Shown here: piece after piece, positions 1-64,000 of the stretch
Layout of the letters: each line of letters opens with the position of its first letter
Position numbering within the stretch: position 1 is the stretch's first letter
Assembly: GCA_029856045.1 (NCBI GenBank)
Contig: JAHQWG010000028.1
Location: 160,001 to 224,000 of the forward strand
Source: Promethearchaeia archaeon
GTDB lineage: Archaea > Asgardarchaeota > Lokiarchaeia > Sigyniarchaeales > SOKP01
Direction: 5' to 3'
Length of the DNA: 64,000 nucleotides
The notes under the pieces: model-generated
Told to the model about the DNA's origin: nothing
Database searches by the model: none
Seen by the model: only the letters and a program-made list of their open reading frames with translations
Translations under genes and position numbers: made by a program

Positions 1-17
1 TTAATTAATTCTAAACT

Positions 18-710
18 CTATGAAGGTTTAAGTAAAAGCTCCGAAACTTCTTTTTTTAATTGATATTCTTGAATCTGTAATTCTAGAAGGCCTAATATTT
101 TTTTAAAATCTTTCGAAATTACCCCAAAATTAGTGTTTGAAATTTTTTCAATTTCATTGCGCTTTATTTCAAAATCAGTTAATCCTTTTTGTGTTTTTGC
201 AAGTAAATTTTCTATCGAATTTATCAGCTGTTCTGTGTTTTTTTTGGTTATTTTTCTCATTTTTCGTAAAATAGATAAAATCATTCCAGTAGAATTCTCC
301 CATCTTGTGTATCTATCACTAAAACTATTAAATAATTCTGTAAAAAAAAGATTCATATTCTCATATAAATTCAATTCTTCTCTATGGGGTGTTGTTGGTA
401 AATCTTCAATTTCTTTAAAATCCTCTAAAACCTCGATCTTTATACCGGACTCTTCAGATATCGTTTTATTATCCTGACTAGTTTCAGATGTCAATTGTGG
501 GGTTATCTCGATATTATCATTTTTCTCATTTGCAGTTTCTTCAGTTTTTGACTCCGCTTTTCCTCCCATAAATTCTTCTAAAGCTTTTTTACTATCTTTA
601 CTTTTTTTCAAAGCGGTCTCTAAAAAACTAAGTCCATCTTGCTTTACTTCTGGCTCACTTAAATCTTCATCCTTTTCTGATTTTTCTTTCTTAACCTTCT
701 TCTTAGCCAT
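18..710 (-). CDS. Hypothetical protein: charged, low-complexity N-terminus and coiled-coil C-terminus
   Basis: 230-aa ORF with ATG start; K/E-rich N-half and helical C-half; last gene of a same-strand run (6492 to 18). Confidence 0.7.
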   Translation of the reverse strand: MAKKKVKKEKSEKDEDLSEPEVKQDGLSFLETALKKSKDSKKALEEFMGGKAESKTEETANEKNDNIEITPQLTSETSQDNKTISEESGIKIEVLEDFKEIEDLPTTPHREELNLYENMNLFFTELFNSFSDRYTRWENSTGMILSILRKMRKITKKNTEQLINSIENLLAKTQKGLTDFEIKRNEIEKISNTNFGVISKDFKKILGLLELQIQEYQLKKEVSELLLKPS

Positions 711-745
711 AATAATTCATAATTTTTTTAAAATTCTTTAAAAAT

Positions 746-1147
746 CTATTCAATTATCTCAATTTTCTGAGCATTACCTCTTTGAATTAATGTTTCAATT
801 ACATTATCAATATTTAAACCATCAGGAATAGGTGCAATCACATTCCATATCGCTAATTTTCCTTTCTCAATAACGATTGCTTCACCGTAAATAAGAGAAA
901 TATTTAATTCACCTATGGTTTTTGCAATTAGTGCTAATGAACCCGCAACATCATTCATATAAATTTTTAATTTAACAGTGTCTTTTTCTCCAGTCCAACC
1001 TACGGGATAGATTCGAATTTCTTTCTTCTCACTATCTGCTATCATCATTATTTGGGTTGCATCCTCGATCCCTAACGATTTTCGGAAGATATTTGGAATT
1101 ACTATTCTTCCTCTTGTATCAATATTGAGAATTCGTGCTTCTTTCAT
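746..1147 (-). CDS. AbrB/MazE/SpoVT-family DNA-binding protein with C-terminal ACT-like domain
   Basis: N-terminal IDTRGRIVIPNIFRKSLGI is the AbrB signature; KLKIYMNDVAGSLALIAKTIGELNISL is ACT-like. Confidence 0.8.
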   Translation of the reverse strand: MKEARILNIDTRGRIVIPNIFRKSLGIEDATQIMMIADSEKKEIRIYPVGWTGEKDTVKLKIYMNDVAGSLALIAKTIGELNISLIYGEAIVIEKGKLAIWNVIAPIPDGLNIDNVIETLIQRGNAQKIEIIE

Positions 1148-1232
1148 ATGTGCTTCTTTCCAAAATTTTTGTAAAATCTTAATTTATTAATAAAAAATTC
1201 TCAAAACTTGTTTAAAAATATTACTTAATCAT

Positions 1233-4200
1233 TCATATTTTCTCTTCTTTTTGCTTTCTTAATAAGAGATATAAAATAATAACGACTGTAATTATTAGCG
1301 GAAAAAACACTGCCAAAGGGTTTCCTCCTGTTAAATTATTGAGGGCTAAAGAAATTGTAAACAAAGCGGCAATTAAAGAGATAACTGATCCATATTGACT
1401 GGCAACGAATCTTAATCTATTAAGGATCTCATAAAATTTGAAGTTTGTGGTTTTAATAACTTTTAACTTAGCAGGATTTAAACTATCAATAATTTCAGGA
1501 TTCTCATAATATAACTGAAGTTCAGGGTCATATTTTCCTGGTAAAGCATTTTCACCAATCAATGTGATAATATATGTTTGGATTTTATCTTTTTTAATTT
1601 TAAGTTCGCGCGCCAAAAAAGATATTGTTATATATTCGTCTTTAACCGCTTTAATAACAATTTTTACATAACTTTTAAGTATTAATTGCTCTAATTTTTT
1701 AATTTTCTCATTAATTATCTCATCATACTCATGCAGAAAATGTTTAAAATCGTCAAAAAGAAATTTATTTTTTGTATTGAATGTAGGAGATGATTTTTTG
1801 AATTCTTTTTTAAGTTTAGATGTTTCGTTTTCAATATATTTTAATCTTTCACGTATTTTTTTTACCCTTCTTTGAACCATAATACTTGTAGATTTAAAAT
1901 CTTTAATTTCTAATTTGTCTTCAACTTTTCGTTCTAAGGATCCAAGCATTTGATTAAGTATAACCTGGTTTCTATTTATAAAATGCATCAAATCTTCTTT
2001 TAAAGCGTCATTTTTAATCAAGTCTAATTTTTTTGATAAATTTTCCTTAAATTCTTCAAATTCTTTATTAAATTGATGCTTCTTAAAAACAAGTTCTTCT
2101 CGAATTTCAGAATTTGATATTTTTAAACTTTCATTCTCTACCATCATGGTACTAATTTTTTGTTCAATCTCATTCAAAGAAATTTTCCTAGTTTCTGATA
2201 ATTTTAAGATTTTACCGCTAAAATTATTTATAAGTTTATCATAATCGTTTATTTTTTCAGCTTCGTCTTGAAATAATTTATTTAATTCCCGTAATTGGAT
2301 TCTTAAAGAGTTGAATTCTTCACCGATGAAACTTACAAGTTGATTAAAAATTATTGTATTTTTGTTAATTTCATTAATAATATTCCTATATCTATTAAGT
2401 TCAGTATTAAAAAAATTTTTATTCGCTATGAAATCATCTCTATTTGTATTTATTCCAATTTTTAAAATTTCATTTTGGTAACTTCTTTCTAAATTTAATT
2501 GCTGGTTATTAAATTCTTCTATTCTATTTTGAATTTCTAAAACATTAACTTTAAGAGATTTATTTTTTATTGCAGATTCATATAGAGATACTAATTTTCC
2601 GAAATTATTTCCTAATTTCTCTATTTGTTTTTCTATAAAATTTCTCAATTGTTTATTCTTATAATAGTTATCTGTGAATACAAGGAGTTCCTTGTTATTT
2701 TCATCCAATTCTCCATCTAATTTTGTAATTTCTATCATTTCATTGATTCTTTCGATCAATATATTACATTTTAGATTTAATTTTTTCTTTAAATCATCCA
2801 GTTTTATGAGATTTGTATGGGATTGCGAGGTATTTGACAGAATCTCTTGTTTAATAATCTCATTTGTATATCTATTTTTTAAATCATTCAAATTATTTTT
2901 AAATAGATCTATGAATTTATTCCATGATAACATACATAACTTTGATTTCTCTTGAAAATCTACTACAATTTTAGCAAGTTCTTTTACTTTATCTTTAACT
3001 TTTTCATTGAGATCTGAATAATTTTTAGAAAGTTCAGCAATTCGAGATTTTAAATTGGCGATTTTAAGTTTTTGATAATTTAAATCTTTCGCACATTCAT
3101 TTTCTTTCTTTCTTAATTGTTCTTCTAAAATGGAAATATTGCTTTTTATAAAATTATCAAATTCTTTTAATTTCTCAAGTTCCCGTTCTTGAATAACTTT
3201 ATCTTCAATAGAATTTCGATAATTATCAAATTTCTCAATTATTTTCTGCTCTAATTTATTCCAATCCTCTTGAATTTTTTTTAGAAGTAGAAAAAGTTTT
3301 CTCTTACTCTTCAAATGTTCCTTTAATTGAGATTGGGATTTTTTAATTAATTCTAATTTTTCATTTAAAAGCTTCTCAGTTTTTTCTTCAATAATTTCCA
3401 GTGCCAGTTGATATTTTTTTTCCTTTAAGATTAAATCAACTGTGTTTTTGAGTTCATTAATCATCATAGAAGTACTTTGTTCTATTTCCTTTATTTCATT
3501 TTTATCATTTTCATAAATCTTAAATCCTTCTAGGAAATAATCAATAAATGTATCTGCATCTTCTTTAATTGATATCCATTTTGAGATAACCTTCTTTTGC
3601 GTTTTTTGAATGGATTTTTCTTTAGAAGTAATTTTATGTGATATTTTATAGATTTGCGTATCTAATTTCGTGATTTCTGAATTAAGATGTTCGCAAACTT
3701 TTAATAATTGTTGAACAATTCCATTAGAATATGATTTCTCTAGGGATTCTCTAAATAAATTTTTAAAGTGGTCAATTAAAGAATAAATCTTTTGTTCATT
3801 TTTATCAATTAAATCTTCTAACTTATTCAAAATTAATTTGAAATTTTTTAGATTTTCTTTTTCCTTGAAAATTTCATTAAAATAATTTTGTAAATTAAAA
3901 TATTTGCCTCGAATTTCTGAATAATTCTTGTTCCATTCCACTATCTCATTGGATAACTGATAATTTGGATTTATGTATTTAAAATCTGTAGAAAAGGAAT
4001 TTTCAATATTTTCATTTAAAAAATCGGCTTCCATTAAAGCATTTTTTACATTATATTTTAACCTTTCTCTTGCTAAATCGAATTCATTTACAAGTATTAA
4101 GCTTTTAATCTCTTCTTTAATCTTTTTTGGTGTATCTTTTAATTTGATTATTATATTATAAATATCTGTTTTTATTTCCTCCAATTTAAATTTTTCATTA

Positions 4201-5663
4201 ATTATTTCTTCGCTATTTATATTAGAATCAATTCTAATTACTTCAGAAATAAATTTGTCTTTATATAGATAATATTTGCTAAAAAAAATCATGTTTTTCC
4301 GAAGAATTCGACCTAGGAAAAAGTTGTGCGAAATTAAATCTTCTGTTAGAAGGATCAAATCCCTAATTTTTTTTGGCTTATTTGGGTAATTGTATTTGTA
4401 GTCATTCAGAAGTTTATTTAAATAGATAACGCTATTATTTTTTATCGATGCATATACTGATTTAGCTAAATATGCATTTTCTCGGGTTAAATTTCTTAAA
4501 TAATTATTAAATTCAATTTCATTATCTAAAATCTCCAAATTAAAGTTGTATTTCTGATTAATATGTCTGAGAATTTCTGGTATTCCCTCATTTATTCCTA
4601 ACTCTTTTTTTAAAATATTTAAGTCTAAAGAAGTATTTATATCAAAATGTCTAAAAGCAGTTCTCTCAACTTCTTCAATAAATTTAGACCAAATAAATGA
4701 GCACATTAAAATAATTTTCGAAATATCCATTAATTTCAAGGTATTAAATGAACTATAATCATGATTTAAGCCTTTAATTTTCGTTGAGAGAAAAGAATAA
4801 ATCTTTCCACGATTGTAATCAAAGAACCAGGAATAATTTTCCAAAACATAAATAATCCAAAATGTTTCATTTATTTTCCCAACATTTTCCTTAAAACTAA
4901 AACCTCCATCATTTTGTTGAAATTGGTGTAAATATTTTAAGTGTTTAGTCTCAATATCAGAAATTAAATCAAAATATTTAAGACTAAGTAATTGAAATAC
5001 TATGGAATATTTCTTTTTTAAATCATTAAAATATTTTAAAAACACATTTTGTTCTAATTTGATATCAAAATCTAGAAGAATCAATGCTTCTATTACGAAA
5101 AAACTTGTTCTAATAGGCGTTGTTTTTTGGCAAATTGTACAATTTTTGTTTAAACAATGAATAAAACGCCCTTTATCTCTGGTCTTATAAATAAAATTAA
5201 TAATCTTTTCTTTTATATTTTCTCTTGAATGTGTAGATAAATAGGCATCTAATTGTCCTAATAAATTTAAACTGGCTAAAGCAAAAAAGGTTGACCAATT
5301 ATCTGGTTTTCTCTGTTTAGATTCAGGGGAAAACTTAAATCCTAGGGAATTTTCTTCAAAAATTTCACATCCTGTTATGAAATTAATGATCTTTTTGAGA
5401 TTTATAGATATATCTTCCCTCAAATATTTCCCCAATAAAAGAAACCAATATATATTCTCTAAATTCAGATTTCTGAAATTTAATAATTTTTTTTCAAAAA
5501 AACGATAAATTTTCACAATCTTATCATATTCAGGTATAAAAAAACTTCCTATATCGTCATCTATGGCAAAAGTAAATGATCTAAACGGCTTCTTTTTGAA
5601 TACCGTTACATACGGATAGGCAGAATTATCTTTTACCTTTGCCATGTTATTGTGCTCAACCAA
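1233..5663 (-). CDS. Large protein: prenyltransferase/squalene-oxidase-like repeats, long coiled coil, PCI-like winged-helix domains and C-terminal transmembrane hairpin
   Basis: LHQFQQNDGGFSFKENVGKINETFWIIYVL and GFKFSPES..DNWSTFFALASL repeats; PCI-like IKLDDLKKKLNL..LDGELD and ITISFLARELKI..LPGKYD; two hydrophobic helices followed by a basic tail. Confidence 0.75.
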   Translation of the reverse strand: MVEHNNMAKVKDNSAYPYVTVFKKKPFRSFTFAIDDDIGSFFIPEYDKIVKIYRFFEKKLLNFRNLNLENIYWFLLLGKYLREDISINLKKIINFITGCEIFEENSLGFKFSPESKQRKPDNWSTFFALASLNLLGQLDAYLSTHSRENIKEKIINFIYKTRDKGRFIHCLNKNCTICQKTTPIRTSFFVIEALILLDFDIKLEQNVFLKYFNDLKKKYSIVFQLLSLKYFDLISDIETKHLKYLHQFQQNDGGFSFKENVGKINETFWIIYVLENYSWFFDYNRGKIYSFLSTKIKGLNHDYSSFNTLKLMDISKIILMCSFIWSKFIEEVERTAFRHFDINTSLDLNILKKELGINEGIPEILRHINQKYNFNLEILDNEIEFNNYLRNLTRENAYLAKSVYASIKNNSVIYLNKLLNDYKYNYPNKPKKIRDLILLTEDLISHNFFLGRILRKNMIFFSKYYLYKDKFISEVIRIDSNINSEEIINEKFKLEEIKTDIYNIIIKLKDTPKKIKEEIKSLILVNEFDLARERLKYNVKNALMEADFLNENIENSFSTDFKYINPNYQLSNEIVEWNKNYSEIRGKYFNLQNYFNEIFKEKENLKNFKLILNKLEDLIDKNEQKIYSLIDHFKNLFRESLEKSYSNGIVQQLLKVCEHLNSEITKLDTQIYKISHKITSKEKSIQKTQKKVISKWISIKEDADTFIDYFLEGFKIYENDKNEIKEIEQSTSMMINELKNTVDLILKEKKYQLALEIIEEKTEKLLNEKLELIKKSQSQLKEHLKSKRKLFLLLKKIQEDWNKLEQKIIEKFDNYRNSIEDKVIQERELEKLKEFDNFIKSNISILEEQLRKKENECAKDLNYQKLKIANLKSRIAELSKNYSDLNEKVKDKVKELAKIVVDFQEKSKLCMLSWNKFIDLFKNNLNDLKNRYTNEIIKQEILSNTSQSHTNLIKLDDLKKKLNLKCNILIERINEMIEITKLDGELDENNKELLVFTDNYYKNKQLRNFIEKQIEKLGNNFGKLVSLYESAIKNKSLKVNVLEIQNRIEEFNNQQLNLERSYQNEILKIGINTNRDDFIANKNFFNTELNRYRNIINEINKNTIIFNQLVSFIGEEFNSLRIQLRELNKLFQDEAEKINDYDKLINNFSGKILKLSETRKISLNEIEQKISTMMVENESLKISNSEIREELVFKKHQFNKEFEEFKENLSKKLDLIKNDALKEDLMHFINRNQVILNQMLGSLERKVEDKLEIKDFKSTSIMVQRRVKKIRERLKYIENETSKLKKEFKKSSPTFNTKNKFLFDDFKHFLHEYDEIINEKIKKLEQLILKSYVKIVIKAVKDEYITISFLARELKIKKDKIQTYIITLIGENALPGKYDPELQLYYENPEIIDSLNPAKLKVIKTTNFKFYEILNRLRFVASQYGSVISLIAALFTISLALNNLTGGNPLAVFFPLIITVVIILYLLLRKQKEEKI

Positions 5664-5769
5664 ATAATTATTTGTTGCAAAATCTAAATTAGATATAAAA
5701 AATTTAAAATAAAAAATTATTGTAAAAAAAATTCAAGTATTGTTTATTAAAGGAAAAATTTTAATCTTT

Positions 5770-6492
5770 TCAAACAATTTTTCCCGCAATTACTTTAATA
5801 CCCTGCTTTACAATTTGCTCATAATTATTTTGTGTAATTTCCAAGCAAATAATCATTAACTCGTCGTAGTTCCTATTAAATTGATACTTGTATAATTCTG
5901 CCTTTTTAATAAGTTGATAAGCGTCTCTATTGTCTGCATGGAATTTTATTTCAATTAAAATCGTTTTATTGTTCTGAATCAATATATCGATATCAGTTGA
6001 ATAATTTTCCCAAAATACTTTACCTTCTTTATCATTTAGTTTTTCTTTTTTAATTTCACTTGTATTTATACTTTCTTGAATTAAATTATCATTTAAGAAG
6101 TATAAAATAGCATTTTCCAACCCTATACCGCCTCGACGTCCTAACGAGTTTATAGAAGCTTGTAACTGGACTCTTTCTTCTCTGGCTATTTCAAAACCCT
6201 TATTCATCTCTTTAATTAATGCTTCAAAACGATTATCTACGGCTTCAAATCGCTTATCTACGGCTTCAAATCGGTTATTCATTTGCTCTTGAAGGGTTTC
6301 GAATCGTTTATCCATGGCTTCAAATCGCTTATCTACGGCTTCAAATCTTCTGTCGGAATGTTCAATAATTCTTATAATATCTTCTTTTGTAGCAACTACT
6401 CCAGAGAGCGCAGTTATTATTGCACCCTTTATCTCGTCGTCTTCCCTTATTAACTTTGGTAAAAGTTTTAACAACTCGTTTTTATCGATCAA
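5770..6492 (-). CDS. Heptad-repeat coiled-coil protein with C-terminal PD-(D/E)XK nuclease-like domain (DUF3782-like)
   Basis: VATKEDI followed by RFEAVDK repeats; DIDILI..ILIEIK motif. Confidence 0.75.
   Translation of the reverse strand: MIDKNELLKLLPKLIREDDEIKGAIITALSGVVATKEDIIRIIEHSDRRFEAVDKRFEAMDKRFETLQEQMNNRFEAVDKRFEAVDNRFEALIKEMNKGFEIAREERVQLQASINSLGRRGGIGLENAILYFLNDNLIQESINTSEIKKEKLNDKEGKVFWENYSTDIDILIQNNKTILIEIKFHADNRDAYQLIKKAELYKYQFNRNYDELMIICLEITQNNYEQIVKQGIKVIAGKIV
6220..6350. repeat. Intragenic 21-bp tandem repeat (GGCTTCAAATCGCTTATCTAC) encoding RFEAVDK heptads
   Basis: Several degenerate units; an identical 32-mer occurs at 6241-6272 and 6316-6347. Confidence 0.9.
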
Positions 6493-6723
6493 TTTTATTC
6501 TCCAGTTAATAATATAAAATAAGACTTATATTTTTAAATATATCTGCTCAAAGAAGTTATAATAGTCATCTAAAATTTTAAGAATTGCTGCAATAATATT
6601 CGGTTTCAAGAATAAAATTATTAAAATTAGGAAAAACGCAAAAAATCGTAAGATAATTAGTTCTGTTTATTTTTTTAATTTATTTAATAATATTTTTAAT
6701 TTTTAATAATTACTATTTTTATT

Positions 6724-7767
6724 ATGGCTGAAAAACCTATTTTTGGAAATTGGCTCTCAATTGAAAAAATTAACTCTCTCGAGAAATATATTTTAGTCAC
6801 AATGGAAGAACCATGGAAAATTATAGAACCAAAAATCACACAAAAACCAATTTTCCTTAAATTTAATAATAATATGGCAATCGACCATTTAAAAGCATTA
6901 GCTTTGAGTTTTGACCCTAATATTTTAAAAAATTGTAGTTTAATAGGGATTGGTGGAGGAACATCTTGTGATACTGCAAAATTTTTAGCTTGGTATTTAA
7001 GAGATAAATTTGATTTAAATTTAGACTTACTATTGATTCCATCAATTATTTCTGTGGATGCCTTCTTATGTTCTTCAATTGCCGTAAGAATTAATAGTAA
7101 AGTAAAATATATTGGAGAAATCCATCCAAAAGAAATTTTGATCGATTATAATTTAATCCAAAGTGCTCCTCCATTTTTAAACAGAGCAGGAGTTTCGGAT
7201 ACAATTTCAATAATTACAGCGTTAGGAGATTGGAGACTCGCCAGAGATGAAATAAATGAAAAATTTAACCAAGATGTATTTAATCGAGCAAAAAAGATTG
7301 CTAAAAATTTAATGGAAGCAAGAACTGAAATTAAGGATGTGACAGAAAAAGGAATTAAAGCTTTAGTTGATGGTTTTTATAATGAAGTTGTACTTTGTGA
7401 AGAATGGGGGAATGCAAGGCCTGAAGAAGGAAGCGAACATTTTCTTGCATATTGCCTAGAATCAATTACTCATAAACATTATATTCACGGTAATTTAATT
7501 GGCATGAATATACTAATTAGTCTCTTTCTACAAGAAGAATATGCGGAATTTCCAATTGAAGAAATAAAACAATTTTTTGAATATATTAAAATAAATATTA
7601 CTCCTGAAAAGCAGCATATTTCTTATAATAATATTAGAAAAGCTTTAAAAAAAATTAAAAAGTATGTTATTTCCGAAAAATTACCTTATTCAATATATAA
7701 TTCCTCAAAATTAATCCTAAATAATAAAAAGATTGATGAAATCATTAAATTCTTAAAAGCAATTTAG
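6724..7767 (+). CDS. Glycerol-1-phosphate dehydrogenase-like protein (EgsA/AraM; metal-dependent alcohol dehydrogenase superfamily)
   Basis: GIGGGTSCDTAK, IPSIISVDA, GSEHFLAY and HG metal-ligand motifs. Confidence 0.75.
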   Translation: MAEKPIFGNWLSIEKINSLEKYILVTMEEPWKIIEPKITQKPIFLKFNNNMAIDHLKALALSFDPNILKNCSLIGIGGGTSCDTAKFLAWYLRDKFDLNLDLLLIPSIISVDAFLCSSIAVRINSKVKYIGEIHPKEILIDYNLIQSAPPFLNRAGVSDTISIITALGDWRLARDEINEKFNQDVFNRAKKIAKNLMEARTEIKDVTEKGIKALVDGFYNEVVLCEEWGNARPEEGSEHFLAYCLESITHKHYIHGNLIGMNILISLFLQEEYAEFPIEEIKQFFEYIKINITPEKQHISYNNIRKALKKIKKYVISEKLPYSIYNSSKLILNNKKIDEIIKFLKAI

Positions 7768-8017
7768 ATGGATATTTGATTTGATTAATAAATTCCGATT
7801 TAATCATATTTAAGCTCAGTTAAGTCGATCATCCACGGAAAAATTTTTTTATTATTATTGAAGTGTAATTTGACAATTTTTAACAAAATTAAATTACTGA
7901 TCTACTGACAAAAGTACATTACTACTAACAATAAAGGATAAATAAATTAAAAATAAAATAATCTTTAATTCACTTAATTAATAACTTTTATTGAATTTCA
8001 ATACAGAGGAAGAAATA

Positions 8018-9067
8018 ATGCAAAACTTAAAGGTTGGGATTATAGGTTCCGGTTTTATTGCTGAACATCATTGTTATGCATATAGTTTATTACCAAATGT
8101 GGAGTTGATGGCAATGTCTTCTTTATTAGAAAATAAGGCAAAAGAATTGATGAAAAAATATAACATACCTGGAAAGCCCTATAAAGATTATAATGAGTTA
8201 TTAAAATTGGATTTGGACGTTGTATCACTATGTATTCCTAATTTTCTCCATAAACAGGGTGCAATTGATGTTTTGAAATCGGGAAAGCATGTTTTTGTGG
8301 AAAAACCGTTAGCAAGAACCGTTGAAGAGGGTAAAGCAATGTTGATGGCTGCGAATAAAGCGAATAAACAAATTTTTTATTGTGAAAATAACATGTATGC
8401 GCCATCTTTTTCAAAGGTAAAAGAGATAATTGAAGAAGGTGCTTTAGGGAAAATATATATGGGAAGAGGAAAGGAACAGCATAGCGGCCCTCATTCTGCT
8501 TGGTTTTATAAAGCAGATAAAGCTGGAGGTGGATGTATATTAGATCTTGGAGTTCATGATGTTGCGTGTCTTATTTGGTATTTAAATTGTGAGGTAGAAA
8601 AGGTATTTTGCCAAACAACTATAACTCTGCCAGATAGAGGTGAGTTTGGAAAATGCAATGTAGAAGATAATGCTGTGGGGATATTGTATTTTAAAAATGG
8701 AGCACAGGTTGTAATTGAAGAATCTTGGACTGCTCCGGGAGGTTATAATATGAGATTTGAACTTTATGGCACTGATGGACAAATCATAGTTGATCCCTCT
8801 AGAAATAATCTTTGTGTTGTCTATAGCGAAAAAAGTTATGGATATGTAGTAGAAAAAGCTGGTTCAACTAAGGGATGGACATTTCCTGTCCCTGAAGAAG
8901 CTTGGGTATTTGGATATCCACAAGAAATAAAACAATTTACTAAATGTATTTTGGAAAATAAAAAACCACTAACAGACGGAGCTTATGGTCTAAAAGTTTT
9001 AAATATAATCGAAACATTGTATAAGAGCGCTAAATCTGGAAAAATTGAGTGGGTTCCATCTCTTTAA
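8018..9067 (+). CDS. Gfo/Idh/MocA family NAD(P)-dependent oxidoreductase
   Basis: VGIIGSGFIA, GKHVFVEKP, GGGCILDLGVH; ATG at 8018 preceded by GAGGA is preferred to the TTG at 7991. Confidence 0.9.
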   Translation: MQNLKVGIIGSGFIAEHHCYAYSLLPNVELMAMSSLLENKAKELMKKYNIPGKPYKDYNELLKLDLDVVSLCIPNFLHKQGAIDVLKSGKHVFVEKPLARTVEEGKAMLMAANKANKQIFYCENNMYAPSFSKVKEIIEEGALGKIYMGRGKEQHSGPHSAWFYKADKAGGGCILDLGVHDVACLIWYLNCEVEKVFCQTTITLPDRGEFGKCNVEDNAVGILYFKNGAQVVIEESWTAPGGYNMRFELYGTDGQIIVDPSRNNLCVVYSEKSYGYVVEKAGSTKGWTFPVPEEAWVFGYPQEIKQFTKCILENKKPLTDGAYGLKVLNIIETLYKSAKSGKIEWVPSL

Positions 9068-9101
9068 GAAAAGATTAAGCTAAAAATTTATCTTTTTAAA
9101 C

Positions 9102-10310
9102 CTATTTTTGCAAAGATTTAATAAAATCTACTATGTAATTTAATTTATCTTTTGATGCGAGTAGCATTTCATGAGGGAATTCAATGCTTCTTGAATAGAT
9201 ATCACTTACTACGGGAAAGTTTTTATCATCACTTTTGGTTCTACCCCAATTAGCATTACTATAATCAATTCCTTTCTTTAAATTAACATTTTTAAAACAA
9301 TCTAAACTATGTAATGGGGGATAACAATCAACAATTGGAATACCATTATCGTTAAATTTCTTATAAAAATCTTCCTTTGTAATTCCTCCAAATTTTTCAG
9401 GTTTAAAAACAATTGGATAAATATACCATCCGAGTTCTTCAGTTCCAGGGGTTGGTTTCATAACCTGAATACCATCTATTTGATTTAATTTTTCCATTAA
9501 AAATTTAGCATTTTCATTTCTTAATTTGTGTTGATCTGGAAATTTCTTAATTTGTGATCTTAGTACTGCTGCTTGATACTCGCTCATCCTATAATTGGTA
9601 CCATAGATAAAATGATTATAGAAATAGTCATCTTTCCTTCTTCCACAATCTGAAATTGAATACATTAAATCGGCTAATTTTTCATTATTGGTAATTATTG
9701 CGCCTCCTTCTCCACTTGTCAATACCTTAGAAGCTTGAAAGCTAAACGTTCCCGCATCACCCCAATTTCCAAGTCTTTTCCCTTTATAACGAGATCCATG
9801 CGCATGCGAAGAATCCTCAACAACCTTTAGATTATATTTTTCTGCAATTTCCATTAATAGATCCATTTCAACGGGATTTCCGCCCAAATGAACGGGTATT
9901 ATTGCTTTAGTTTTCTCCGTAATTAAACCCTTAACTTTATCGACATCCATAACTAATGTGTTTGGATCAATGTCACAAAATATAGGAACGGCATTTGTAG
10001 CAACGATTGCAGATGCGGAAGCTACAAAAGTATAATCACTTACAATTACTTCATCTCCCAACCCAACTCCCAAAGATAATAAAGCGACTTCAATAGCAAC
10101 AGTACCATTAAATACGGCAACACAATGTTTCGCTTCCTGTAATTTAGCAAAATCTTCTTGAAACGCCCAAACATTTTCACCTTGATGAACACTAGGCGAT
10201 CCGCACCACCATTTTCCTGATTTAATTATATCATTTAAAGCAAAAATCTCATCATCATCATAAATGGGCCATTTAGGAAAATCTTTTCTCACATTTTGTT
10301 CAAAACTCAT
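9102..10310 (-). CDS. DegT/DnrJ/EryC1/StrS PLP-dependent aminotransferase
   Basis: NGTVA, GDEVIV..TFVASA, IIPVHLGG, EDSSHAHG, FSFQASKVLTSGEGG (PLP lysine). Confidence 0.93.
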   Translation of the reverse strand: MSFEQNVRKDFPKWPIYDDDEIFALNDIIKSGKWWCGSPSVHQGENVWAFQEDFAKLQEAKHCVAVFNGTVAIEVALLSLGVGLGDEVIVSDYTFVASASAIVATNAVPIFCDIDPNTLVMDVDKVKGLITEKTKAIIPVHLGGNPVEMDLLMEIAEKYNLKVVEDSSHAHGSRYKGKRLGNWGDAGTFSFQASKVLTSGEGGAIITNNEKLADLMYSISDCGRRKDDYFYNHFIYGTNYRMSEYQAAVLRSQIKKFPDQHKLRNENAKFLMEKLNQIDGIQVMKPTPGTEELGWYIYPIVFKPEKFGGITKEDFYKKFNDNGIPIVDCYPPLHSLDCFKNVNLKKGIDYSNANWGRTKSDDKNFPVVSDIYSRSIEFPHEMLLASKDKLNYIVDFIKSLQK

Positions 10311-10404
10311 TGTTATTTCTCCTTATTATATTTAAATCCTGTAAAAAAGAATACTTAATAAAGGATATATAAGAAAAAAGATTAAATTAATTAATTATTT
10401 TAGT

Positions 10405-12372
10405 CTAAGCTATATCTTCCAAAAATCCAGCACCTATTCTATTAAAAATTTCACCATATTTTGCTCCAAATTTCTGCCCTATTTCACCATATACTAATTT
10501 AGCTAATAAATTCACTTTGATAGCAATAGGAACATCTTCTTCTAACAACTCAATATATAATCGATTTGCCCGCGCAAGTAATTTATTCTGAAAGAAAAAG
10601 TTTTTCATTACCGTTTTTTGTTCGCAAACCGCTTTTATTTTATCATCAATATAATCAGTAATATCTACATTAAAATTAACAACTGTAGGATTTCGAGCAA
10701 ATAAATATCTCTCTCCTACTGTGTGGATTTCTAAACCTTCTTTAAAATGTTCGGGATAAAATAAGTCAAAAGAACTTTGCCAACATGCTTCATTAACCGC
10801 TCTGGCGGTGGTTATATGATCCATATTTTCCTCGTCTGTTCCATTTAAATCAAAAGATATAACAAGATCTGGTTTATATTTTCTCATCAAATAAACTAAT
10901 TTTCCTCGCAATTCTAAATAATCAGCTCCAGCTAATGTGTCTGTGGGATAATTTAAATGTATGATTTCTTCAGCTCCAAGAACTTTATACGCTCTTTCTA
11001 CTTCTTTTTTATTATTTTTTATTGCTTTTTCTGCGGTAATTCCTACACAATCAGCATAATCATCAGTTATTCTAACACATATTAATTTATTACCTTCACT
11101 TGTCAGTTTTTTAAGAGTACCACCCGCCCAAATAGTTAAATCGTCAGCATGAGCTGCAATTGCCATGATTTTCTTATAAACAAATAGGTTTTTAACAGTT
11201 TTTCTTATTATCTCAGCAGCTTCCGAACCAATAGATTCTAATTCATGACCAATGAATTTTTCATTGTTAATTTTATCAGCCCATTCTTTGGTTTTTAACT
11301 TGAATTGCTCCAGTGGGATAAAGTAACCTAATGCATCATTTGAAAGACTAACGAACATAATTTCCTTATCTTTATTTTCTTCAATTATTTCTGAAAATAA
11401 ACCCGGAAAGGGTTCTCCTGGAATATGGATAATATGCAAATTCCCAATTCTAATCTTGCTTATAGTGCTTACTATTGTATAATCATTCATATCTCTCTCA
11501 AAAATTCCAATATTAAACAAAAGCTGAAAATCAGGATTATTTACTTTAAGATGGACTTTTTCTTCCCTTATCTCTATTTGAGTATCTTCAATTTTTTTAC
11601 CTTTCTGAAAAATTTTTTGTATTTCTATAAAAATTTCCTTAGCAAACGTTTCCATTTTCTCATATCCTTTTTCGCAATAAATTGGCGATTGGGATCCACA
11701 AAGACCTAATGCGAATAATGAAATGCCCCCATATTCCTTTTCAATCATTTCACTTATAAGACCCGGATAATCTCCAGATATTTCAACATTTTCTCGCGTG
11801 GTTATCTCTGGTTGAGCAGAATAACTCCATAAACTTGCAACTAACGTCCTATTAGTTATAAATCTTAAAATTTTAATATCTCCATTAATATCTTTCTCAG
11901 AACGATAATTTTCTATTTGTTTTTCTAAAATCGACTTAGATAAAAATAAATCAACTTCCTTTAATTCCCTCTCTGCCTCTAATACCACGGAAACAATTGT
12001 ATCAATTAAAAAAATAGAATACTTTTTGTTAATTCCTGATTTTCCAATTAGTGGCCCCCATAATCCCATTGTATCTGGACCCGCATGAGTATGGGTTGAA
12101 AAAATATAAACATTTTTTGGTTGATAATCATAAGCCAAAAGTCTTTCTTTTACTTTATCAATAAAATCTGCTAAAAGTCCGATACACTCAACAGAAACTA
12201 AAGAAATCTTTTTTTCCCCATCTGAAATTACCATTGCTCGAGTATAAATTGCATTATGCACTCCTTTTATCTTAGGAGCCATCATTGTGGAATATCCGGC
12301 AATATACATATCTCCAATATCGGATGGAGGTATTATACTATTTTTAGACGCACCACATTTCAGTAAATACAT
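10405..12372 (-). CDS. Fusion of a neutral-ceramidase-like N-terminal domain and a PIG-L/LmbE deacetylase
   Basis: STHTHAGPD, ISGDYPG, IPGEPF, SLSNDALGY in the N-part; AIAAHADD..AGGT and KPDLVISFD in the C-part. Confidence 0.8.
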   Translation of the reverse strand: MYLLKCGASKNSIIPPSDIGDMYIAGYSTMMAPKIKGVHNAIYTRAMVISDGEKKISLVSVECIGLLADFIDKVKERLLAYDYQPKNVYIFSTHTHAGPDTMGLWGPLIGKSGINKKYSIFLIDTIVSVVLEAERELKEVDLFLSKSILEKQIENYRSEKDINGDIKILRFITNRTLVASLWSYSAQPEITTRENVEISGDYPGLISEMIEKEYGGISLFALGLCGSQSPIYCEKGYEKMETFAKEIFIEIQKIFQKGKKIEDTQIEIREEKVHLKVNNPDFQLLFNIGIFERDMNDYTIVSTISKIRIGNLHIIHIPGEPFPGLFSEIIEENKDKEIMFVSLSNDALGYFIPLEQFKLKTKEWADKINNEKFIGHELESIGSEAAEIIRKTVKNLFVYKKIMAIAAHADDLTIWAGGTLKKLTSEGNKLICVRITDDYADCVGITAEKAIKNNKKEVERAYKVLGAEEIIHLNYPTDTLAGADYLELRGKLVYLMRKYKPDLVISFDLNGTDEENMDHITTARAVNEACWQSSFDLFYPEHFKEGLEIHTVGERYLFARNPTVVNFNVDITDYIDDKIKAVCEQKTVMKNFFFQNKLLARANRLYIELLEEDVPIAIKVNLLAKLVYGEIGQKFGAKYGEIFNRIGAGFLEDIA

Positions 12373-12561
12373 ATTTTATTCATCTCTTTATTGTAATTAA
12401 ATAAATCTAGAATTTGTTAATAATTAATTTATTAATATCCATCTATTTTAATCTTTGATTTACATAATGATTTCATTACAAATACTCTTAAAGAAAAATC
12501 CTTAAAAACCTCATAATAAAAAAAAAATAAAAATATATATTTTAATTCACTTTTTGGAAGA

Positions 12562-13986
12562 TTAACGAGTAGATTCCTTTTTTTTCGTATGTAATTCAGC
12601 GAGCATTTTCTGGTTTTCTTCGAAACGCTTTCCGTGAATAGGATAGAAATAAAGACATACAAGTGCAATCCCAATAATAATTGTTGGCCATATACCAACC
12701 AGAAATCGGAGCCCCAAAATAACATCTACGCCTGGTTTTGGATCATACACACCCCAACCGGTTCCAGTAAAAATTATCCCTATAACTAAATAATTTATAG
12801 CGTTAGAAAATCGATTAAAAAACGCAACAACGCCATAATAGGCGCCTTCTCGTCGCACATTGATACCAGAGCGGACTTCATCGTCATCAATGATCTCAGC
12901 CATCCCTTGATCATATAGATAAAGAGTACCACCCAATCCAACGCCCATTATAGCTGTAAAGAGATAACCTGTAAATTCATCAAAAGCCATCATAAAGAGT
13001 AAAAGTGAACATGCCCAGTAAATTAATGCAGTAATATAAGATTTCCTAACTCCCCATTTTTTACGAAGCCACATCCATAAAGGTGCTGATAGAGCACCAA
13101 CCAAAAGACCAACAAACATGAGAAATCCTGGGTCTTCCATTTCGATTACAAATACTGCAAAAAATGGTACCATCGGGGGTAGAATCGCGTATACAATAAA
13201 CACTGCAAGAGCGATTACACAATATATCATGAATGCCTTATTTTTAAAGGTGATTTTATAAGATTCTTTCCACGATGGAGCACTTTCCACGTCCTTAGAG
13301 AATTCTTTACGCTCAAAGGAGCCAAATTTAAGCATTATCAAGATTGTAATTAGAACAATTATTGCAGCAATAACTCCATTAAGTAAAAATTGCCCAGAAG
13401 TCTGTGGAAGACCTTGTGTATTAGCTATATCCTCAATAATGAATTCTGGAACAAGATAGGCAATAGCAAGTCCCAGAATCGTAAAAATATTTCGCCAAAC
13501 ACCAATAGAACTCCGATCCTCAACAGTAAGAAACATTTCGGGCCATAGTGCATTAAAATTAACGGTGTAAGTTGTAAAAACAAGGTCAAATATAATCAAC
13601 ATTATGATAAAATATATAAAAATTGTAATTTCATTGCCCGTTGGGGGGCTCCACAATAGTATCATAACAATACTTAATGGAATCATAGCAAGAAAAATCC
13701 ATGGTCTACGCCGTCCCCACTTAGTTTGGGTTCGATCGGAGAAAACACCTATTATCGGATCGTTGATGGCGTCCCAAATAGACCAGAGAAGGAATCCAAG
13801 ACTAACTAACAATATTGGAAGTCCCATTACTGCATAATAGAAAGCAAATCCTAGAAATGTGAAGTTTTGTAAAGCCAAATTATCTGCTAATGTTCCAGTT
13901 GCATATGCTACTTTAGTTCCGAGACCAGTTTTCAAGGGAAATGTTATGTCTTTTTCTATGTCCGAATTTAAATTTTTTTCGGTCAT
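12562..13986 (-). CDS. MFS transporter, glycoside-pentoside-hexuronide (GPH/MelB) family
   Basis: WDAINDPIIGVFSDRTQTKWGRRRPW, IDDDE..RREGAYYG; multiple TM helices. Confidence 0.93.
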   Translation of the reverse strand: MTEKNLNSDIEKDITFPLKTGLGTKVAYATGTLADNLALQNFTFLGFAFYYAVMGLPILLVSLGFLLWSIWDAINDPIIGVFSDRTQTKWGRRRPWIFLAMIPLSIVMILLWSPPTGNEITIFIYFIIMLIIFDLVFTTYTVNFNALWPEMFLTVEDRSSIGVWRNIFTILGLAIAYLVPEFIIEDIANTQGLPQTSGQFLLNGVIAAIIVLITILIMLKFGSFERKEFSKDVESAPSWKESYKITFKNKAFMIYCVIALAVFIVYAILPPMVPFFAVFVIEMEDPGFLMFVGLLVGALSAPLWMWLRKKWGVRKSYITALIYWACSLLLFMMAFDEFTGYLFTAIMGVGLGGTLYLYDQGMAEIIDDDEVRSGINVRREGAYYGVVAFFNRFSNAINYLVIGIIFTGTGWGVYDPKPGVDVILGLRFLVGIWPTIIIGIALVCLYFYPIHGKRFEENQKMLAELHTKKKESTR

Positions 13987-14221
13987 ACTTAAAATTTCAA
14001 CATTATTATATTTATAGCTTTTATTGAAAAAACTTAGAAATAAAAAATTATAGTTGAAAAAATTGCAAATTAAAAAATCTTTCGATCAAATTAAATATGT
14101 TAAATTATCAAAAGGATTATTTAATTACCTTAAAAAGTTAAATTAGATTTATTTATCCTTCCATTAAATCATTTTAATTTTATAATGTAATTAAAAAAAA
14201 AAATTTAGAAAATTAAGAATT

Positions 14222-15529
14222 TTAATCTGCAATTAAATCATATTTGTCAATTAATTCTAAAATACCATAAACTGGTATACCGTGATTATACATTGTGTTT
14301 GCATCATCTAAATTTCGCCAGCAAAATGGACATTCTGTTAGCATGAAATCTGCACCAACAGCCTCCGCCTCATCAAGTCTTAAACTTGATGTTTTCAGAC
14401 TGAAATCAGGGTATCCCGCTCTAACTCCACCGCCCGCGCCACAACAGAAGGAATTCTCATGAATTCTATACATTTCATTAAATTTTACACCGGGTAGTGC
14501 ACGAATTATGATTCTAGGCTTCTCAAACCATTCCTCTTTCCATTTATTAAGCTTTCTCAAGTCAAATATTAAATTTTTAGACTCATCAATAATTTTTCTC
14601 TGAGTATCAATGTAAAAATGACGACCAGTATGGCAAGGATCGTGATATGTGACTACTTTTCCTTTTAATTCTGGATTTTCTTTAAATTTAATTTTTCCAT
14701 CTTTCACCATATCTGAAATTAACTCAAAAGCATGATTTGTTTTAAAGGGTAATTCTTTTTTAATCCATTTCGGATAGTCCACAGTAAAGGTTCGATAACA
14801 GCCAGCGCAAGAAAATAAAACCATTTCATATTTTTTAAAAAGTTCAAGGTTAGTGTTCATTAAATCTTGCGAAATGTCTGTTCTCCCAATCCTAAAGAAT
14901 GGGCTGCCGCAGCAAACTTCTTTTGTGACCAACGCAAAATCAATACCTAATCTCTTAAAAATTTTACAAGTAGCGACCGCAATATTTATTTGCCTATAAC
15001 TTGCAGTGCAACCAACATAATAAGCAATTTTGGCACCTTTTTTGTCCAAGTATTCTTCAAGCCCATTTTCTTTTACCCATTCAAATCGTTTGTCTTTATC
15101 TCCGCCATAAGGATTATTTCTTTCTACTACCAGCTTTGAGACTAATTCATGTTTCTCGATAAGGGGCACTCCAGAAAAATAACAAGCGGCTCGTAATGAT
15201 TCAATAATGTCGACAGTTGGGACCTTATTTTCACACTGGACTTCACACATCCCACAAGTTATGCATTGCATTATCGTATCACGGACATTTTCCGAAAACT
15301 CTAAATCTCCTTCCATAATACAACGAGCAATCCACATTCTTCCAGCATTCCAAAAACTCTCCCAGCCATATTCTAAACCACTTGGACAGCTTGGAACCAT
15401 GCCTTCATATAGGACTCCTTTATATTCTCCTACTCCTTCTCTACTTGGATCTCCACTATACGTAAACTTGCACGCCTTGCAATGAATACAACGATAAAGT
15501 TCTTTTTTCATTACTTCTAATCTTTCCAT
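14222..15529 (-). CDS. Fe-S oxidoreductase with CCG domains (GlpC/HdrD-like)
   Basis: CIHCKAC, CITCGMCEVQC, VCCGSP, YHDPCHTGR, CCGAGGG, ECPFC; GGAGG SD upstream. Confidence 0.9.
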   Translation of the reverse strand: MERLEVMKKELYRCIHCKACKFTYSGDPSREGVGEYKGVLYEGMVPSCPSGLEYGWESFWNAGRMWIARCIMEGDLEFSENVRDTIMQCITCGMCEVQCENKVPTVDIIESLRAACYFSGVPLIEKHELVSKLVVERNNPYGGDKDKRFEWVKENGLEEYLDKKGAKIAYYVGCTASYRQINIAVATCKIFKRLGIDFALVTKEVCCGSPFFRIGRTDISQDLMNTNLELFKKYEMVLFSCAGCYRTFTVDYPKWIKKELPFKTNHAFELISDMVKDGKIKFKENPELKGKVVTYHDPCHTGRHFYIDTQRKIIDESKNLIFDLRKLNKWKEEWFEKPRIIIRALPGVKFNEMYRIHENSFCCGAGGGVRAGYPDFSLKTSSLRLDEAEAVGADFMLTECPFCWRNLDDANTMYNHGIPVYGILELIDKYDLIAD

Positions 15530-15555
15530 ATCTTTTAACCTCCTCTTCCTTCAAT

Positions 15556-17046
15556 TTAAGGAAGCATTAACCTCCCTGGATGCATTATAAAATTAGGATC
15601 AAACATTTTCTTAACCTCTCTTAAATATTTTAGGTATGTACCTGCTTGAGAATACATCATTGGTGCATGGATGTAAGGATCCGGTCGATAATTTAACCAA
15701 CCTCTTTTTATGGAATATTCAGTGGTGATACGATTAATTTCTTGTACTTTTTCAAAATCTTCTTGTTTCGTTGAGTCAAAACAAATTATTGGCATACAAA
15801 TAGCTTGTCTACATCTTTCAATGCTTGCAATCCACATTACCGGTGCAATACCATGATCTTCAAGGACCTTATTATACATTTCAGCAAATTCAGCACAATC
15901 TTTCCATGGCGTATACCATGTTATAAAGAGAAATCCAGCTTCCCAGTAGCCATATGGAATTGCAATTTTATTAGGTTTCTTTAGTCTACTGGCAATTTGT
16001 TTTGGATGTAATTCTTGTTTTATTATAGCTTTTGGATCTTTACATTCTTTAGATTCCATAAATTTCTTAGCAAATTCATCAATTCTTTTTTCAGTATATT
16101 CTAATTCTTCTTGAGTTTGTGCCCAGACTTCAAAATTCATCCACCACCTAGAAAATCCAATTTCTTTATAAAATTCGTAATCATGAGGAACTTTCTCTTT
16201 AGGCCAGCGCGTCATTACAAGTGGATAATTTCCACCTTGAACCATAACACAGTGATGTGCAATTCCAAATTCTTGATTTCCAATTTGCCATGTTAAATTT
16301 TGCATATCCTGTGGGTTACTCATGCCCCAAACCACAACAGTCTTATGTTCTGGATGGGGAAAGATTTTAATTGCTACTTTTGTGATGACCCCCATAGTTC
16401 CTTGCGAGCCCATTAAGGTAGACCACAAATCTGGTCCTATCCCATATTTATAAAATGGTTTTGCCGTAGGGAGAGCCCACGAACCTGTATAGAGTATATC
16501 ACCTCTTGGAATGACTACCTCCGCTGCCATAAATATATCTCCTTGAGGCCCCATGGATGAGGTGACTAAAGAGAACCCTCGATCAATTGCATCTCCCATA
16601 ACGGTTGATGAAGGAGGAGCTCCATCGGGAATGGGAGGACAATATTCTGGGGTGTGCTTATGCATATATGCCCATAATTGACCAAGAGTTACTCCGGGTT
16701 CAATTATTGCAATTCTATTTTCGGTATCAATTTCTATTATTCTATCCATTCTACTTAAATCTAATACAACGCCTCCGGGTCTTATTAATGGGCATGCGAA
16801 CCCTCCAGATAATCCTCCAGAAATAGGCGACACTGGAATCTTCTCTTGAGAGCAATAAACAAGAATTTTTCTAATTTCTTCAGGATATTTTGGACGAATG
16901 ACGATGTCAGGGATTTGAGATTCGAGTCCCATAACGCTTTTACTAAGATAGGACGCACAGATTGCATCATTTGCAGTTGCATAATTTTTACCTACTATTC
17001 CAATCATAGCCTCCAAATCTTTATTATCAGGTTTTTTGTAGCTCAT
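15556..17046 (-). CDS. FAD-binding oxidoreductase (VAO/PCMH-fold)
   Basis: PDIVIRP, VLDLSRMDRI, EPGVT, GSQGTMGVITK, FDPNFIMHPG. Confidence 0.9.
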   Translation of the reverse strand: MSYKKPDNKDLEAMIGIVGKNYATANDAICASYLSKSVMGLESQIPDIVIRPKYPEEIRKILVYCSQEKIPVSPISGGLSGGFACPLIRPGGVVLDLSRMDRIIEIDTENRIAIIEPGVTLGQLWAYMHKHTPEYCPPIPDGAPPSSTVMGDAIDRGFSLVTSSMGPQGDIFMAAEVVIPRGDILYTGSWALPTAKPFYKYGIGPDLWSTLMGSQGTMGVITKVAIKIFPHPEHKTVVVWGMSNPQDMQNLTWQIGNQEFGIAHHCVMVQGGNYPLVMTRWPKEKVPHDYEFYKEIGFSRWWMNFEVWAQTQEELEYTEKRIDEFAKKFMESKECKDPKAIIKQELHPKQIASRLKKPNKIAIPYGYWEAGFLFITWYTPWKDCAEFAEMYNKVLEDHGIAPVMWIASIERCRQAICMPIICFDSTKQEDFEKVQEINRITTEYSIKRGWLNYRPDPYIHAPMMYSQAGTYLKYLREVKKMFDPNFIMHPGRLMLP

Positions 17047-17477
17047 AGTTTTTTCCTCGAAATTATATTTTTTATTTTTTATGACTTCTTTTCATAGTTA
17101 AATAAATTGAAAATAACATTTAGAGTAATTATTTACCAAATTTTAAATTTACTTTTTTAAAATTTAAACCATCAATGTTATTTCTCAACAAATTTTTAGA
17201 GAAAATGATTAACTCTAATGATCAAAGTTAAATATCGAGATAAAGATTCTTTAATGAAATAAAATATTGATGGTTATAAGAGAAATAAAGAATATTTTCT
17301 AAAAAAAACATAATATCTCAAAATTGCGCTACCTTTTTATTTTAAATAACTCAATCTATTCTTCTGGTACTTTCAAGGATTTTCATTATTTCAATAAATA
17401 AATCAATTTTTCTTATGAATCTTCAATTTAGATAGAAAATCTATGAAAAAATTCATATTTAAAACAATGTTCAATTA

Positions 17478-17978
17478 TTAAGCAAAATAAGTTTGGCTTT
17501 CTCTATCAAAACCCTTTACGTATTCAATCTCCATCTCACTCGGGTCTATATCAGAGGGTGCATATATTAAATGTAAATTAGGAAAATAGACCCCTAGCCC
17601 ACGTCTTGCCAAAACAACCGCTGGATGTGAAAGATTACTAAAAGTTTTTTCAGTAATCTCACGGGTAATTGTTCGACAGGCGTGTTCGTCAAAAACACCT
17701 AAAGAATGAATATATTCGTGCAGTAGGATATGATAAGTATATGCCCACACGATATTATTTGATTGTTCTGTAATTATTATTTTTAAAGGGGTTCTATTCA
17801 TTAGAATCATTGTCCCACCAGGAAAAAACATTCCACCGATAAAATTTCCTTTGAACATACCCATATCTACCAATCCCAAACTTAAACCTGCCCTATGATG
17901 TCCTACTGCTCTTCGAACATCATCTTTAACCTTTTCGAAAATATCAGGCATCTGCTCTATTAATTCTTGTAAGTTCAT
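17478..17978 (-). CDS. Small zinc metallopeptidase-like protein (HEXXH)
   Basis: ILLHEYIHSLG..DE motif. Confidence 0.75.
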   Translation of the reverse strand: MNLQELIEQMPDIFEKVKDDVRRAVGHHRAGLSLGLVDMGMFKGNFIGGMFFPGGTMILMNRTPLKIIITEQSNNIVWAYTYHILLHEYIHSLGVFDEHACRTITREITEKTFSNLSHPAVVLARRGLGVYFPNLHLIYAPSDIDPSEMEIEYVKGFDRESQTYFA

Positions 17979-18175
17979 GTATATTTTTTAAATCAATTCC
18001 GGAAATAAAAATTTATTTTCTATTTTTCATAGATTATATACCATTATTGGTTTTCAAAATAACAAAAGTCTTACTAGAGATTAATAAAAATTAACATCTA
18101 GAAATAAAAAAAAAGTCCTAAAACTCAATGAAAAGGTAAAAAAGAAAATTATAACATAAGATATCAATAATAATT

Positions 18176-18856
18176 TTACTTTTTATCATACTTTTTTAAA
18201 AATTCATCATCAATAGGTGCGGTTCCATTTCCATATATATGATATAATGCTGTTCTTCTAGCGCATTCATAAAAACTTCTATATACATCCCTTTTTAAAT
18301 CATATAGTGCGCAAGTTTCAAAAATAATAGGGTTCCATAATGATAATTTGTTAGGTGGAGAATACCATAATCCTTCTTCCTTTAAAATATGCTCAAATTC
18401 ACTGGTACCAATTGTTTCATCTAAGTCCTTTTTATTTAACATTATAACCATAGGAATTTCTTTTATTAAATCTCCTTGAGCTACTTTTTTTAATTCTTTT
18501 AATGATTCAATATTATCTTCAAAAAGATTAGTTTGAGAATCCGCAACGAATAGTACACCATCTGTTCCTTCGTATACTGTCTTTCTTAATGGAGAAAATT
18601 GAGTTTGCCCTGCAACGGTGTAAATATGGTAAAAAATCTTGGGAGTTTTTGTAGATTGAAAAATCCCTCTATCAAAGTATAAAGTAGAACCACTAGCCAT
18701 ATCTATTTTTTTTAAATCTCCTGTGGGTGTTATATCTTTCTTTTGCTCTTTTGTAAGACGATGTAGAGTGTCTACAATAGTAGTTTTACCAGAGCCTGCC
18801 ATCCCCCAGTATAATATTTTTATGTGTATTCGACCATCCTCTTCAATTCTTACCAT
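18176..18856 (-). CDS. Small GTPase, MglA-like
   Basis: KILYWGMAGSGKTT (G1), TLYFD (G2), YTVAGQ (G3), DGVLFVADSQ, NKKD (G4), ETCA (G5). Confidence 0.88.
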   Translation of the reverse strand: MVRIEEDGRIHIKILYWGMAGSGKTTIVDTLHRLTKEQKKDITPTGDLKKIDMASGSTLYFDRGIFQSTKTPKIFYHIYTVAGQTQFSPLRKTVYEGTDGVLFVADSQTNLFEDNIESLKELKKVAQGDLIKEIPMVIMLNKKDLDETIGTSEFEHILKEEGLWYSPPNKLSLWNPIIFETCALYDLKRDVYRSFYECARRTALYHIYGNGTAPIDDEFLKKYDKK

Positions 18857-19152
18857 AAAAAAATCTGCCTTTGATCGGGATTTCTTAAATTATAAAATAA
18901 TAATGATATAATCTAATTACAATCTTTTAATTTTTAATAATATTTTTTTTTTACAATAATTTTAACATAGTTTGAACATTTAAATAAAATTTATGGCTAA
19001 AAACTCAATAGGTATATTAAAATTTTATAATGAAAATCATTAAATATTTCTAATACAAAAAGTTTTCTAATAAGATCAAAATTTTATTAATATAAATTAT
19101 CTTTCTAAAAAGTGCAAAATATGTATATAATAAAAATGAGAGAGATTTCTGG

Positions 19153-19995
19153 GTGATTTTGTTGAAATCCAAATCTTTAAATATTGTCGCAATTATTGCT
19201 CATCCCGACGACCTAACATTCTTCTGTGCGGGAACAATAGCTAAGTGGGCAGAAGAAGGGCATAATATTTATGTGTTATGTTGCACAAGCGGAAATATAG
19301 GAACAGTAAGAACTGATTTAATAAAGAAACAGGTAGCCGATATGCGAGAAAAAGAACTCAGAGCTTCCAATAAAATACTTGGAGTGAAAGAGAATATAAT
19401 GTTAGGATATCCAGATGGAGGATTTATACCTGGTCCTGAACTACGAGAAAAACTCGTCTATTATGTTAGGAAACTAAAGGCAGACCGAATAGTAACTTTT
19501 GATCCTTGGGCAACTTATGAAGTTCATCCCGACCACTTAATTGTAGGACGAATGGCATCAGAGGCAGGAGCTTTCGCAGTTTTCCCATTGTTATATCCTG
19601 AACAAATTAAAGAAGGAGTGGAACCCTATACTTGCTCTGAAGTATGGTATATGGGGCTACTTGGTCACCTACCCAACTACTTTGTAGACATCTCTTCAAC
19701 CCTCGAAAAGAAAATTAATGCCATCCTAAAGTTTGAAGCCTCACTAACACTCGTAGCTCAATTATTTGCACCAAATATTGACCCTGCCAATGTTGGTCCA
19801 GAGGATCTGAAAAAATTATCCAAATATGCAAATAAATTGTTTCGTTCCATGGCGGCTGGCGTCGGACAGAAGGTTAAACTTAACGCAGCCGAAGCATTCT
19901 ATGTTCAAAAAATTCTACCTGGACACTTCGATAACTTTCAAGAGCAGATGAGGGAAATGCTGGGAAATCCTCCTGAACCACCCAAAATCTGCTAA
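19153..19995 (+). CDS. PIG-L/LmbE family deacetylase
   Basis: AHPDD, TSGNIG, REKEL, HPDH. Confidence 0.92.
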   Translation: MILLKSKSLNIVAIIAHPDDLTFFCAGTIAKWAEEGHNIYVLCCTSGNIGTVRTDLIKKQVADMREKELRASNKILGVKENIMLGYPDGGFIPGPELREKLVYYVRKLKADRIVTFDPWATYEVHPDHLIVGRMASEAGAFAVFPLLYPEQIKEGVEPYTCSEVWYMGLLGHLPNYFVDISSTLEKKINAILKFEASLTLVAQLFAPNIDPANVGPEDLKKLSKYANKLFRSMAAGVGQKVKLNAAEAFYVQKILPGHFDNFQEQMREMLGNPPEPPKIC

Positions 19996-20283
19996 ATGAA
20001 ATAATCAAGGTTAGATTTAATATAATTTTCAGCCATAAAATCAGAGATACTGATTTTATAATCAAATTGCATATCTATTTTTTTAATATTCTTTTTTTAT
20101 CAGAAAATTCATTGCAACTTAAAAATTGTTATTATTATATTATGGAGAAAAGTTAGATCAATTAGTCACTTTACAATATAAAACATTAAATAATACTTTA
20201 ACAAAAAATATTCTAATACATTTTAAAAAATTTTAATAAAAAATTAGTAAAATTCGATTTTTAAAGATACAAATAAAAAAAAA

Positions 20284-21702
20284 GTGAAATATATGGCTGA
20301 AAGTAAAATAATGCGAAAATTTTCAAGAAAACAAAAATTATTTTGGGCTAGTGCTGCTTTCGGCGGCGCAATCATTTCTAATATTTATGGTGCTACATTA
20401 CAATACTTTTATCATGTTTATATGAACTTAGGAGCTTCTTGGATTGCACTATCTGCTTTATTGTATGCTATATGGAATGCCGTAAATGATCCATTATTCG
20501 GATTTTGGTCAGATAGAAGTCGCAGCAAAAAGGGTCGGCGTATCCCTTTCATGAGATATTCAGCACCATTTTTGGGATTAACTTTCATTTTAGTCTGGTT
20601 AGTTCCAATAGGTTTGGATCAAATTGGGATATTCATTTGGATGTTGGTGACCATGGCCCTTTACGATACATTCTACACAATTATCTTTTTAGTCTATTCA
20701 GCGCTTCTTCCAGAAATTACAGAAGATGAGAATGAAAGAGGGGCACTTCAAACGTATGGTTCTTTATTAACATTAGTGGGAATGATTTTAGGATTTGTTT
20801 TACCAGAGGTATTACGACCTCATGTAGGTCAAACAGATCTATTCCCCTTCTATATAGGAATGATGATTATAGGGATTATTGGTGCGTTGCTTATCTTGAT
20901 TACAACTTATAAGTTTAAAGAACGTCCAGAATTCACTCTAGTAGATATCCCTCTTAGTTTAAAAGATTCATTGAAATATACCTTTAAGAGTAAATCATTT
21001 ATAATATTAGTAAGTGCGAATTTTATGACTATTTTTATGCAACAACTACTGCTTAGCCACATTTTTTATTTAGCTGATTATGTTATGCAAGTTAGTTCGA
21101 TATTATTATTTTTATGTGTCATTATTGGACTTCTAGCTGGGACATTTGTTGCCAATATTCTTGCAGGTAAATTCGGTGTTGTTAAAGCTAATCAACTACT
21201 TTTGCTAATCGGTTCTATTCCTTTAATATTAATCTTTTTCGTTGATGGGGTCATTATATATGTCTTTCAAATCTTAGCTGGCTTTGGATTATCTGGTCCA
21301 TTAGTTTTAACAAATGTTCTCTTCGCACAAGTTTGTGATGAAGATGAAATAAGGTCAGGTGTTCGAAGAGAAGCTGCTTTCTTCGGAATAAATGCATTGG
21401 TTACAAAACCCGCTCAATCTCTCTCTTTAATAATAGGTCCATCGTTATTAACGATTGCGGGTTTTTTAACATCTCCGACAGGTGAAATTATTTTGTCACA
21501 ACCCACATCTGCATTATTGGCAATAAAAGCACTAGTTGGTTTAATTCCAGGATTAGCGGTATTAATTGGCGCAATAATCCTTATATGGTATCCTCTTAAA
21601 GGAGATTATCTGAAAGAAGTTAAACAGAAAATCCTTGATATACATGGTGAAAAAGAATTAAAATTAAAGGAATTACAATCAAAGAATATATCTAAAGAGT
21701 AG
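20284..21702 (+). CDS. MFS transporter, GPH/MelB family (start may be ATG 20293)
   Basis: WNAVNDPLFGFWSDR..GRRIPF, DEDE..RREAAFFG. Confidence 0.93.
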   Translation: MKYMAESKIMRKFSRKQKLFWASAAFGGAIISNIYGATLQYFYHVYMNLGASWIALSALLYAIWNAVNDPLFGFWSDRSRSKKGRRIPFMRYSAPFLGLTFILVWLVPIGLDQIGIFIWMLVTMALYDTFYTIIFLVYSALLPEITEDENERGALQTYGSLLTLVGMILGFVLPEVLRPHVGQTDLFPFYIGMMIIGIIGALLILITTYKFKERPEFTLVDIPLSLKDSLKYTFKSKSFIILVSANFMTIFMQQLLLSHIFYLADYVMQVSSILLFLCVIIGLLAGTFVANILAGKFGVVKANQLLLLIGSIPLILIFFVDGVIIYVFQILAGFGLSGPLVLTNVLFAQVCDEDEIRSGVRREAAFFGINALVTKPAQSLSLIIGPSLLTIAGFLTSPTGEIILSQPTSALLAIKALVGLIPGLAVLIGAIILIWYPLKGDYLKEVKQKILDIHGEKELKLKELQSKNISKE

Positions 21703-21948
21703 CGATATTAAGTAATAAAAAAAAACAAATCTATTTAAAATTTTAAATCTTTTTTTTTGATTTTTTCTTTTTTCTCATTAGATTAAAGTTTTTATTTACT
21801 TTATCTAATCTTATATTAAATTCTAAACGAATTATAATAAAAACTACAAAAACCGCTTTGAGTATTTTAAATTTAAAGGAATCTAAATGAGTCATACCAA
21901 ACAAAGAAAGATTTAGGAAAAATAGAAAATAAAAGAGCTGATATAAAA

Positions 21949-22920
21949 ATGAGTATTGATAATAACAAAAAAAAAATTTTTATGATTACTTTTCTTATAT
22001 CATATAAATGCACTAATGAATGCAAGCATTGTGCGCTTCTAGGATCACCAAATCAAGACGAAATTACAATAAAATTAGAGGATGTAAAAAGCTATTTAGA
22101 AGACTTAACATCAAATTATATAGTTGAAGAAGTCGGTTTTTTTGGAGGAGAACCTCTACTTAATTTTAATTTACTAGTTAGCCTCATTGAAGAAGTGAAG
22201 AGATTTGATATTACAAAGATTGGATTACCAACGAATGGATATTGGGGAAAAAGTGATTTAATTGCTAAGAAATATGCCCTAAAGTTAAAAGAAGCGGGAT
22301 TATATCGCATTGGTTTTAGCGTTGACGCATTTCATCAAGAATTTATTTCGCTCGATGTCGTAAGGCGAGCAATAAAAGCTGCTCATGAAGTTGGGATTGA
22401 ATGGATAGCTTTGATGCCCAAATATCTAGGATCGGAAAATGAAAAAAATCTTTTTAATGAACAAACTAAAAGTATGATTGATGTTCTTTCAAAAGAGTTT
22501 GAGTTTTGCGAGGTAATAAAGAGTGAGGTAATAGTGACAGGTCGAGCCACACAAGAACTATCAAAATATTACTCAATGAACGCAATACCCTCAGATAAAT
22601 GCCTTATTCTTAAGACTCCGGTGTTTTCAATTGATCCAAATGGATGGGTTTCTCATCAATCGTGTCATGGAATTTGTATCGGGAATGCCAAGAAAAAATC
22701 TGTGTCTGAAATAATAAGTGAGTATAACTATAGAAAACATCCGATAATAGGTAAGTTAGTAGCTAAGGGAGGACCTAAAAATCTTCTTGAAATCGCGATT
22801 GAAAAAGGATATAAGCCTCAAAATGGATATGTGGATAAATGTCACCTCTGCTTTTGTGCGCGGAATTTTCTCCGTCCTTTTTATCCAAATATCCTCGAAC
22901 CTTCAAATTTGTACTTTTAA
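21949..22920 (+). CDS. Radical SAM protein with C-terminal SPASM/twitch-like cysteines
   Basis: CTNECKHC, FGGEPLL, TNGYW, SVDAFH, C-terminal CHLC. Confidence 0.9.
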   Translation: MSIDNNKKKIFMITFLISYKCTNECKHCALLGSPNQDEITIKLEDVKSYLEDLTSNYIVEEVGFFGGEPLLNFNLLVSLIEEVKRFDITKIGLPTNGYWGKSDLIAKKYALKLKEAGLYRIGFSVDAFHQEFISLDVVRRAIKAAHEVGIEWIALMPKYLGSENEKNLFNEQTKSMIDVLSKEFEFCEVIKSEVIVTGRATQELSKYYSMNAIPSDKCLILKTPVFSIDPNGWVSHQSCHGICIGNAKKKSVSEIISEYNYRKHPIIGKLVAKGGPKNLLEIAIEKGYKPQNGYVDKCHLCFCARNFLRPFYPNILEPSNLYF

Positions 22921-22963
22921 AAAAAATTAAACCTTTTATTTCTTTTTATCTAATCTTATAATT

Positions 22964-24478
22964 ATGACTTTAATACAAAAATTACAAAATATTGTTACTG
23001 AAAAATTTGCTTCTGATGATATTTACGTGCGCCATGCTTACAGTCGTAATGTACATCCGGATTTACAAGGCGTTCCAGAATATGTAGTTAGACCAAAAGA
23101 TGCTAAGGAAATATCAGAAATCCTAAAAGTAGCCAATGAAGAAAATATTCCCGTTATACCACGTGGTGGTGGAGATTGTGAATGGGGAGGCAGTATAGCA
23201 ACTGGAGATGTCGGAATTATCTTAGATATGAAGAGAATGGATAATATCATGAATCTTGATGAAGAGAATCTTATTTGCACGGTAGAGGCTGGAATTTCAT
23301 GGGGAAAATTAAATGAATATTTATCTCGGTTTGGACTTTATACTGGTTGTATGGGTCCAGGAAGTGGTTTAACTGCTTCAATTGGTGGTGGAATCTCTCA
23401 TCACTCTGTAGGTGCTGGTGGGTGCGCTAAATATGGAGCTTGCACAAACCAACTCGTCTCTTTGGAAGTAGTCCTTCCCACAGGTGAAATAATTGAGACA
23501 GGATCTCAAGCTAATAAATTTTCAAAGTTTCCCTTCAACAGATTTGGCAACGGACCTGATCTGGCAGGATTATTTTGTGGAGATAACGGAATTTATGGTG
23601 TTAAAACTAAGGTTTCCTTACAAGTATTTCCAAAACCTCCCTTTGCGAATTATAAAACATTTCTGTGTCCGCGGAATTCAGCTGAAGTTGCTGCTCAAAT
23701 TTTTACTGAAATAAGACAAAAAGGAATAGATGTTTATGATGCCATGTATATTGATGAGATCCTTATAAAACTTGGTACTAATACATTCGGAATGTATCCA
23801 ATGTTTGAGCATCTAAAAAGAAAAAGGGGTATAGTCTTTTATGTCGTAGAAGCAAATTCTGAACAAGAATTAGAAGAAAAAATTAAACAATTGGATAATA
23901 TTCTTTTAAGTAATAAAGCCGAAGAGTTGGGTTCAGAGATTGCGGATGGCAATTTCGCAAAATGGCATTATACCGAAGGACAATGGCAGACATATCATAA
24001 TTGCTGGGGAATTATACCCACTTTTGAAAATATTACCACGGAATGCTTTACACCAATAAAATCTTTTCCTAAAATTCTCAAAGATATCGAAGTATGGGAT
24101 ATAGAAAATGAAGAAAACATGAAAAAAATCGAGGAAATAGCGGGATTTCGTCCAATTAGTGGGACTGGAGTTGTTCCATTGGTTGATGGTAATAATGTAG
24201 AATTAACTTGCGGATTTACCACTTTTGGTTGTTATCATGATGGAGAATACCATGAAATTATCAAAGATATCAATCTTAAATTGTGGAAATCATTTTTAAC
24301 CTTGGTTTTAAAACATGGCGTCCAATTTTATATGATGGGTAGCATTCCCTCTCGTCTTATGGTTGAAATTGGTGCCTATACTTCAGAATATTATAACCTT
24401 ATGAAATCGATTAAAAAAACCCTCGATCCACACATGATTTTAAGTCGTGGGAAATTTAATTTTTGGGAGGATGATTAA
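22964..24478 (+). CDS. FAD-binding oxidoreductase (paralog A)
   Basis: PEYVVRP, VIPRGGG, ILDMKRM, VEAG, EVVLPTGE, LDPHMILSRG. Confidence 0.9.
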   Translation: MTLIQKLQNIVTEKFASDDIYVRHAYSRNVHPDLQGVPEYVVRPKDAKEISEILKVANEENIPVIPRGGGDCEWGGSIATGDVGIILDMKRMDNIMNLDEENLICTVEAGISWGKLNEYLSRFGLYTGCMGPGSGLTASIGGGISHHSVGAGGCAKYGACTNQLVSLEVVLPTGEIIETGSQANKFSKFPFNRFGNGPDLAGLFCGDNGIYGVKTKVSLQVFPKPPFANYKTFLCPRNSAEVAAQIFTEIRQKGIDVYDAMYIDEILIKLGTNTFGMYPMFEHLKRKRGIVFYVVEANSEQELEEKIKQLDNILLSNKAEELGSEIADGNFAKWHYTEGQWQTYHNCWGIIPTFENITTECFTPIKSFPKILKDIEVWDIENEENMKKIEEIAGFRPISGTGVVPLVDGNNVELTCGFTTFGCYHDGEYHEIIKDINLKLWKSFLTLVLKHGVQFYMMGSIPSRLMVEIGAYTSEYYNLMKSIKKTLDPHMILSRGKFNFWEDD

Positions 24479-24481
24479 AAG

Positions 24482-25705
24482 ATGAGCAAAATAGAAAATT
24501 TAAAAAAGCAATGGGAAGCTATTATGTCCTGCATGGGGTGCGGTGATTGTGGCTTTGCCATAAGACCAGCGGTGGGGAGATATTTGGTCTGTCCTGTAAA
24601 AGAAGCCAAAGGAGAAGAAGGTTTTGAAATTTGGTTTGCCCGAGGTAGAATGAATGTTCTTAAAAGTATTTTGGAGGGGAAACTCGAATTAAGTAAAGAT
24701 TTAGCGGAGTTTGCTTATCAGTGCTCTGAATGTGGCTCTTGTACGGACACGTGTCATGAAACACATAATCCATATATTATCCTTAATACCTCAAAATGGA
24801 TTGACCATGTAGAAGTATGGCACGCTTTAAGGCAAGATTTAATTAAAGCAGGTTTTGCGCCACTTGACCGCCATGCCAAATTAATTGAATACATGAATAA
24901 TCCAGATATGAGAAATCCTTATGGTGAGCCTAAAGAGAAAAAGTTTGAGTGGCTCAATGATGTTAAAGGAGTTTCTAAAACAGGGGATCTCGCTTTTTAT
25001 GCTGGTTGCACTGAACCACTAAGACAAAAGGAAACCTTATTAAATCTAGCCAAAATTTTCAATGCCGCAGGTAAAGAATTTGCTGTTATAGAAGATGAAT
25101 GGTGCTGTGGGTCTATTTCAATACGTATTGGGGATATTGAAGCTGTTAAACCTAATATTGAACATAATATTGAACAGATTAAAAAAACTGGAGCAAAAAA
25201 GGTATTTGTGGCTTGTGCAGGATGTTATAGGACTTTAAAAAAGGACTGGCCTGAAATATTTGGTCAAGATTTGCCGTTTGAAGTTGTTAATGTTACAGAA
25301 GTTCTCTTAGATCTAATCAACAATGAAAGTTTAAAAATTCCTGAAAAGGATACAGAAGTAATAAAAGTTGCCTATCATGACCCTTGTCATTTAGGACGGC
25401 ATATGGATTTTTACGAACCACCTCGAGAAGTTATTGCAAAAATACCAAATACAGAAATGATTGAATTAAGGCGAAATAGAAATAATGCTTGGTGTTGTGG
25501 CGCTGGAGGTGGAGTAAAAAGTCAATTTCCTGAATTGGCTTTGGATATTGCAAAAGATAGAATTGATGAGGCAGTTGAGTCCGGTATAGATATATTGCTT
25601 ACAGAATGTCCATTTTGTGTCGGAAATTTAGCAGATAGTGTAAAAAAAGAAAACACAAATATGAAAGTATTAGATATCATTGATTACATTGCTACAAAAA
25701 TATAA
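24482..25705 (+). CDS. Fe-S oxidoreductase with CCG domains (GlpC/HdrD-like)
   Basis: CMGCGDC, CSECGSCTDTC, WCCG, YHDPCHLGR, CCGAGGG, ECPFC; GGAGG SD upstream. Confidence 0.9.
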   Translation: MSKIENLKKQWEAIMSCMGCGDCGFAIRPAVGRYLVCPVKEAKGEEGFEIWFARGRMNVLKSILEGKLELSKDLAEFAYQCSECGSCTDTCHETHNPYIILNTSKWIDHVEVWHALRQDLIKAGFAPLDRHAKLIEYMNNPDMRNPYGEPKEKKFEWLNDVKGVSKTGDLAFYAGCTEPLRQKETLLNLAKIFNAAGKEFAVIEDEWCCGSISIRIGDIEAVKPNIEHNIEQIKKTGAKKVFVACAGCYRTLKKDWPEIFGQDLPFEVVNVTEVLLDLINNESLKIPEKDTEVIKVAYHDPCHLGRHMDFYEPPREVIAKIPNTEMIELRRNRNNAWCCGAGGGVKSQFPELALDIAKDRIDEAVESGIDILLTECPFCVGNLADSVKKENTNMKVLDIIDYIATKI

Positions 25706-25763
25706 AATATTTAAATCAAATTTTATTTTTAAAATTTTTTAAGATTTTTCTAAGGAATGAAAT

Positions 25764-27269
25764 ATGTCTGAAGTATATCAAAAATTAAAAAAAATCGTTT
25801 CAGAAAAATTTGTATCGAATGATCTATATATGCGACATGCTTATAGTCGCAATGTCGATCCTGTTCTGCAGGGGATCCCTGAATATGTAGTAAGACCTAA
25901 AGACGCCAAGGAAATCTCTGAAATTTTAAAAATAGTAAATGAAGAGAATATACCTGTAATTCCACGAGGAGCTGGATGCTGTGAGTTTGGAGGAAGTAAA
26001 CCGATTGGAGATGGAGGAATTGTTTTAGATATGAAAAGAATGGAAAATATAATCAATTTAGATGAAGAAAATCTTATTATTACTGTCGAAGCGGGAATAT
26101 CTTGGTCAAAATTAAATGAATATTTATCTCAATTTGGGCTTTACACAGGATGTATGGGTCCAGGAAGTGGTTTGACCGCTTCTGTTGGAGGAGGTATCTC
26201 ACATCACTCTGTTGGTGGAGGGGGCTGTGCAAAGTATGGAGCCTGTACAAATCAACTCGTTTCCTTGGAGATTGTTCTTCCAACTGGAGAAATAATTGAA
26301 ACTGGTTCTCAAGCTAATAAATATTCGAAGTTTCCATTCAATCGATTTGGTAATGGACCTGACCTAGCAAGTTTATTCTGTGGAGATAATGGAATCTTTG
26401 GGGTTAAGACAAAAGTTTCATTGCAAGTATTTCCTAGACCAGATTTTGCCAATTATAAGACTTTTTTACTACCCCGAAAATCAGTTGAAGCATCCGTTAA
26501 TATTTTCACAGAAATAAGAAAGAAGGGAGTTGATGTTTATGATGCAATATATATTATGGATCTTCTGGTATCAGTTGGCTGTCAATATGGTTTATTTCCC
26601 TTGTGGGATAACTTAAAAAGAAAGCGTGGGGTCTTTTTTTATGTTATAGAAGCAAATTCAGAGGTAGAATTGGAGGAAAAAACAAAACAATTAGACAATA
26701 TTCTTTTAACTAATAAAGCCGAAGAGTTGGGTCCAGAGATTGCGGATGGCAATTTCGCAAAATGGCATTATACAGAACAGGGGCATTGGCTCTTTGCTCA
26801 TAATTTATGGGGTGTAGTCCCCGGATTTGAGCCATTAGATGCGGAGTGCCATACTCCAATTAATTCTTATCCAGCAATCTTGAAAGATTTAGATCAATGG
26901 GATCAGGAGCATTCTGAGGAAATGAATATGATTTTAGAGATTGCAGGATTCCGTCCTATTACTGGTAGTGGTCCAATCATTTTAATTGATGGCAATAATG
27001 TTGAATTTACTTGCGGATTTACGAGTTTTGCAAGTTATATTGATGGTAAGTATTATGATATTATTAGAGAGACAAACATTAAATTATGGAAATCAATATT
27101 GGAAAGGGTTACAAAGTGGGGAGTTCAATGGTATATGATGGGTGAGATAATGAGCAGGTTGATGATCGAAATTGGAGCATATTCAGAAGAATATTATAAT
27201 TTTCTGAAATCGATAAAGAAGACTCTCGATCCCAATTTGATTTTAAGTAGAGGGAAATTCAATTTTTAA
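25764..27269 (+). CDS. FAD-binding oxidoreductase (paralog B)
   Basis: Collinear with and highly similar to 22964-24478, at an offset of 2800 nt over the first two-thirds. Confidence 0.9.
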   Translation: MSEVYQKLKKIVSEKFVSNDLYMRHAYSRNVDPVLQGIPEYVVRPKDAKEISEILKIVNEENIPVIPRGAGCCEFGGSKPIGDGGIVLDMKRMENIINLDEENLIITVEAGISWSKLNEYLSQFGLYTGCMGPGSGLTASVGGGISHHSVGGGGCAKYGACTNQLVSLEIVLPTGEIIETGSQANKYSKFPFNRFGNGPDLASLFCGDNGIFGVKTKVSLQVFPRPDFANYKTFLLPRKSVEASVNIFTEIRKKGVDVYDAIYIMDLLVSVGCQYGLFPLWDNLKRKRGVFFYVIEANSEVELEEKTKQLDNILLTNKAEELGPEIADGNFAKWHYTEQGHWLFAHNLWGVVPGFEPLDAECHTPINSYPAILKDLDQWDQEHSEEMNMILEIAGFRPITGSGPIILIDGNNVEFTCGFTSFASYIDGKYYDIIRETNIKLWKSILERVTKWGVQWYMMGEIMSRLMIEIGAYSEEYYNFLKSIKKTLDPNLILSRGKFNF

Positions 27270-27441
27270 GGAAATTAACTCTTTTAATTTTTTTTTAAAG
27301 AAAAAATTAAAAATTATTATAATCCATATCAGTAAATATAAAAAAAGTAATTATACTCAATATTATGATCTATAAAGAAATTGTTTAGATTATTTTTGAT
27401 ATTTTTTTGATAAAATTAATTATTATATAGGGAAAGAAATC

Positions 27442-29298
27442 ATGATTCCAAAAAAAATGGACGCTTATCTTCGTTCTCATCTTCCTAAGGCAGCGATTAT
27501 GAATCGGCTTAAAAAAGAGGATGGGAAATGTTATTTGGAATTTAGTCATACAGATGAACACCTTTTATCCGGTATAGGAATTGTTTGCGATAAAATAGGT
27601 CCGGACCTTGTTGCATGTATATGGGATGAGAAATCAGAATTAGAAATTGGTGGGTATTTAGTAGTTGATAACCTTTCAATGGGGCGCCCGTCAATGGGTG
27701 GTATTAGAATGTTACCAAATGTCTCTCCGTCAGATATCTATAATTTAGCGCGAGGTATGACTTTAAAAAATGGAGCTGCTAATCTTCCCTATGGCGGTGG
27801 AAAATTAGGGATTGTAGCTGAAAGCAATCTCTCACCTGAGGAACATGTTGAAGTGGTGCGAGTCATTGCTCGCTTAATTCGCCGTTATAGAGATGTTTAT
27901 GTTCCGGGACCTGATGTTGGTACTAATGATGCTGATATGAAGACTATTGCTATAGAAAATGGATTGGATAGTGCTGTATCTAAACCTGCGGATATGGGTG
28001 GCAACAGAATTGATGAACTTGGTGCTGCTGCTGGTGGGGTAATTATTGCTCTGCAAACATTACTGGAAATAATGCCTAGGTTGAGAGTGCTTCCACAATT
28101 TGTAAATTTAGAAATTCCAGAATCTAAAGATCTTGAAATATTAATACAAGGTTTTGGTGCTGTTGGCGCACATGCAGCACGAATTTTGAAAGAACGTATT
28201 CCTGAAGCCAAAATAATAGGTATAAGTGATTTGGAGGGTTATTTATATAACAAATCTGGCCTTCCAATTGAGGACCTTTTCAAATTATGGAGAGAACAGG
28301 GGTTAGTTACTAATGCTTATTTTAAAGAGCATATAATCTTGGAGGGATATAAGTATCCTACTAAATTTTCTACAAATCCAAATAATCTACTTCTCGAAAA
28401 TGCTTTTTGTTTAGTGCCTGCCGCTCCTATATTTAATTATCTGGGTGTTCATCCATCTGAAAATGCATCAACAACAGTTGATCATGTGGGAAACTGGACA
28501 GTAATTATTGAAGGTGCAAATACTTACTCCCCAGATCCAAACAGAAAAGCTGCTCGAACCCGAATGGAACAAATTGTGTACCGTGAAAAAGGTGTGATGA
28601 TAGCAAATGATTATTTGGTAAATTCAGGTGGTGTAATTTTTGCTGCGCAAGAACATATTGTAAAGACACCAGACTATTTACAAGTTCCCGAGGAAATGTT
28701 AGGTGATCGTAAAGTAGTGGAAAAATGGCTAACAGATCACATTAAAGAATTTGCTGAACTGTCAAAACAACGTTTGAAAGCAGGAGAGGAATATAGAGAA
28801 AATGTTATTCACCATAACATGATAGAATTGGTTGATTTATTAGTATCACACCCAGATATGCTCCCTTGTGTAGCTGCTGAGCGTATCAGCCTTCAACGTC
28901 TCACCGCAAAAGAAAGTGAACGCACAGCAAAAGATATCATGATTCCTATTCCCACCATTGATGTTAATAGCAATATACAAGAGGCTTCTACATTGATCAT
29001 TGAAACAAATAGTAGTATTATAGCTGTACTTTCTGAAGATAAGCTTGTAGGAGTGGTAACAGTATGGGATATTACTAAATCTAATGCTGATGAAGTTGGT
29101 GGTGTTAATCTTGATAAAATAATGACAAAGGATGTTATTTCAGCCTCTCCAGATTTTACTATTCTGGACATTGTGCGGGGATTTGAACAACATCAAATTT
29201 CAGCTATGCCAGTAGTTAAAGAAGGAAAGGTCTTAGGTAAAGTTAGTTCAGACCTGATTGCGCAACGATATCTTCAACATTTATTGCAGGATCATTAA
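27442..29298 (+). CDS. Glu/Leu/Phe/Val dehydrogenase with C-terminal CBS pair
   Basis: GGIRM, LARGMTLK, GGGK, GPDVGT, QGFGAVG, EGAN, DYLVNSGGV; CBS motifs LVGVVT..DI and MPVV..GKVLG. Confidence 0.88.
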   Translation: MIPKKMDAYLRSHLPKAAIMNRLKKEDGKCYLEFSHTDEHLLSGIGIVCDKIGPDLVACIWDEKSELEIGGYLVVDNLSMGRPSMGGIRMLPNVSPSDIYNLARGMTLKNGAANLPYGGGKLGIVAESNLSPEEHVEVVRVIARLIRRYRDVYVPGPDVGTNDADMKTIAIENGLDSAVSKPADMGGNRIDELGAAAGGVIIALQTLLEIMPRLRVLPQFVNLEIPESKDLEILIQGFGAVGAHAARILKERIPEAKIIGISDLEGYLYNKSGLPIEDLFKLWREQGLVTNAYFKEHIILEGYKYPTKFSTNPNNLLLENAFCLVPAAPIFNYLGVHPSENASTTVDHVGNWTVIIEGANTYSPDPNRKAARTRMEQIVYREKGVMIANDYLVNSGGVIFAAQEHIVKTPDYLQVPEEMLGDRKVVEKWLTDHIKEFAELSKQRLKAGEEYRENVIHHNMIELVDLLVSHPDMLPCVAAERISLQRLTAKESERTAKDIMIPIPTIDVNSNIQEASTLIIETNSSIIAVLSEDKLVGVVTVWDITKSNADEVGGVNLDKIMTKDVISASPDFTILDIVRGFEQHQISAMPVVKEGKVLGKVSSDLIAQRYLQHLLQDH

Positions 29299-29455
29299 AA
29301 CTTTTTAATTTTACTTAAATCAATCATTTTCTTTTCCTTTAGATATTTATATACTAAAGGTAAATTAATTTAGAATAATAAATCAAGACTCCCTAAGCAA
29401 TTACAAAAAATATTAATAATATTTATTTTTTATTCACAATTTAATAAATCGGGTT

Positions 29456-30145
29456 ATGAATAAATTAGAACAATATTTACAACCAACTGAATTTTTTAAT
29501 TTTAATAAGCGTAATGTTAGAGAGAAAGCCCTTGAAATCACAAAAGGTTTAAAAACTGATAAAGAGAAAGCGATTGCTCTCTTTTATTGGGTTAGAGACA
29601 AAATAAAATACAATATGATGGCATTTTACATGCGTAAAAACAATTTCAAGGCAAGTATAACTATACGAAGACTAAATGGTTTTTGCGTCTCCAAAGCAAT
29701 TTTATTGTCTACATTAGCGAGAGCTGTCGGAATACCAGCCAAACTTCATATAGTTGACATTATAAATCATCTAGTTCCTAAAAGAATTGTGGAATTAATG
29801 GGGACAAATGTATTTTATTTTCATGGATATTCCGAACTCTATCTTAATGGTAAATGGGTTAAGGCTACACCTGTATTTGATAAAGATACTGCCCTTAAAG
29901 CTGGATTTTTACCAATGGTTGAATTTGATGGAGAAAATGACGGACTTCTTGCTCCTTATGATGTAAATGGAAATATTTTCGTAGAATATGTCGGAGATAG
30001 GGGTGTACATATTGATTTTCCTTATGATGATATTGAAATCGAATTTAACAAAAATTATGGTAACATTATAGATATGATTGAAAAAGGATTTCCTAGTCTA
30101 AAACCCCTTAAGAAAGGCACACCTGAATCAAACTTAACAATTTAA
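29456..30145 (+). CDS. Transglutaminase-like protein
   Basis: LFYWVRD, GFCVSKAILL..LARAVGIPA, HGYSELYLNGKWV. Confidence 0.88.
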   Translation: MNKLEQYLQPTEFFNFNKRNVREKALEITKGLKTDKEKAIALFYWVRDKIKYNMMAFYMRKNNFKASITIRRLNGFCVSKAILLSTLARAVGIPAKLHIVDIINHLVPKRIVELMGTNVFYFHGYSELYLNGKWVKATPVFDKDTALKAGFLPMVEFDGENDGLLAPYDVNGNIFVEYVGDRGVHIDFPYDDIEIEFNKNYGNIIDMIEKGFPSLKPLKKGTPESNLTI

Positions 30146-30181
30146 AAAATGAATTTCTAATTTTAGTTATTTTAAAGCCAA

Positions 30182-30916
30182 TTATTTACTTGTTTTTTTA
30201 ATCATTATTATTCCAACCGGAATTATCCAAAGAAATATCGAAATCATAAGCATCCACTCCCAAAATGGTTTTGATGGGGGAAAATTTAATAAAAATATTA
30301 TCGCTATAATAGTTGGTCCAAAAATCATATAAATTCCTAGAAACCGGCGAATCATCATTGGATAAAATGTGATTAATAATCCAAAAAAAATACCAGAAAT
30401 AACAAACCCACTAAATACAATAATCGAAAACATCATATGTAAACCCAATGGTGTTGTACGGTCTTCAGAAAATAATCCGATCCCAAAAAACCCCACTATT
30501 CCGAAAAGCATCCATAGAAAACCGAGACTACTTAATCGAAATCTCATTCGAGAATATTCTTGTAAATCTTTTGCATCCTTTGGGAGTGGTGCAAATTGTT
30601 TTTCCATATAAAATAAAATGGGGATTAATAAAAATGCTGAAATCATGGCTCCATAGTCCAAAAAATAAGGTAAAGGAGTGTGATTAAATGATCCAAGATC
30701 ACTTATATAATTATCAATAATATTATAACCATCAGGGTCAAATTGAGCAACAATCACACCTATAATTAATGCAGAAAGAAAAATTACATTTACTCCAATA
30801 GTCGAAATCCTAACAATTTTAGGAGTCGTTAAAGAAACTTCAGTTTTTTCTTCTTTTTTTTGCAACCAATCGAAAAAATTATTAATTTTCATTTTAAACT
30901 TGTCATTTTTACTCAA
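30182..30916 (-). CDS. DUF998/Frag1-like membrane protein
   Basis: YNIIDNYISDLG, GLFSED, LH, WEW; five TM segments. Confidence 0.8.
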   Translation of the reverse strand: MSKNDKFKMKINNFFDWLQKKEEKTEVSLTTPKIVRISTIGVNVIFLSALIIGVIVAQFDPDGYNIIDNYISDLGSFNHTPLPYFLDYGAMISAFLLIPILFYMEKQFAPLPKDAKDLQEYSRMRFRLSSLGFLWMLFGIVGFFGIGLFSEDRTTPLGLHMMFSIIVFSGFVISGIFFGLLITFYPMMIRRFLGIYMIFGPTIIAIIFLLNFPPSKPFWEWMLMISIFLWIIPVGIIMIKKTSK

Positions 30917-30950
30917 CTATTTCTCCTCTCTAATGTTTTATCTTTTATTT

Positions 30951-31736
30951 TTATTTATTTAATTTTTTTTGAAGCATTTTCTCTTTTTTAAACTGTCTAA
31001 GGGAGTATATACAGAGTGGATTCACCCATGCAAGAATAGAAAAAAGCAACATCCATTCCATAAATGGATTCGATATGGGTGTATATGCTGGCAATATCTG
31101 ATACAATATCATCGTTAAAGGGGGTATAATAATCATATAAATACCAAACTCTCTGGGAATGCTCGTTTTATAAAATACAATACATAAACCGAAGAAAAAT
31201 CCAGCGAATACAAAACCTCCAAAAGATAAAATACTTGCAATCCCATGGAGCCCCCAATAGTCTCTGTCTGCTGAAAACAACCCAACAAGTATATATCCAA
31301 TATTTCCTATAAGTCCAAATAAAAACCCATAACTAGAAAATCTAAATCTCCATCGTGAATATTGATGAAGTTCTTCTAGTTTAGAAGGAACCGGCGCTAC
31401 AGTTTTCTCTATAAAAAAAGTTAAAGATATTGTTAATGCACCAGCTAAACAGGCAGCTAAATCATAGAAAATAGGCATAGGGGTAAAATTGCTCCCTCCA
31501 AGGTCACTTATCCAATTATCCCATATATTATATCCATCAATTGCACTAAAATTAGAATTAAACTGGGCAATAATTACGCCAATAATTAATAAAGCATGAT
31601 AACCAATTAATGTGATAATCATTGATATTTTCACATTCCGGTGATCCGTGAGAAAATCCTCAGCCTTGTCATATTGATTTTTTATCCAAGCTAATAAAAT
31701 GTCTAACTTTTCATTTAATTTATCTAATAATTCCAC
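30951..31736 (-). CDS. DUF998/Frag1-like membrane protein (tandem paralog)
   Basis: YNIWDNWISDLG, GLFSAD, LH, MEW. Confidence 0.8.
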   Translation of the reverse strand: MELLDKLNEKLDILLAWIKNQYDKAEDFLTDHRNVKISMIITLIGYHALLIIGVIIAQFNSNFSAIDGYNIWDNWISDLGGSNFTPMPIFYDLAACLAGALTISLTFFIEKTVAPVPSKLEELHQYSRWRFRFSSYGFLFGLIGNIGYILVGLFSADRDYWGLHGIASILSFGGFVFAGFFFGLCIVFYKTSIPREFGIYMIIIPPLTMILYQILPAYTPISNPFMEWMLLFSILAWVNPLCIYSLRQFKKEKMLQKKLNK

Positions 31737-32000
31737 TTTTTCTCACTATTATAGATTAATTTTTTTAATGATAATAAAATAAATATTAAACTTATAACAA
31801 TATAATAATTCTTACAAGTTTAACGTTAGTTTTTAACAATGATGTTAAATTTAAAATGTGTAAAAAAGCATTTTTAAGAGTTTCTATTGGAATAGAAAAA
31901 CCATCTTTAAAAATTTTAATTCTTAATTTTTATTGAAAACACTTAATAATCTTGATTTTACTAATATTTTAAATTTGATTTACACTTTTATTTATTCACT

Positions 32001-32114
32001 GATATTTTAATCCATCAGTATTTTGGGATTGATCTTGAATTAACTTGGGAAGTTGTTAAAAGGGATATTCTTGATTTAAAGAAGAAAATTCAAAAAATAA
32101 TAAATAATTTGTAA
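32001..32114 (+). pseudogene. 3' remnant of a HepT/DUF86 (HEPN) toxin gene
   Basis: Hand translation DILIHQYFGIDLELTWEVVKRDILDLKKKIQKIINNL*; no start codon, and the Arg of the RxxxxH motif is missing. Confidence 0.75.
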
Positions 32115-32167
32115 AAATAATACAAATCCAAGAAGATATAAGAAAGAATAGATGTGATTTTTAAAAA

Positions 32168-33088
32168 ATGCCAATTGGACTTTTTTTGTATGAAATAGAC
32201 GAATCGTTTGGTCCTAATCTATTAGCAGAATATTATATTAAGGAGATTGGAATAACGAAAGAGATATTAAAAAACTTAGGCGATAATCATTTAAAAAAAA
32301 CAGACTTAAATTATATCACTCATACAAGGGATGATTTAAAGTATTATTCAAAAGAAATTAAATTAGATGAAAAATTATCAATATATTTAGGTTTTATAAC
32401 AACATCAGGAGAGTTTATTGATTCTTTTATAGCAGTTTTTGATGATATTGAAGCAAAAATCGTGGAAAATTTTTCTAAAGATAAAGAAAAATTAAAATCC
32501 CTTTTAAAAGAAATTCTTCATTCAAGAATTGAATTAGATGAGAAATTAAAAGAACCTAAATTAATTCGAGAAAAACTTAATGAACGAATAAAAGATCTTC
32601 TAGATGAGGAAAGGATCCAAGAAGCAAGAAATTTAATTGATTTGGGTGAGATTATTCCTGATGAGATTGCTCAATCAGTAAAAATTGCGGAAGAATTATT
32701 TAAATCTCAGGATTACAAAAATGCTAAAAAACATTATGTAAAAGCAGCAGAACTGGCAGAAAAAATAGAAGAACTTGAAATTCATAAAGTATTAGAGGAA
32801 AAGGCAAAAACTGCTGAAAATTATCCAACTTATTTAAGGGAACGAGATGAAGCTTATAAAAATTTAAAATATATCTTAAGTGAAATTGATTTTAAAAAAG
32901 ATGGATACTATTTACAAGCGATAGAACACATCAATAAGGCTGTGGAACTCTCCGAAAAACTCGATGATGATCTAATAATTACTGATCTAAATGAATTAAT
33001 TAATTTATGTAAAAATTGTTCTAATCTTTCTGAAAATATAAGACAAAATGATGAGATAATTAAGAATTTGCTAAAAAAGTTCATCTAA
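32168..33088 (+). CDS. Protein with N-terminal longin/uDENN-like domain and helical (TPR/MIT-like) repeats
   Basis: MPIGLFLYEIDESFGPNLLAEYY N-terminus; AEELFKSQDYKNAKKHYVKAAELA helical repeat. Confidence 0.55.
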   Translation: MPIGLFLYEIDESFGPNLLAEYYIKEIGITKEILKNLGDNHLKKTDLNYITHTRDDLKYYSKEIKLDEKLSIYLGFITTSGEFIDSFIAVFDDIEAKIVENFSKDKEKLKSLLKEILHSRIELDEKLKEPKLIREKLNERIKDLLDEERIQEARNLIDLGEIIPDEIAQSVKIAEELFKSQDYKNAKKHYVKAAELAEKIEELEIHKVLEEKAKTAENYPTYLRERDEAYKNLKYILSEIDFKKDGYYLQAIEHINKAVELSEKLDDDLIITDLNELINLCKNCSNLSENIRQNDEIIKNLLKKFI

Positions 33089-35017
33089 ATCTTTATTATC
33101 TTCAATTTTTTCTATAGATTCTCCACTTTCTTCTTCCGTTTCTTCTTCAAGACTATCTTCTGGAGTTTCTTTGATTACATCCTCCTTGATTTCGGTTGGA
33201 GTATCCTTAATTTCGATGAAATCTTCTTCCATTTTAGTTCTATCTTCCATTTTATCGGTTAGACTCTCATCTTCTGGAGGAGAATAATCTTCAATTTGCT
33301 CGAATGTTGTTTTTGCCATTTCCCAACCAATTCTTGATGGATATCGCATAGCAGAACGAATTAATTCCTCCCCTTCTTCATCATTTATCTCAAACTTAAC
33401 AATTTCAGGTGCCCTTTCAAGAATTAAAGAAAATTTCTTCCCTGCAGTTCCCCTAGGGACAATTAAAATTCCATTCGTTATTGCTCTATTAATAATAGCA
33501 TCATTTAATCTTTTTGCAGCATAATATGCTGCCACTCCTCCACTTCGATCAAATGCTTTTATAGATGGAATTTCCAAACCCCACCTTTTCATACCGAATT
33601 CAATCATTGCAGCAATAGTGTATTCTCGTTTCCCGATTTTAAATTTATATTCCATTTCATAATTAAAATCCTTTTTATTCACTTCTCCTAAGTCTATAAT
33701 ACTTTTTAACGCAGCTCCTGCAATTGAAGCTGGATTAACTTTAATGAGATATTCGGTGTCAAATATTTCTTCAATCTTTTTACGAGCTGCTGATAATTTA
33801 GATGAAATTATTGTTGTCTCTGCAGATATTGAAGGAGGTTGAGCTGTAGCCACAATATCTACCTCCAGTGAAGATAATTCTTCAAGAGACATCTCCCTAT
33901 TAATTATTTTATTAATAAATCTATTGCACAATTTAATTGCATCCCTTGGATTTCCCCCTGATTTTTCATAAATTACCTTTATTACTTCTTCATTTAACGG
34001 AAAAAGCGGATATAAGGGTGGATTTAAGTTATTCTGGTCCCAAAAATGCTCCATAGTATTCGCAAAGAAAAGTTTTAAATCATTCAAACTAAATGGTTTG
34101 AGTTCTTGTTCGGCTTCCATTCGAGAACGTAATGGTTGGTCAGCAATCTCCAAAATACGTGGCCATATCTCTTTCAGAACTGCAATCACTATAACTAATT
34201 TTTGAACTTCATTATATTGCTTTTTTAATACTTCTAAGAATTTTTGTTCTGCAATCTCTCCATGCATTCTATAAGGAGATTCGATCTCATCAAAATACAA
34301 TACAATTACTTTATCCAAATTTTCTGTAATAATTTTAATCATTGCAAGACAAGTATCATCATCCTCGATTACACTATTTATTCCTAATTCATCTAATTCA
34401 TTATCTTCAAGATCCTCCCCAAGTAACCAGCGCTCAGCTAGCGCTTTTTTATCTTTTTCTAAACGGAAATAGACTAATGCTTTGACAATATCAGCACCCA
34501 CACCAGGAAATTCTCTAATTCCACGTTGAATAACATCATCAGCTTTAGGCCTACTGAAAAATCCTCTTTTTTTTCCACCCCACTTAGTTACTAATTTTTC
34601 TGAAACAATTTTTATAACATCTGCTCCTAATTCTTCTATAATACATGTATAAATATGAAATAATACTCTAACGCTTGCTGGAGGCGAAGGAACGTATACA
34701 ATTGTCCAATTTATAGGTTCTAAACCTTCTACTTCAAATTCTTCTACTTGCCCAATTTTATCTTTATAAGCCCAAAATGCGTGAGTTTTTCCACTTCCAG
34801 CGCTACCTAGAATTGGAATTAACCTAGTTGACTTATCCCTATTTGTTTGTTTTATTACTCGGAAAATATTTCGGTCAATCTCTTTTCTTGGATTTGCAAT
34901 GTCAATTATATCAGGCAAATCTCCACGAGATACAAATTTATCAAAAAGTGTAAAAGTTCCTTCTCTTAAAACATCCAAATATAATTCCTTTTCATCTTCA
35001 CTAATATCTTTAAACAT
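33071..35017 (-). CDS. AAA+-type P-loop ATPase with acidic C-terminal tail
   Basis: GSAGSGKT (Walker A), VLYFDE (Walker B), LRSRM, SGGNPR. Confidence 0.82.
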   Translation of the reverse strand: MFKDISEDEKELYLDVLREGTFTLFDKFVSRGDLPDIIDIANPRKEIDRNIFRVIKQTNRDKSTRLIPILGSAGSGKTHAFWAYKDKIGQVEEFEVEGLEPINWTIVYVPSPPASVRVLFHIYTCIIEELGADVIKIVSEKLVTKWGGKKRGFFSRPKADDVIQRGIREFPGVGADIVKALVYFRLEKDKKALAERWLLGEDLEDNELDELGINSVIEDDDTCLAMIKIITENLDKVIVLYFDEIESPYRMHGEIAEQKFLEVLKKQYNEVQKLVIVIAVLKEIWPRILEIADQPLRSRMEAEQELKPFSLNDLKLFFANTMEHFWDQNNLNPPLYPLFPLNEEVIKVIYEKSGGNPRDAIKLCNRFINKIINREMSLEELSSLEVDIVATAQPPSISAETTIISSKLSAARKKIEEIFDTEYLIKVNPASIAGAALKSIIDLGEVNKKDFNYEMEYKFKIGKREYTIAAMIEFGMKRWGLEIPSIKAFDRSGGVAAYYAAKRLNDAIINRAITNGILIVPRGTAGKKFSLILERAPEIVKFEINDEEGEELIRSAMRYPSRIGWEMAKTTFEQIEDYSPPEDESLTDKMEDRTKMEEDFIEIKDTPTEIKEDVIKETPEDSLEEETEEESGESIEKIEDNKDLDELF

Positions 35018-35156
35018 GAGAATTTCGCTATTATTTTTTAATTTAAAATTTTAATTTTGAAGATATAATTGATTAAATATATATTTATTAGCCATTCCTT
35101 TCTTATATATAATTGTTTAATTTAAATAATCGTTATTAAATTTATATCAATAGAAT

Positions 35157-35807
35157 TTGGATAAAAAAGGTGGAAATTTTTTGAATAAAAAAAATAATGA
35201 TGATGAACATGAAGATGATTTTGACAAAAATGATGAATGGGGCGACCTTTGGGGAAACTTTAAATTTTTAGGGGATTCAAATTTTTTTAAGAACATTATC
35301 AATAGAATTATGAAGGACTTTTTAAAGCAAACTAAAGATTTTCCAAATTTCGGCAAATTTACACCTGAAGAATTAATGAAAAGCTTTGGAAAACATCACG
35401 ATAAATTTAATTTGCAGGGACCTTTTTTATATGGCATTAATTTATCTGTTGGACCTGATGGAAAGCCAAAAATTTCAAAATTTGGTAATATTCAACCTAA
35501 AATGGGTAAAAGAGAAATTGTAAATAACTTTCGTGAACCTCTCACTGAGGTTATGGAAGAGGAAGATTATATTATTATAGTTGCAGAAATGCCAGGAATA
35601 AAGAAAACCGATATAGAATTAAAGGCAACTGAATATTCTTTAACAATAAGTGCAGAATCGGATATTAATAAACGAAAATATAAAAAAAATGTTAATTTAC
35701 TTACTGCTATTGATCCTGATCACGCTAAAGCCCGTTATCAAAATGGGATTTTAGAGATTAAGCTAAATAAAATTACAGGAAAAGCGAAAAATATTAGCAT
35801 TGATTAA
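35157..35807 (+). CDS. hsp20: Archaeal small heat shock protein (Hsp20)
   Basis: GPFLYG..VGPDGKP..FGN, REPL, AEMPG, ARYQNGILEI; start could be TTG 35157 or 35181. Confidence 0.9.
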   Translation: MDKKGGNFLNKKNNDDEHEDDFDKNDEWGDLWGNFKFLGDSNFFKNIINRIMKDFLKQTKDFPNFGKFTPEELMKSFGKHHDKFNLQGPFLYGINLSVGPDGKPKISKFGNIQPKMGKREIVNNFREPLTEVMEEEDYIIIVAEMPGIKKTDIELKATEYSLTISAESDINKRKYKKNVNLLTAIDPDHAKARYQNGILEIKLNKITGKAKNISID

Positions 35808-35817
35808 CCTGGCTGAA

Positions 35818-36759
35818 TTAAAACTTTAATTTTTTAATAAAATCTCTAGTGAACTCTTCGTTTATTATTAATTGATCCTTGTTTGTTTCTTCATTTTTAA
35901 TTAGTATTATATTTGAAGAAAATCCTGCTCGCCCATTATGACCTCCACCACCATAACTAATGGCTATATCTCGGCAATTATAATGTTTGCTCCTAATTAC
36001 TACTTCATTTGTACGTTCATCAAACCCCATATAAAGATAATTATTGGGATATTTCGTCTCAAGTGTTCTACTAATTTTGCTTGCACTAAATCTCGCGAAT
36101 GAAATTACTAAGTTTTTACCGTTTTCAATGGGATAGATTTTATAATTTTTTTCAATCTCAATAATTTGCTCCTCTTTCCATTTTTGAGCCTTTTTTATTT
36201 CATTCTTGATAAAATAATCATTGAATTTCCCCTTTGAAAGTAAATCAACTATTCTTTCTAAATTTTTAATGTTCTCTCTATTATATGCAATAATCATCTG
36301 TAAATTTTGAGAAATTGGAAACTTTTTCTCGTTAAAATCAGCATCATATGCATAATTAGCGATTTCTTTTGCAATTGGGTTATTTGGTAAAAAATAATCG
36401 TATACAATTTGAGAAGCACATCGTTGAGGATCATTTAGATAAATGAATAAAATTTGTTTTAGTTGTTCTTGTATCTGAGAATCTACAAGATGATGATCAA
36501 ACCAAGAAATTTGAATACCTTTATTCACTGCCTTTTTAAAAATCGAAAAGATTTCCTTAAATGACTCATTAAATCCAATATCTGCTATAATAATTTTCTT
36601 TGGTTTTAGCTTTATAGCTTGGCGAACTATTTCAATAAAATTGGGATAAATTGCATAAAATAAATTTAATTCCTCGTCTTTCTTTTCAAAATATTTTTTC
36701 AAAATTGCTTGACTTCCTAATCCATCTAAATCAAGTGCATGATTTATTAAAATAATCAT
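35818..36759 (-). CDS. DHH-family phosphoesterase with DHHA1 domain
   Basis: HALDLDG, IADIG, WFDHH, GGGGHNGRAG. Confidence 0.88.
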   Translation of the reverse strand: MIILINHALDLDGLGSQAILKKYFEKKDEELNLFYAIYPNFIEIVRQAIKLKPKKIIIADIGFNESFKEIFSIFKKAVNKGIQISWFDHHLVDSQIQEQLKQILFIYLNDPQRCASQIVYDYFLPNNPIAKEIANYAYDADFNEKKFPISQNLQMIIAYNRENIKNLERIVDLLSKGKFNDYFIKNEIKKAQKWKEEQIIEIEKNYKIYPIENGKNLVISFARFSASKISRTLETKYPNNYLYMGFDERTNEVVIRSKHYNCRDIAISYGGGGHNGRAGFSSNIILIKNEETNKDQLIINEEFTRDFIKKLKF

Positions 36760-37217
36760 AGTTCAACAATTTGACATTCTTTCTTTATTGTATTTATAAT
36801 TTTTTGGGCAGAAGGATTAGTAATATGTTTTAATATAATTTCTGCAAGTTCTTTTTTCTTCTTGAAATAAGTTTCCATTACTTTATTCCAAGTCGTCCTT
36901 GGATATCTCTGAGAGAGTGCAAGATCTCTGCGTTCACATCCACCTGCTCGCATGCAACAATAACTAATCGATCCAAAACAAACAGTTTCCGAATCCCAGT
37001 TATTTTCTTTAGAAAATTCTTCTTTAATTTTCACAAATTCTTCGGGAGTAAGTCCTACTTCTTTTAATGTATGATCTCTCAAACATTTTAATCCAAAAGT
37101 TAATGAATATCCTGGCTTACAACAAAACGTTAAAGCTCTATAATCTCCTCCCATACAAATTGGGACAGGAGCATTTTTCCAACCAATAACATTTCTTAAT
37201 TTTTCTTTATCTAACAA
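36756..37217 (-). CDS. Methanogenesis marker 9 domain-like Cys-rich protein
   Basis: WKNAPVPICMGGDYRALTFCCKP..C, TVCFGSISYCC..C..RD; ATGA overlap with the DHH gene. Confidence 0.78.
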   Translation of the reverse strand: MLDKEKLRNVIGWKNAPVPICMGGDYRALTFCCKPGYSLTFGLKCLRDHTLKEVGLTPEEFVKIKEEFSKENNWDSETVCFGSISYCCMRAGGCERRDLALSQRYPRTTWNKVMETYFKKKKELAEIILKHITNPSAQKIINTIKKECQIVEL

Positions 37218-37345
37218 CCTTAATCAATAACTTAAGTTGTCAATTTTATTTATAATTAATAATTTTTAAAAATAAAGATAAAATTTGGGGAAAGATTGTT
37301 TCGCTGGAAGAATTAAAGGCGTGAATAAAAGAAAATAAGGTTTAA

Positions 37346-38839
37346 TTAAACAGTTTCGGGAATTAAAATCACAAAATTGCTTCCTTTTGTATAATCTCCT
37401 GGAACTCTGTCCTCAACCCAAATCTCTCCATTATAATTTTCTAATATTTTTTTCACAAGTGATAATCCTAAACCCATACCTCTAAATTTTTTATCTCTTT
37501 TATACCCTCCTTTAAAAATTATATCTTTTGCAACATCCGTTACCCCTATTCCATTATCTTTAAACTCAAGTTTCAAATATTTAATACCTTCTTTTTGAAT
37601 TTTTGAAATAATAATGATAATTTCAACTTGTGTATTATCATTATACTTCACTGAATTTAATAAAATATTTTCAAAAATATCGACCAGGAGTTCATTTGCT
37701 TGAATAAAGACCTTTTCAAAATTTGTATCAACTTTAATTAATATCTCTCTATCTTGGACACTCTTTTTAACAAATTCTATTGTTTTCCTTAAAAGATTAA
37801 TTGCTTCAGTTGATTTGATACCAATTTGAGTTTCTTCCAGTTTTGTTAGTTTTCGTACATTTAAGATTAAATTTGCACTTCTCTTAACTTGGCTTCTTAA
37901 AATTTGCAATATTTCCTTATTTTCTTCCGATTTTTCAGGGTTGTCCAAAAATAAGGACAATAATTCCACGGAAGTTAAAATATTTTGAAGGATGTTATTC
38001 ATATCGTGAGTAAATACGTCTTTATAAAAACTTACAAGGTTATAAGCATCTCGATATTTTGCCTCAGATTCTTTTATTTTTTCTTCTGCCTTCTTGCGCT
38101 TGGTAACATCACTAATCACACATCTTAATCCCGTAATTCTTCCTTCTTTATAAATTGGTCGGGAATTTATTCTACCATAAAATTTGGTACCATCCTTTTT
38201 TAATAGTAGATAATCGATAGGTCCGATAATTTCTCCATTAAAAACTTTTTTCATATTTTTACTTGCCTTTACTAAATCTTCGGGAGCAATCATTTGGATA
38301 ACTTTCAAACCTTTATTAAAATCTTCTTGGGAATACCCAAATAGTTCAAATGCAATTGAATTAGCATATGTTAGCTCTAATTTAGTATTAACCTCGGCAA
38401 CTAGATCAGGTAATAATTCGACCAATTCTCTATATCTTTCTTCAGATTCTTTTAATTTTTGCTCAGCATTCTTTTGCTTGGTGATGTCTATAACGACTTC
38501 AACAGCTTTATCAATGGTTCCATCTAGATTTGGGAATGGAGCTGAAATCAATTTATAACTTTTTCCATCAGGTTTTGTTATTTCCTCACTCTCTACAATA
38601 TTGTTTTTTATTGCTTTTACCATAGGACAGAAATCGCATGGTTTTTCAAGGTTCATATATTTTTCATAACATTTTTCTCCTGTAAAATCACCATATCTTT
38701 CTATTAAAAATTGATTTTGAAACAGAATTTTATAATCAATACTAACAATATCAATACCAATCCCTACATAAGTTAATCCTTCTACTAAAGAACGATATTT
38801 TTCTTCAGATTCTTCTAATTTTTTCTCTCTAGTATTCAT
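37346..38839 (-). CDS. Cytoplasmic PAS-domain sensor histidine kinase
   Basis: Two PAS/PAC units (DITKQK, DVTKRK), THDMNN H-box, ENILLNSVKY, DNGIG, GMGLGL; ATG 38839 preferred to TTG 38851. Confidence 0.92.
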   Translation of the reverse strand: MNTREKKLEESEEKYRSLVEGLTYVGIGIDIVSIDYKILFQNQFLIERYGDFTGEKCYEKYMNLEKPCDFCPMVKAIKNNIVESEEITKPDGKSYKLISAPFPNLDGTIDKAVEVVIDITKQKNAEQKLKESEERYRELVELLPDLVAEVNTKLELTYANSIAFELFGYSQEDFNKGLKVIQMIAPEDLVKASKNMKKVFNGEIIGPIDYLLLKKDGTKFYGRINSRPIYKEGRITGLRCVISDVTKRKKAEEKIKESEAKYRDAYNLVSFYKDVFTHDMNNILQNILTSVELLSLFLDNPEKSEENKEILQILRSQVKRSANLILNVRKLTKLEETQIGIKSTEAINLLRKTIEFVKKSVQDREILIKVDTNFEKVFIQANELLVDIFENILLNSVKYNDNTQVEIIIIISKIQKEGIKYLKLEFKDNGIGVTDVAKDIIFKGGYKRDKKFRGMGLGLSLVKKILENYNGEIWVEDRVPGDYTKGSNFVILIPETV

Positions 38840-39072
38840 TTTTAAATACAATTTCTGCTACTAATAGGATTTATGGAATTCTTGCTTCCCTTAAAATAAA
38901 TTAATATTAGACTATTATAAAGATTCATAAATTTATTTTTAAATATCGTCTTAAGATTTTAAATACAAAAATATAATACTAATTTATACTTAAATAGATA
39001 TTTAGAATAAGTTGAATAAATGGCTAAAACACCTTATATCATATGTTCTTAAAAAAATTAGTTTCAAATTAC

Positions 39073-39528
39073 TTATAGATTATGTATTTCTTTTTCAATG
39101 TTTTTTTGCCAATGTGGATCAATACAGTCCAATGCTTCTAGAGTCAAATCTTTAATCTCCGTATCGCTTGAATTAAATAAAATATTTAAATATGCTAAAG
39201 CCCTTTCATCACCAATTTTCATTAAGCTTTCAATAATATAAAATAAGCGCATTTTATCAATAAATTCTCTATCAAATTCCCTTTTTAAAACTTCTATAAT
39301 ACTCATCGTTGCCTTGGGGTGCCCAATTCTGCCCAATGCTTCAATAATTCTATTTATTACCGAAGGATTCTTTTCGGATTTAAATGCTTTTACTAGTAAA
39401 TTGACTGCTCGTCCATCTCTCATATAACCTAGGTTTCTTGCAGCATATGCTCTATCTTCCCATTTTTCTTCATTGAAAAGTCTCCTTAGATTTTCATTGA
39501 AATCATGATCTCGCGATTTTTTATTCAA
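39073..39528 (-). CDS. HEAT-repeat protein
   Basis: RAYAARNLG..D.RAV, IIEALGRIG, SLMKIGDERAL. Confidence 0.85.
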   Translation of the reverse strand: MNKKSRDHDFNENLRRLFNEEKWEDRAYAARNLGYMRDGRAVNLLVKAFKSEKNPSVINRIIEALGRIGHPKATMSIIEVLKREFDREFIDKMRLFYIIESLMKIGDERALAYLNILFNSSDTEIKDLTLEALDCIDPHWQKNIEKEIHNL

Positions 39529-39911
39529 CTCAGATCAACTATATCTTTAAAACAATTAGAGTTTTGTATTTATAATTTATAAATTATATAAAATTGGGTA
39601 ATAACAGATAAATATTTTACGGGATTTTTGGATTATTTTAATTATTAGAACATAATAGGGCAAGAGTATTTATATTTTTCATATTATCATGGAATATTTG
39701 GATTATCTCAATTTTTTATTATGATTAAAAAATGTTATTTCTTTGGAATTTTCTTTAAATTAAATTAAGATTTTTGATGAAATTGAAAAATGCTCTATTT
39801 TTTTTCTAATATTCTTTTCCAAAATAATTAATTGCATTATCCAAATTAAAAAAATATTTTATTGATTCTTGATTATTACACATAAATTAAAATATTTATA
39901 CAGTAGGGAGT

Positions 39912-41399
39912 TTGGATAATTTGAGTGAAATTTTTGATATTATTGTTATTGGCGCTGGTCCAGGAGGTTATCATACTGCAATTAGATCTTCTCAATATGG
40001 TGCAAAAGTAGCTATTATCGAGAAAAATAAAGTTGGAGGCACATGTCTTAATGTTGGATGCATACCTACAAAAGCACTTTATGCTTCTGCAAAACTTATT
40101 GAAGATATTGAGGAAAAAGCTGCGAATTTTGGAGTAAAAATCGATAATATCTCATTAAATTTTGGACAAGCGGTAGAACGAAAGAATAAAGTTGTAGTGG
40201 AATTAGTTCAGGGTATAGAAGGACTTTTAAAAATGTGGAAAGTCAAAATCTATTACGGATTTGGTTCTTTAAGCGGAGGAAATCCAGAAAGTGGTTATGA
40301 AGTTTCAGTTAAGAGTGATGATTCAACTATAACAATTAAAGGAAAGAGAATTATTCTTGCTACAGGAGCAGAACCTGCAATGATACCTGCATTTAATATT
40401 GATCATGACCGAATATTAACAAGTGATGATATTCTCGCTCCAAATTTTAAGATTGTACCCAAAAGTCTTTTAGTAATTGGCGGTGGAGTTATTGGTTGTG
40501 AATTTTCAAATATATTTAATCGATTTGGCTCAAAAGTAACTATTCTCGAATATTTACCCACAATTCTTGCAACAGAAGAACCGATGATTGTGAAAGAATT
40601 AAAATCAAAATTTAATGAAATAGGTATTAAAATTTTTGAGAATCAAAATGTTATTAATATAGAAAATACAGGTTCTGGAGTAAAAGCTACGACTTGTTCC
40701 GCTTCTGTTCCTAGAGATCAAATTGAATCTGCAGAAAAATCATATTATGATGCAGAATATTGTCTCGTTTCTATAGGCAGAGCTAAAATGTCTGCTAATT
40801 TGGGTTTAGAAAAATTCAATATCGAACTCCAACGAGGTGCAATTAAAGTAGATCCCAACACTTTAGAAACAAGCGTAAAAGGAATTTATGCTATTGGTGA
40901 TGTTATTCCTGGGATCATGCTTGCACATGTAGCAAGTTATGAGGGAGATATCGCCGTAGCAAACGCATTATCAAGCCTTGGAGGTTTTAATATACATCCA
41001 AGAGAAGCAGATTATTCTATAGTACCTGCTACCATCTTTACAAGCCCGGAAATTGGATCAGTTGGAATGAGGAGAAAGTCGTTGAAAGATAGAGGATTAG
41101 ACACTTTTACTGGAAAATTTAGTTATGCGGCTTTAGGAAAGGCAAAATGCATGGGAGAGGATAAAGGTTTCATTATGGTGCTTGCAGATAAAGAAACCGA
41201 TGAAATTATTGGGGCATCGTGCATTGGAGCTGAAGCACCAGAACTGATTGCTGAAATCACACTCGCTATGAAAAATAATTTAACTTCCCATCAAATAGCT
41301 GAGACCATTCACAGTCATCCAACAATTTCTGAAATGGTTCTTGAAGGTGTCGAGGACGTTCATGGAATGTCAATCCATAGGAAAGGCAGAAGAAGATAA
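39912..41399 (+). CDS. lpdA: Dihydrolipoamide dehydrogenase
   Basis: GAGPGGY, GGTCLNVGCIPTK redox disulfide, GGGVIG.E, HSHPTISE; TTG start with GGGAG SD. Confidence 0.95.
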   Translation: MDNLSEIFDIIVIGAGPGGYHTAIRSSQYGAKVAIIEKNKVGGTCLNVGCIPTKALYASAKLIEDIEEKAANFGVKIDNISLNFGQAVERKNKVVVELVQGIEGLLKMWKVKIYYGFGSLSGGNPESGYEVSVKSDDSTITIKGKRIILATGAEPAMIPAFNIDHDRILTSDDILAPNFKIVPKSLLVIGGGVIGCEFSNIFNRFGSKVTILEYLPTILATEEPMIVKELKSKFNEIGIKIFENQNVINIENTGSGVKATTCSASVPRDQIESAEKSYYDAEYCLVSIGRAKMSANLGLEKFNIELQRGAIKVDPNTLETSVKGIYAIGDVIPGIMLAHVASYEGDIAVANALSSLGGFNIHPREADYSIVPATIFTSPEIGSVGMRRKSLKDRGLDTFTGKFSYAALGKAKCMGEDKGFIMVLADKETDEIIGASCIGAEAPELIAEITLAMKNNLTSHQIAETIHSHPTISEMVLEGVEDVHGMSIHRKGRRR

Positions 41400-41403
41400 A
41401 GAA

Positions 41404-41535
41404 ATGGAAAAAAACCGCATTGCAGTTATTACTTTAAAAATACTCTTTTTTTTAATTTTTATTTTAGATTTCTTTATTATTGTAAGTTCGTTTTTATTAG
41501 GAAAGCGACAGACTCAATTAGAAAAAATTAAATAA
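41404..41535 (+). CDS. Putative 43-aa single-pass membrane peptide
   Basis: ATG 4 nt after the lpdA stop; MEKNRIAVITLKILFFLIFILDFFIIVSSFLLGKRQTQLEKIK. Confidence 0.35.
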   Translation: MEKNRIAVITLKILFFLIFILDFFIIVSSFLLGKRQTQLEKIK

Positions 41536-41545
41536 TTTCTTGAAT

Positions 41546-41704
41546 CTATTCTGGTGCAGTCATTTTCTTTCTAATATAATTTTTCAGGATTAGCTCCCAT
41601 TTTTGAGCCAAATCATTTAATCCTGTTTTTCTAAAAAGTATAACAGAATCAGCAAGTATTTTCTTAATCGAGTTATTAAAATAAAACTCTTCTTGATTAA
41701 TCAT
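41546..41704 (-). CDS. Putative 52-aa small protein
   Basis: Hand translation MINQEEFYFNNSIKKILADSVILFRKTGLNDLAQKWELILKNYIRKKMTAPE*; below the ORF-track size cutoff. Confidence 0.4.
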   Translation of the reverse strand: MINQEEFYFNNSIKKILADSVILFRKTGLNDLAQKWELILKNYIRKKMTAPE

Positions 41705-41900
41705 ATAGAAAAAATTAAGACAATCTTAAAAAAAATAAGATATTATTTAGGTAATACTATTAATTTAACACTATAATTACTATAATAAATAATAAATAAA
41801 TGGTCAAAGAAAGATTTAGGTATTTCCTAGTATATTCCAGTTAAATTTGTAGGAATGATTTTTATATTAAGGTGCAATATTAAAGAAAAATAAAGATTTT

Positions 41901-43034
41901 CTAAAGAGGAAGATGTTTTAAAGCGTCTTCCGCCCTTTTAGTTTTCATTCGGCTAAAACTAATTATTTTTGCAAGCATTTTTGATTTTTCTACGGATGTA
42001 TTGAGTTCTGGTGGCTCTTCAATATATCCTTTATCTATTGCAAGTTTATATATTTTTTCACCTAGATCTGTGCGAATTATCGAAGTAGTAAAACCATCTT
42101 TGGAACCTAAGCCACCGAATGATATATCTGAATAGAAATTAGAAAAATTCTCACACACTGAACACGCGTGGCGCATAATATCATGAAGTTCAGAAAATTC
42201 AATGTATAATGGCTGGTCTTTCCCTTTAAGATAAATGATCAAATAGTCTTTTATATTCATTTTTTCAATATCATTAAAGGAAAAATCAAACCGTTCTTCC
42301 ATTTTTTTTCTTGCTGTCTCATCAAATTTAAAATTTTCATAGCAAAATAAACCAAGAGTGTATTTTATAATATGAGCGGGTAAGATGCTTAACTCTTGCA
42401 TCTTTCTGATTGAGTGGATCTGGCATGGTACTCCTACTACAGCAATATTCATAAGATCTCTATCAAGAACATATCTTAATTTAGATATTGTAGGAACAAA
42501 AGTATTATATTGTCCTAACCCGGAAATATGTCCCGATATATCAAATTTCGTTCCTGCAGCTTCTATTAATTCTTCTTTTGTTGTTGCAAGGAATGGTTCT
42601 CTCTGAAATGGATTTATCCTTTTTGAAACAAGAGCACCGTCAATTAAATTATTTTCCAACATCGCAATAAGAATGGATGTCACAACTCCTCCATCGGTTC
42701 CTGCTTTTTGGATTTCTAGATTCGTAGCCTTACCCGAAACAATTTTAAGCCAATTTCCTATTGGGAGTTTAAACTTGTATCTCTCGTTTAATTCCTTATT
42801 TAACTCATGAATCTCCGGACAAATCAGATAACAAATACCACAATGTAGGCAATTATCTTTGTCGATATATTGTGGAGGACCATCCTCACTCATTTTAATT
42901 GCACCTAAATCAGCAGCAGAACAAAAACTGACGCAACCTCCACACTCCCCGCAAATACCTTTATCATGAACCTCTTTTATAAGGTCTTCAAAAGATTTTG
43001 GAACAACTTCCTTTGAATTTTGATTTTCATTCAT
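41901..43034 (-). CDS. Coenzyme F420 hydrogenase/dehydrogenase beta subunit (FrhB/FdhB family)
   Basis: N-terminal ferredoxin (CGECGGC, CLHCGIC), GTDGGVVT, VGVPCQ, LGLFCYENF, SDISFGG. Confidence 0.9.
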   Translation of the reverse strand: MNENQNSKEVVPKSFEDLIKEVHDKGICGECGGCVSFCSAADLGAIKMSEDGPPQYIDKDNCLHCGICYLICPEIHELNKELNERYKFKLPIGNWLKIVSGKATNLEIQKAGTDGGVVTSILIAMLENNLIDGALVSKRINPFQREPFLATTKEELIEAAGTKFDISGHISGLGQYNTFVPTISKLRYVLDRDLMNIAVVGVPCQIHSIRKMQELSILPAHIIKYTLGLFCYENFKFDETARKKMEERFDFSFNDIEKMNIKDYLIIYLKGKDQPLYIEFSELHDIMRHACSVCENFSNFYSDISFGGLGSKDGFTTSIIRTDLGEKIYKLAIDKGYIEEPPELNTSVEKSKMLAKIISFSRMKTKRAEDALKHLPL

Positions 43035-43055
43035 AATTCATTTCATCTTTTTTTT

Positions 43056-43901
43056 TTAATATTCTTTTGGTAATTTATTTAATTCTGCTTGGGAAAATAC
43101 AGGTCCATCTAAACAAACAAATTTATTCCCCACGTTACATCTTCCGCATTTACCTATCCCGCACTTCATTCTCATCTCTAAAGATAATAATATTTGCTCA
43201 TCAGAGAATTTTAACTCTTTTAAAACATCTTGTGTAGTTTTTATCATAATAGGTGGACCACAAACAATTGCAACGGCATTTTCTGGGGATGGTGATACTT
43301 CTTTAACGATAGGCGCAACAAAACCAACTTTTCTCGTCCAACCTTCTTGTTCCCTATCTATAGTTAAAACGACATTTACATCATCCCTTTTTTCCCATTC
43401 TTCTAAAACATCTCTGTATAAAACCTCGCCAGACTCTCGATTTCCATAAATAACGGTTATATCACCATAATTTTTCCTGTTATCTTCGTGTGATGCAAAT
43501 ATAGTTAGGGATCTTAATGTGGAAAATGCAAACCCACCTCCAATAATTACTAAATTTTTTCCCTTCATTTCTTCAACGGGCCAGCCATTTCCTAGGGGAC
43601 CTCTTATTCCGACGATATCTCCTACTTCTAAATTATGAAGTGCTGTTGTAACCTCGCCTGCTTTTTTTACTGTAAATTTTATCGAACCTTTTTCTGTGGG
43701 AGATGAAGCTATTCCTACAGGGCATTCTCCTACTCCAATGACACTTACTTCTGCAAACTGACCAGCAACATAATCGAATTTTTTATAGTCCTCTTCGTTA
43801 TTGAAAACAAATTCAAATGTCTTTATATCATTAACTTCGTTTTCTCTAACGATTGACTTTATTGTGGTCAATACTGGTATATACGGACTTTCTAATTGCA
43901 T
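43056..43901 (-). CDS. flxA: FAD/NAD-binding [2Fe-2S] subunit, FlxA/HydG-like
   Basis: GQFAEVS, RGPLGNGW, IGGG, CGPPIM, MKCGIGKCGRC..CLDGPVF. Confidence 0.85.
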   Translation of the reverse strand: MQLESPYIPVLTTIKSIVRENEVNDIKTFEFVFNNEEDYKKFDYVAGQFAEVSVIGVGECPVGIASSPTEKGSIKFTVKKAGEVTTALHNLEVGDIVGIRGPLGNGWPVEEMKGKNLVIIGGGFAFSTLRSLTIFASHEDNRKNYGDITVIYGNRESGEVLYRDVLEEWEKRDDVNVVLTIDREQEGWTRKVGFVAPIVKEVSPSPENAVAIVCGPPIMIKTTQDVLKELKFSDEQILLSLEMRMKCGIGKCGRCNVGNKFVCLDGPVFSQAELNKLPKEY

Positions 43902-43950
43902 TTTTAAACCATCTTTTTCTCTATCTTGTAACTTGAATTAAGTTTTTTAT

Positions 43951-44991
43951 TTATCCCTCCGTTTTAGAGGAACTATTTTCAACAGACATGAATATATTTC
44001 TAATATCACTACCCACAGGACAGTTAATGATACATCTCCCACATCCAACACACCCAATTATATTGTAGTTTTTCGGATAATAGTTAAATTTATGATAAAT
44101 TCTCTGTCTTACTCTTGGTAGTTTAGTTGTTCTCGGATTATGTCCAGAAGTCTCGAGTGTGAATAAAGGAAATTGGCAAGTATCCCATATTCTGATCCTT
44201 CTTCCGGATCCATCTTGCTTATTTTCATCGAGTACATCAAAACAGTGACATGTAGGACATAGGTAGGTACAAGCTCCGCAACCTAGACATCCTTGAGCAT
44301 CCAATTGCCACATTGGGTTGTCAAATAAACCATCTAATTTGGTATGAATACTATCTAAACCTTTAATAACGGGAATTGCACTTTCGATATCCTTTTGTAA
44401 TTTTTCTATTTTTGCTAAATCTCCCTTGTCCGCATCTGTTAGCGATTTAATTTTTTTAATTAATGCCTCTCCTTTATCGGTACTTGACTCAAGATAATAA
44501 TTATCTTTAAATTCTGTAATTAGGACATCTACGGATTCTTTATTGAAAGGACCTCCATTAACTGAAGTGCAGAAGCATGTAGTTCTTGGTTCCAAGCAAC
44601 CCATTCCGATTAAAGTTATATTTTCTAATCGATTCAAGATAAGTGGGTCTTTATATTTCCCAAATGAGAAAAAAATTTTAAATAATGAAAAACCCATGGA
44701 ATCACACGGTCTTATTCCAAGTATTACTGTCTTCTCGTATGGTGGGTTTTCTATAATCTTTACTCCTTTTTCCTCCTTTTTATAGGAAAAAAGAGTGTCA
44801 ATCATGGGAAAAAGCACGCTTTTTGCAGGAATTTTCGAATTTGAATAATCTAAACAAATTTCTTTTGCATCAGTAATCTCCTTAAACAATACTACACCTT
44901 CTTCTTTAACTGGACCAAATACTTTGAACTCTTTCTGTAATTCTTTTATTAGATCAGATATTTTTTCTTTTGATATCATTTTTTGCACCAT
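43951..44991 (-). CDS. flxB: 4Fe-4S protein, FlxB/AsrA-like
   Basis: GIRPCD, CFC, CLGCGACTYLCPTCHCF, CVGCGRC..CP. Confidence 0.85.
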   Translation of the reverse strand: MVQKMISKEKISDLIKELQKEFKVFGPVKEEGVVLFKEITDAKEICLDYSNSKIPAKSVLFPMIDTLFSYKKEEKGVKIIENPPYEKTVILGIRPCDSMGFSLFKIFFSFGKYKDPLILNRLENITLIGMGCLEPRTTCFCTSVNGGPFNKESVDVLITEFKDNYYLESSTDKGEALIKKIKSLTDADKGDLAKIEKLQKDIESAIPVIKGLDSIHTKLDGLFDNPMWQLDAQGCLGCGACTYLCPTCHCFDVLDENKQDGSGRRIRIWDTCQFPLFTLETSGHNPRTTKLPRVRQRIYHKFNYYPKNYNIIGCVGCGRCIINCPVGSDIRNIFMSVENSSSKTEG

Positions 44992-45005
44992 TTCTTTACC
45001 TCCAT

Positions 45006-45983
45006 TTAATCCTCTTCTATCATAAATTCCTGTTTATCGTCAAATTTATGAGTACCCATAGGTGGAAGGACTTCTAAACTTATTCCACTTTCGAAATCAA
45101 ACCTCTCCTTAACAATTTTTTCTAACTTTCTCGTAATAAAATTCAAGTCTATACCCATGGGGCAGACGCTACTACACGCTCCACAAGAAACGCATCTTCC
45201 AGCAACATGAAAGGCGCGAATCATATGGAAAATGAAATTATCGGAAATATCTGCGGTTTTTCCAAACCAAACTGGTTTGTTCTGATCAATAAAACATAAG
45301 GTACAATAACACATAGGGCATGCTTCTCTGCACGCATAACATCTAATGCATCTGTTTAATTCTTTTTTAAAGTATTCTATTTTATCTTTGGAACTCTTCG
45401 ACTCGATCTCATTTAAATCCTTGAAATCATCTTTTAGTGGTTTTTCGGGTTTTTTATTCCCAAGAATTATGTCAGAAATTGGTGGGATTTTATAGTGGCA
45501 AGTTATACATAGTTGATTAATATAATCTTGTAACGGAAGTGTTTTATTGAAGTCTTTTCCCTTAATAATAATCTTATCATCTTCAATATCGGCTTCAATT
45601 ATTTCTTTATCTCCTATTTCAACCATGATTTTTGCTCTATTTAAAACACCTTCGCATGGAATTCCAATAATTGTGATATTTTCTCTATTTAGCTGTTTTT
45701 CTACTATTAAATGAACAATAGCGCGTCCTACGCACCCTTTTGAAATTATCCCAATCTTTCTATCATCGTTCTTCGCTAGATACTTTGCGAGATTTAAATC
45801 ACAACTTTGGTTCCAAACTAGCATATCTGTTTTGCTTGCATCAGTAATAAAACATGGTCCAGAGCGAAGTGGAATAGATCCTTTCGTGTATCCAATAATC
45901 AGATCAACTTTTCCTTCTTCTAATAATTTCTTTGCAGTTTCTCTAATGGATTTTTCTATGTCGTCTATTATTTTTCTCACCAT
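45006..45983 (-). CDS. flxC: 4Fe-4S protein, FlxC-like
   Basis: CIRCYACREACPMCYC..C, RAFHVAGRCVSCGAC..CP. Confidence 0.85.
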   Translation of the reverse strand: MVRKIIDDIEKSIRETAKKLLEEGKVDLIIGYTKGSIPLRSGPCFITDASKTDMLVWNQSCDLNLAKYLAKNDDRKIGIISKGCVGRAIVHLIVEKQLNRENITIIGIPCEGVLNRAKIMVEIGDKEIIEADIEDDKIIIKGKDFNKTLPLQDYINQLCITCHYKIPPISDIILGNKKPEKPLKDDFKDLNEIESKSSKDKIEYFKKELNRCIRCYACREACPMCYCTLCFIDQNKPVWFGKTADISDNFIFHMIRAFHVAGRCVSCGACSSVCPMGIDLNFITRKLEKIVKERFDFESGISLEVLPPMGTHKFDDKQEFMIEED

Positions 45984-46423
45984 TCTTTATTAAATATTTT
46001 ATTTGGACCTACTGATTTTACATTTTCAACAGTTTTTCGTACAACCTTTGCAAATCTTTCTCCTTCAGCAGCAGAGACCCAAGTAAAATTGAGTCTTTCA
46101 GGTTCAATTCCCAAAAATATCATCAAATCTCTTAAAATCGCAAACCTTCTTCTTGCAACATAATTGCCAGAGATATAGTGACAATCACCAGGATGACATC
46201 CTGAGACAAGAATACCGTCCCAACCATAAGCTAGGCTTTTTACTATGAAGAATGGGTTAATTCGACCTGTACAAGGCACGCGAACAACTCGAATGTTTGG
46301 GGGATATTGAATTCGACTAACTCCCGCTAAATCAGCACCTGCATACGAGCACCAATTACATAAAAACGCAATTATTTTAGGTTTCCACTCCTCTGTTAAA
46401 TTTTCTTTACTTTCATCAGTCAT
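45977..46423 (-). CDS. mvhD: MvhD/FlxD [2Fe-2S] subunit
   Basis: FLCNWCSYAGADLAG, PCTGR, GCHPGDCHY, WVSAAEG. Confidence 0.93.
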   Translation of the reverse strand: MTDESKENLTEEWKPKIIAFLCNWCSYAGADLAGVSRIQYPPNIRVVRVPCTGRINPFFIVKSLAYGWDGILVSGCHPGDCHYISGNYVARRRFAILRDLMIFLGIEPERLNFTWVSAAEGERFAKVVRKTVENVKSVGPNKIFNKEW

Positions 46424-46426
46424 TTT

Positions 46427-49400
46427 TTATTCCCTCCCCATTATCATAGCAAATATTTGTTCACCTGTAAATCCTAATATATCGATTGCGGAGCATCTGC
46501 AATTCCCAGAACACGCTCCACAACCTTTACATAAAGCTTCATTAATAACTGCAATTGTACCAAATCGACGATCTTCTTGAAGCTCAATTGCGTTATAAGC
46601 ACAATTAAGAACACACAAACCACAACCAGAGCACCTAGTTGGGTCAATTCGAGCAATTTTTCCTTCGGCTTCAATTTTATCTTTTGATAATATTGTACAT
46701 GCTCTTGAAACAGTTGCTTTAGCTTGAGAAATACAATCTTCTATCGGTTTTGGTGCGTGAGCTAAACCTGCTACAAAAACTCCTTCGGTAGCAAAATCAA
46801 CAGGTCTTAACTTAACATGAGCCTCTAAAAAGAAATTATCATCATTCAATGGTACCTTTAATTGCATTGCTAACTCTTCATTTTCATCTCTTGAAGAGAC
46901 AATACCTACACTTAATGCCAATAAGTCTGCTTTAATCGAAATATCGCCAATATCTGGTTTTTTAACAATAATATCCAAATTTCCATTCGCTATCTTTACT
47001 TCAGGTTCTTGATTCTCATTGAATTGAATAAATAAAACTCCCATTTGACGGGCTTTTTGATAATACTTCTCTTTAAAACCATAAGTTCTAATATCTCTAA
47101 ATAAAATGGTAATGTTAATTTCTGGGTTCAATTCTTTTATTTTTAATGCATTCTTAATTGCTTCAGCACAACACATTTTACTACAATAAGGATGTTCTTC
47201 ATTTCTTGAACCTACACATTGAATCATTACAATTGATTTAACATCTTTAAGTTCATTTGGACTTTTATAGATTTTTTCCTCTAATTCTGATTGTCTTATT
47301 ATTCTTGGATCTTTACCATATTGATATTCAGTTGGTATATATTCATTCGAACCTGTGGCAACAATAACCACGCCATGATCAAATTCCGCTGGAATTTTTG
47401 ATTCACCATGTGTTATTGTGGTATGAAAGTTGCCAACATATCCATCAATTGCTTCAATATGGGTATTTGTATATAAATTAAGATTCTTTTGGCTCTTTAT
47501 TTTCGTGATTAAATCATCTAGATATTCTTGCACATTCCCTCCTTCAAGTGTACTATAGATTTTCCGAGAAATACCTCCTAATTCGTTTTTCTTTTCGATT
47601 AGATAAGTTTCATAACCTTGTTTAGCAAAATCTAATGCAGCAACCATACCTGTGATTCCGCCTCCAATTACTAAGGCTTTTTTTATAACATCTAAGGTCA
47701 TTCTTTCCAACGGAAAAATTTTTCTTGCTTTATTAACTGCCATTCTAACTAAATCTTTTGCTTTTTCAGTTGCATTTTCTGGCTCGTGCATATGAACCCA
47801 AGAGCACTGATCTCTAATATTTGTCATTTGAAAAAGGTATCTGTTTAATCCAGCTTCTCTAATTGTTTCTTGAAATAATGATTCATGGGTTCTAGGAGTA
47901 CAGGATGCAACAATAACGCGATTAAGATTATGCTCCTTTATCTTTTCTTTAATAATTGTCTGAGTATCAGCTGAGCAAGTATATAAATTTCTATCTGCCA
48001 TAACTACATTAGGAAGTTTACCTGCATATTCTGTAACAGCAGGAACATCCACATACCCACCAATATTAATACCACAATGGCAAACAAATACACCTATTCT
48101 TGGAGGCTGTCCTCTTACGTCAATTTCATCTGGGAGTTCCTTTTTTGTAATTAAGGTATTTTTTACATCAGATAATAATACATTAACTGCTCCTGCAGCA
48201 GCACTTGCCTGAGTAACAGTTTCAGGAATGTCCTTTGGTCCTTGAAAAGCTCCACATACATATATTCCTGGTCTTGATGATTCTATTGGGTTAAATGAAT
48301 TAGTTTCACAAAAATTATATTCATTTAATTTAATATTAAATGCCTCAGCAATCTTTTTCGCATCTTTAGGGGGATTTAATCCTACAGATAAAACTAACAT
48401 ATTAAAGATTTCTTCAACAACTTCGCCATTCTCAGTCTCATATCTAATTTTTAGATCTTTGGATTCTGGAATCTCTGAAATTGAAGATATTCTACTTCTT
48501 ATATATCTAACGCCATATTCATGTTTCGCCCTTTCTATATATTTATCAAAATCTTTACCATATGCCCGAATATCCATATAAAAAATTGTTGGGTTGATTA
48601 CATCAAAATGTTCCTTAGCAATTACTGCTTCTTTTGCAGTATACATACAACAAACTGAAGAACAATATGGTTGCCCTCTTTTTAGATCTCTCGAACCAAC
48701 ACATTGAAGAAATGCAATTTTTTCTGGAATATCTCCGTCAGATAAACGTAAAACTTTTCCTGCAAATGGTCCACTTGCACTTAAAATACGTTCAAATTCG
48801 ATACTGGTTATTACATTTTTATATTTTCCATAACCATATTCCTTTATTGATTCTGGTTCAAATTCATCAAAACCTGGTGCTAAAATGATGGCTCCTATAT
48901 TAATCTCCATTTCTTTATCTTCTTGATCATATTCTACTGCTCCTGCTTTACAGACACCTTCACAAACTCCACAACCAATACATTTTGCAAGATCTATTGA
49001 AAAAACCAGGGGAACTGCTTGGGGATATTTAACAGAAGTTGCTTTGCATTTAGCTAATCCTTCATTAAACACATCTATAGCTTCTATAGGGCATTTTAAT
49101 GCACATACTCCACATCCAGTACATTTTTCTTCATTGATATATAATGCCCTTTTTAATAATTTTACAATAAAATTACCAGCTTCTCCACTAACTTCTTTAA
49201 TATCTGCATTAATAATCAATTCAATATTATGATGTCTTCCAGTTTCAACCAATTTGGGTGAAACAATACACATAGCACAGTCATTTGTTGGAAATGTTTT
49301 ATCCAATTGAGCCATTACGCCACCAATACTTGTGGTAGATTCTACTAAATAAACTTTATAACCAGATTCACCTAAATCTAAAGATGCTTGACTTCCACCT

Positions 49401-49441
49401 ATACCTGCTCCAATAACTAACACAGATCCAATTTTATCCAT
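46427..49441 (-). CDS. hdrA: Heterodisulfide reductase subunit A, large two-module form
   Basis: MAQLDKTFPTNDC, two CVGSR/YCS..CC blocks, VFVCHCG, EAHVKLRP, ferredoxin motifs. Confidence 0.93.
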   Translation of the reverse strand: MDKIGSVLVIGAGIGGSQASLDLGESGYKVYLVESTTSIGGVMAQLDKTFPTNDCAMCIVSPKLVETGRHHNIELIINADIKEVSGEAGNFIVKLLKRALYINEEKCTGCGVCALKCPIEAIDVFNEGLAKCKATSVKYPQAVPLVFSIDLAKCIGCGVCEGVCKAGAVEYDQEDKEMEINIGAIILAPGFDEFEPESIKEYGYGKYKNVITSIEFERILSASGPFAGKVLRLSDGDIPEKIAFLQCVGSRDLKRGQPYCSSVCCMYTAKEAVIAKEHFDVINPTIFYMDIRAYGKDFDKYIERAKHEYGVRYIRSRISSISEIPESKDLKIRYETENGEVVEEIFNMLVLSVGLNPPKDAKKIAEAFNIKLNEYNFCETNSFNPIESSRPGIYVCGAFQGPKDIPETVTQASAAAGAVNVLLSDVKNTLITKKELPDEIDVRGQPPRIGVFVCHCGINIGGYVDVPAVTEYAGKLPNVVMADRNLYTCSADTQTIIKEKIKEHNLNRVIVASCTPRTHESLFQETIREAGLNRYLFQMTNIRDQCSWVHMHEPENATEKAKDLVRMAVNKARKIFPLERMTLDVIKKALVIGGGITGMVAALDFAKQGYETYLIEKKNELGGISRKIYSTLEGGNVQEYLDDLITKIKSQKNLNLYTNTHIEAIDGYVGNFHTTITHGESKIPAEFDHGVVIVATGSNEYIPTEYQYGKDPRIIRQSELEEKIYKSPNELKDVKSIVMIQCVGSRNEEHPYCSKMCCAEAIKNALKIKELNPEINITILFRDIRTYGFKEKYYQKARQMGVLFIQFNENQEPEVKIANGNLDIIVKKPDIGDISIKADLLALSVGIVSSRDENEELAMQLKVPLNDDNFFLEAHVKLRPVDFATEGVFVAGLAHAPKPIEDCISQAKATVSRACTILSKDKIEAEGKIARIDPTRCSGCGLCVLNCAYNAIELQEDRRFGTIAVINEALCKGCGACSGNCRCSAIDILGFTGEQIFAMIMGRE

Positions 49442-50214
49442 TATAAAGCCTCCTTTAATGCATGATAGTAAGGGGTAATCCCATCTATTCTATTAAAATC
49501 GATAAGATTTTTTGCCTTTAATGAAACAACATGTTCTAAAATTAAACTTGATTCGATATTCAATGATTTTGATAAATCTTTTACTGAAAGTGGTTCTTTT
49601 TCAAGTTTTATTAATATTTTATTACGTAAAAATTCTGAATTGAGAGCATCATCTATTTTTTTTTCATATTCTTCAAATTCAATGATTTCTTCATAAACAT
49701 TTCCAAATTCTGTAATAGTTCGTTCCCTTCCAACTAAAGTACGTAATCTATTATCAGATAAAGTTCTTTTTATTGCTTCTAAATCTTCTTTTAATTTTTG
49801 ATTAGGTTTTGAACCACTAAATGGAGAAGCTCCTTCATTTTTAATTTGTTCTGTAAAGTTCGTTACCACTTGACCAAATCTTACACCTTCAGAAGCTGAA
49901 ACCCACTCAAGACGAAATCTACCAGAAAGACCAATTAGTTGCAATGCTTTAGAAAGCAAGTCTAATTTCATTTTTTCTTCATAATTTCCATCTATATAAT
50001 GGCAGTCTCCAGGATGACACCCCATTACAATAACTCCATCTAGCCCAGTGGCCAATGCTTCAACCACAAATACAGGATCAACTCTTCCACTACACATTAC
50101 CCTAATAACCCTAATATTAGTTGGATATTGGACTCTACTTACGCCTGCAAGATCTGCCCCAGCGTATGAGCACCAATTGCATAAAAACCCTAATATTTTA
50201 GGTTCAAAACTCAT
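49441..50214 (-). CDS. mvhD: MvhD-family protein with C-terminal winged-helix extension
   Basis: FLCNWCSYAGAD, MCSGR, GCHPGDCHY; C-terminal PLSVKDLSKSLNIESSLILEHVVSL. Confidence 0.88.
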   Translation of the reverse strand: MSFEPKILGFLCNWCSYAGADLAGVSRVQYPTNIRVIRVMCSGRVDPVFVVEALATGLDGVIVMGCHPGDCHYIDGNYEEKMKLDLLSKALQLIGLSGRFRLEWVSASEGVRFGQVVTNFTEQIKNEGASPFSGSKPNQKLKEDLEAIKRTLSDNRLRTLVGRERTITEFGNVYEEIIEFEEYEKKIDDALNSEFLRNKILIKLEKEPLSVKDLSKSLNIESSLILEHVVSLKAKNLIDFNRIDGITPYYHALKEAL

Positions 50215-50217
50215 TTT

Positions 50218-51873
50218 TCATTTACCTCCTGAAGCTAAAATTTGAGCTAAAATTTGTTTTGTAGTGAAATGGTGATTAGTAATTGCCTTTTCAGGACAAG
50301 TAGCCCCACAAAGACCACACCCTTTACAACTTGCTTCTGTAACATGAGCTATTCCATTTTCATCCTTAGAGATTGCATTATATGGACAAATTTTGATACA
50401 AATTCCACAACCTATACATAAATCCTCATCTACCTCAGCGATAGCACCTTCGACCTCTAAAACATTCTTTGATATAATAGTACTTGCTCTAGATGCTGCT
50501 GCATAAGCTTGAGAAATAGTATCGGGAATATCTTTTGGCCAATGAGCAGAGCCACAAACATATATTCCATCTGTAGCAAAATCTACGGGACGTAACTTTA
50601 CATGAGCTTCTAAAAAAAAGTGATTTTCTTCTAATGGGACCTTTAACATTTTTGCTAAATTTTCTGAGTCTGGGTTTGCAATTAAAGGAGTGGATAATAC
50701 AACCATATCATATGGTATGCTAATATCCTGATTCAAATAATCATTATATACTTCAATATTGCTTTCTTTAACAATTGGAAGTTTTTCCGGTATATATTTA
50801 ATAAAAGTAATCCCTTTTTCTCTTGCTTTTCTATAATATTCTTCATAAGTAGTTCCTTGAGTTTGAATATCTCGAAATAAAATGGTTATATTGGCATCTG
50901 GTTTAAGTTCTTTAATTAACATAGCATTTTTTAATGCGGTCATACAACAAATATTCGAGCAATATCGTCTTTCCTCATTTCTTGCCCCAACACATTGAAT
51001 CATTGCAATATTTTTAACATTTATTTTATTTTCTTTTAATAATTGTTCTAATTCTAATTGAGTAATAATATTTGAACCATTATATCCAAAGAGTCCTTCT
51101 GGTTTAAGAACTTGGGCTCCAGTAGCCACAATAATAATACCTGTATTTATATCATAAATTTCGTCTCTTCTTTTTACTGAAACTTTATAATTTCCAATAA
51201 ATCCTTCAATTTTTACTGGTTCAGTAGAAGTTAATACCTTAATTTTTTGATGATTTTCAACCAAATTCCTTATTTCTAATACCTTTGATGCATTATCATG
51301 GGTTGGATACAATTTGTAGAGGTATCTTAGCAAACCGCCTAATTCTTGCTCTTTTTCAATTAAAATTACCCTAAATTCTTGATTTGCTAAATTAAGGGCT
51401 GCAGTCATTCCAGCAATACCACCTCCAATAATTAAAGCAGTTGGATTTATATCTATCGTAAATTTTTCTAATGGCTGCAATAATGATGCTTTAGCTACTC
51501 CCATACTAAGCAAAATCTTTGCTTTTTCAGTTGCTGCTTCCGTCTCTTTCATGTGAACCCAACTGCATTGATCTCGGATATTAACCATTTCAAATAGGTA
51601 AGGATTTAAACCAGCTTCTTGACAAGTACTTCTAAATAATGGTTCATGAGTGCGAGGAGTACAAGAGGCAACTATTACGCGATTTAAATCATGTTCTTTT
51701 ATTTTTTCTTTAATTACAGATAAACCAACTTCTGAACAAGTATAAAGATTATCTGTGGCAAAAGTTACATTTGGTAAGGTTTTTGTATATTCCACTAAAC
51801 TTAGAACGTCCAAAAACCCTCCTATATTTGTTCCACAATGACAAATAAAAACACCAATTCTTATATCTTCCAT
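50218..51873 (-). CDS. hdrA: HdrA-like subunit matching the C-terminal module of the 1004-aa HdrA
   Basis: RIGVFICHCG, ASCTPRTHE, NIRDQCSWVH, YCSNICC, EAHVKLRP. Confidence 0.9.
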   Translation of the reverse strand: MEDIRIGVFICHCGTNIGGFLDVLSLVEYTKTLPNVTFATDNLYTCSEVGLSVIKEKIKEHDLNRVIVASCTPRTHEPLFRSTCQEAGLNPYLFEMVNIRDQCSWVHMKETEAATEKAKILLSMGVAKASLLQPLEKFTIDINPTALIIGGGIAGMTAALNLANQEFRVILIEKEQELGGLLRYLYKLYPTHDNASKVLEIRNLVENHQKIKVLTSTEPVKIEGFIGNYKVSVKRRDEIYDINTGIIIVATGAQVLKPEGLFGYNGSNIITQLELEQLLKENKINVKNIAMIQCVGARNEERRYCSNICCMTALKNAMLIKELKPDANITILFRDIQTQGTTYEEYYRKAREKGITFIKYIPEKLPIVKESNIEVYNDYLNQDISIPYDMVVLSTPLIANPDSENLAKMLKVPLEENHFFLEAHVKLRPVDFATDGIYVCGSAHWPKDIPDTISQAYAAASRASTIISKNVLEVEGAIAEVDEDLCIGCGICIKICPYNAISKDENGIAHVTEASCKGCGLCGATCPEKAITNHHFTTKQILAQILASGGK

Positions 51874-51875
51874 TT

Positions 51876-53174
51876 TTATCCCTCTCTTATAGCATTTTCA
51901 GCTGCTTTAGCTGCAGCTCCACTTGCATCTATAACTGAATTTGGAATGTCCATAGGCGCTCTACAGCAACCACATAAATAAATTCCCTTTTTGGAGGAAT
52001 CTAATGGTAAATATGCATTTCCTTTAAAGAAATTGTTTTTATCTAGATCAATTCCCAAAATGTTAGCCAATTCAGGAGTATCTTTATTAGGAATCATGCT
52101 AGTTGCTAATATTACTAAATCAACGGGAAATTTTTTCACTTTGGAAGTGTTCATATCTTCATAAATAATAATAGGATTCTTCTCATCATCCTCAACAATT
52201 TTTGCTACTTTTCCTTTAAAGTAATTTATTCCATATTCTTTTTGCCCTCTTTCAATATATTCACGAAAACCTTTGCCCCCTGCCCTTAAATCTATATAAA
52301 AGATAAAAGATTGAATTGAATTATCATGCTCGTAAGCAATCATGGCTTCCTTTGTTGTATACATACAACAAACAGAGGAACAATAAGGATTATATTTAAT
52401 GTCTCTTGAACCTACACAATTTATAAAGGCGAGTTTCTTCGGTTCTTTTCTGTCTGAAGGCCTTATCAAATGTCCTTTTAATGGGCCTGATGCACAAATC
52501 ATTCTTTCAAATTCTAAACCAGTTACTACATTTGGTAAATGTTTATAACCTAGATTTACCAATGGAGAAGGGTCAAAAGGTTCATAACCAGTCGCAACAA
52601 TAATTGATTTTATATTAAGATTAATTTCAGAATCCTTTTGCTCAAAATCGATTGCTTCTCTCTCACATACTTTCTCACAAATTCTGCATGCATCCTTAGT
52701 TAAATATAGACAATTTTCTGGATCAATAGCCATTATTGAAGGGACACCTTGAAGAAAATAAATATAAATTGCCCTTCTTTTTCTTAAAAATACATCAAAT
52801 TCATCATCAACTCTCATTGGGCATTTTTCAATACACATTCCACAATTAATACATTCTTCCGCCTTGATATAACGTGCATGTTGAATTAATTTTGCTTTAA
52901 AATTTCCAGCCTTTCCTGTAATTTCTTTTACCTCAGCTAATGTATGTAATGTTATATTTGGGTGACGATAACATTCTGCGAGTTTTGGAGCCAAAATACA
53001 AATCGAACAGTCGTTTGTTGGGAATGTTTTATCAAGTTGAGCCATTCTGCCGCCAATACATGGTTTTTTTTCAACTAATTCAACTTTCATTCCTCTTTCA
53101 GCGAGATCAAGAGAAGCTTGAATCCCAGCTATCCCTCCACCAATCACTAAGACACTATTTGAATTTTCTCCCAC
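51876..53174 (-). CDS. hdrA: HdrA-like subunit matching the N-terminal module of the 1004-aa HdrA
   Basis: GGGIAG, MAQLDKTFPTNDC, inserted ferredoxin, YCSSVCCMY. Confidence 0.9.
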   Translation of the reverse strand: MGENSNSVLVIGGGIAGIQASLDLAERGMKVELVEKKPCIGGRMAQLDKTFPTNDCSICILAPKLAECYRHPNITLHTLAEVKEITGKAGNFKAKLIQHARYIKAEECINCGMCIEKCPMRVDDEFDVFLRKRRAIYIYFLQGVPSIMAIDPENCLYLTKDACRICEKVCEREAIDFEQKDSEINLNIKSIIVATGYEPFDPSPLVNLGYKHLPNVVTGLEFERMICASGPLKGHLIRPSDRKEPKKLAFINCVGSRDIKYNPYCSSVCCMYTTKEAMIAYEHDNSIQSFIFYIDLRAGGKGFREYIERGQKEYGINYFKGKVAKIVEDDEKNPIIIYEDMNTSKVKKFPVDLVILATSMIPNKDTPELANILGIDLDKNNFFKGNAYLPLDSSKKGIYLCGCCRAPMDIPNSVIDASGAAAKAAENAIREG

Positions 53175-53196
53175 TATAATACACCATAATAAGAAT

Positions 53197-54087
53197 TTAT
53201 TTATTTGGGGCGTCTAAAATTTTAATTTTTTGTAATAAATTATTAACCCTTACACGGTGAAATTTGAGACCGATTTCTTCACCTTTAATTCCTAAGGCAA
53301 GAGCTATTAACTCAGTTAAATAAAAAACTGGGAAATTGAAATCTGTATTAAGATTTTTGTTAAGTTCCCTTTGATTAAAATCAAATTGTTGATAACATGC
53401 AGGACAAACACAAACTATACAATCAGCACCAGCCTTTTTTATGCTCTCAAGTTTATTTAATAATAATTTTTGTGAAAGTTCTTTATTACTTTTTTCAAGC
53501 GGATTTCCACAACAATCTTTCTTCAATTCATAATCTACCGGTTCGGCTCCAAGAGCTTCAACTATTACATCCAACGTTATTGGTTCAAATGGATCATCCC
53601 ATTGTATGATTTCAGATGGGCGTAGATAATGACAACCAGGGTGACATGCAACTTTTAAATCCTTTAGTGGTTTAATTATATTCTCTTTAATTAAATCAAG
53701 ATTTTCAAATAATACTTGGGCAAAATGCTTAATATTAATATTACCTTGATATTTTTTACCAATCTTATTTAAGATTGAATTAATTTCTTTCTTTTCTTCA
53801 GGGTCATTATTTAAAATATGTTGCACAGCTTTAAGAGTTTCTGTACAACCAGAGCATAGACTTAAAACATCACTATTATCATTCTCATAAAGACTTAAAT
53901 TTCTGGCTCCTAGAGCTAACCAACTCTTATGATCTAGTGCAGCAACTCCTGTTGGATCAGGACAACAAGAATATTGAGTCTGATCAGAAACATTAATACC
54001 AAGTTTTTCAAAGATTTTTCGAGCTGAGGCTTCTAAATAAGGTAATCTTCCTGGAATAACACAACCAAAAAAATATTTATAAGTCAT
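53197..54087 (-). CDS. hdrB: Heterodisulfide reductase subunit B
   Basis: FFGCVIP, SCCPDP, CSGC, HPGCHYLRP, CCG, CPAC..QFD. Confidence 0.95.
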   Translation of the reverse strand: MTYKYFFGCVIPGRLPYLEASARKIFEKLGINVSDQTQYSCCPDPTGVAALDHKSWLALGARNLSLYENDNSDVLSLCSGCTETLKAVQHILNNDPEEKKEINSILNKIGKKYQGNINIKHFAQVLFENLDLIKENIIKPLKDLKVACHPGCHYLRPSEIIQWDDPFEPITLDVIVEALGAEPVDYELKKDCCGNPLEKSNKELSQKLLLNKLESIKKAGADCIVCVCPACYQQFDFNQRELNKNLNTDFNFPVFYLTELIALALGIKGEEIGLKFHRVRVNNLLQKIKILDAPNK

Positions 54088-54093
54088 TTTTTA

Positions 54094-54624
54094 CTACTTC
54101 TCTCCTTTTTCTGTTTTTAAATATCCATTTGTATTAATTTTTTTTTCAAAATTTGTAGCTTCTAATAATTTTCCAATTTCTTCTATGTTTGCTGATTCAA
54201 CACTTGGAAGCCCCAATTGCTGCCTTCGTCTAATTATGGGTGCGGTTAAAGGAATTGCTAACCCATATTCTAAAATAGCATTTCCTTGAACATTATAAGC
54301 TTCGGGATAATTTCCTGTTTGAACAATTTTGTTTTTTAAATTATCAAATATTTCTGTTAAAAATACGTTTTGAGGACATTCCTCTACACACATCTGGCAT
54401 GTACTGCATAACCATATATTTGGCTTTTGATCTTTTATTAATAATTCTTTCAAGCCTAATAATGATTCTTCAATAATTTTTCGAGGATTATATTCACCTT
54501 CAGTAGCTAAAGCAACAGGACACGCACTTGAGCATGCTCCACATTGATAACAATAATTTAAGGAGAAATCTTCTTTTACTATCTCTTTACGAAATTCAAA
54601 ATCTACCTTTAACATACCCATCAA
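54094..54624 (-). CDS. hdrC: Heterodisulfide reductase subunit C
   Basis: CYQCGACSSACP, IWLCSTCQMCVEECP; start approximate. Confidence 0.93.
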   Translation of the reverse strand: MMGMLKVDFEFRKEIVKEDFSLNYCYQCGACSSACPVALATEGEYNPRKIIEESLLGLKELLIKDQKPNIWLCSTCQMCVEECPQNVFLTEIFDNLKNKIVQTGNYPEAYNVQGNAILEYGLAIPLTAPIIRRRQQLGLPSVESANIEEIGKLLEATNFEKKINTNGYLKTEKGEK

Positions 54625-55284
54625 ACTTAATTCTATTAATTTTTAATTAAATAATATTGGAAATTCACAAGTACAATTATTGCATATTTTTTTAAAATCT
54701 CTTTTGGTATTAAAGAGTTTTATTATTTTTGATAAAATATCTTTTACATTTTCTTAATTTTTATATTTTCATTATTTTAGATGCTTCTATTTAATAGTCT
54801 TGTCTAATTATATATATACTTTTCTTAATTATTAAGGAACTCCTTATACAAATTTATGGAAATTACTGAAATCATACATTCTTTTTAACAAATAGTTTCT
54901 AATTTTTACTTTTTTAATTATTTTGATGGAAATTTTAAATTATTATAAAAAACAAATATATTATAAAAATTAATGATAGAAATCAAAAAATCTATTATAG
55001 AATATACTTATTTTTTAAAAAAAGAGAAATAAAATGTTCTAATTCGATAATCTAAATCTATTAATCATTATATAATATAAACATTTTAATAAACGTAATT
55101 TAAACATAAAATTCTATAAAAACATAACTTATTTGAAATTTTTAGCATTATAATTGCGTTATTATTGATAAGATAATAAAAAAAATAGAAAAAAATTATT
55201 AAAAAAAAAATACAAATAAATAAAATGGCTAAAATTATTATTTTCTTGATTTTAAAAAAAAAACTTTAAATAAAGAAATTTAGC

Positions 55285-56247
55285 ATGGATATTAATAAAT
55301 TACAGACAATACTTAAAAATTACCGAGCGGATCTTAATCTCATTGCCGTTGCAGTGGTTGACCAAAATGGGTTCATCATTGCTTCTGAGATGAAGAATAT
55401 AGAGGAAGATGATACTGTAATTGGTGCAACGACAGGTTTAATTGATTCTTATTTTGAAAGAATCAAAAAGGAGTTTGGATCTAAAGCAGGATTTTTTAAT
55501 ATTACATCAACAGAAGATAAAAAATTCGCATATTGTGGTGCTGGAACCGATGCAATCCTAACCAGTATTTCATTTAAAGATATTCCTGACATTAAATTGA
55601 AAGTATATTCGCTCCATATTGCTGAAAAAGTTAAAAGGATACTTGAGGGTGAAGAAAATATTTCACCAGAAATTCCAGAAATTGTAAAAGTAATGGGGAA
55701 CATGAAAGAAGGGACTTTACCAAAAGGAGAATTTACATCGAAACTTATTGTTACTGGTGATTTTCAAGTTGGAAAAACTAGTTTGATCAGGCGATATGTT
55801 GAAAATAAGTTTTCCGAAAGTTATATCTCTACTATTGGTGTTGATATATCGAAGAAATCAGTAAATTTAAGTGGAAATTGTACGATAAATTTTATTATTT
55901 GGGATATTGGAGGTCAAATTAGTCAGATGGCGCCCTATAGAAGTAGATTCTATCATGGGACTAACACAGTTTTTATTGTTCTTGACCGTACAAGAAGGTC
56001 AACCTTGGATGGTATAAATAAATGGTATAAAGATATGAAAAACTCATTTCCTGACATTAAAAACATTCCTATAGTTCTCCTTGGTAATAAATCAGATCTA
56101 ATCGAAAATATTGAAGTTACGAGTGAAGACATGAAAAGAAAAGCTGAAGAGTGTGGCTTTCATTTTATTGAAACAAGTGCAAGAACTGGAGAAAATGTTT
56201 CTGATGCTTTCAATTATATTGCTTATCGCATTCTGGAGCGTTTTTAA
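55285..56247 (+). CDS. Roadblock/LC7 domain fused to a Rab-like small GTPase
   Basis: AVAVVDQNGFIIAS roadblock-type N-terminus; GDFQVGKTS, YISTIGVD, IWDIGGQ, GNKSD, ETSA. Confidence 0.9.
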   Translation: MDINKLQTILKNYRADLNLIAVAVVDQNGFIIASEMKNIEEDDTVIGATTGLIDSYFERIKKEFGSKAGFFNITSTEDKKFAYCGAGTDAILTSISFKDIPDIKLKVYSLHIAEKVKRILEGEENISPEIPEIVKVMGNMKEGTLPKGEFTSKLIVTGDFQVGKTSLIRRYVENKFSESYISTIGVDISKKSVNLSGNCTINFIIWDIGGQISQMAPYRSRFYHGTNTVFIVLDRTRRSTLDGINKWYKDMKNSFPDIKNIPIVLLGNKSDLIENIEVTSEDMKRKAEECGFHFIETSARTGENVSDAFNYIAYRILERF

Positions 56248-56321
56248 TTTTTTTATAATAAATGAACATTTTTAATATTTTCAATATTAATTACTTATGT
56301 AAACATCATTTAAAAAAAAAT

Positions 56322-56328
56322 GGAGGTG
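56322..56328 (+). promoter_or_regulatory. Shine-Dalgarno sequence GGAGGTG for the GTG start at 56340
   Basis: Strong SD in an AT-rich intergenic segment, 11 nt before an in-frame GTG. Confidence 0.7.
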
Positions 56329-56339
56329 GATTAAAGAGA

Positions 56340-57257
56340 GTGCTGAAAGTTCTTTTTAATAACATTTGCATAACTTGAGATAACCGTGGATATTTATTCG
56401 GATTTTCTATTAGAGAAATTTCATATAAGGGAAGACATCTGTTTTATCTTGGGAAGGAAGAATTTTCAGGTCCTTGGTTCAGATTTAGAAGATCTGATCT
56501 TAAAGGAACTGAGGCCTCAGTACTTTTGAAAAACGTCGAACCAACTCCAATTTATAAGTTACTAAACACAAAAACAGGAGGGTCAATTGATCGAGTTACA
56601 ATAGATCTAGATCTCAATGAATACTTGAAAAAGAATATACATGATATAAATGGAGCAAAGAATAATTTAGATCTTTCTAAATCCATCTATATTAGAAAAT
56701 ATATTGATGTATTTCAATTTAAACAACCTTATAATATCGCTTTTTTCACGTTTAAAAATATTGCTCCATTCAAATTGGAAGATGTGTCTTTCTATATGTT
56801 TCTTGATTTTGATATCAATGGATTAGATGGATTTGATAATGATTTAGGCGTATTCGATGAAGAAGATGGAATCATTTACCAATATGATGATACCAATACT
56901 TATGCTGGTTTCTGTTCTGTTATACAACCTAGTAGTTTTGAAATTTCAAATTCTAATAAAATGTTATCGCGAGTAAAATCAATTCCATTAAATAATATCA
57001 TTGAAGGTAAACCCGGTGAAATAACTTCTGCACTTGCATGGAACTTTGGAACATTAAATGAGGGAGAATTGCTACAAATACCTATTATTATCTCTGGTGG
57101 ATTAAGCAAGGAAGAACTATTGTCAAATCTAAAAGAAGGCAAAGAAAGAGCTAATTCATTAATTCCGCAGGTATTAAAATCGATAAATTCGGGAGCAAGA
57201 CAAATTCAAGATGAAAAATTTTTAAAAATGAATGAGACCACTACAGAAGAGTGCTAA
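56340..57257 (+). CDS. Candidate selenoprotein of unknown family (305 aa; UGA codon 13 in a C-I-T-U motif)
   Basis: Frame reads GTG CTG AAA GTT CTT TTT AAT AAC ATT TGC ATA ACT TGA GAT AAC CGT... and joins the 56526 ORF with no other stop; TGA at 56376-56378; SECIS-like hairpin downstream. Confidence 0.8.
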
Positions 57258-57274
57258 GGTTCTCAAGTTTATAA

Positions 57275-57349
57275 AAAATCCAATTAATGATTCAATTAAC
57301 TAAAAAGTTTATAAGTAATTGATGAAAGGCTGGCCTAGCTTTGGATTTT
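57275..57349 (+). promoter_or_regulatory. Eukaryote-type SECIS-like element in the 3' UTR
   Basis: Helix I AAAATCCAA (57275-83) with TTGGATTTT (57341-49); core ATGA (57287-90) with TGAA (57323-26); helix II TCAATTA(A)CT with AGTAATTGA; apical AAAAA (57302-06). Confidence 0.78.
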
Positions 57350-57433
57350 ATTAAATAATTCTTTTTTTAAAACTTAATTAACAATCCCAACATTATCTTT
57401 AATATAGAATATAATCGATTTACGGATTTTTTT

Positions 57434-60211
57434 ATGAATGCTAATAAGATTGTAATTACACCAGAAACTCATTGGGATAGGGAATGGTACTTACCCTTTC
57501 AAGAGTATAGAGCAAGACTTGTCCAGCTTATGGATAGATTATTAGAAATTTTAAGGAAGGATAAAAATTATTCTAATTTTACATTAGATGGACAAACGAT
57601 CCCAGTATTAGATTATTTAGAAGTAAAACCCCAAAAGAGAGAAGAAATAGAAAAATATGTAAAAGAAGGTCGCCTTTCGATTGGACCTTTTTTCATTTTG
57701 CCGGATGAGTTTCTTATCAGTGGTGAATCAATGATAAGAAATTTAATGTTAGGGCATAAAATTGCCAGATCTTTCGGAAGAATAATGAAAGCAGGATATA
57801 TTCCAGACCCATTTGGACACATTGCACAGCTTCCACAAATTTTAAGCGGTTTTGAATTGCCATCCTTTTTATTTATGAGAGGATTTGGTAATGAATTTGA
57901 AGAAAACAACCTTAATATGGAATTTAATTGGCAAGCTCCGGGTAATGCAGCCTCAATTTTAGCGATACATTTAATAATGGGGTATGGTTCAATTGCAAAT
58001 ATTAATACAAATATACATAAAGGAAAGTACAAAAGCGCTTTAAGACAAATAAGAAGGCGAGTTAAGAATTTGGAAAAATATATTACATCTGACGTAGTTT
58101 TATTGAATAATGGTTCAGATCATTTGAATGCTCAACCTGAAATCTCTATAATTGTGAAACAGTGGAATGAAGAATATGGTAAAGATAAGATTTTAGTCCA
58201 GCAAGATTTTGAGTATTATATTAAAGAAGTATTAAAATCTAATCCTATATTAAAGAATTATCAAGGAGAATTAAGATGGGGTAAATATTTTCATTTATTA
58301 TCTGGTGTATTTTCAGCCAGAATGTGGATAAAGCAACAAAATACTAAAATTGAACATTTTTATGAAAAATACGCAGAACCATTCTCTACAATGGCTTGGG
58401 CGTTAGATAATATCTGTTCTTTTGAATATCCAAAGGATTATTTATGGACAGGATGGAAATGGTTGATAAAAAATCATCCACATGATAGTATTTGTGGGTG
58501 TAGTATTGATGAAGTCCATCAAGAAATGAAAACAAGATTTCAATGGGCGGATCAAATTGGAAATGAAATTTTAAAGGATTCGTTTTTAGAAATTGTTAAA
58601 CAAGTAAATTTGGACAAAACTGGGGATAAAAAAATTGCTCTATTTGTTCTTAATCCTCTCCCATGGGATCGAAAGGATATTACATTTTTTGATTTAATAA
58701 TTCCTATAAAGGAAAAGTCAGAACAATATCCAAATCCCATTAGATTGGTTGATAATAACGGAAAGGAAATTCCGACACAGAACTTTTTGATTGAAGAACA
58801 ACCAAGATACACAGAAGAACATAATAGCACTTATCGCTTCACATTTTTAGCAGATGTCCCGGCATTAGGTTATAGAGTCTATTATTTTATTATGGGAGAA
58901 AGTCAAAAAGATCTCAGCAATCAAAAAAATTTAATCTTAAAAGCAGAAAAGAACACATTAGAAAACACATATTTTAAAATCATAATTAACGAAGATGGAG
59001 CATTAAATGTATTAGATAAACAAAATGGCAAAAATTATAAAAATTTATGTGTATTCGAAGATGTTGGAGATTGGGGCGATGAGTATGATTATTCATGGCC
59101 CAAAAGTGGTACAGGAGATAGACGAATATTATCAACTAGTTTTAAAGATTGGAAATATAATCTTGTTGTGAAAGGACCTACCCAAATAACTGGTAAAATT
59201 GAATACACTTTCAATCTTCCAGTATCATTATCTAAAGATCGTTCTGAACGAGCCAAGGAATTAATTAACAATCAATTGTCTCTATATATTAGTCTATATG
59301 AAGATATAAAGAGAATTGATTTCAAGGTAGAATATAATAATGATAGCAAAGATCATCGATTACGAGTTCTCTTTCCCACAGGCATTAAGAGTAAGGTAGT
59401 TCATGCAGATGGACATTTTTATGTAGTTCCAAGAAATGTGGAGTTACCTAATGATGAAAGATGGGCCCAAAAAGCACTTGGAACCAATCATGAAAAAGAT
59501 TTTGTTGCGGTTAATGATAATAGGACATGTATAGCTGTTTTAAACAAGGGTTTACCTGAATATGAGGCAATACAGAATGAAGATGGAACAATAACTTTTG
59601 CAATAACATTACTAAGGTGTGTTGAGTGGTTATCAAGGGCAGATTTAGCTACTAGAAGATCAAATGCAGGTCCCGATTTAAAAACACCTGAAGCACAGTG
59701 TTTAGGAGACCATACTTTTGAATTTTCACTGGTAATCCAAGAAGGTTTAGGTGATTGGTTAAATTCAAGAATACACATTTATGGTAAAGAATTCAATTGT
59801 CCCTTAATTTCATTTCTTCCTTCAAGTGTAAATTCAATGTATCATGCATTAAATAAAATCCTTTTCTTAGGAATGACTTTTTTAAAATTGGAATTACAAC
59901 ATAAACCAAAAAATCTTCCATTAAGCTTTAGCTTTCTAAAAATTGACAACCCCAATGTGCAGTTATCTGCCTTAAAAAAGGCTGAAAGTGGAGATTATTT
60001 AATAATTCGACTTATAAATATATCAAACAATACTGAAAAGGCAAAACTTAGTTTTTATAATAATATTAAAAATATTGAAATTCTAAATCTTTTAGAAGAG
60101 AAACCAACTAATAGAATAAAAGCAAAACTTTTTCAAATCGACACAAATCAATTGGAAATTATATTAGAACCCCATGTATTAGCTAATATTAAGGTAATAA
60201 TTTCAAAATGA
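57434..60211 (+). CDS. Glycoside hydrolase family 38 alpha-mannosidase (MngB-like)
   Basis: THWDREWY, LDGQ, PDEFLISGES..RNL, YIPDPFGH, HPHDSICGCSID. Confidence 0.93.
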   Translation: MNANKIVITPETHWDREWYLPFQEYRARLVQLMDRLLEILRKDKNYSNFTLDGQTIPVLDYLEVKPQKREEIEKYVKEGRLSIGPFFILPDEFLISGESMIRNLMLGHKIARSFGRIMKAGYIPDPFGHIAQLPQILSGFELPSFLFMRGFGNEFEENNLNMEFNWQAPGNAASILAIHLIMGYGSIANINTNIHKGKYKSALRQIRRRVKNLEKYITSDVVLLNNGSDHLNAQPEISIIVKQWNEEYGKDKILVQQDFEYYIKEVLKSNPILKNYQGELRWGKYFHLLSGVFSARMWIKQQNTKIEHFYEKYAEPFSTMAWALDNICSFEYPKDYLWTGWKWLIKNHPHDSICGCSIDEVHQEMKTRFQWADQIGNEILKDSFLEIVKQVNLDKTGDKKIALFVLNPLPWDRKDITFFDLIIPIKEKSEQYPNPIRLVDNNGKEIPTQNFLIEEQPRYTEEHNSTYRFTFLADVPALGYRVYYFIMGESQKDLSNQKNLILKAEKNTLENTYFKIIINEDGALNVLDKQNGKNYKNLCVFEDVGDWGDEYDYSWPKSGTGDRRILSTSFKDWKYNLVVKGPTQITGKIEYTFNLPVSLSKDRSERAKELINNQLSLYISLYEDIKRIDFKVEYNNDSKDHRLRVLFPTGIKSKVVHADGHFYVVPRNVELPNDERWAQKALGTNHEKDFVAVNDNRTCIAVLNKGLPEYEAIQNEDGTITFAITLLRCVEWLSRADLATRRSNAGPDLKTPEAQCLGDHTFEFSLVIQEGLGDWLNSRIHIYGKEFNCPLISFLPSSVNSMYHALNKILFLGMTFLKLELQHKPKNLPLSFSFLKIDNPNVQLSALKKAESGDYLIIRLINISNNTEKAKLSFYNNIKNIEILNLLEEKPTNRIKAKLFQIDTNQLEIILEPHVLANIKVIISK

Positions 60212-60256
60212 ATTTCTTATAATTCTCTTTTTATAATATACAACTAGGGGAGGAAT

Positions 60257-61801
60257 ATGTCAAAAAAGAAATCTATATCTAACGTCAATCAGTTTATTTC
60301 TTTTGTTGAAACTCCTTCTGAAATATCTCAATTAATGGTAACATTAATCAATCAACCCAAAAATTGCCATATTTTGGATAGTGGTTGTGGTAAAGGCATT
60401 TTTTTAAAGAGTTTAATATCATCTGGTTTTACTAACATTGATGGAATTGAAATAGATCCGGGTTTATGTGATTATCTTAAGTCATCTTTTAAGGAGATTG
60501 AGTTATATAATGATGATTTTTTAATTTGGAAAAGTCCTAAAAAGTATAATGTGATTATTGGAAATCCCCCTTATTCACATTATAATTCATTACCAAAGAA
60601 AATTCAAAAAGAAGTTTTTTCTTTAACGAAAACTGGAGAATCTGATATATATTATGCTTTTATTATTAAATCAATTGAATTACTCAGAGAAAATGGAGAA
60701 TTAATCTATATAGTTCCTTATCAATTCTTTTATAATACTCATGCAGAAATTGTAAGGAAAAAAATTTTAGAAAATGGCTATTTTGAAATTTTAATTGATC
60801 TTGACGAAGTTAGACTATTTGAGGGGGAACACCCCGAAACTATTATTTTTAAATTTGTTAAAACAGAAAATACAAGTTATAAAAACATTGAAGTATTTCG
60901 AATAAAACATAGGAGAGCAAGACCAGAAAATATTTTTAAGAAATTTGTTGAATCTCTTAAAGAAAAAAAGGAGAATGAACTTTTTTTCTACTACACTAAA
61001 CAAAATTTTAGTAATTATAGAGAAATTTGGTCTTCCTATCCTTCAATTGATATTCCAGAGTATAAGAAATTAAAAGACATTGCCTTTGTTGGAGTTGGAT
61101 TAGTTTCTGGTTTTGATAAGGCGTTTAGGATTAAAATAAATGAAGATAAACATTATAATGAAAGAGAAAAGAACTTAATCTTTAATTTTATTAAAGCTAT
61201 GAATTGTAAAGGTTTTAGGGTCGAAGGTTTTGAGAAATATATTCTGATGGATGAAAAAATAAAAGATGAAATATATCTAAGCAAAAATTATCCAAATATA
61301 TATAAAAAGATGGTTGAATTTAAACAACCAATGTCCTCTAGATATATGCCGAATCATAAAAAATGGTTTCATTGGCAAGCCTTGAGAAATAAAAAGATTT
61401 TAGATAAATATATGGAATTACCAAAAATTTTTGTCCCAACTTTGGATCGAAGTAAAGTAAATAGATTTAGTTTTAGTGATATGAAAGTTTATCCTTCAGG
61501 TGATGTGTTAGTGATTATTCCTTTTAATATAGATCCATACTTTTTATTAGGATATTTAAATAGTGCCTTTTTTCGGGAGTATTATTTATCTCATGGTGCG
61601 AAAAGAGGTTATAGAATTGCTTTTACCCAGAGAATTATGTCAAACATAAAAATTCCTGTATTTGGGAATGAAGAATTAAAAAATATAGCGAATATCTCTA
61701 AAGAAATACTTAATACCAATGATTTTATTAAACGAAAATCTATTGATGATATTATTAGTAATGCCTTGAAAAAAATAAAGCAATTACACAAAAGTAAATA
61801 A
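60257..61801 (+). CDS. N6-adenine DNA methyltransferase (gamma class; Eco57I/TaqI-like) with C-terminal specificity region
   Basis: ILDSGCGKGIF (motif I) precedes IIGNPPY (motif IV); YFLLGYLNS; GGGAGG SD. Confidence 0.9.
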   Translation: MSKKKSISNVNQFISFVETPSEISQLMVTLINQPKNCHILDSGCGKGIFLKSLISSGFTNIDGIEIDPGLCDYLKSSFKEIELYNDDFLIWKSPKKYNVIIGNPPYSHYNSLPKKIQKEVFSLTKTGESDIYYAFIIKSIELLRENGELIYIVPYQFFYNTHAEIVRKKILENGYFEILIDLDEVRLFEGEHPETIIFKFVKTENTSYKNIEVFRIKHRRARPENIFKKFVESLKEKKENELFFYYTKQNFSNYREIWSSYPSIDIPEYKKLKDIAFVGVGLVSGFDKAFRIKINEDKHYNEREKNLIFNFIKAMNCKGFRVEGFEKYILMDEKIKDEIYLSKNYPNIYKKMVEFKQPMSSRYMPNHKKWFHWQALRNKKILDKYMELPKIFVPTLDRSKVNRFSFSDMKVYPSGDVLVIIPFNIDPYFLLGYLNSAFFREYYLSHGAKRGYRIAFTQRIMSNIKIPVFGNEELKNIANISKEILNTNDFIKRKSIDDIISNALKKIKQLHKSK

Positions 61802-61830
61802 TTATTTATAAACATATTGATACTATTGTA

Positions 61831-61977
61831 CATGCATCAAAAAAGGATATTAGTTTAGTAATAGAAACAATTAATCCATATATTATAATTCCTGTCCATA
61901 TAGATAATCCTAGTTGATTTATTGACAATTTTGATAAAGTAGTTCCTGTAAAAGAAGGTTACACTTTTAAATTTTAA
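61831..61977 (+). pseudogene. 3' remnant of an RNase J/beta-CASP metallo-hydrolase (copy 1, internal stop)
   Basis: HASKKDISLVIETINPYIIIPVHIDNPS*FIDNFDKVVPVKEGYTFKF*. Confidence 0.75.
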
Positions 61978-62267
61978 AATAAATGCTTGTTTACCATAAA
62001 AAAGCAATCTCTTGAAAAATAAAAGATAAACAGCTTTAATCCTACTTAAATTCGCTGATTAAAGTGTTTATTTTATCTTTTCCCTTAACCTATCCTAAAC
62101 TAAAATGAGGGGTATATCCTTTCTTAAATCGATTACTATCGTTTGGATTATATAAGTGACCATTTTTGGTTAAATTCAAAAATAAAGGAATCTACTAAGA
62201 ATTCAATAAAATAATATAACAAAATATTTATTTATATGATTCTATATAGTTTTTTAGTGAAGTAGAA

Positions 62268-62510
62268 ATGACGACAATTCCCGTGAAAAAAGAACTCTTA
62301 GAAGAACTCGTCGATTTAAAAATGAAATATTTACACGATGAGGTTGAGAAAATTTTGCAGAAATGGAATTATGATTTACCAACCAAATTTTTCAATCATG
62401 CGAAGGATGGTACTTTAGAGGAAGCAGAAGATGACGCAATAACTTTAAAACATTTGCTGGATCAAAGGGAAGAATTATTATTATTAAAAAAAAACTGGAA
62501 TACCAATTAA
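62268..62510 (+). CDS. Small acidic protein, putative antitoxin
   Basis: 80 aa, helical; lies 29 nt upstream of a DUF6516-like gene. Confidence 0.55.
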   Translation: MTTIPVKKELLEELVDLKMKYLHDEVEKILQKWNYDLPTKFFNHAKDGTLEEAEDDAITLKHLLDQREELLLLKKNWNTN

Positions 62511-62539
62511 TCCAATAAAACCACATCTCATTCTATTCT

Positions 62540-62923
62540 ATGTTAAGTATTGAAAAATTAATTAGATCTAGATTAATTTTAGAAGAAGAATTATCTATTT
62601 ATATAAAAATTTTGACTTTTGAACCTAAATTAGCGAGAATTCATGTAATTTTAAGAGATAAAGTTCAACTCTTTATAAGATATAATAATCATGATGAATA
62701 TAGTTATAGTATCATCTTTTCCCAAATGGAATTAGATCGATGCAGATTTGATAACTATGACGATAGATGGGATGTTTTAACAAGACCAAATCATTATCAT
62801 CCACGATATAATAAATTGGGTTTTGAAAGTCCTATGAATGGTAATCCAGATCATGATATTCCAAAATTATGTAAATTAATAAAATCAGGTAAAATACTTT
62901 TTAAAAATTTCAAGTTTATTTAA
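62540..62923 (+). CDS. DUF6516/TumE-like putative toxin
   Basis: YSYS..RFDN..TRPNHYHP resembles the RxDN...PHHxH pattern of the family. Confidence 0.6.
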   Translation: MLSIEKLIRSRLILEEELSIYIKILTFEPKLARIHVILRDKVQLFIRYNNHDEYSYSIIFSQMELDRCRFDNYDDRWDVLTRPNHYHPRYNKLGFESPMNGNPDHDIPKLCKLIKSGKILFKNFKFI

Positions 62924-62929
62924 TAAATA

Positions 62930-63160
62930 AATGGAATTCATTCTATCGACATATTCTCCTACTAAGATCATTTTAGTAGAATAGTCAATATTGACAAGAG
63001 GTCGAATTCTTTTATGACCAAAGGAATGAACGTAACTAAAAAACTTTAGATATCGATCTTGTTTTCCCATCGAATAATAAAGCTCTTGAAGCATTATTTC
63101 GTCAGTCGGTTTCACGGGCTGGATTTTTATCGTTTTTCCATCTAATAATTTTATGAAAGA
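62930..63160 (-). pseudogene. Fragment of a GNAT domain of the type fused to acyl-CoA synthetases/acetyl-CoA hydrolases
   Basis: IKLLDGKTIKIQPVKPTDEIMLQELYYSMGKQDRYLKFF..LVNIDY..MILVG; truncated at both ends, limits approximate. Confidence 0.7.
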
Positions 63161-63323
63161 ATATCATATATCGGGACATGCATCAAAAAAGAATATTAAA
63201 TGGGCAATAGAAACGATTAATCCCGATGTTATAATTCCAGTTCATACAGATAATCATTGCTGGTTTAATAACAATTTCGATAACGCAGTTCCTATAAAAG
63301 AAAGTTATACCTTAAAATTTTAA
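63153..63323 (+). pseudogene. 3' remnant of an RNase J/beta-CASP metallo-hydrolase (copy 2)
   Basis: MKEYHISGHASKKNIKWAIETINPDVIIPVHTDNHCWFNNNFDNAVPIKESYTLKF*; the HxSGHA...P..IIPVH motif is present. Confidence 0.78.
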
Positions 63324-63494
63324 AATAATTGCTGATTCCCAAAAAATAAAATTTAATCTTGAATATTATTATTATAATCTTAAAAATGTTTCAAAATTGA
63401 AATCCAAAAAAAAATTATTTATTAAAAATAAAAGTTAAAAACTTAAATGAAAAGGATTTTATTATTATAAAGCGTTAAGGATTAAAAAGTTAAT

Positions 63495-64000
63495 ATGTCT
63501 CAATCTCAAAATATAGCAAGATTGGATTTTATAAATTTTCCTCAGAAAATTTTAATTCCTAATCAAGATTTTCAGTTGAATTTTCAAATTACAAATAATT
63601 CTGCAAATTCAGAACTTTATAAATTAATTATTAGTGGAGAGAATTTAGAAATTATACAGTCCGAAGAATTAATTAAAGGTATACAATTCAAAGAGAATGA
63701 AACTAAGCAGTTTAAAATAAATTTACGCCCTAAGATTGATGGACAAGGAAAAATTACTTTTAATATAACTCATGTGAAAACTGTTCAATACACAGTTAAA
63801 GTTAAAAAAATAAGAGAGATTGTGTCAATAAGTAAAATTAATGAGATTTTTGGTAAAGAATACATTACTTCATCAGACATGGAGGATCTTTTTTTTAAAG
63901 ATGAGTTCGTAGAAAATATGAGCAATTTTGAAATTCAAGAAGCTCTTAATAAATTGGATTTACCCGATGAAAACCCTGTTGCATCAGAATATGGTGAAGA
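63495..64000 (+). CDS. Hypothetical protein, partial (runs off the window); Ig-like beta-rich N-terminus
   Basis: Open from ATG 63495 (MSQSQNIARLDFINFPQKILIP...) to the window end; absent from the ORF track. Confidence 0.75.
   Translation, partial: MSQSQNIARLDFINFPQKILIPNQDFQLNFQITNNSANSELYKLIISGENLEIIQSEELIKGIQFKENETKQFKINLRPKIDGQGKITFNITHVKTVQYTVKVKKIREIVSISKINEIFGKEYITSSDMEDLFFKDEFVENMSNFEIQEALNKLDLPDENPVASEYGE

Follow-up and report, generated by a model that had tools for sequence, protein, structure and literature searches.

A probable eukaryote-like SECIS of the Asgard type downstream of a probable, unannotated selenoprotein gene in a Lokiarchaeia genome

Results

Organization of the locus

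The window analysed here is the 64,000-nt stretch from position 160,001 to 224,000 (forward strand) of contig JAHQWG010000028.1, in the Asgard archaeal assembly GCA_029856045.1. It carries a Ras-family GTPase gene (55285–56247, + strand, 320 aa; Pfam Ras, E = 1.6e-38), with genes for HdrB-like (CCG domain) and HdrC-like (4Fe-4S) proteins, identified by Pfam, diverging from it on the − strand (53197–54624) as part of an Hdr-Flx cluster. Directly downstream of the GTPase gene and on the same strand lies an ORF that had been called from a TTG at 56526. Its frame is open upstream as far as a GTG at 56340, and a TGA at 56376–56378 is the sole interruption. Read from the GTG to the TAA stop at 57255–57257, the gene (56340–57257, + strand) has 305 codons, of which the TGA is codon 13, and a Shine–Dalgarno-like GGAGGTG (56323–56329, + strand) stands 10 nt ahead of the start. 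If the TGA is decoded as selenocysteine, which becomes U13 of an ICIT-U motif, the N-terminus of the product is VLKVLFNNICIT-U-DNRGYLFGFSIRE. An RNA hairpin (57275–57349, + strand) begins 17 nt past the stop codon and is followed by a T-rich tract, TTCTTTTTTT (57359–57368, + strand), which likely marks the transcript end just past the hairpin; a T-run is found downstream of the element in relatives too.

The gene pair is conserved. At 76 of 80 orthologous loci, and at two loci of homologues that have cysteine at the TGA position, the gene immediately upstream encodes a Ras-family GTPase and has the same orientation; because the same kind of GTPase gene precedes them, we regard these two Cys-form genes as positional counterparts. 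Such conservation of gene order suggests a functional link between the GTPase and the putative selenoprotein. A GH38 gene lies downstream in the window (57434–60211), and a GH2 gene lies upstream of the GTPase gene in the Cys-homologue loci L107 and L108. The glycoside hydrolase neighbours, together with the predicted protein fold described below, which resembles non-catalytic N-domains of GH94, GH15 and GH116 enzymes, may be a coincidence.

Structure of the hairpin

Direct reading bears out three elements of the initial annotation: a 9-bp lower helix, formed by AAAAUCCAA (57275–57283) and UUGGAUUUU (57341–57349); a core in which AUGAU (57287–57291) stands opposite UGAA (57323–57326); and an AAAAA run with 11 nt between it and the AUGA. 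On the 5' side, the internal loop (57284–57290) consists of UUA followed by AUGA (57287–57290). The upper helix (5' strand, 57291–57298) opens with U.U at 57291/57323 and continues with 7 Watson–Crick bp between U57292–A57298 and U57316–A57322. Its 3' strand (57316–57322) runs into the UGAA (57323–57326) that provides the G.A/A.G core. The apical loop (57299–57315) has AAAAA at 57302–57306 and AAG at its end (57313–57315).

The upper helix had also been described as 9 bp with one bulged A. The pairs that this requires do exist, since bulging of A57299 allows C57300–G57315 and U57301–A57314 to form, which shortens the apical loop from 17 to 12 nt. Relatives, however, favour 7–8 bp plus U.U and a 17-nt loop ending in AAG, and from this comparison of sequences we favour the latter reading, which also matches the ‘AG before the stem’ signature of Loki SECIS.

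On the 3' side of the internal loop, the G+C-rich insert GGCTGGCCTAGC (57328–57339) lies in a mini-hairpin (57327–57341) with the pairs G57329–C57339, C57330–G57338 and U57331–A57337, flanking pairs and a GGCC loop. RNAfold predicts both helices, together with the mini-hairpin, in the minimum-energy structure (−13.8 kcal/mol). Its z-score against dinucleotide shuffles is nevertheless only −0.79, with 41 of 200 shuffles folding equally well, so that the single-sequence fold is within chance expectation for a genome of 29% G+C. A loose AUGA/AAA/GA descriptor, moreover, finds 86 matches in the genome. Taken by themselves, these figures would suit a chance structure in AT-rich DNA, a reading to which the comparative results of the next section leave a vanishingly small probability.

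Conservation and covariation of the element

We scanned the 130 nt past the stop codon in 80 TGA-bearing species-level genome loci, and found the same RNA element after nearly all of them, as the initial annotation had anticipated for a SECIS. Its consensus reads, in the 5' half, AAAUCC, 4 nt, UAAUGA, UUCAAAUAA, AAAAA, a CC..GG ministem and AAAG, and in the 3' half UUAUUUGA, UGAA, the hairpin ACUC-UGCUC-GAGU, 2 nt and GGAUUU. In most orthologues the CC/GG ministem of the apical loop has 2–4 bp (the type II form); the 17-nt loop of the window element is without it.

Among 71 aligned orthologous elements, 92.7% of the cells of a four-helix structure can pair, and compensatory change is found in 14 of its 20 pairs. 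None of 500 shuffles paired as well, and slid controls reached at most 50%. The lower helix (helix 1) covaries. The upper helix, whose family form is 8 bp plus U.U, can pair in 99% of cells and has compensatory change in 5 of its 8 pairs; in the 3' hairpin (helix 4) all four pairs have such change across the family. RNAalifold, given the same 71 elements, recovers the upper helix and the 3' hairpin. Invariance is seen at the unpaired U, G and A of AUGA (71/71) and at the A in the 3' GA, and the A-run is invariant or close to it. Core variants occur at two loci: L076 (2120–2199) has AGGA for AUGA, and L008 (2134–2209) has AA for the 3' GA. An AUGA_AA variant has been reported for VhuU and FrhA, and the AA core of L008 matches it.

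Two covariance models were used. The first, R1, matched all 16 searched loci that have a family-type element, at the expected place and with 56–83 bits, although its seed excluded 14 of those 16. One TGA locus, L054, has a sequence-divergent AUGA...GA hairpin in place of the family-type element. At three loci of Cys homologues R1 gave no significant match (best 20 bits, E = 0.18), in keeping with the expectation that the element would be missing behind Cys alleles. At one of these, L107, a small palindromic AUGA...GA hairpin can be seen by eye past the stop, with neither an A-rich loop nor a model match, and we provisionally treat it as chance or a terminator.

The second model, R2, was built solely from distant orthologues outside the clade of the window, and matches 57274–57348 with 52.6 bits (E = 2.4e-9 for the window, 1.3e-7 for the 3.3-Mb genome). 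This is its sole significant match in either. The R2 match and the covariation among 71 elements place the hairpin comparatively beyond chance: covariation in four helices, conservation in ∼80 species and an independent model with E about 1e-7 genome-wide all speak against an accidental fold, and the R1 and R2 matches together with the covariation refute it.

With published families the result was different. An Rfam search of 56200–57500 in E-value mode returned no SECIS family at E ≤ 10, and in gathering mode nothing in the whole window reached its gathering score. Mariotti 2016 (PMC4989117) and Huang 2024 (PMC11227280) state in their text that SECISearch3 and eukaryotic, archaeal and bacterial SECIS models fail on Asgard SECIS; because published models likewise fail on such elements, the missing Rfam match carries little weight. 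All of the checks named with the initial annotation that could be carried out favoured it, and the missing Rfam match does not refute it.

The best Rfam match was to the C/D-box snoRNA snoR21 (25.5 bits, E = 0.83), and a C'-box-like UGAUGA is present at 57320–57325, so that the hairpin might instead be a C/D-box sRNA of the archaeal kind, or some other free-standing kink-turn RNA, lying here by accident. The score, however, is below the gathering score of 45, the 3' end lacks a D box (CUGA), the motif on the 5' side is AAUGAUU and not RUGAUGA, and the spacers are too short for guides of 10–12 nt. Nor would an accidental neighbour be expected to hold a fixed place directly past the stop codon in ∼80 species, or to accompany the TGA and go undetected with Cys at three loci. 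We consider this origin highly improbable, and reject the snoRNA identity; the kink-turn-like UGAUGA explains the match.

Evidence for translation through the TGA

The protein encoded by 56340–57257 has no Pfam family. Among 5.8 billion proteins we found 187 relatives, and those named all come from Asgard MAGs. Nearly all are annotated as 286–288 aa, start with MGFSIKE and cover 93–94% of the query, and database annotations start all the orthologues at Met20 or later. These annotations favour an alternative in which the TGA is a true stop closing an upstream ORF of 12 conserved codons, translation of the main protein begins further downstream (in most species at Met20), and the 3' element is a kink-turn RNA with some other job (for example in mRNA stability, termination or L7Ae binding).

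In the clade of the window, however, the family Met20 is replaced by Phe, and neither its gene nor its clade offers an in-frame ATG, GTG or TTG from the TGA up to codon 63 (TTG 56526). Residues 14–62 are clearly homologous to the family, and because no start codon is available from the TGA to codon 63, they can be made solely by read-through of the TGA. A true stop is hard to reconcile with conservation of these residues.

We also read the orthologues in frame, in five contigs of close relatives and in the 80 species-level genome loci. All but two loci keep the N-terminal extension and the TGA, with the consensus (I)VLKV.[FW][NH][DE][IV][LF]A[TA]-TGA-N..GY[LVI]MGFSIKE. Per-codon counts give TGA at codon 13 in 78 of 78 orthologues read in frame, and the residues around it vary at synonymous positions: Leu2 alternates between TTA and CTN, Ala11 is GCT, GCA, GCG or GCC, Thr12 uses four codons, Gly17 all four GGN and Tyr18 TAT or TAC. 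Codons 14–19, between the TGA and Met20, are thus constrained at the amino-acid level in the same frame, which a stop at codon 13 would not predict. In contigs from independent metagenome studies, the TGA, codons 19–20 and the SECIS do not differ from the window.

An AGGAGGT stands at the place of the window's Shine–Dalgarno sequence in 76 orthologous loci, and precedes the N-terminal extension rather than Met20. In favour of the true-stop alternative, the extension has no canonical start codon in most orthologues: the codon at the start position, ∼9 nt past a perfect AGGAGGT, is mostly ATA (also ATT or ATC), and TTG, GTG or ATG occupies it in few. The start of the extension in these orthologues is accordingly a predicted one, placed by Shine–Dalgarno spacing only, and its codons suggest near-cognate initiation of the putative selenoprotein in the L011–L086 loci.

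Two species carry a hairpin-forming insert directly after TGA-A, of 31 nt (L046:1158–1200) and 29 nt (L064:1160–1200; CP070805.1), that breaks the frame. Its exact removal restores U-N-[AT]-A-G-Y-V-M. The extension and the SECIS are retained at both loci, and the main ORF is intact (80 synonymous versus 33 non-synonymous codon differences). Candidate explanations are a small mRNA intron, a bypass element, or uncoupling of the Sec extension from the main ORF. A frame break after the TGA that leaves the main ORF intact is also a point for the true-stop alternative. Against it stand, besides the coding constraint, the Cys homologues described next, which are continuous ORFs with Cys at this position, the Shine–Dalgarno sequence ahead of the extension, and the core and layout that the 3' element has in common with the SECIS of known selenoprotein genes of the same genome. 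We judge a true stop to be quite improbable.

Cys homologues and predicted fold

An exhaustive HMMER search of 1.8 billion cluster representatives yielded distant full-length homologues of 316–318 aa that have 21–28% identity and include the extension. They are continuous ORFs with Cys at the Sec position, ICIT-U aligning with ICLNC, ICVNC, ICIDC and similar sequences (ICxxC, ICxxCK). When 35 Sec and Cys forms are aligned, every sequence has C or U in the column of U13, and a C-terminal Cys (C305) is nearly invariant. Such pairing of Sec with Cys is the classical criterion for a selenoprotein.

In P0125, a divergent subfamily of higher G+C content, an in-frame TGA is likewise present, within the motif YVCTV-U (L110:1400–1500; GCA_054386815.1). 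The 3' hairpin there (L110:2365–2440) is of another form, comprising AUGA, a 6-bp stem and GA and lacking an A-rich loop.

AlphaFold2, run with the 35-sequence alignment, gave a confident model (mean pLDDT 87, pTM 0.88), mostly beta with a long C-terminal helix; residues 11–14, around the Sec, have low confidence. The Foldseek matches of the model (E down to 1e-8, TM about 0.5) are beta-supersandwich domains from the N-termini of GH94 phosphorylases, GH15 glucoamylase and GH116 glucosidases; the catalytic barrels of these enzymes lie outside the matched region. U13 might act with C305 in a redox or metal role.

Selenocysteine machinery and other SECIS-like elements of the genome

The genome encodes a tRNA-Sec (61 bits versus a gathering score of 47; ARAGORN anticodon TCA), SepSecS (387 bits), SelB/EFSec (gene at contig C1:5689; 268 bits, above cut-off), a PSTK-like protein (147 bits, E = 6e-43, below the curated cut-off) and a SelD with one in-frame TGA. 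Against this genome R1 gave only weak matches (E 0.2–5), in coding or unrelated sequence, and is too family-specific for locating other SECIS. The descriptor scan, however, revealed five canonical Loki SECIS, each with AUGA, a 9-bp helix, an 11-nt loop RAAAA...UAG and GA. Three of these lie 2 nt past, or overlap, the stop of VhuD genes; each such VhuD contains two U and is downstream of an HdrA with three U. A type II-like, SECIS-like hairpin follows SelD at 12 nt. As had been proposed for comparison, the elements behind selD and hdrA-vhuD share the core and layout of the window element. The distance of ∼900 nt between UGA and SECIS, presented by the initial annotation as implying long-range recoding of eukaryotic style, is accurate (counted from the TGA, the element starts after 899 nt and its AUGA after 911 nt), but ordinary here: each hdrA-vhuD pair has one common SECIS more than 2 kb past the first UGA.

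Two further ORFs have a canonical Loki SECIS behind them. One, of 117 aa (G000:C32:27064–27417; L111), has two adjacent in-frame TGA (..DAGC-U-U-EKV..) and no Pfam match, and its SECIS (AUGA at 27423) lies 6 nt past the stop; it may belong to the published Prx-like family. The other, of 51 aa (G000:C10:2356–2511; L112), has one predicted membrane helix and a C-terminal GGGG-U-C, with its SECIS 35 nt downstream (AUGA at 2546). Its only Pfam match, to ETRAMP, is below cut-off (22.6 bits versus 29.1) and falls on the predicted membrane segment. None of the published families of Asgard selenoproteins includes this ORF, which may encode a second unrecognised selenoprotein.

A third helix on the 3' strand

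The G+C-rich insert had been called unusual, and a mini-hairpin had been offered as something that it may form. The hairpin is predicted by RNAfold and supported by the compensatory change in its four pairs, but it is not unusual, being common to the six other SECIS-like elements of the genome. Of the seven elements, the window's included, RNAfold folds six into a lower helix, a SECIS helix and a 3'-strand hairpin; for the seventh, its prediction lacks the SECIS helix but has the other two. On the 3' strand, the hairpin separates GA from the lower helix, and its loop usually contains UGC.

Sec-type VhuD loci were collected by a protein search using Sec-type VhuD; a FlpD family search over 60 genomes had given mainly Cys-type paralogues. 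The VhuD SECIS of 12 other genomes of the same family have the same three-helix layout, with an AGC loop. Among 16 aligned elements of this set, 88% of cells pair and 14 of 19 pairs show compensatory change, with none of 500 shuffles scoring as high and slid controls reaching at most 55%. From these alignments, the 3' hairpin is evidently a regular part of SECIS in this genome and its relatives. In the running text of Mariotti 2016 and Huang 2024, and in further literature searches, we found no mention of a 3' hairpin or of a three-way SECIS junction.

Discussion

We conclude that 57275–57349 is very probably a real SECIS of the eukaryote-like type known from Asgard archaea, and that 56340–57257 is an unannotated selenoprotein gene that carries it in the 3' UTR of its mRNA. 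The observations behind this are a covarying RNA structure, constraint on the coding sequence on both sides of the UGA, the alignment of Sec with Cys, the association of the element with the TGA, and the machinery genes of the host. We found no record of this gene family as a selenoprotein in studies of 2016, 2021 and 2024, in a 2026 review, or in the databases and further literature searched. Both the selenoprotein family and the three-helix layout appear to be new to the text of the literature surveyed.

In the mechanism that we envisage, the element has a three-helix fold. Its upper helix starts at the kink-turn-like AUGA/GA core and bears the A-rich loop, and between this core and the lower helix the 3' strand forms a small hairpin. 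The folded element would recruit the Sec-specific elongation factor with Sec-tRNA(Sec), either directly or via an adaptor, and the ribosome would then decode the UGA at codon 13, ∼900 nt upstream, as selenocysteine rather than as stop. In this scheme, the insertion of Sec, the factor bound by the element and any function of the 3' hairpin are inferred from the observations.

A broader proposal is that Asgard SECIS are generally three-way junctions and, jointly, that the gene founds a new, nearly universal Lokiarchaeia-type selenoprotein family. We advance this double claim tentatively, as one that falls a little short of being probable. If Asgard SECIS are three-way junctions, the conserved 3'-strand hairpin with its (U/A)GC loop, beside the kink-turn, could be the docking site for EFSec or for a factor that replaces SBP2. 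The new family, for its part, may be one that combines Sec at residue 13, a conserved C-terminal Cys, a beta-supersandwich fold and genetic coupling to a Ras-like GTPase.

Asgard SECIS have been proposed as a link between archaeal and eukaryotic selenocysteine decoding, in which recognition without SBP2 is at issue. The locus adds a selenoprotein family missed by homology-based surveys (seven families in the 2024 survey and the 2026 review), likely because the Sec is 13 codons from the start and gene callers pick a later Met; ∼80 species-level genomes carry the gene mis-annotated as a truncated ‘hypothetical protein’. With ∼80 orthologous elements and the VhuD set, there is covariation enough to define the full SECIS architecture, including the third helix, and this makes SECIS recognition open to mutagenesis.

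Among known systems, the SECIS of euryarchaea (Methanococcales, Methanopyrus) resembles the window element in its location in the 3' UTR of an archaeal selenoprotein mRNA. It has a GAA_A bulge and G+C-rich helices, whereas the window element has neither and carries an AUGA/GA core instead, so that the geometry is of the eukaryotic type and not of the Methanococcales GAA type, as the initial annotation had held. The k-junction, attributed to Wang et al. in 2014, is reportedly a kink-turn elaborated to a three-way junction by a third helix on the non-bulged strand beside the G.A pairs; the mini-hairpin occupies the corresponding place, in a likeness that is topological only.

With eukaryotic SECIS (Rfam RF00031 and relatives, in which an AUGA_AA_GA kink-turn is bound by SBP2) the element shares a 3' UTR location at long range (∼900 nt), the AUGA...GA quartet, unpaired adenines ∼11 nt past AUGA, and two helices around an internal loop. 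It differs in its shorter upper helix, in the third helix on the 3' strand of the internal loop, and in giving no Rfam SECIS match at E ≤ 10; published surveys have not detected an SBP2 gene in Asgard archaea.

Compared with Loki and Asgard SECIS as described in the text of PMC4989117 and PMC11227280, the window element likewise has an upper helix of ∼8–9 positions with AUGA immediately 5' of it and GA 3' of it, an A-rich loop ending in AG, and a location immediately 3' of the selenoprotein CDS; like them, it is missed by eukaryotic and euryarchaeal models. It falls within the type I descriptor given in the text of Huang 2024 (GA_GA core, 7–15 bp stem, 8–20 nt loop). Its loop of 17 nt, in contrast, departs from the fixed 11 nt described there for canonical Loki SECIS (PrxL, VhuU, HdrA-VhuD), and most orthologues of its family have a ministem and in this resemble the SelD type II form; the broader type I/II descriptors of 2024 still accommodate it. 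The text of these papers describes neither a lower helix nor a covarying 3' hairpin, both of which are present in the window element, and the seven published Asgard families, as listed in that text, do not include the gene of the window. Nevertheless, the upper helix is within the 7–15 bp range (9 bp in canonical Loki SECIS) and covaries, the loop begins A-rich and ends in AAG (AAAAA...AAAG in the family consensus), the element lies just 3' of a gene whose in-frame UGA aligns with Cys, and the host genome encodes the Sec machinery, its PSTK-like gene being below the curated cut-off.
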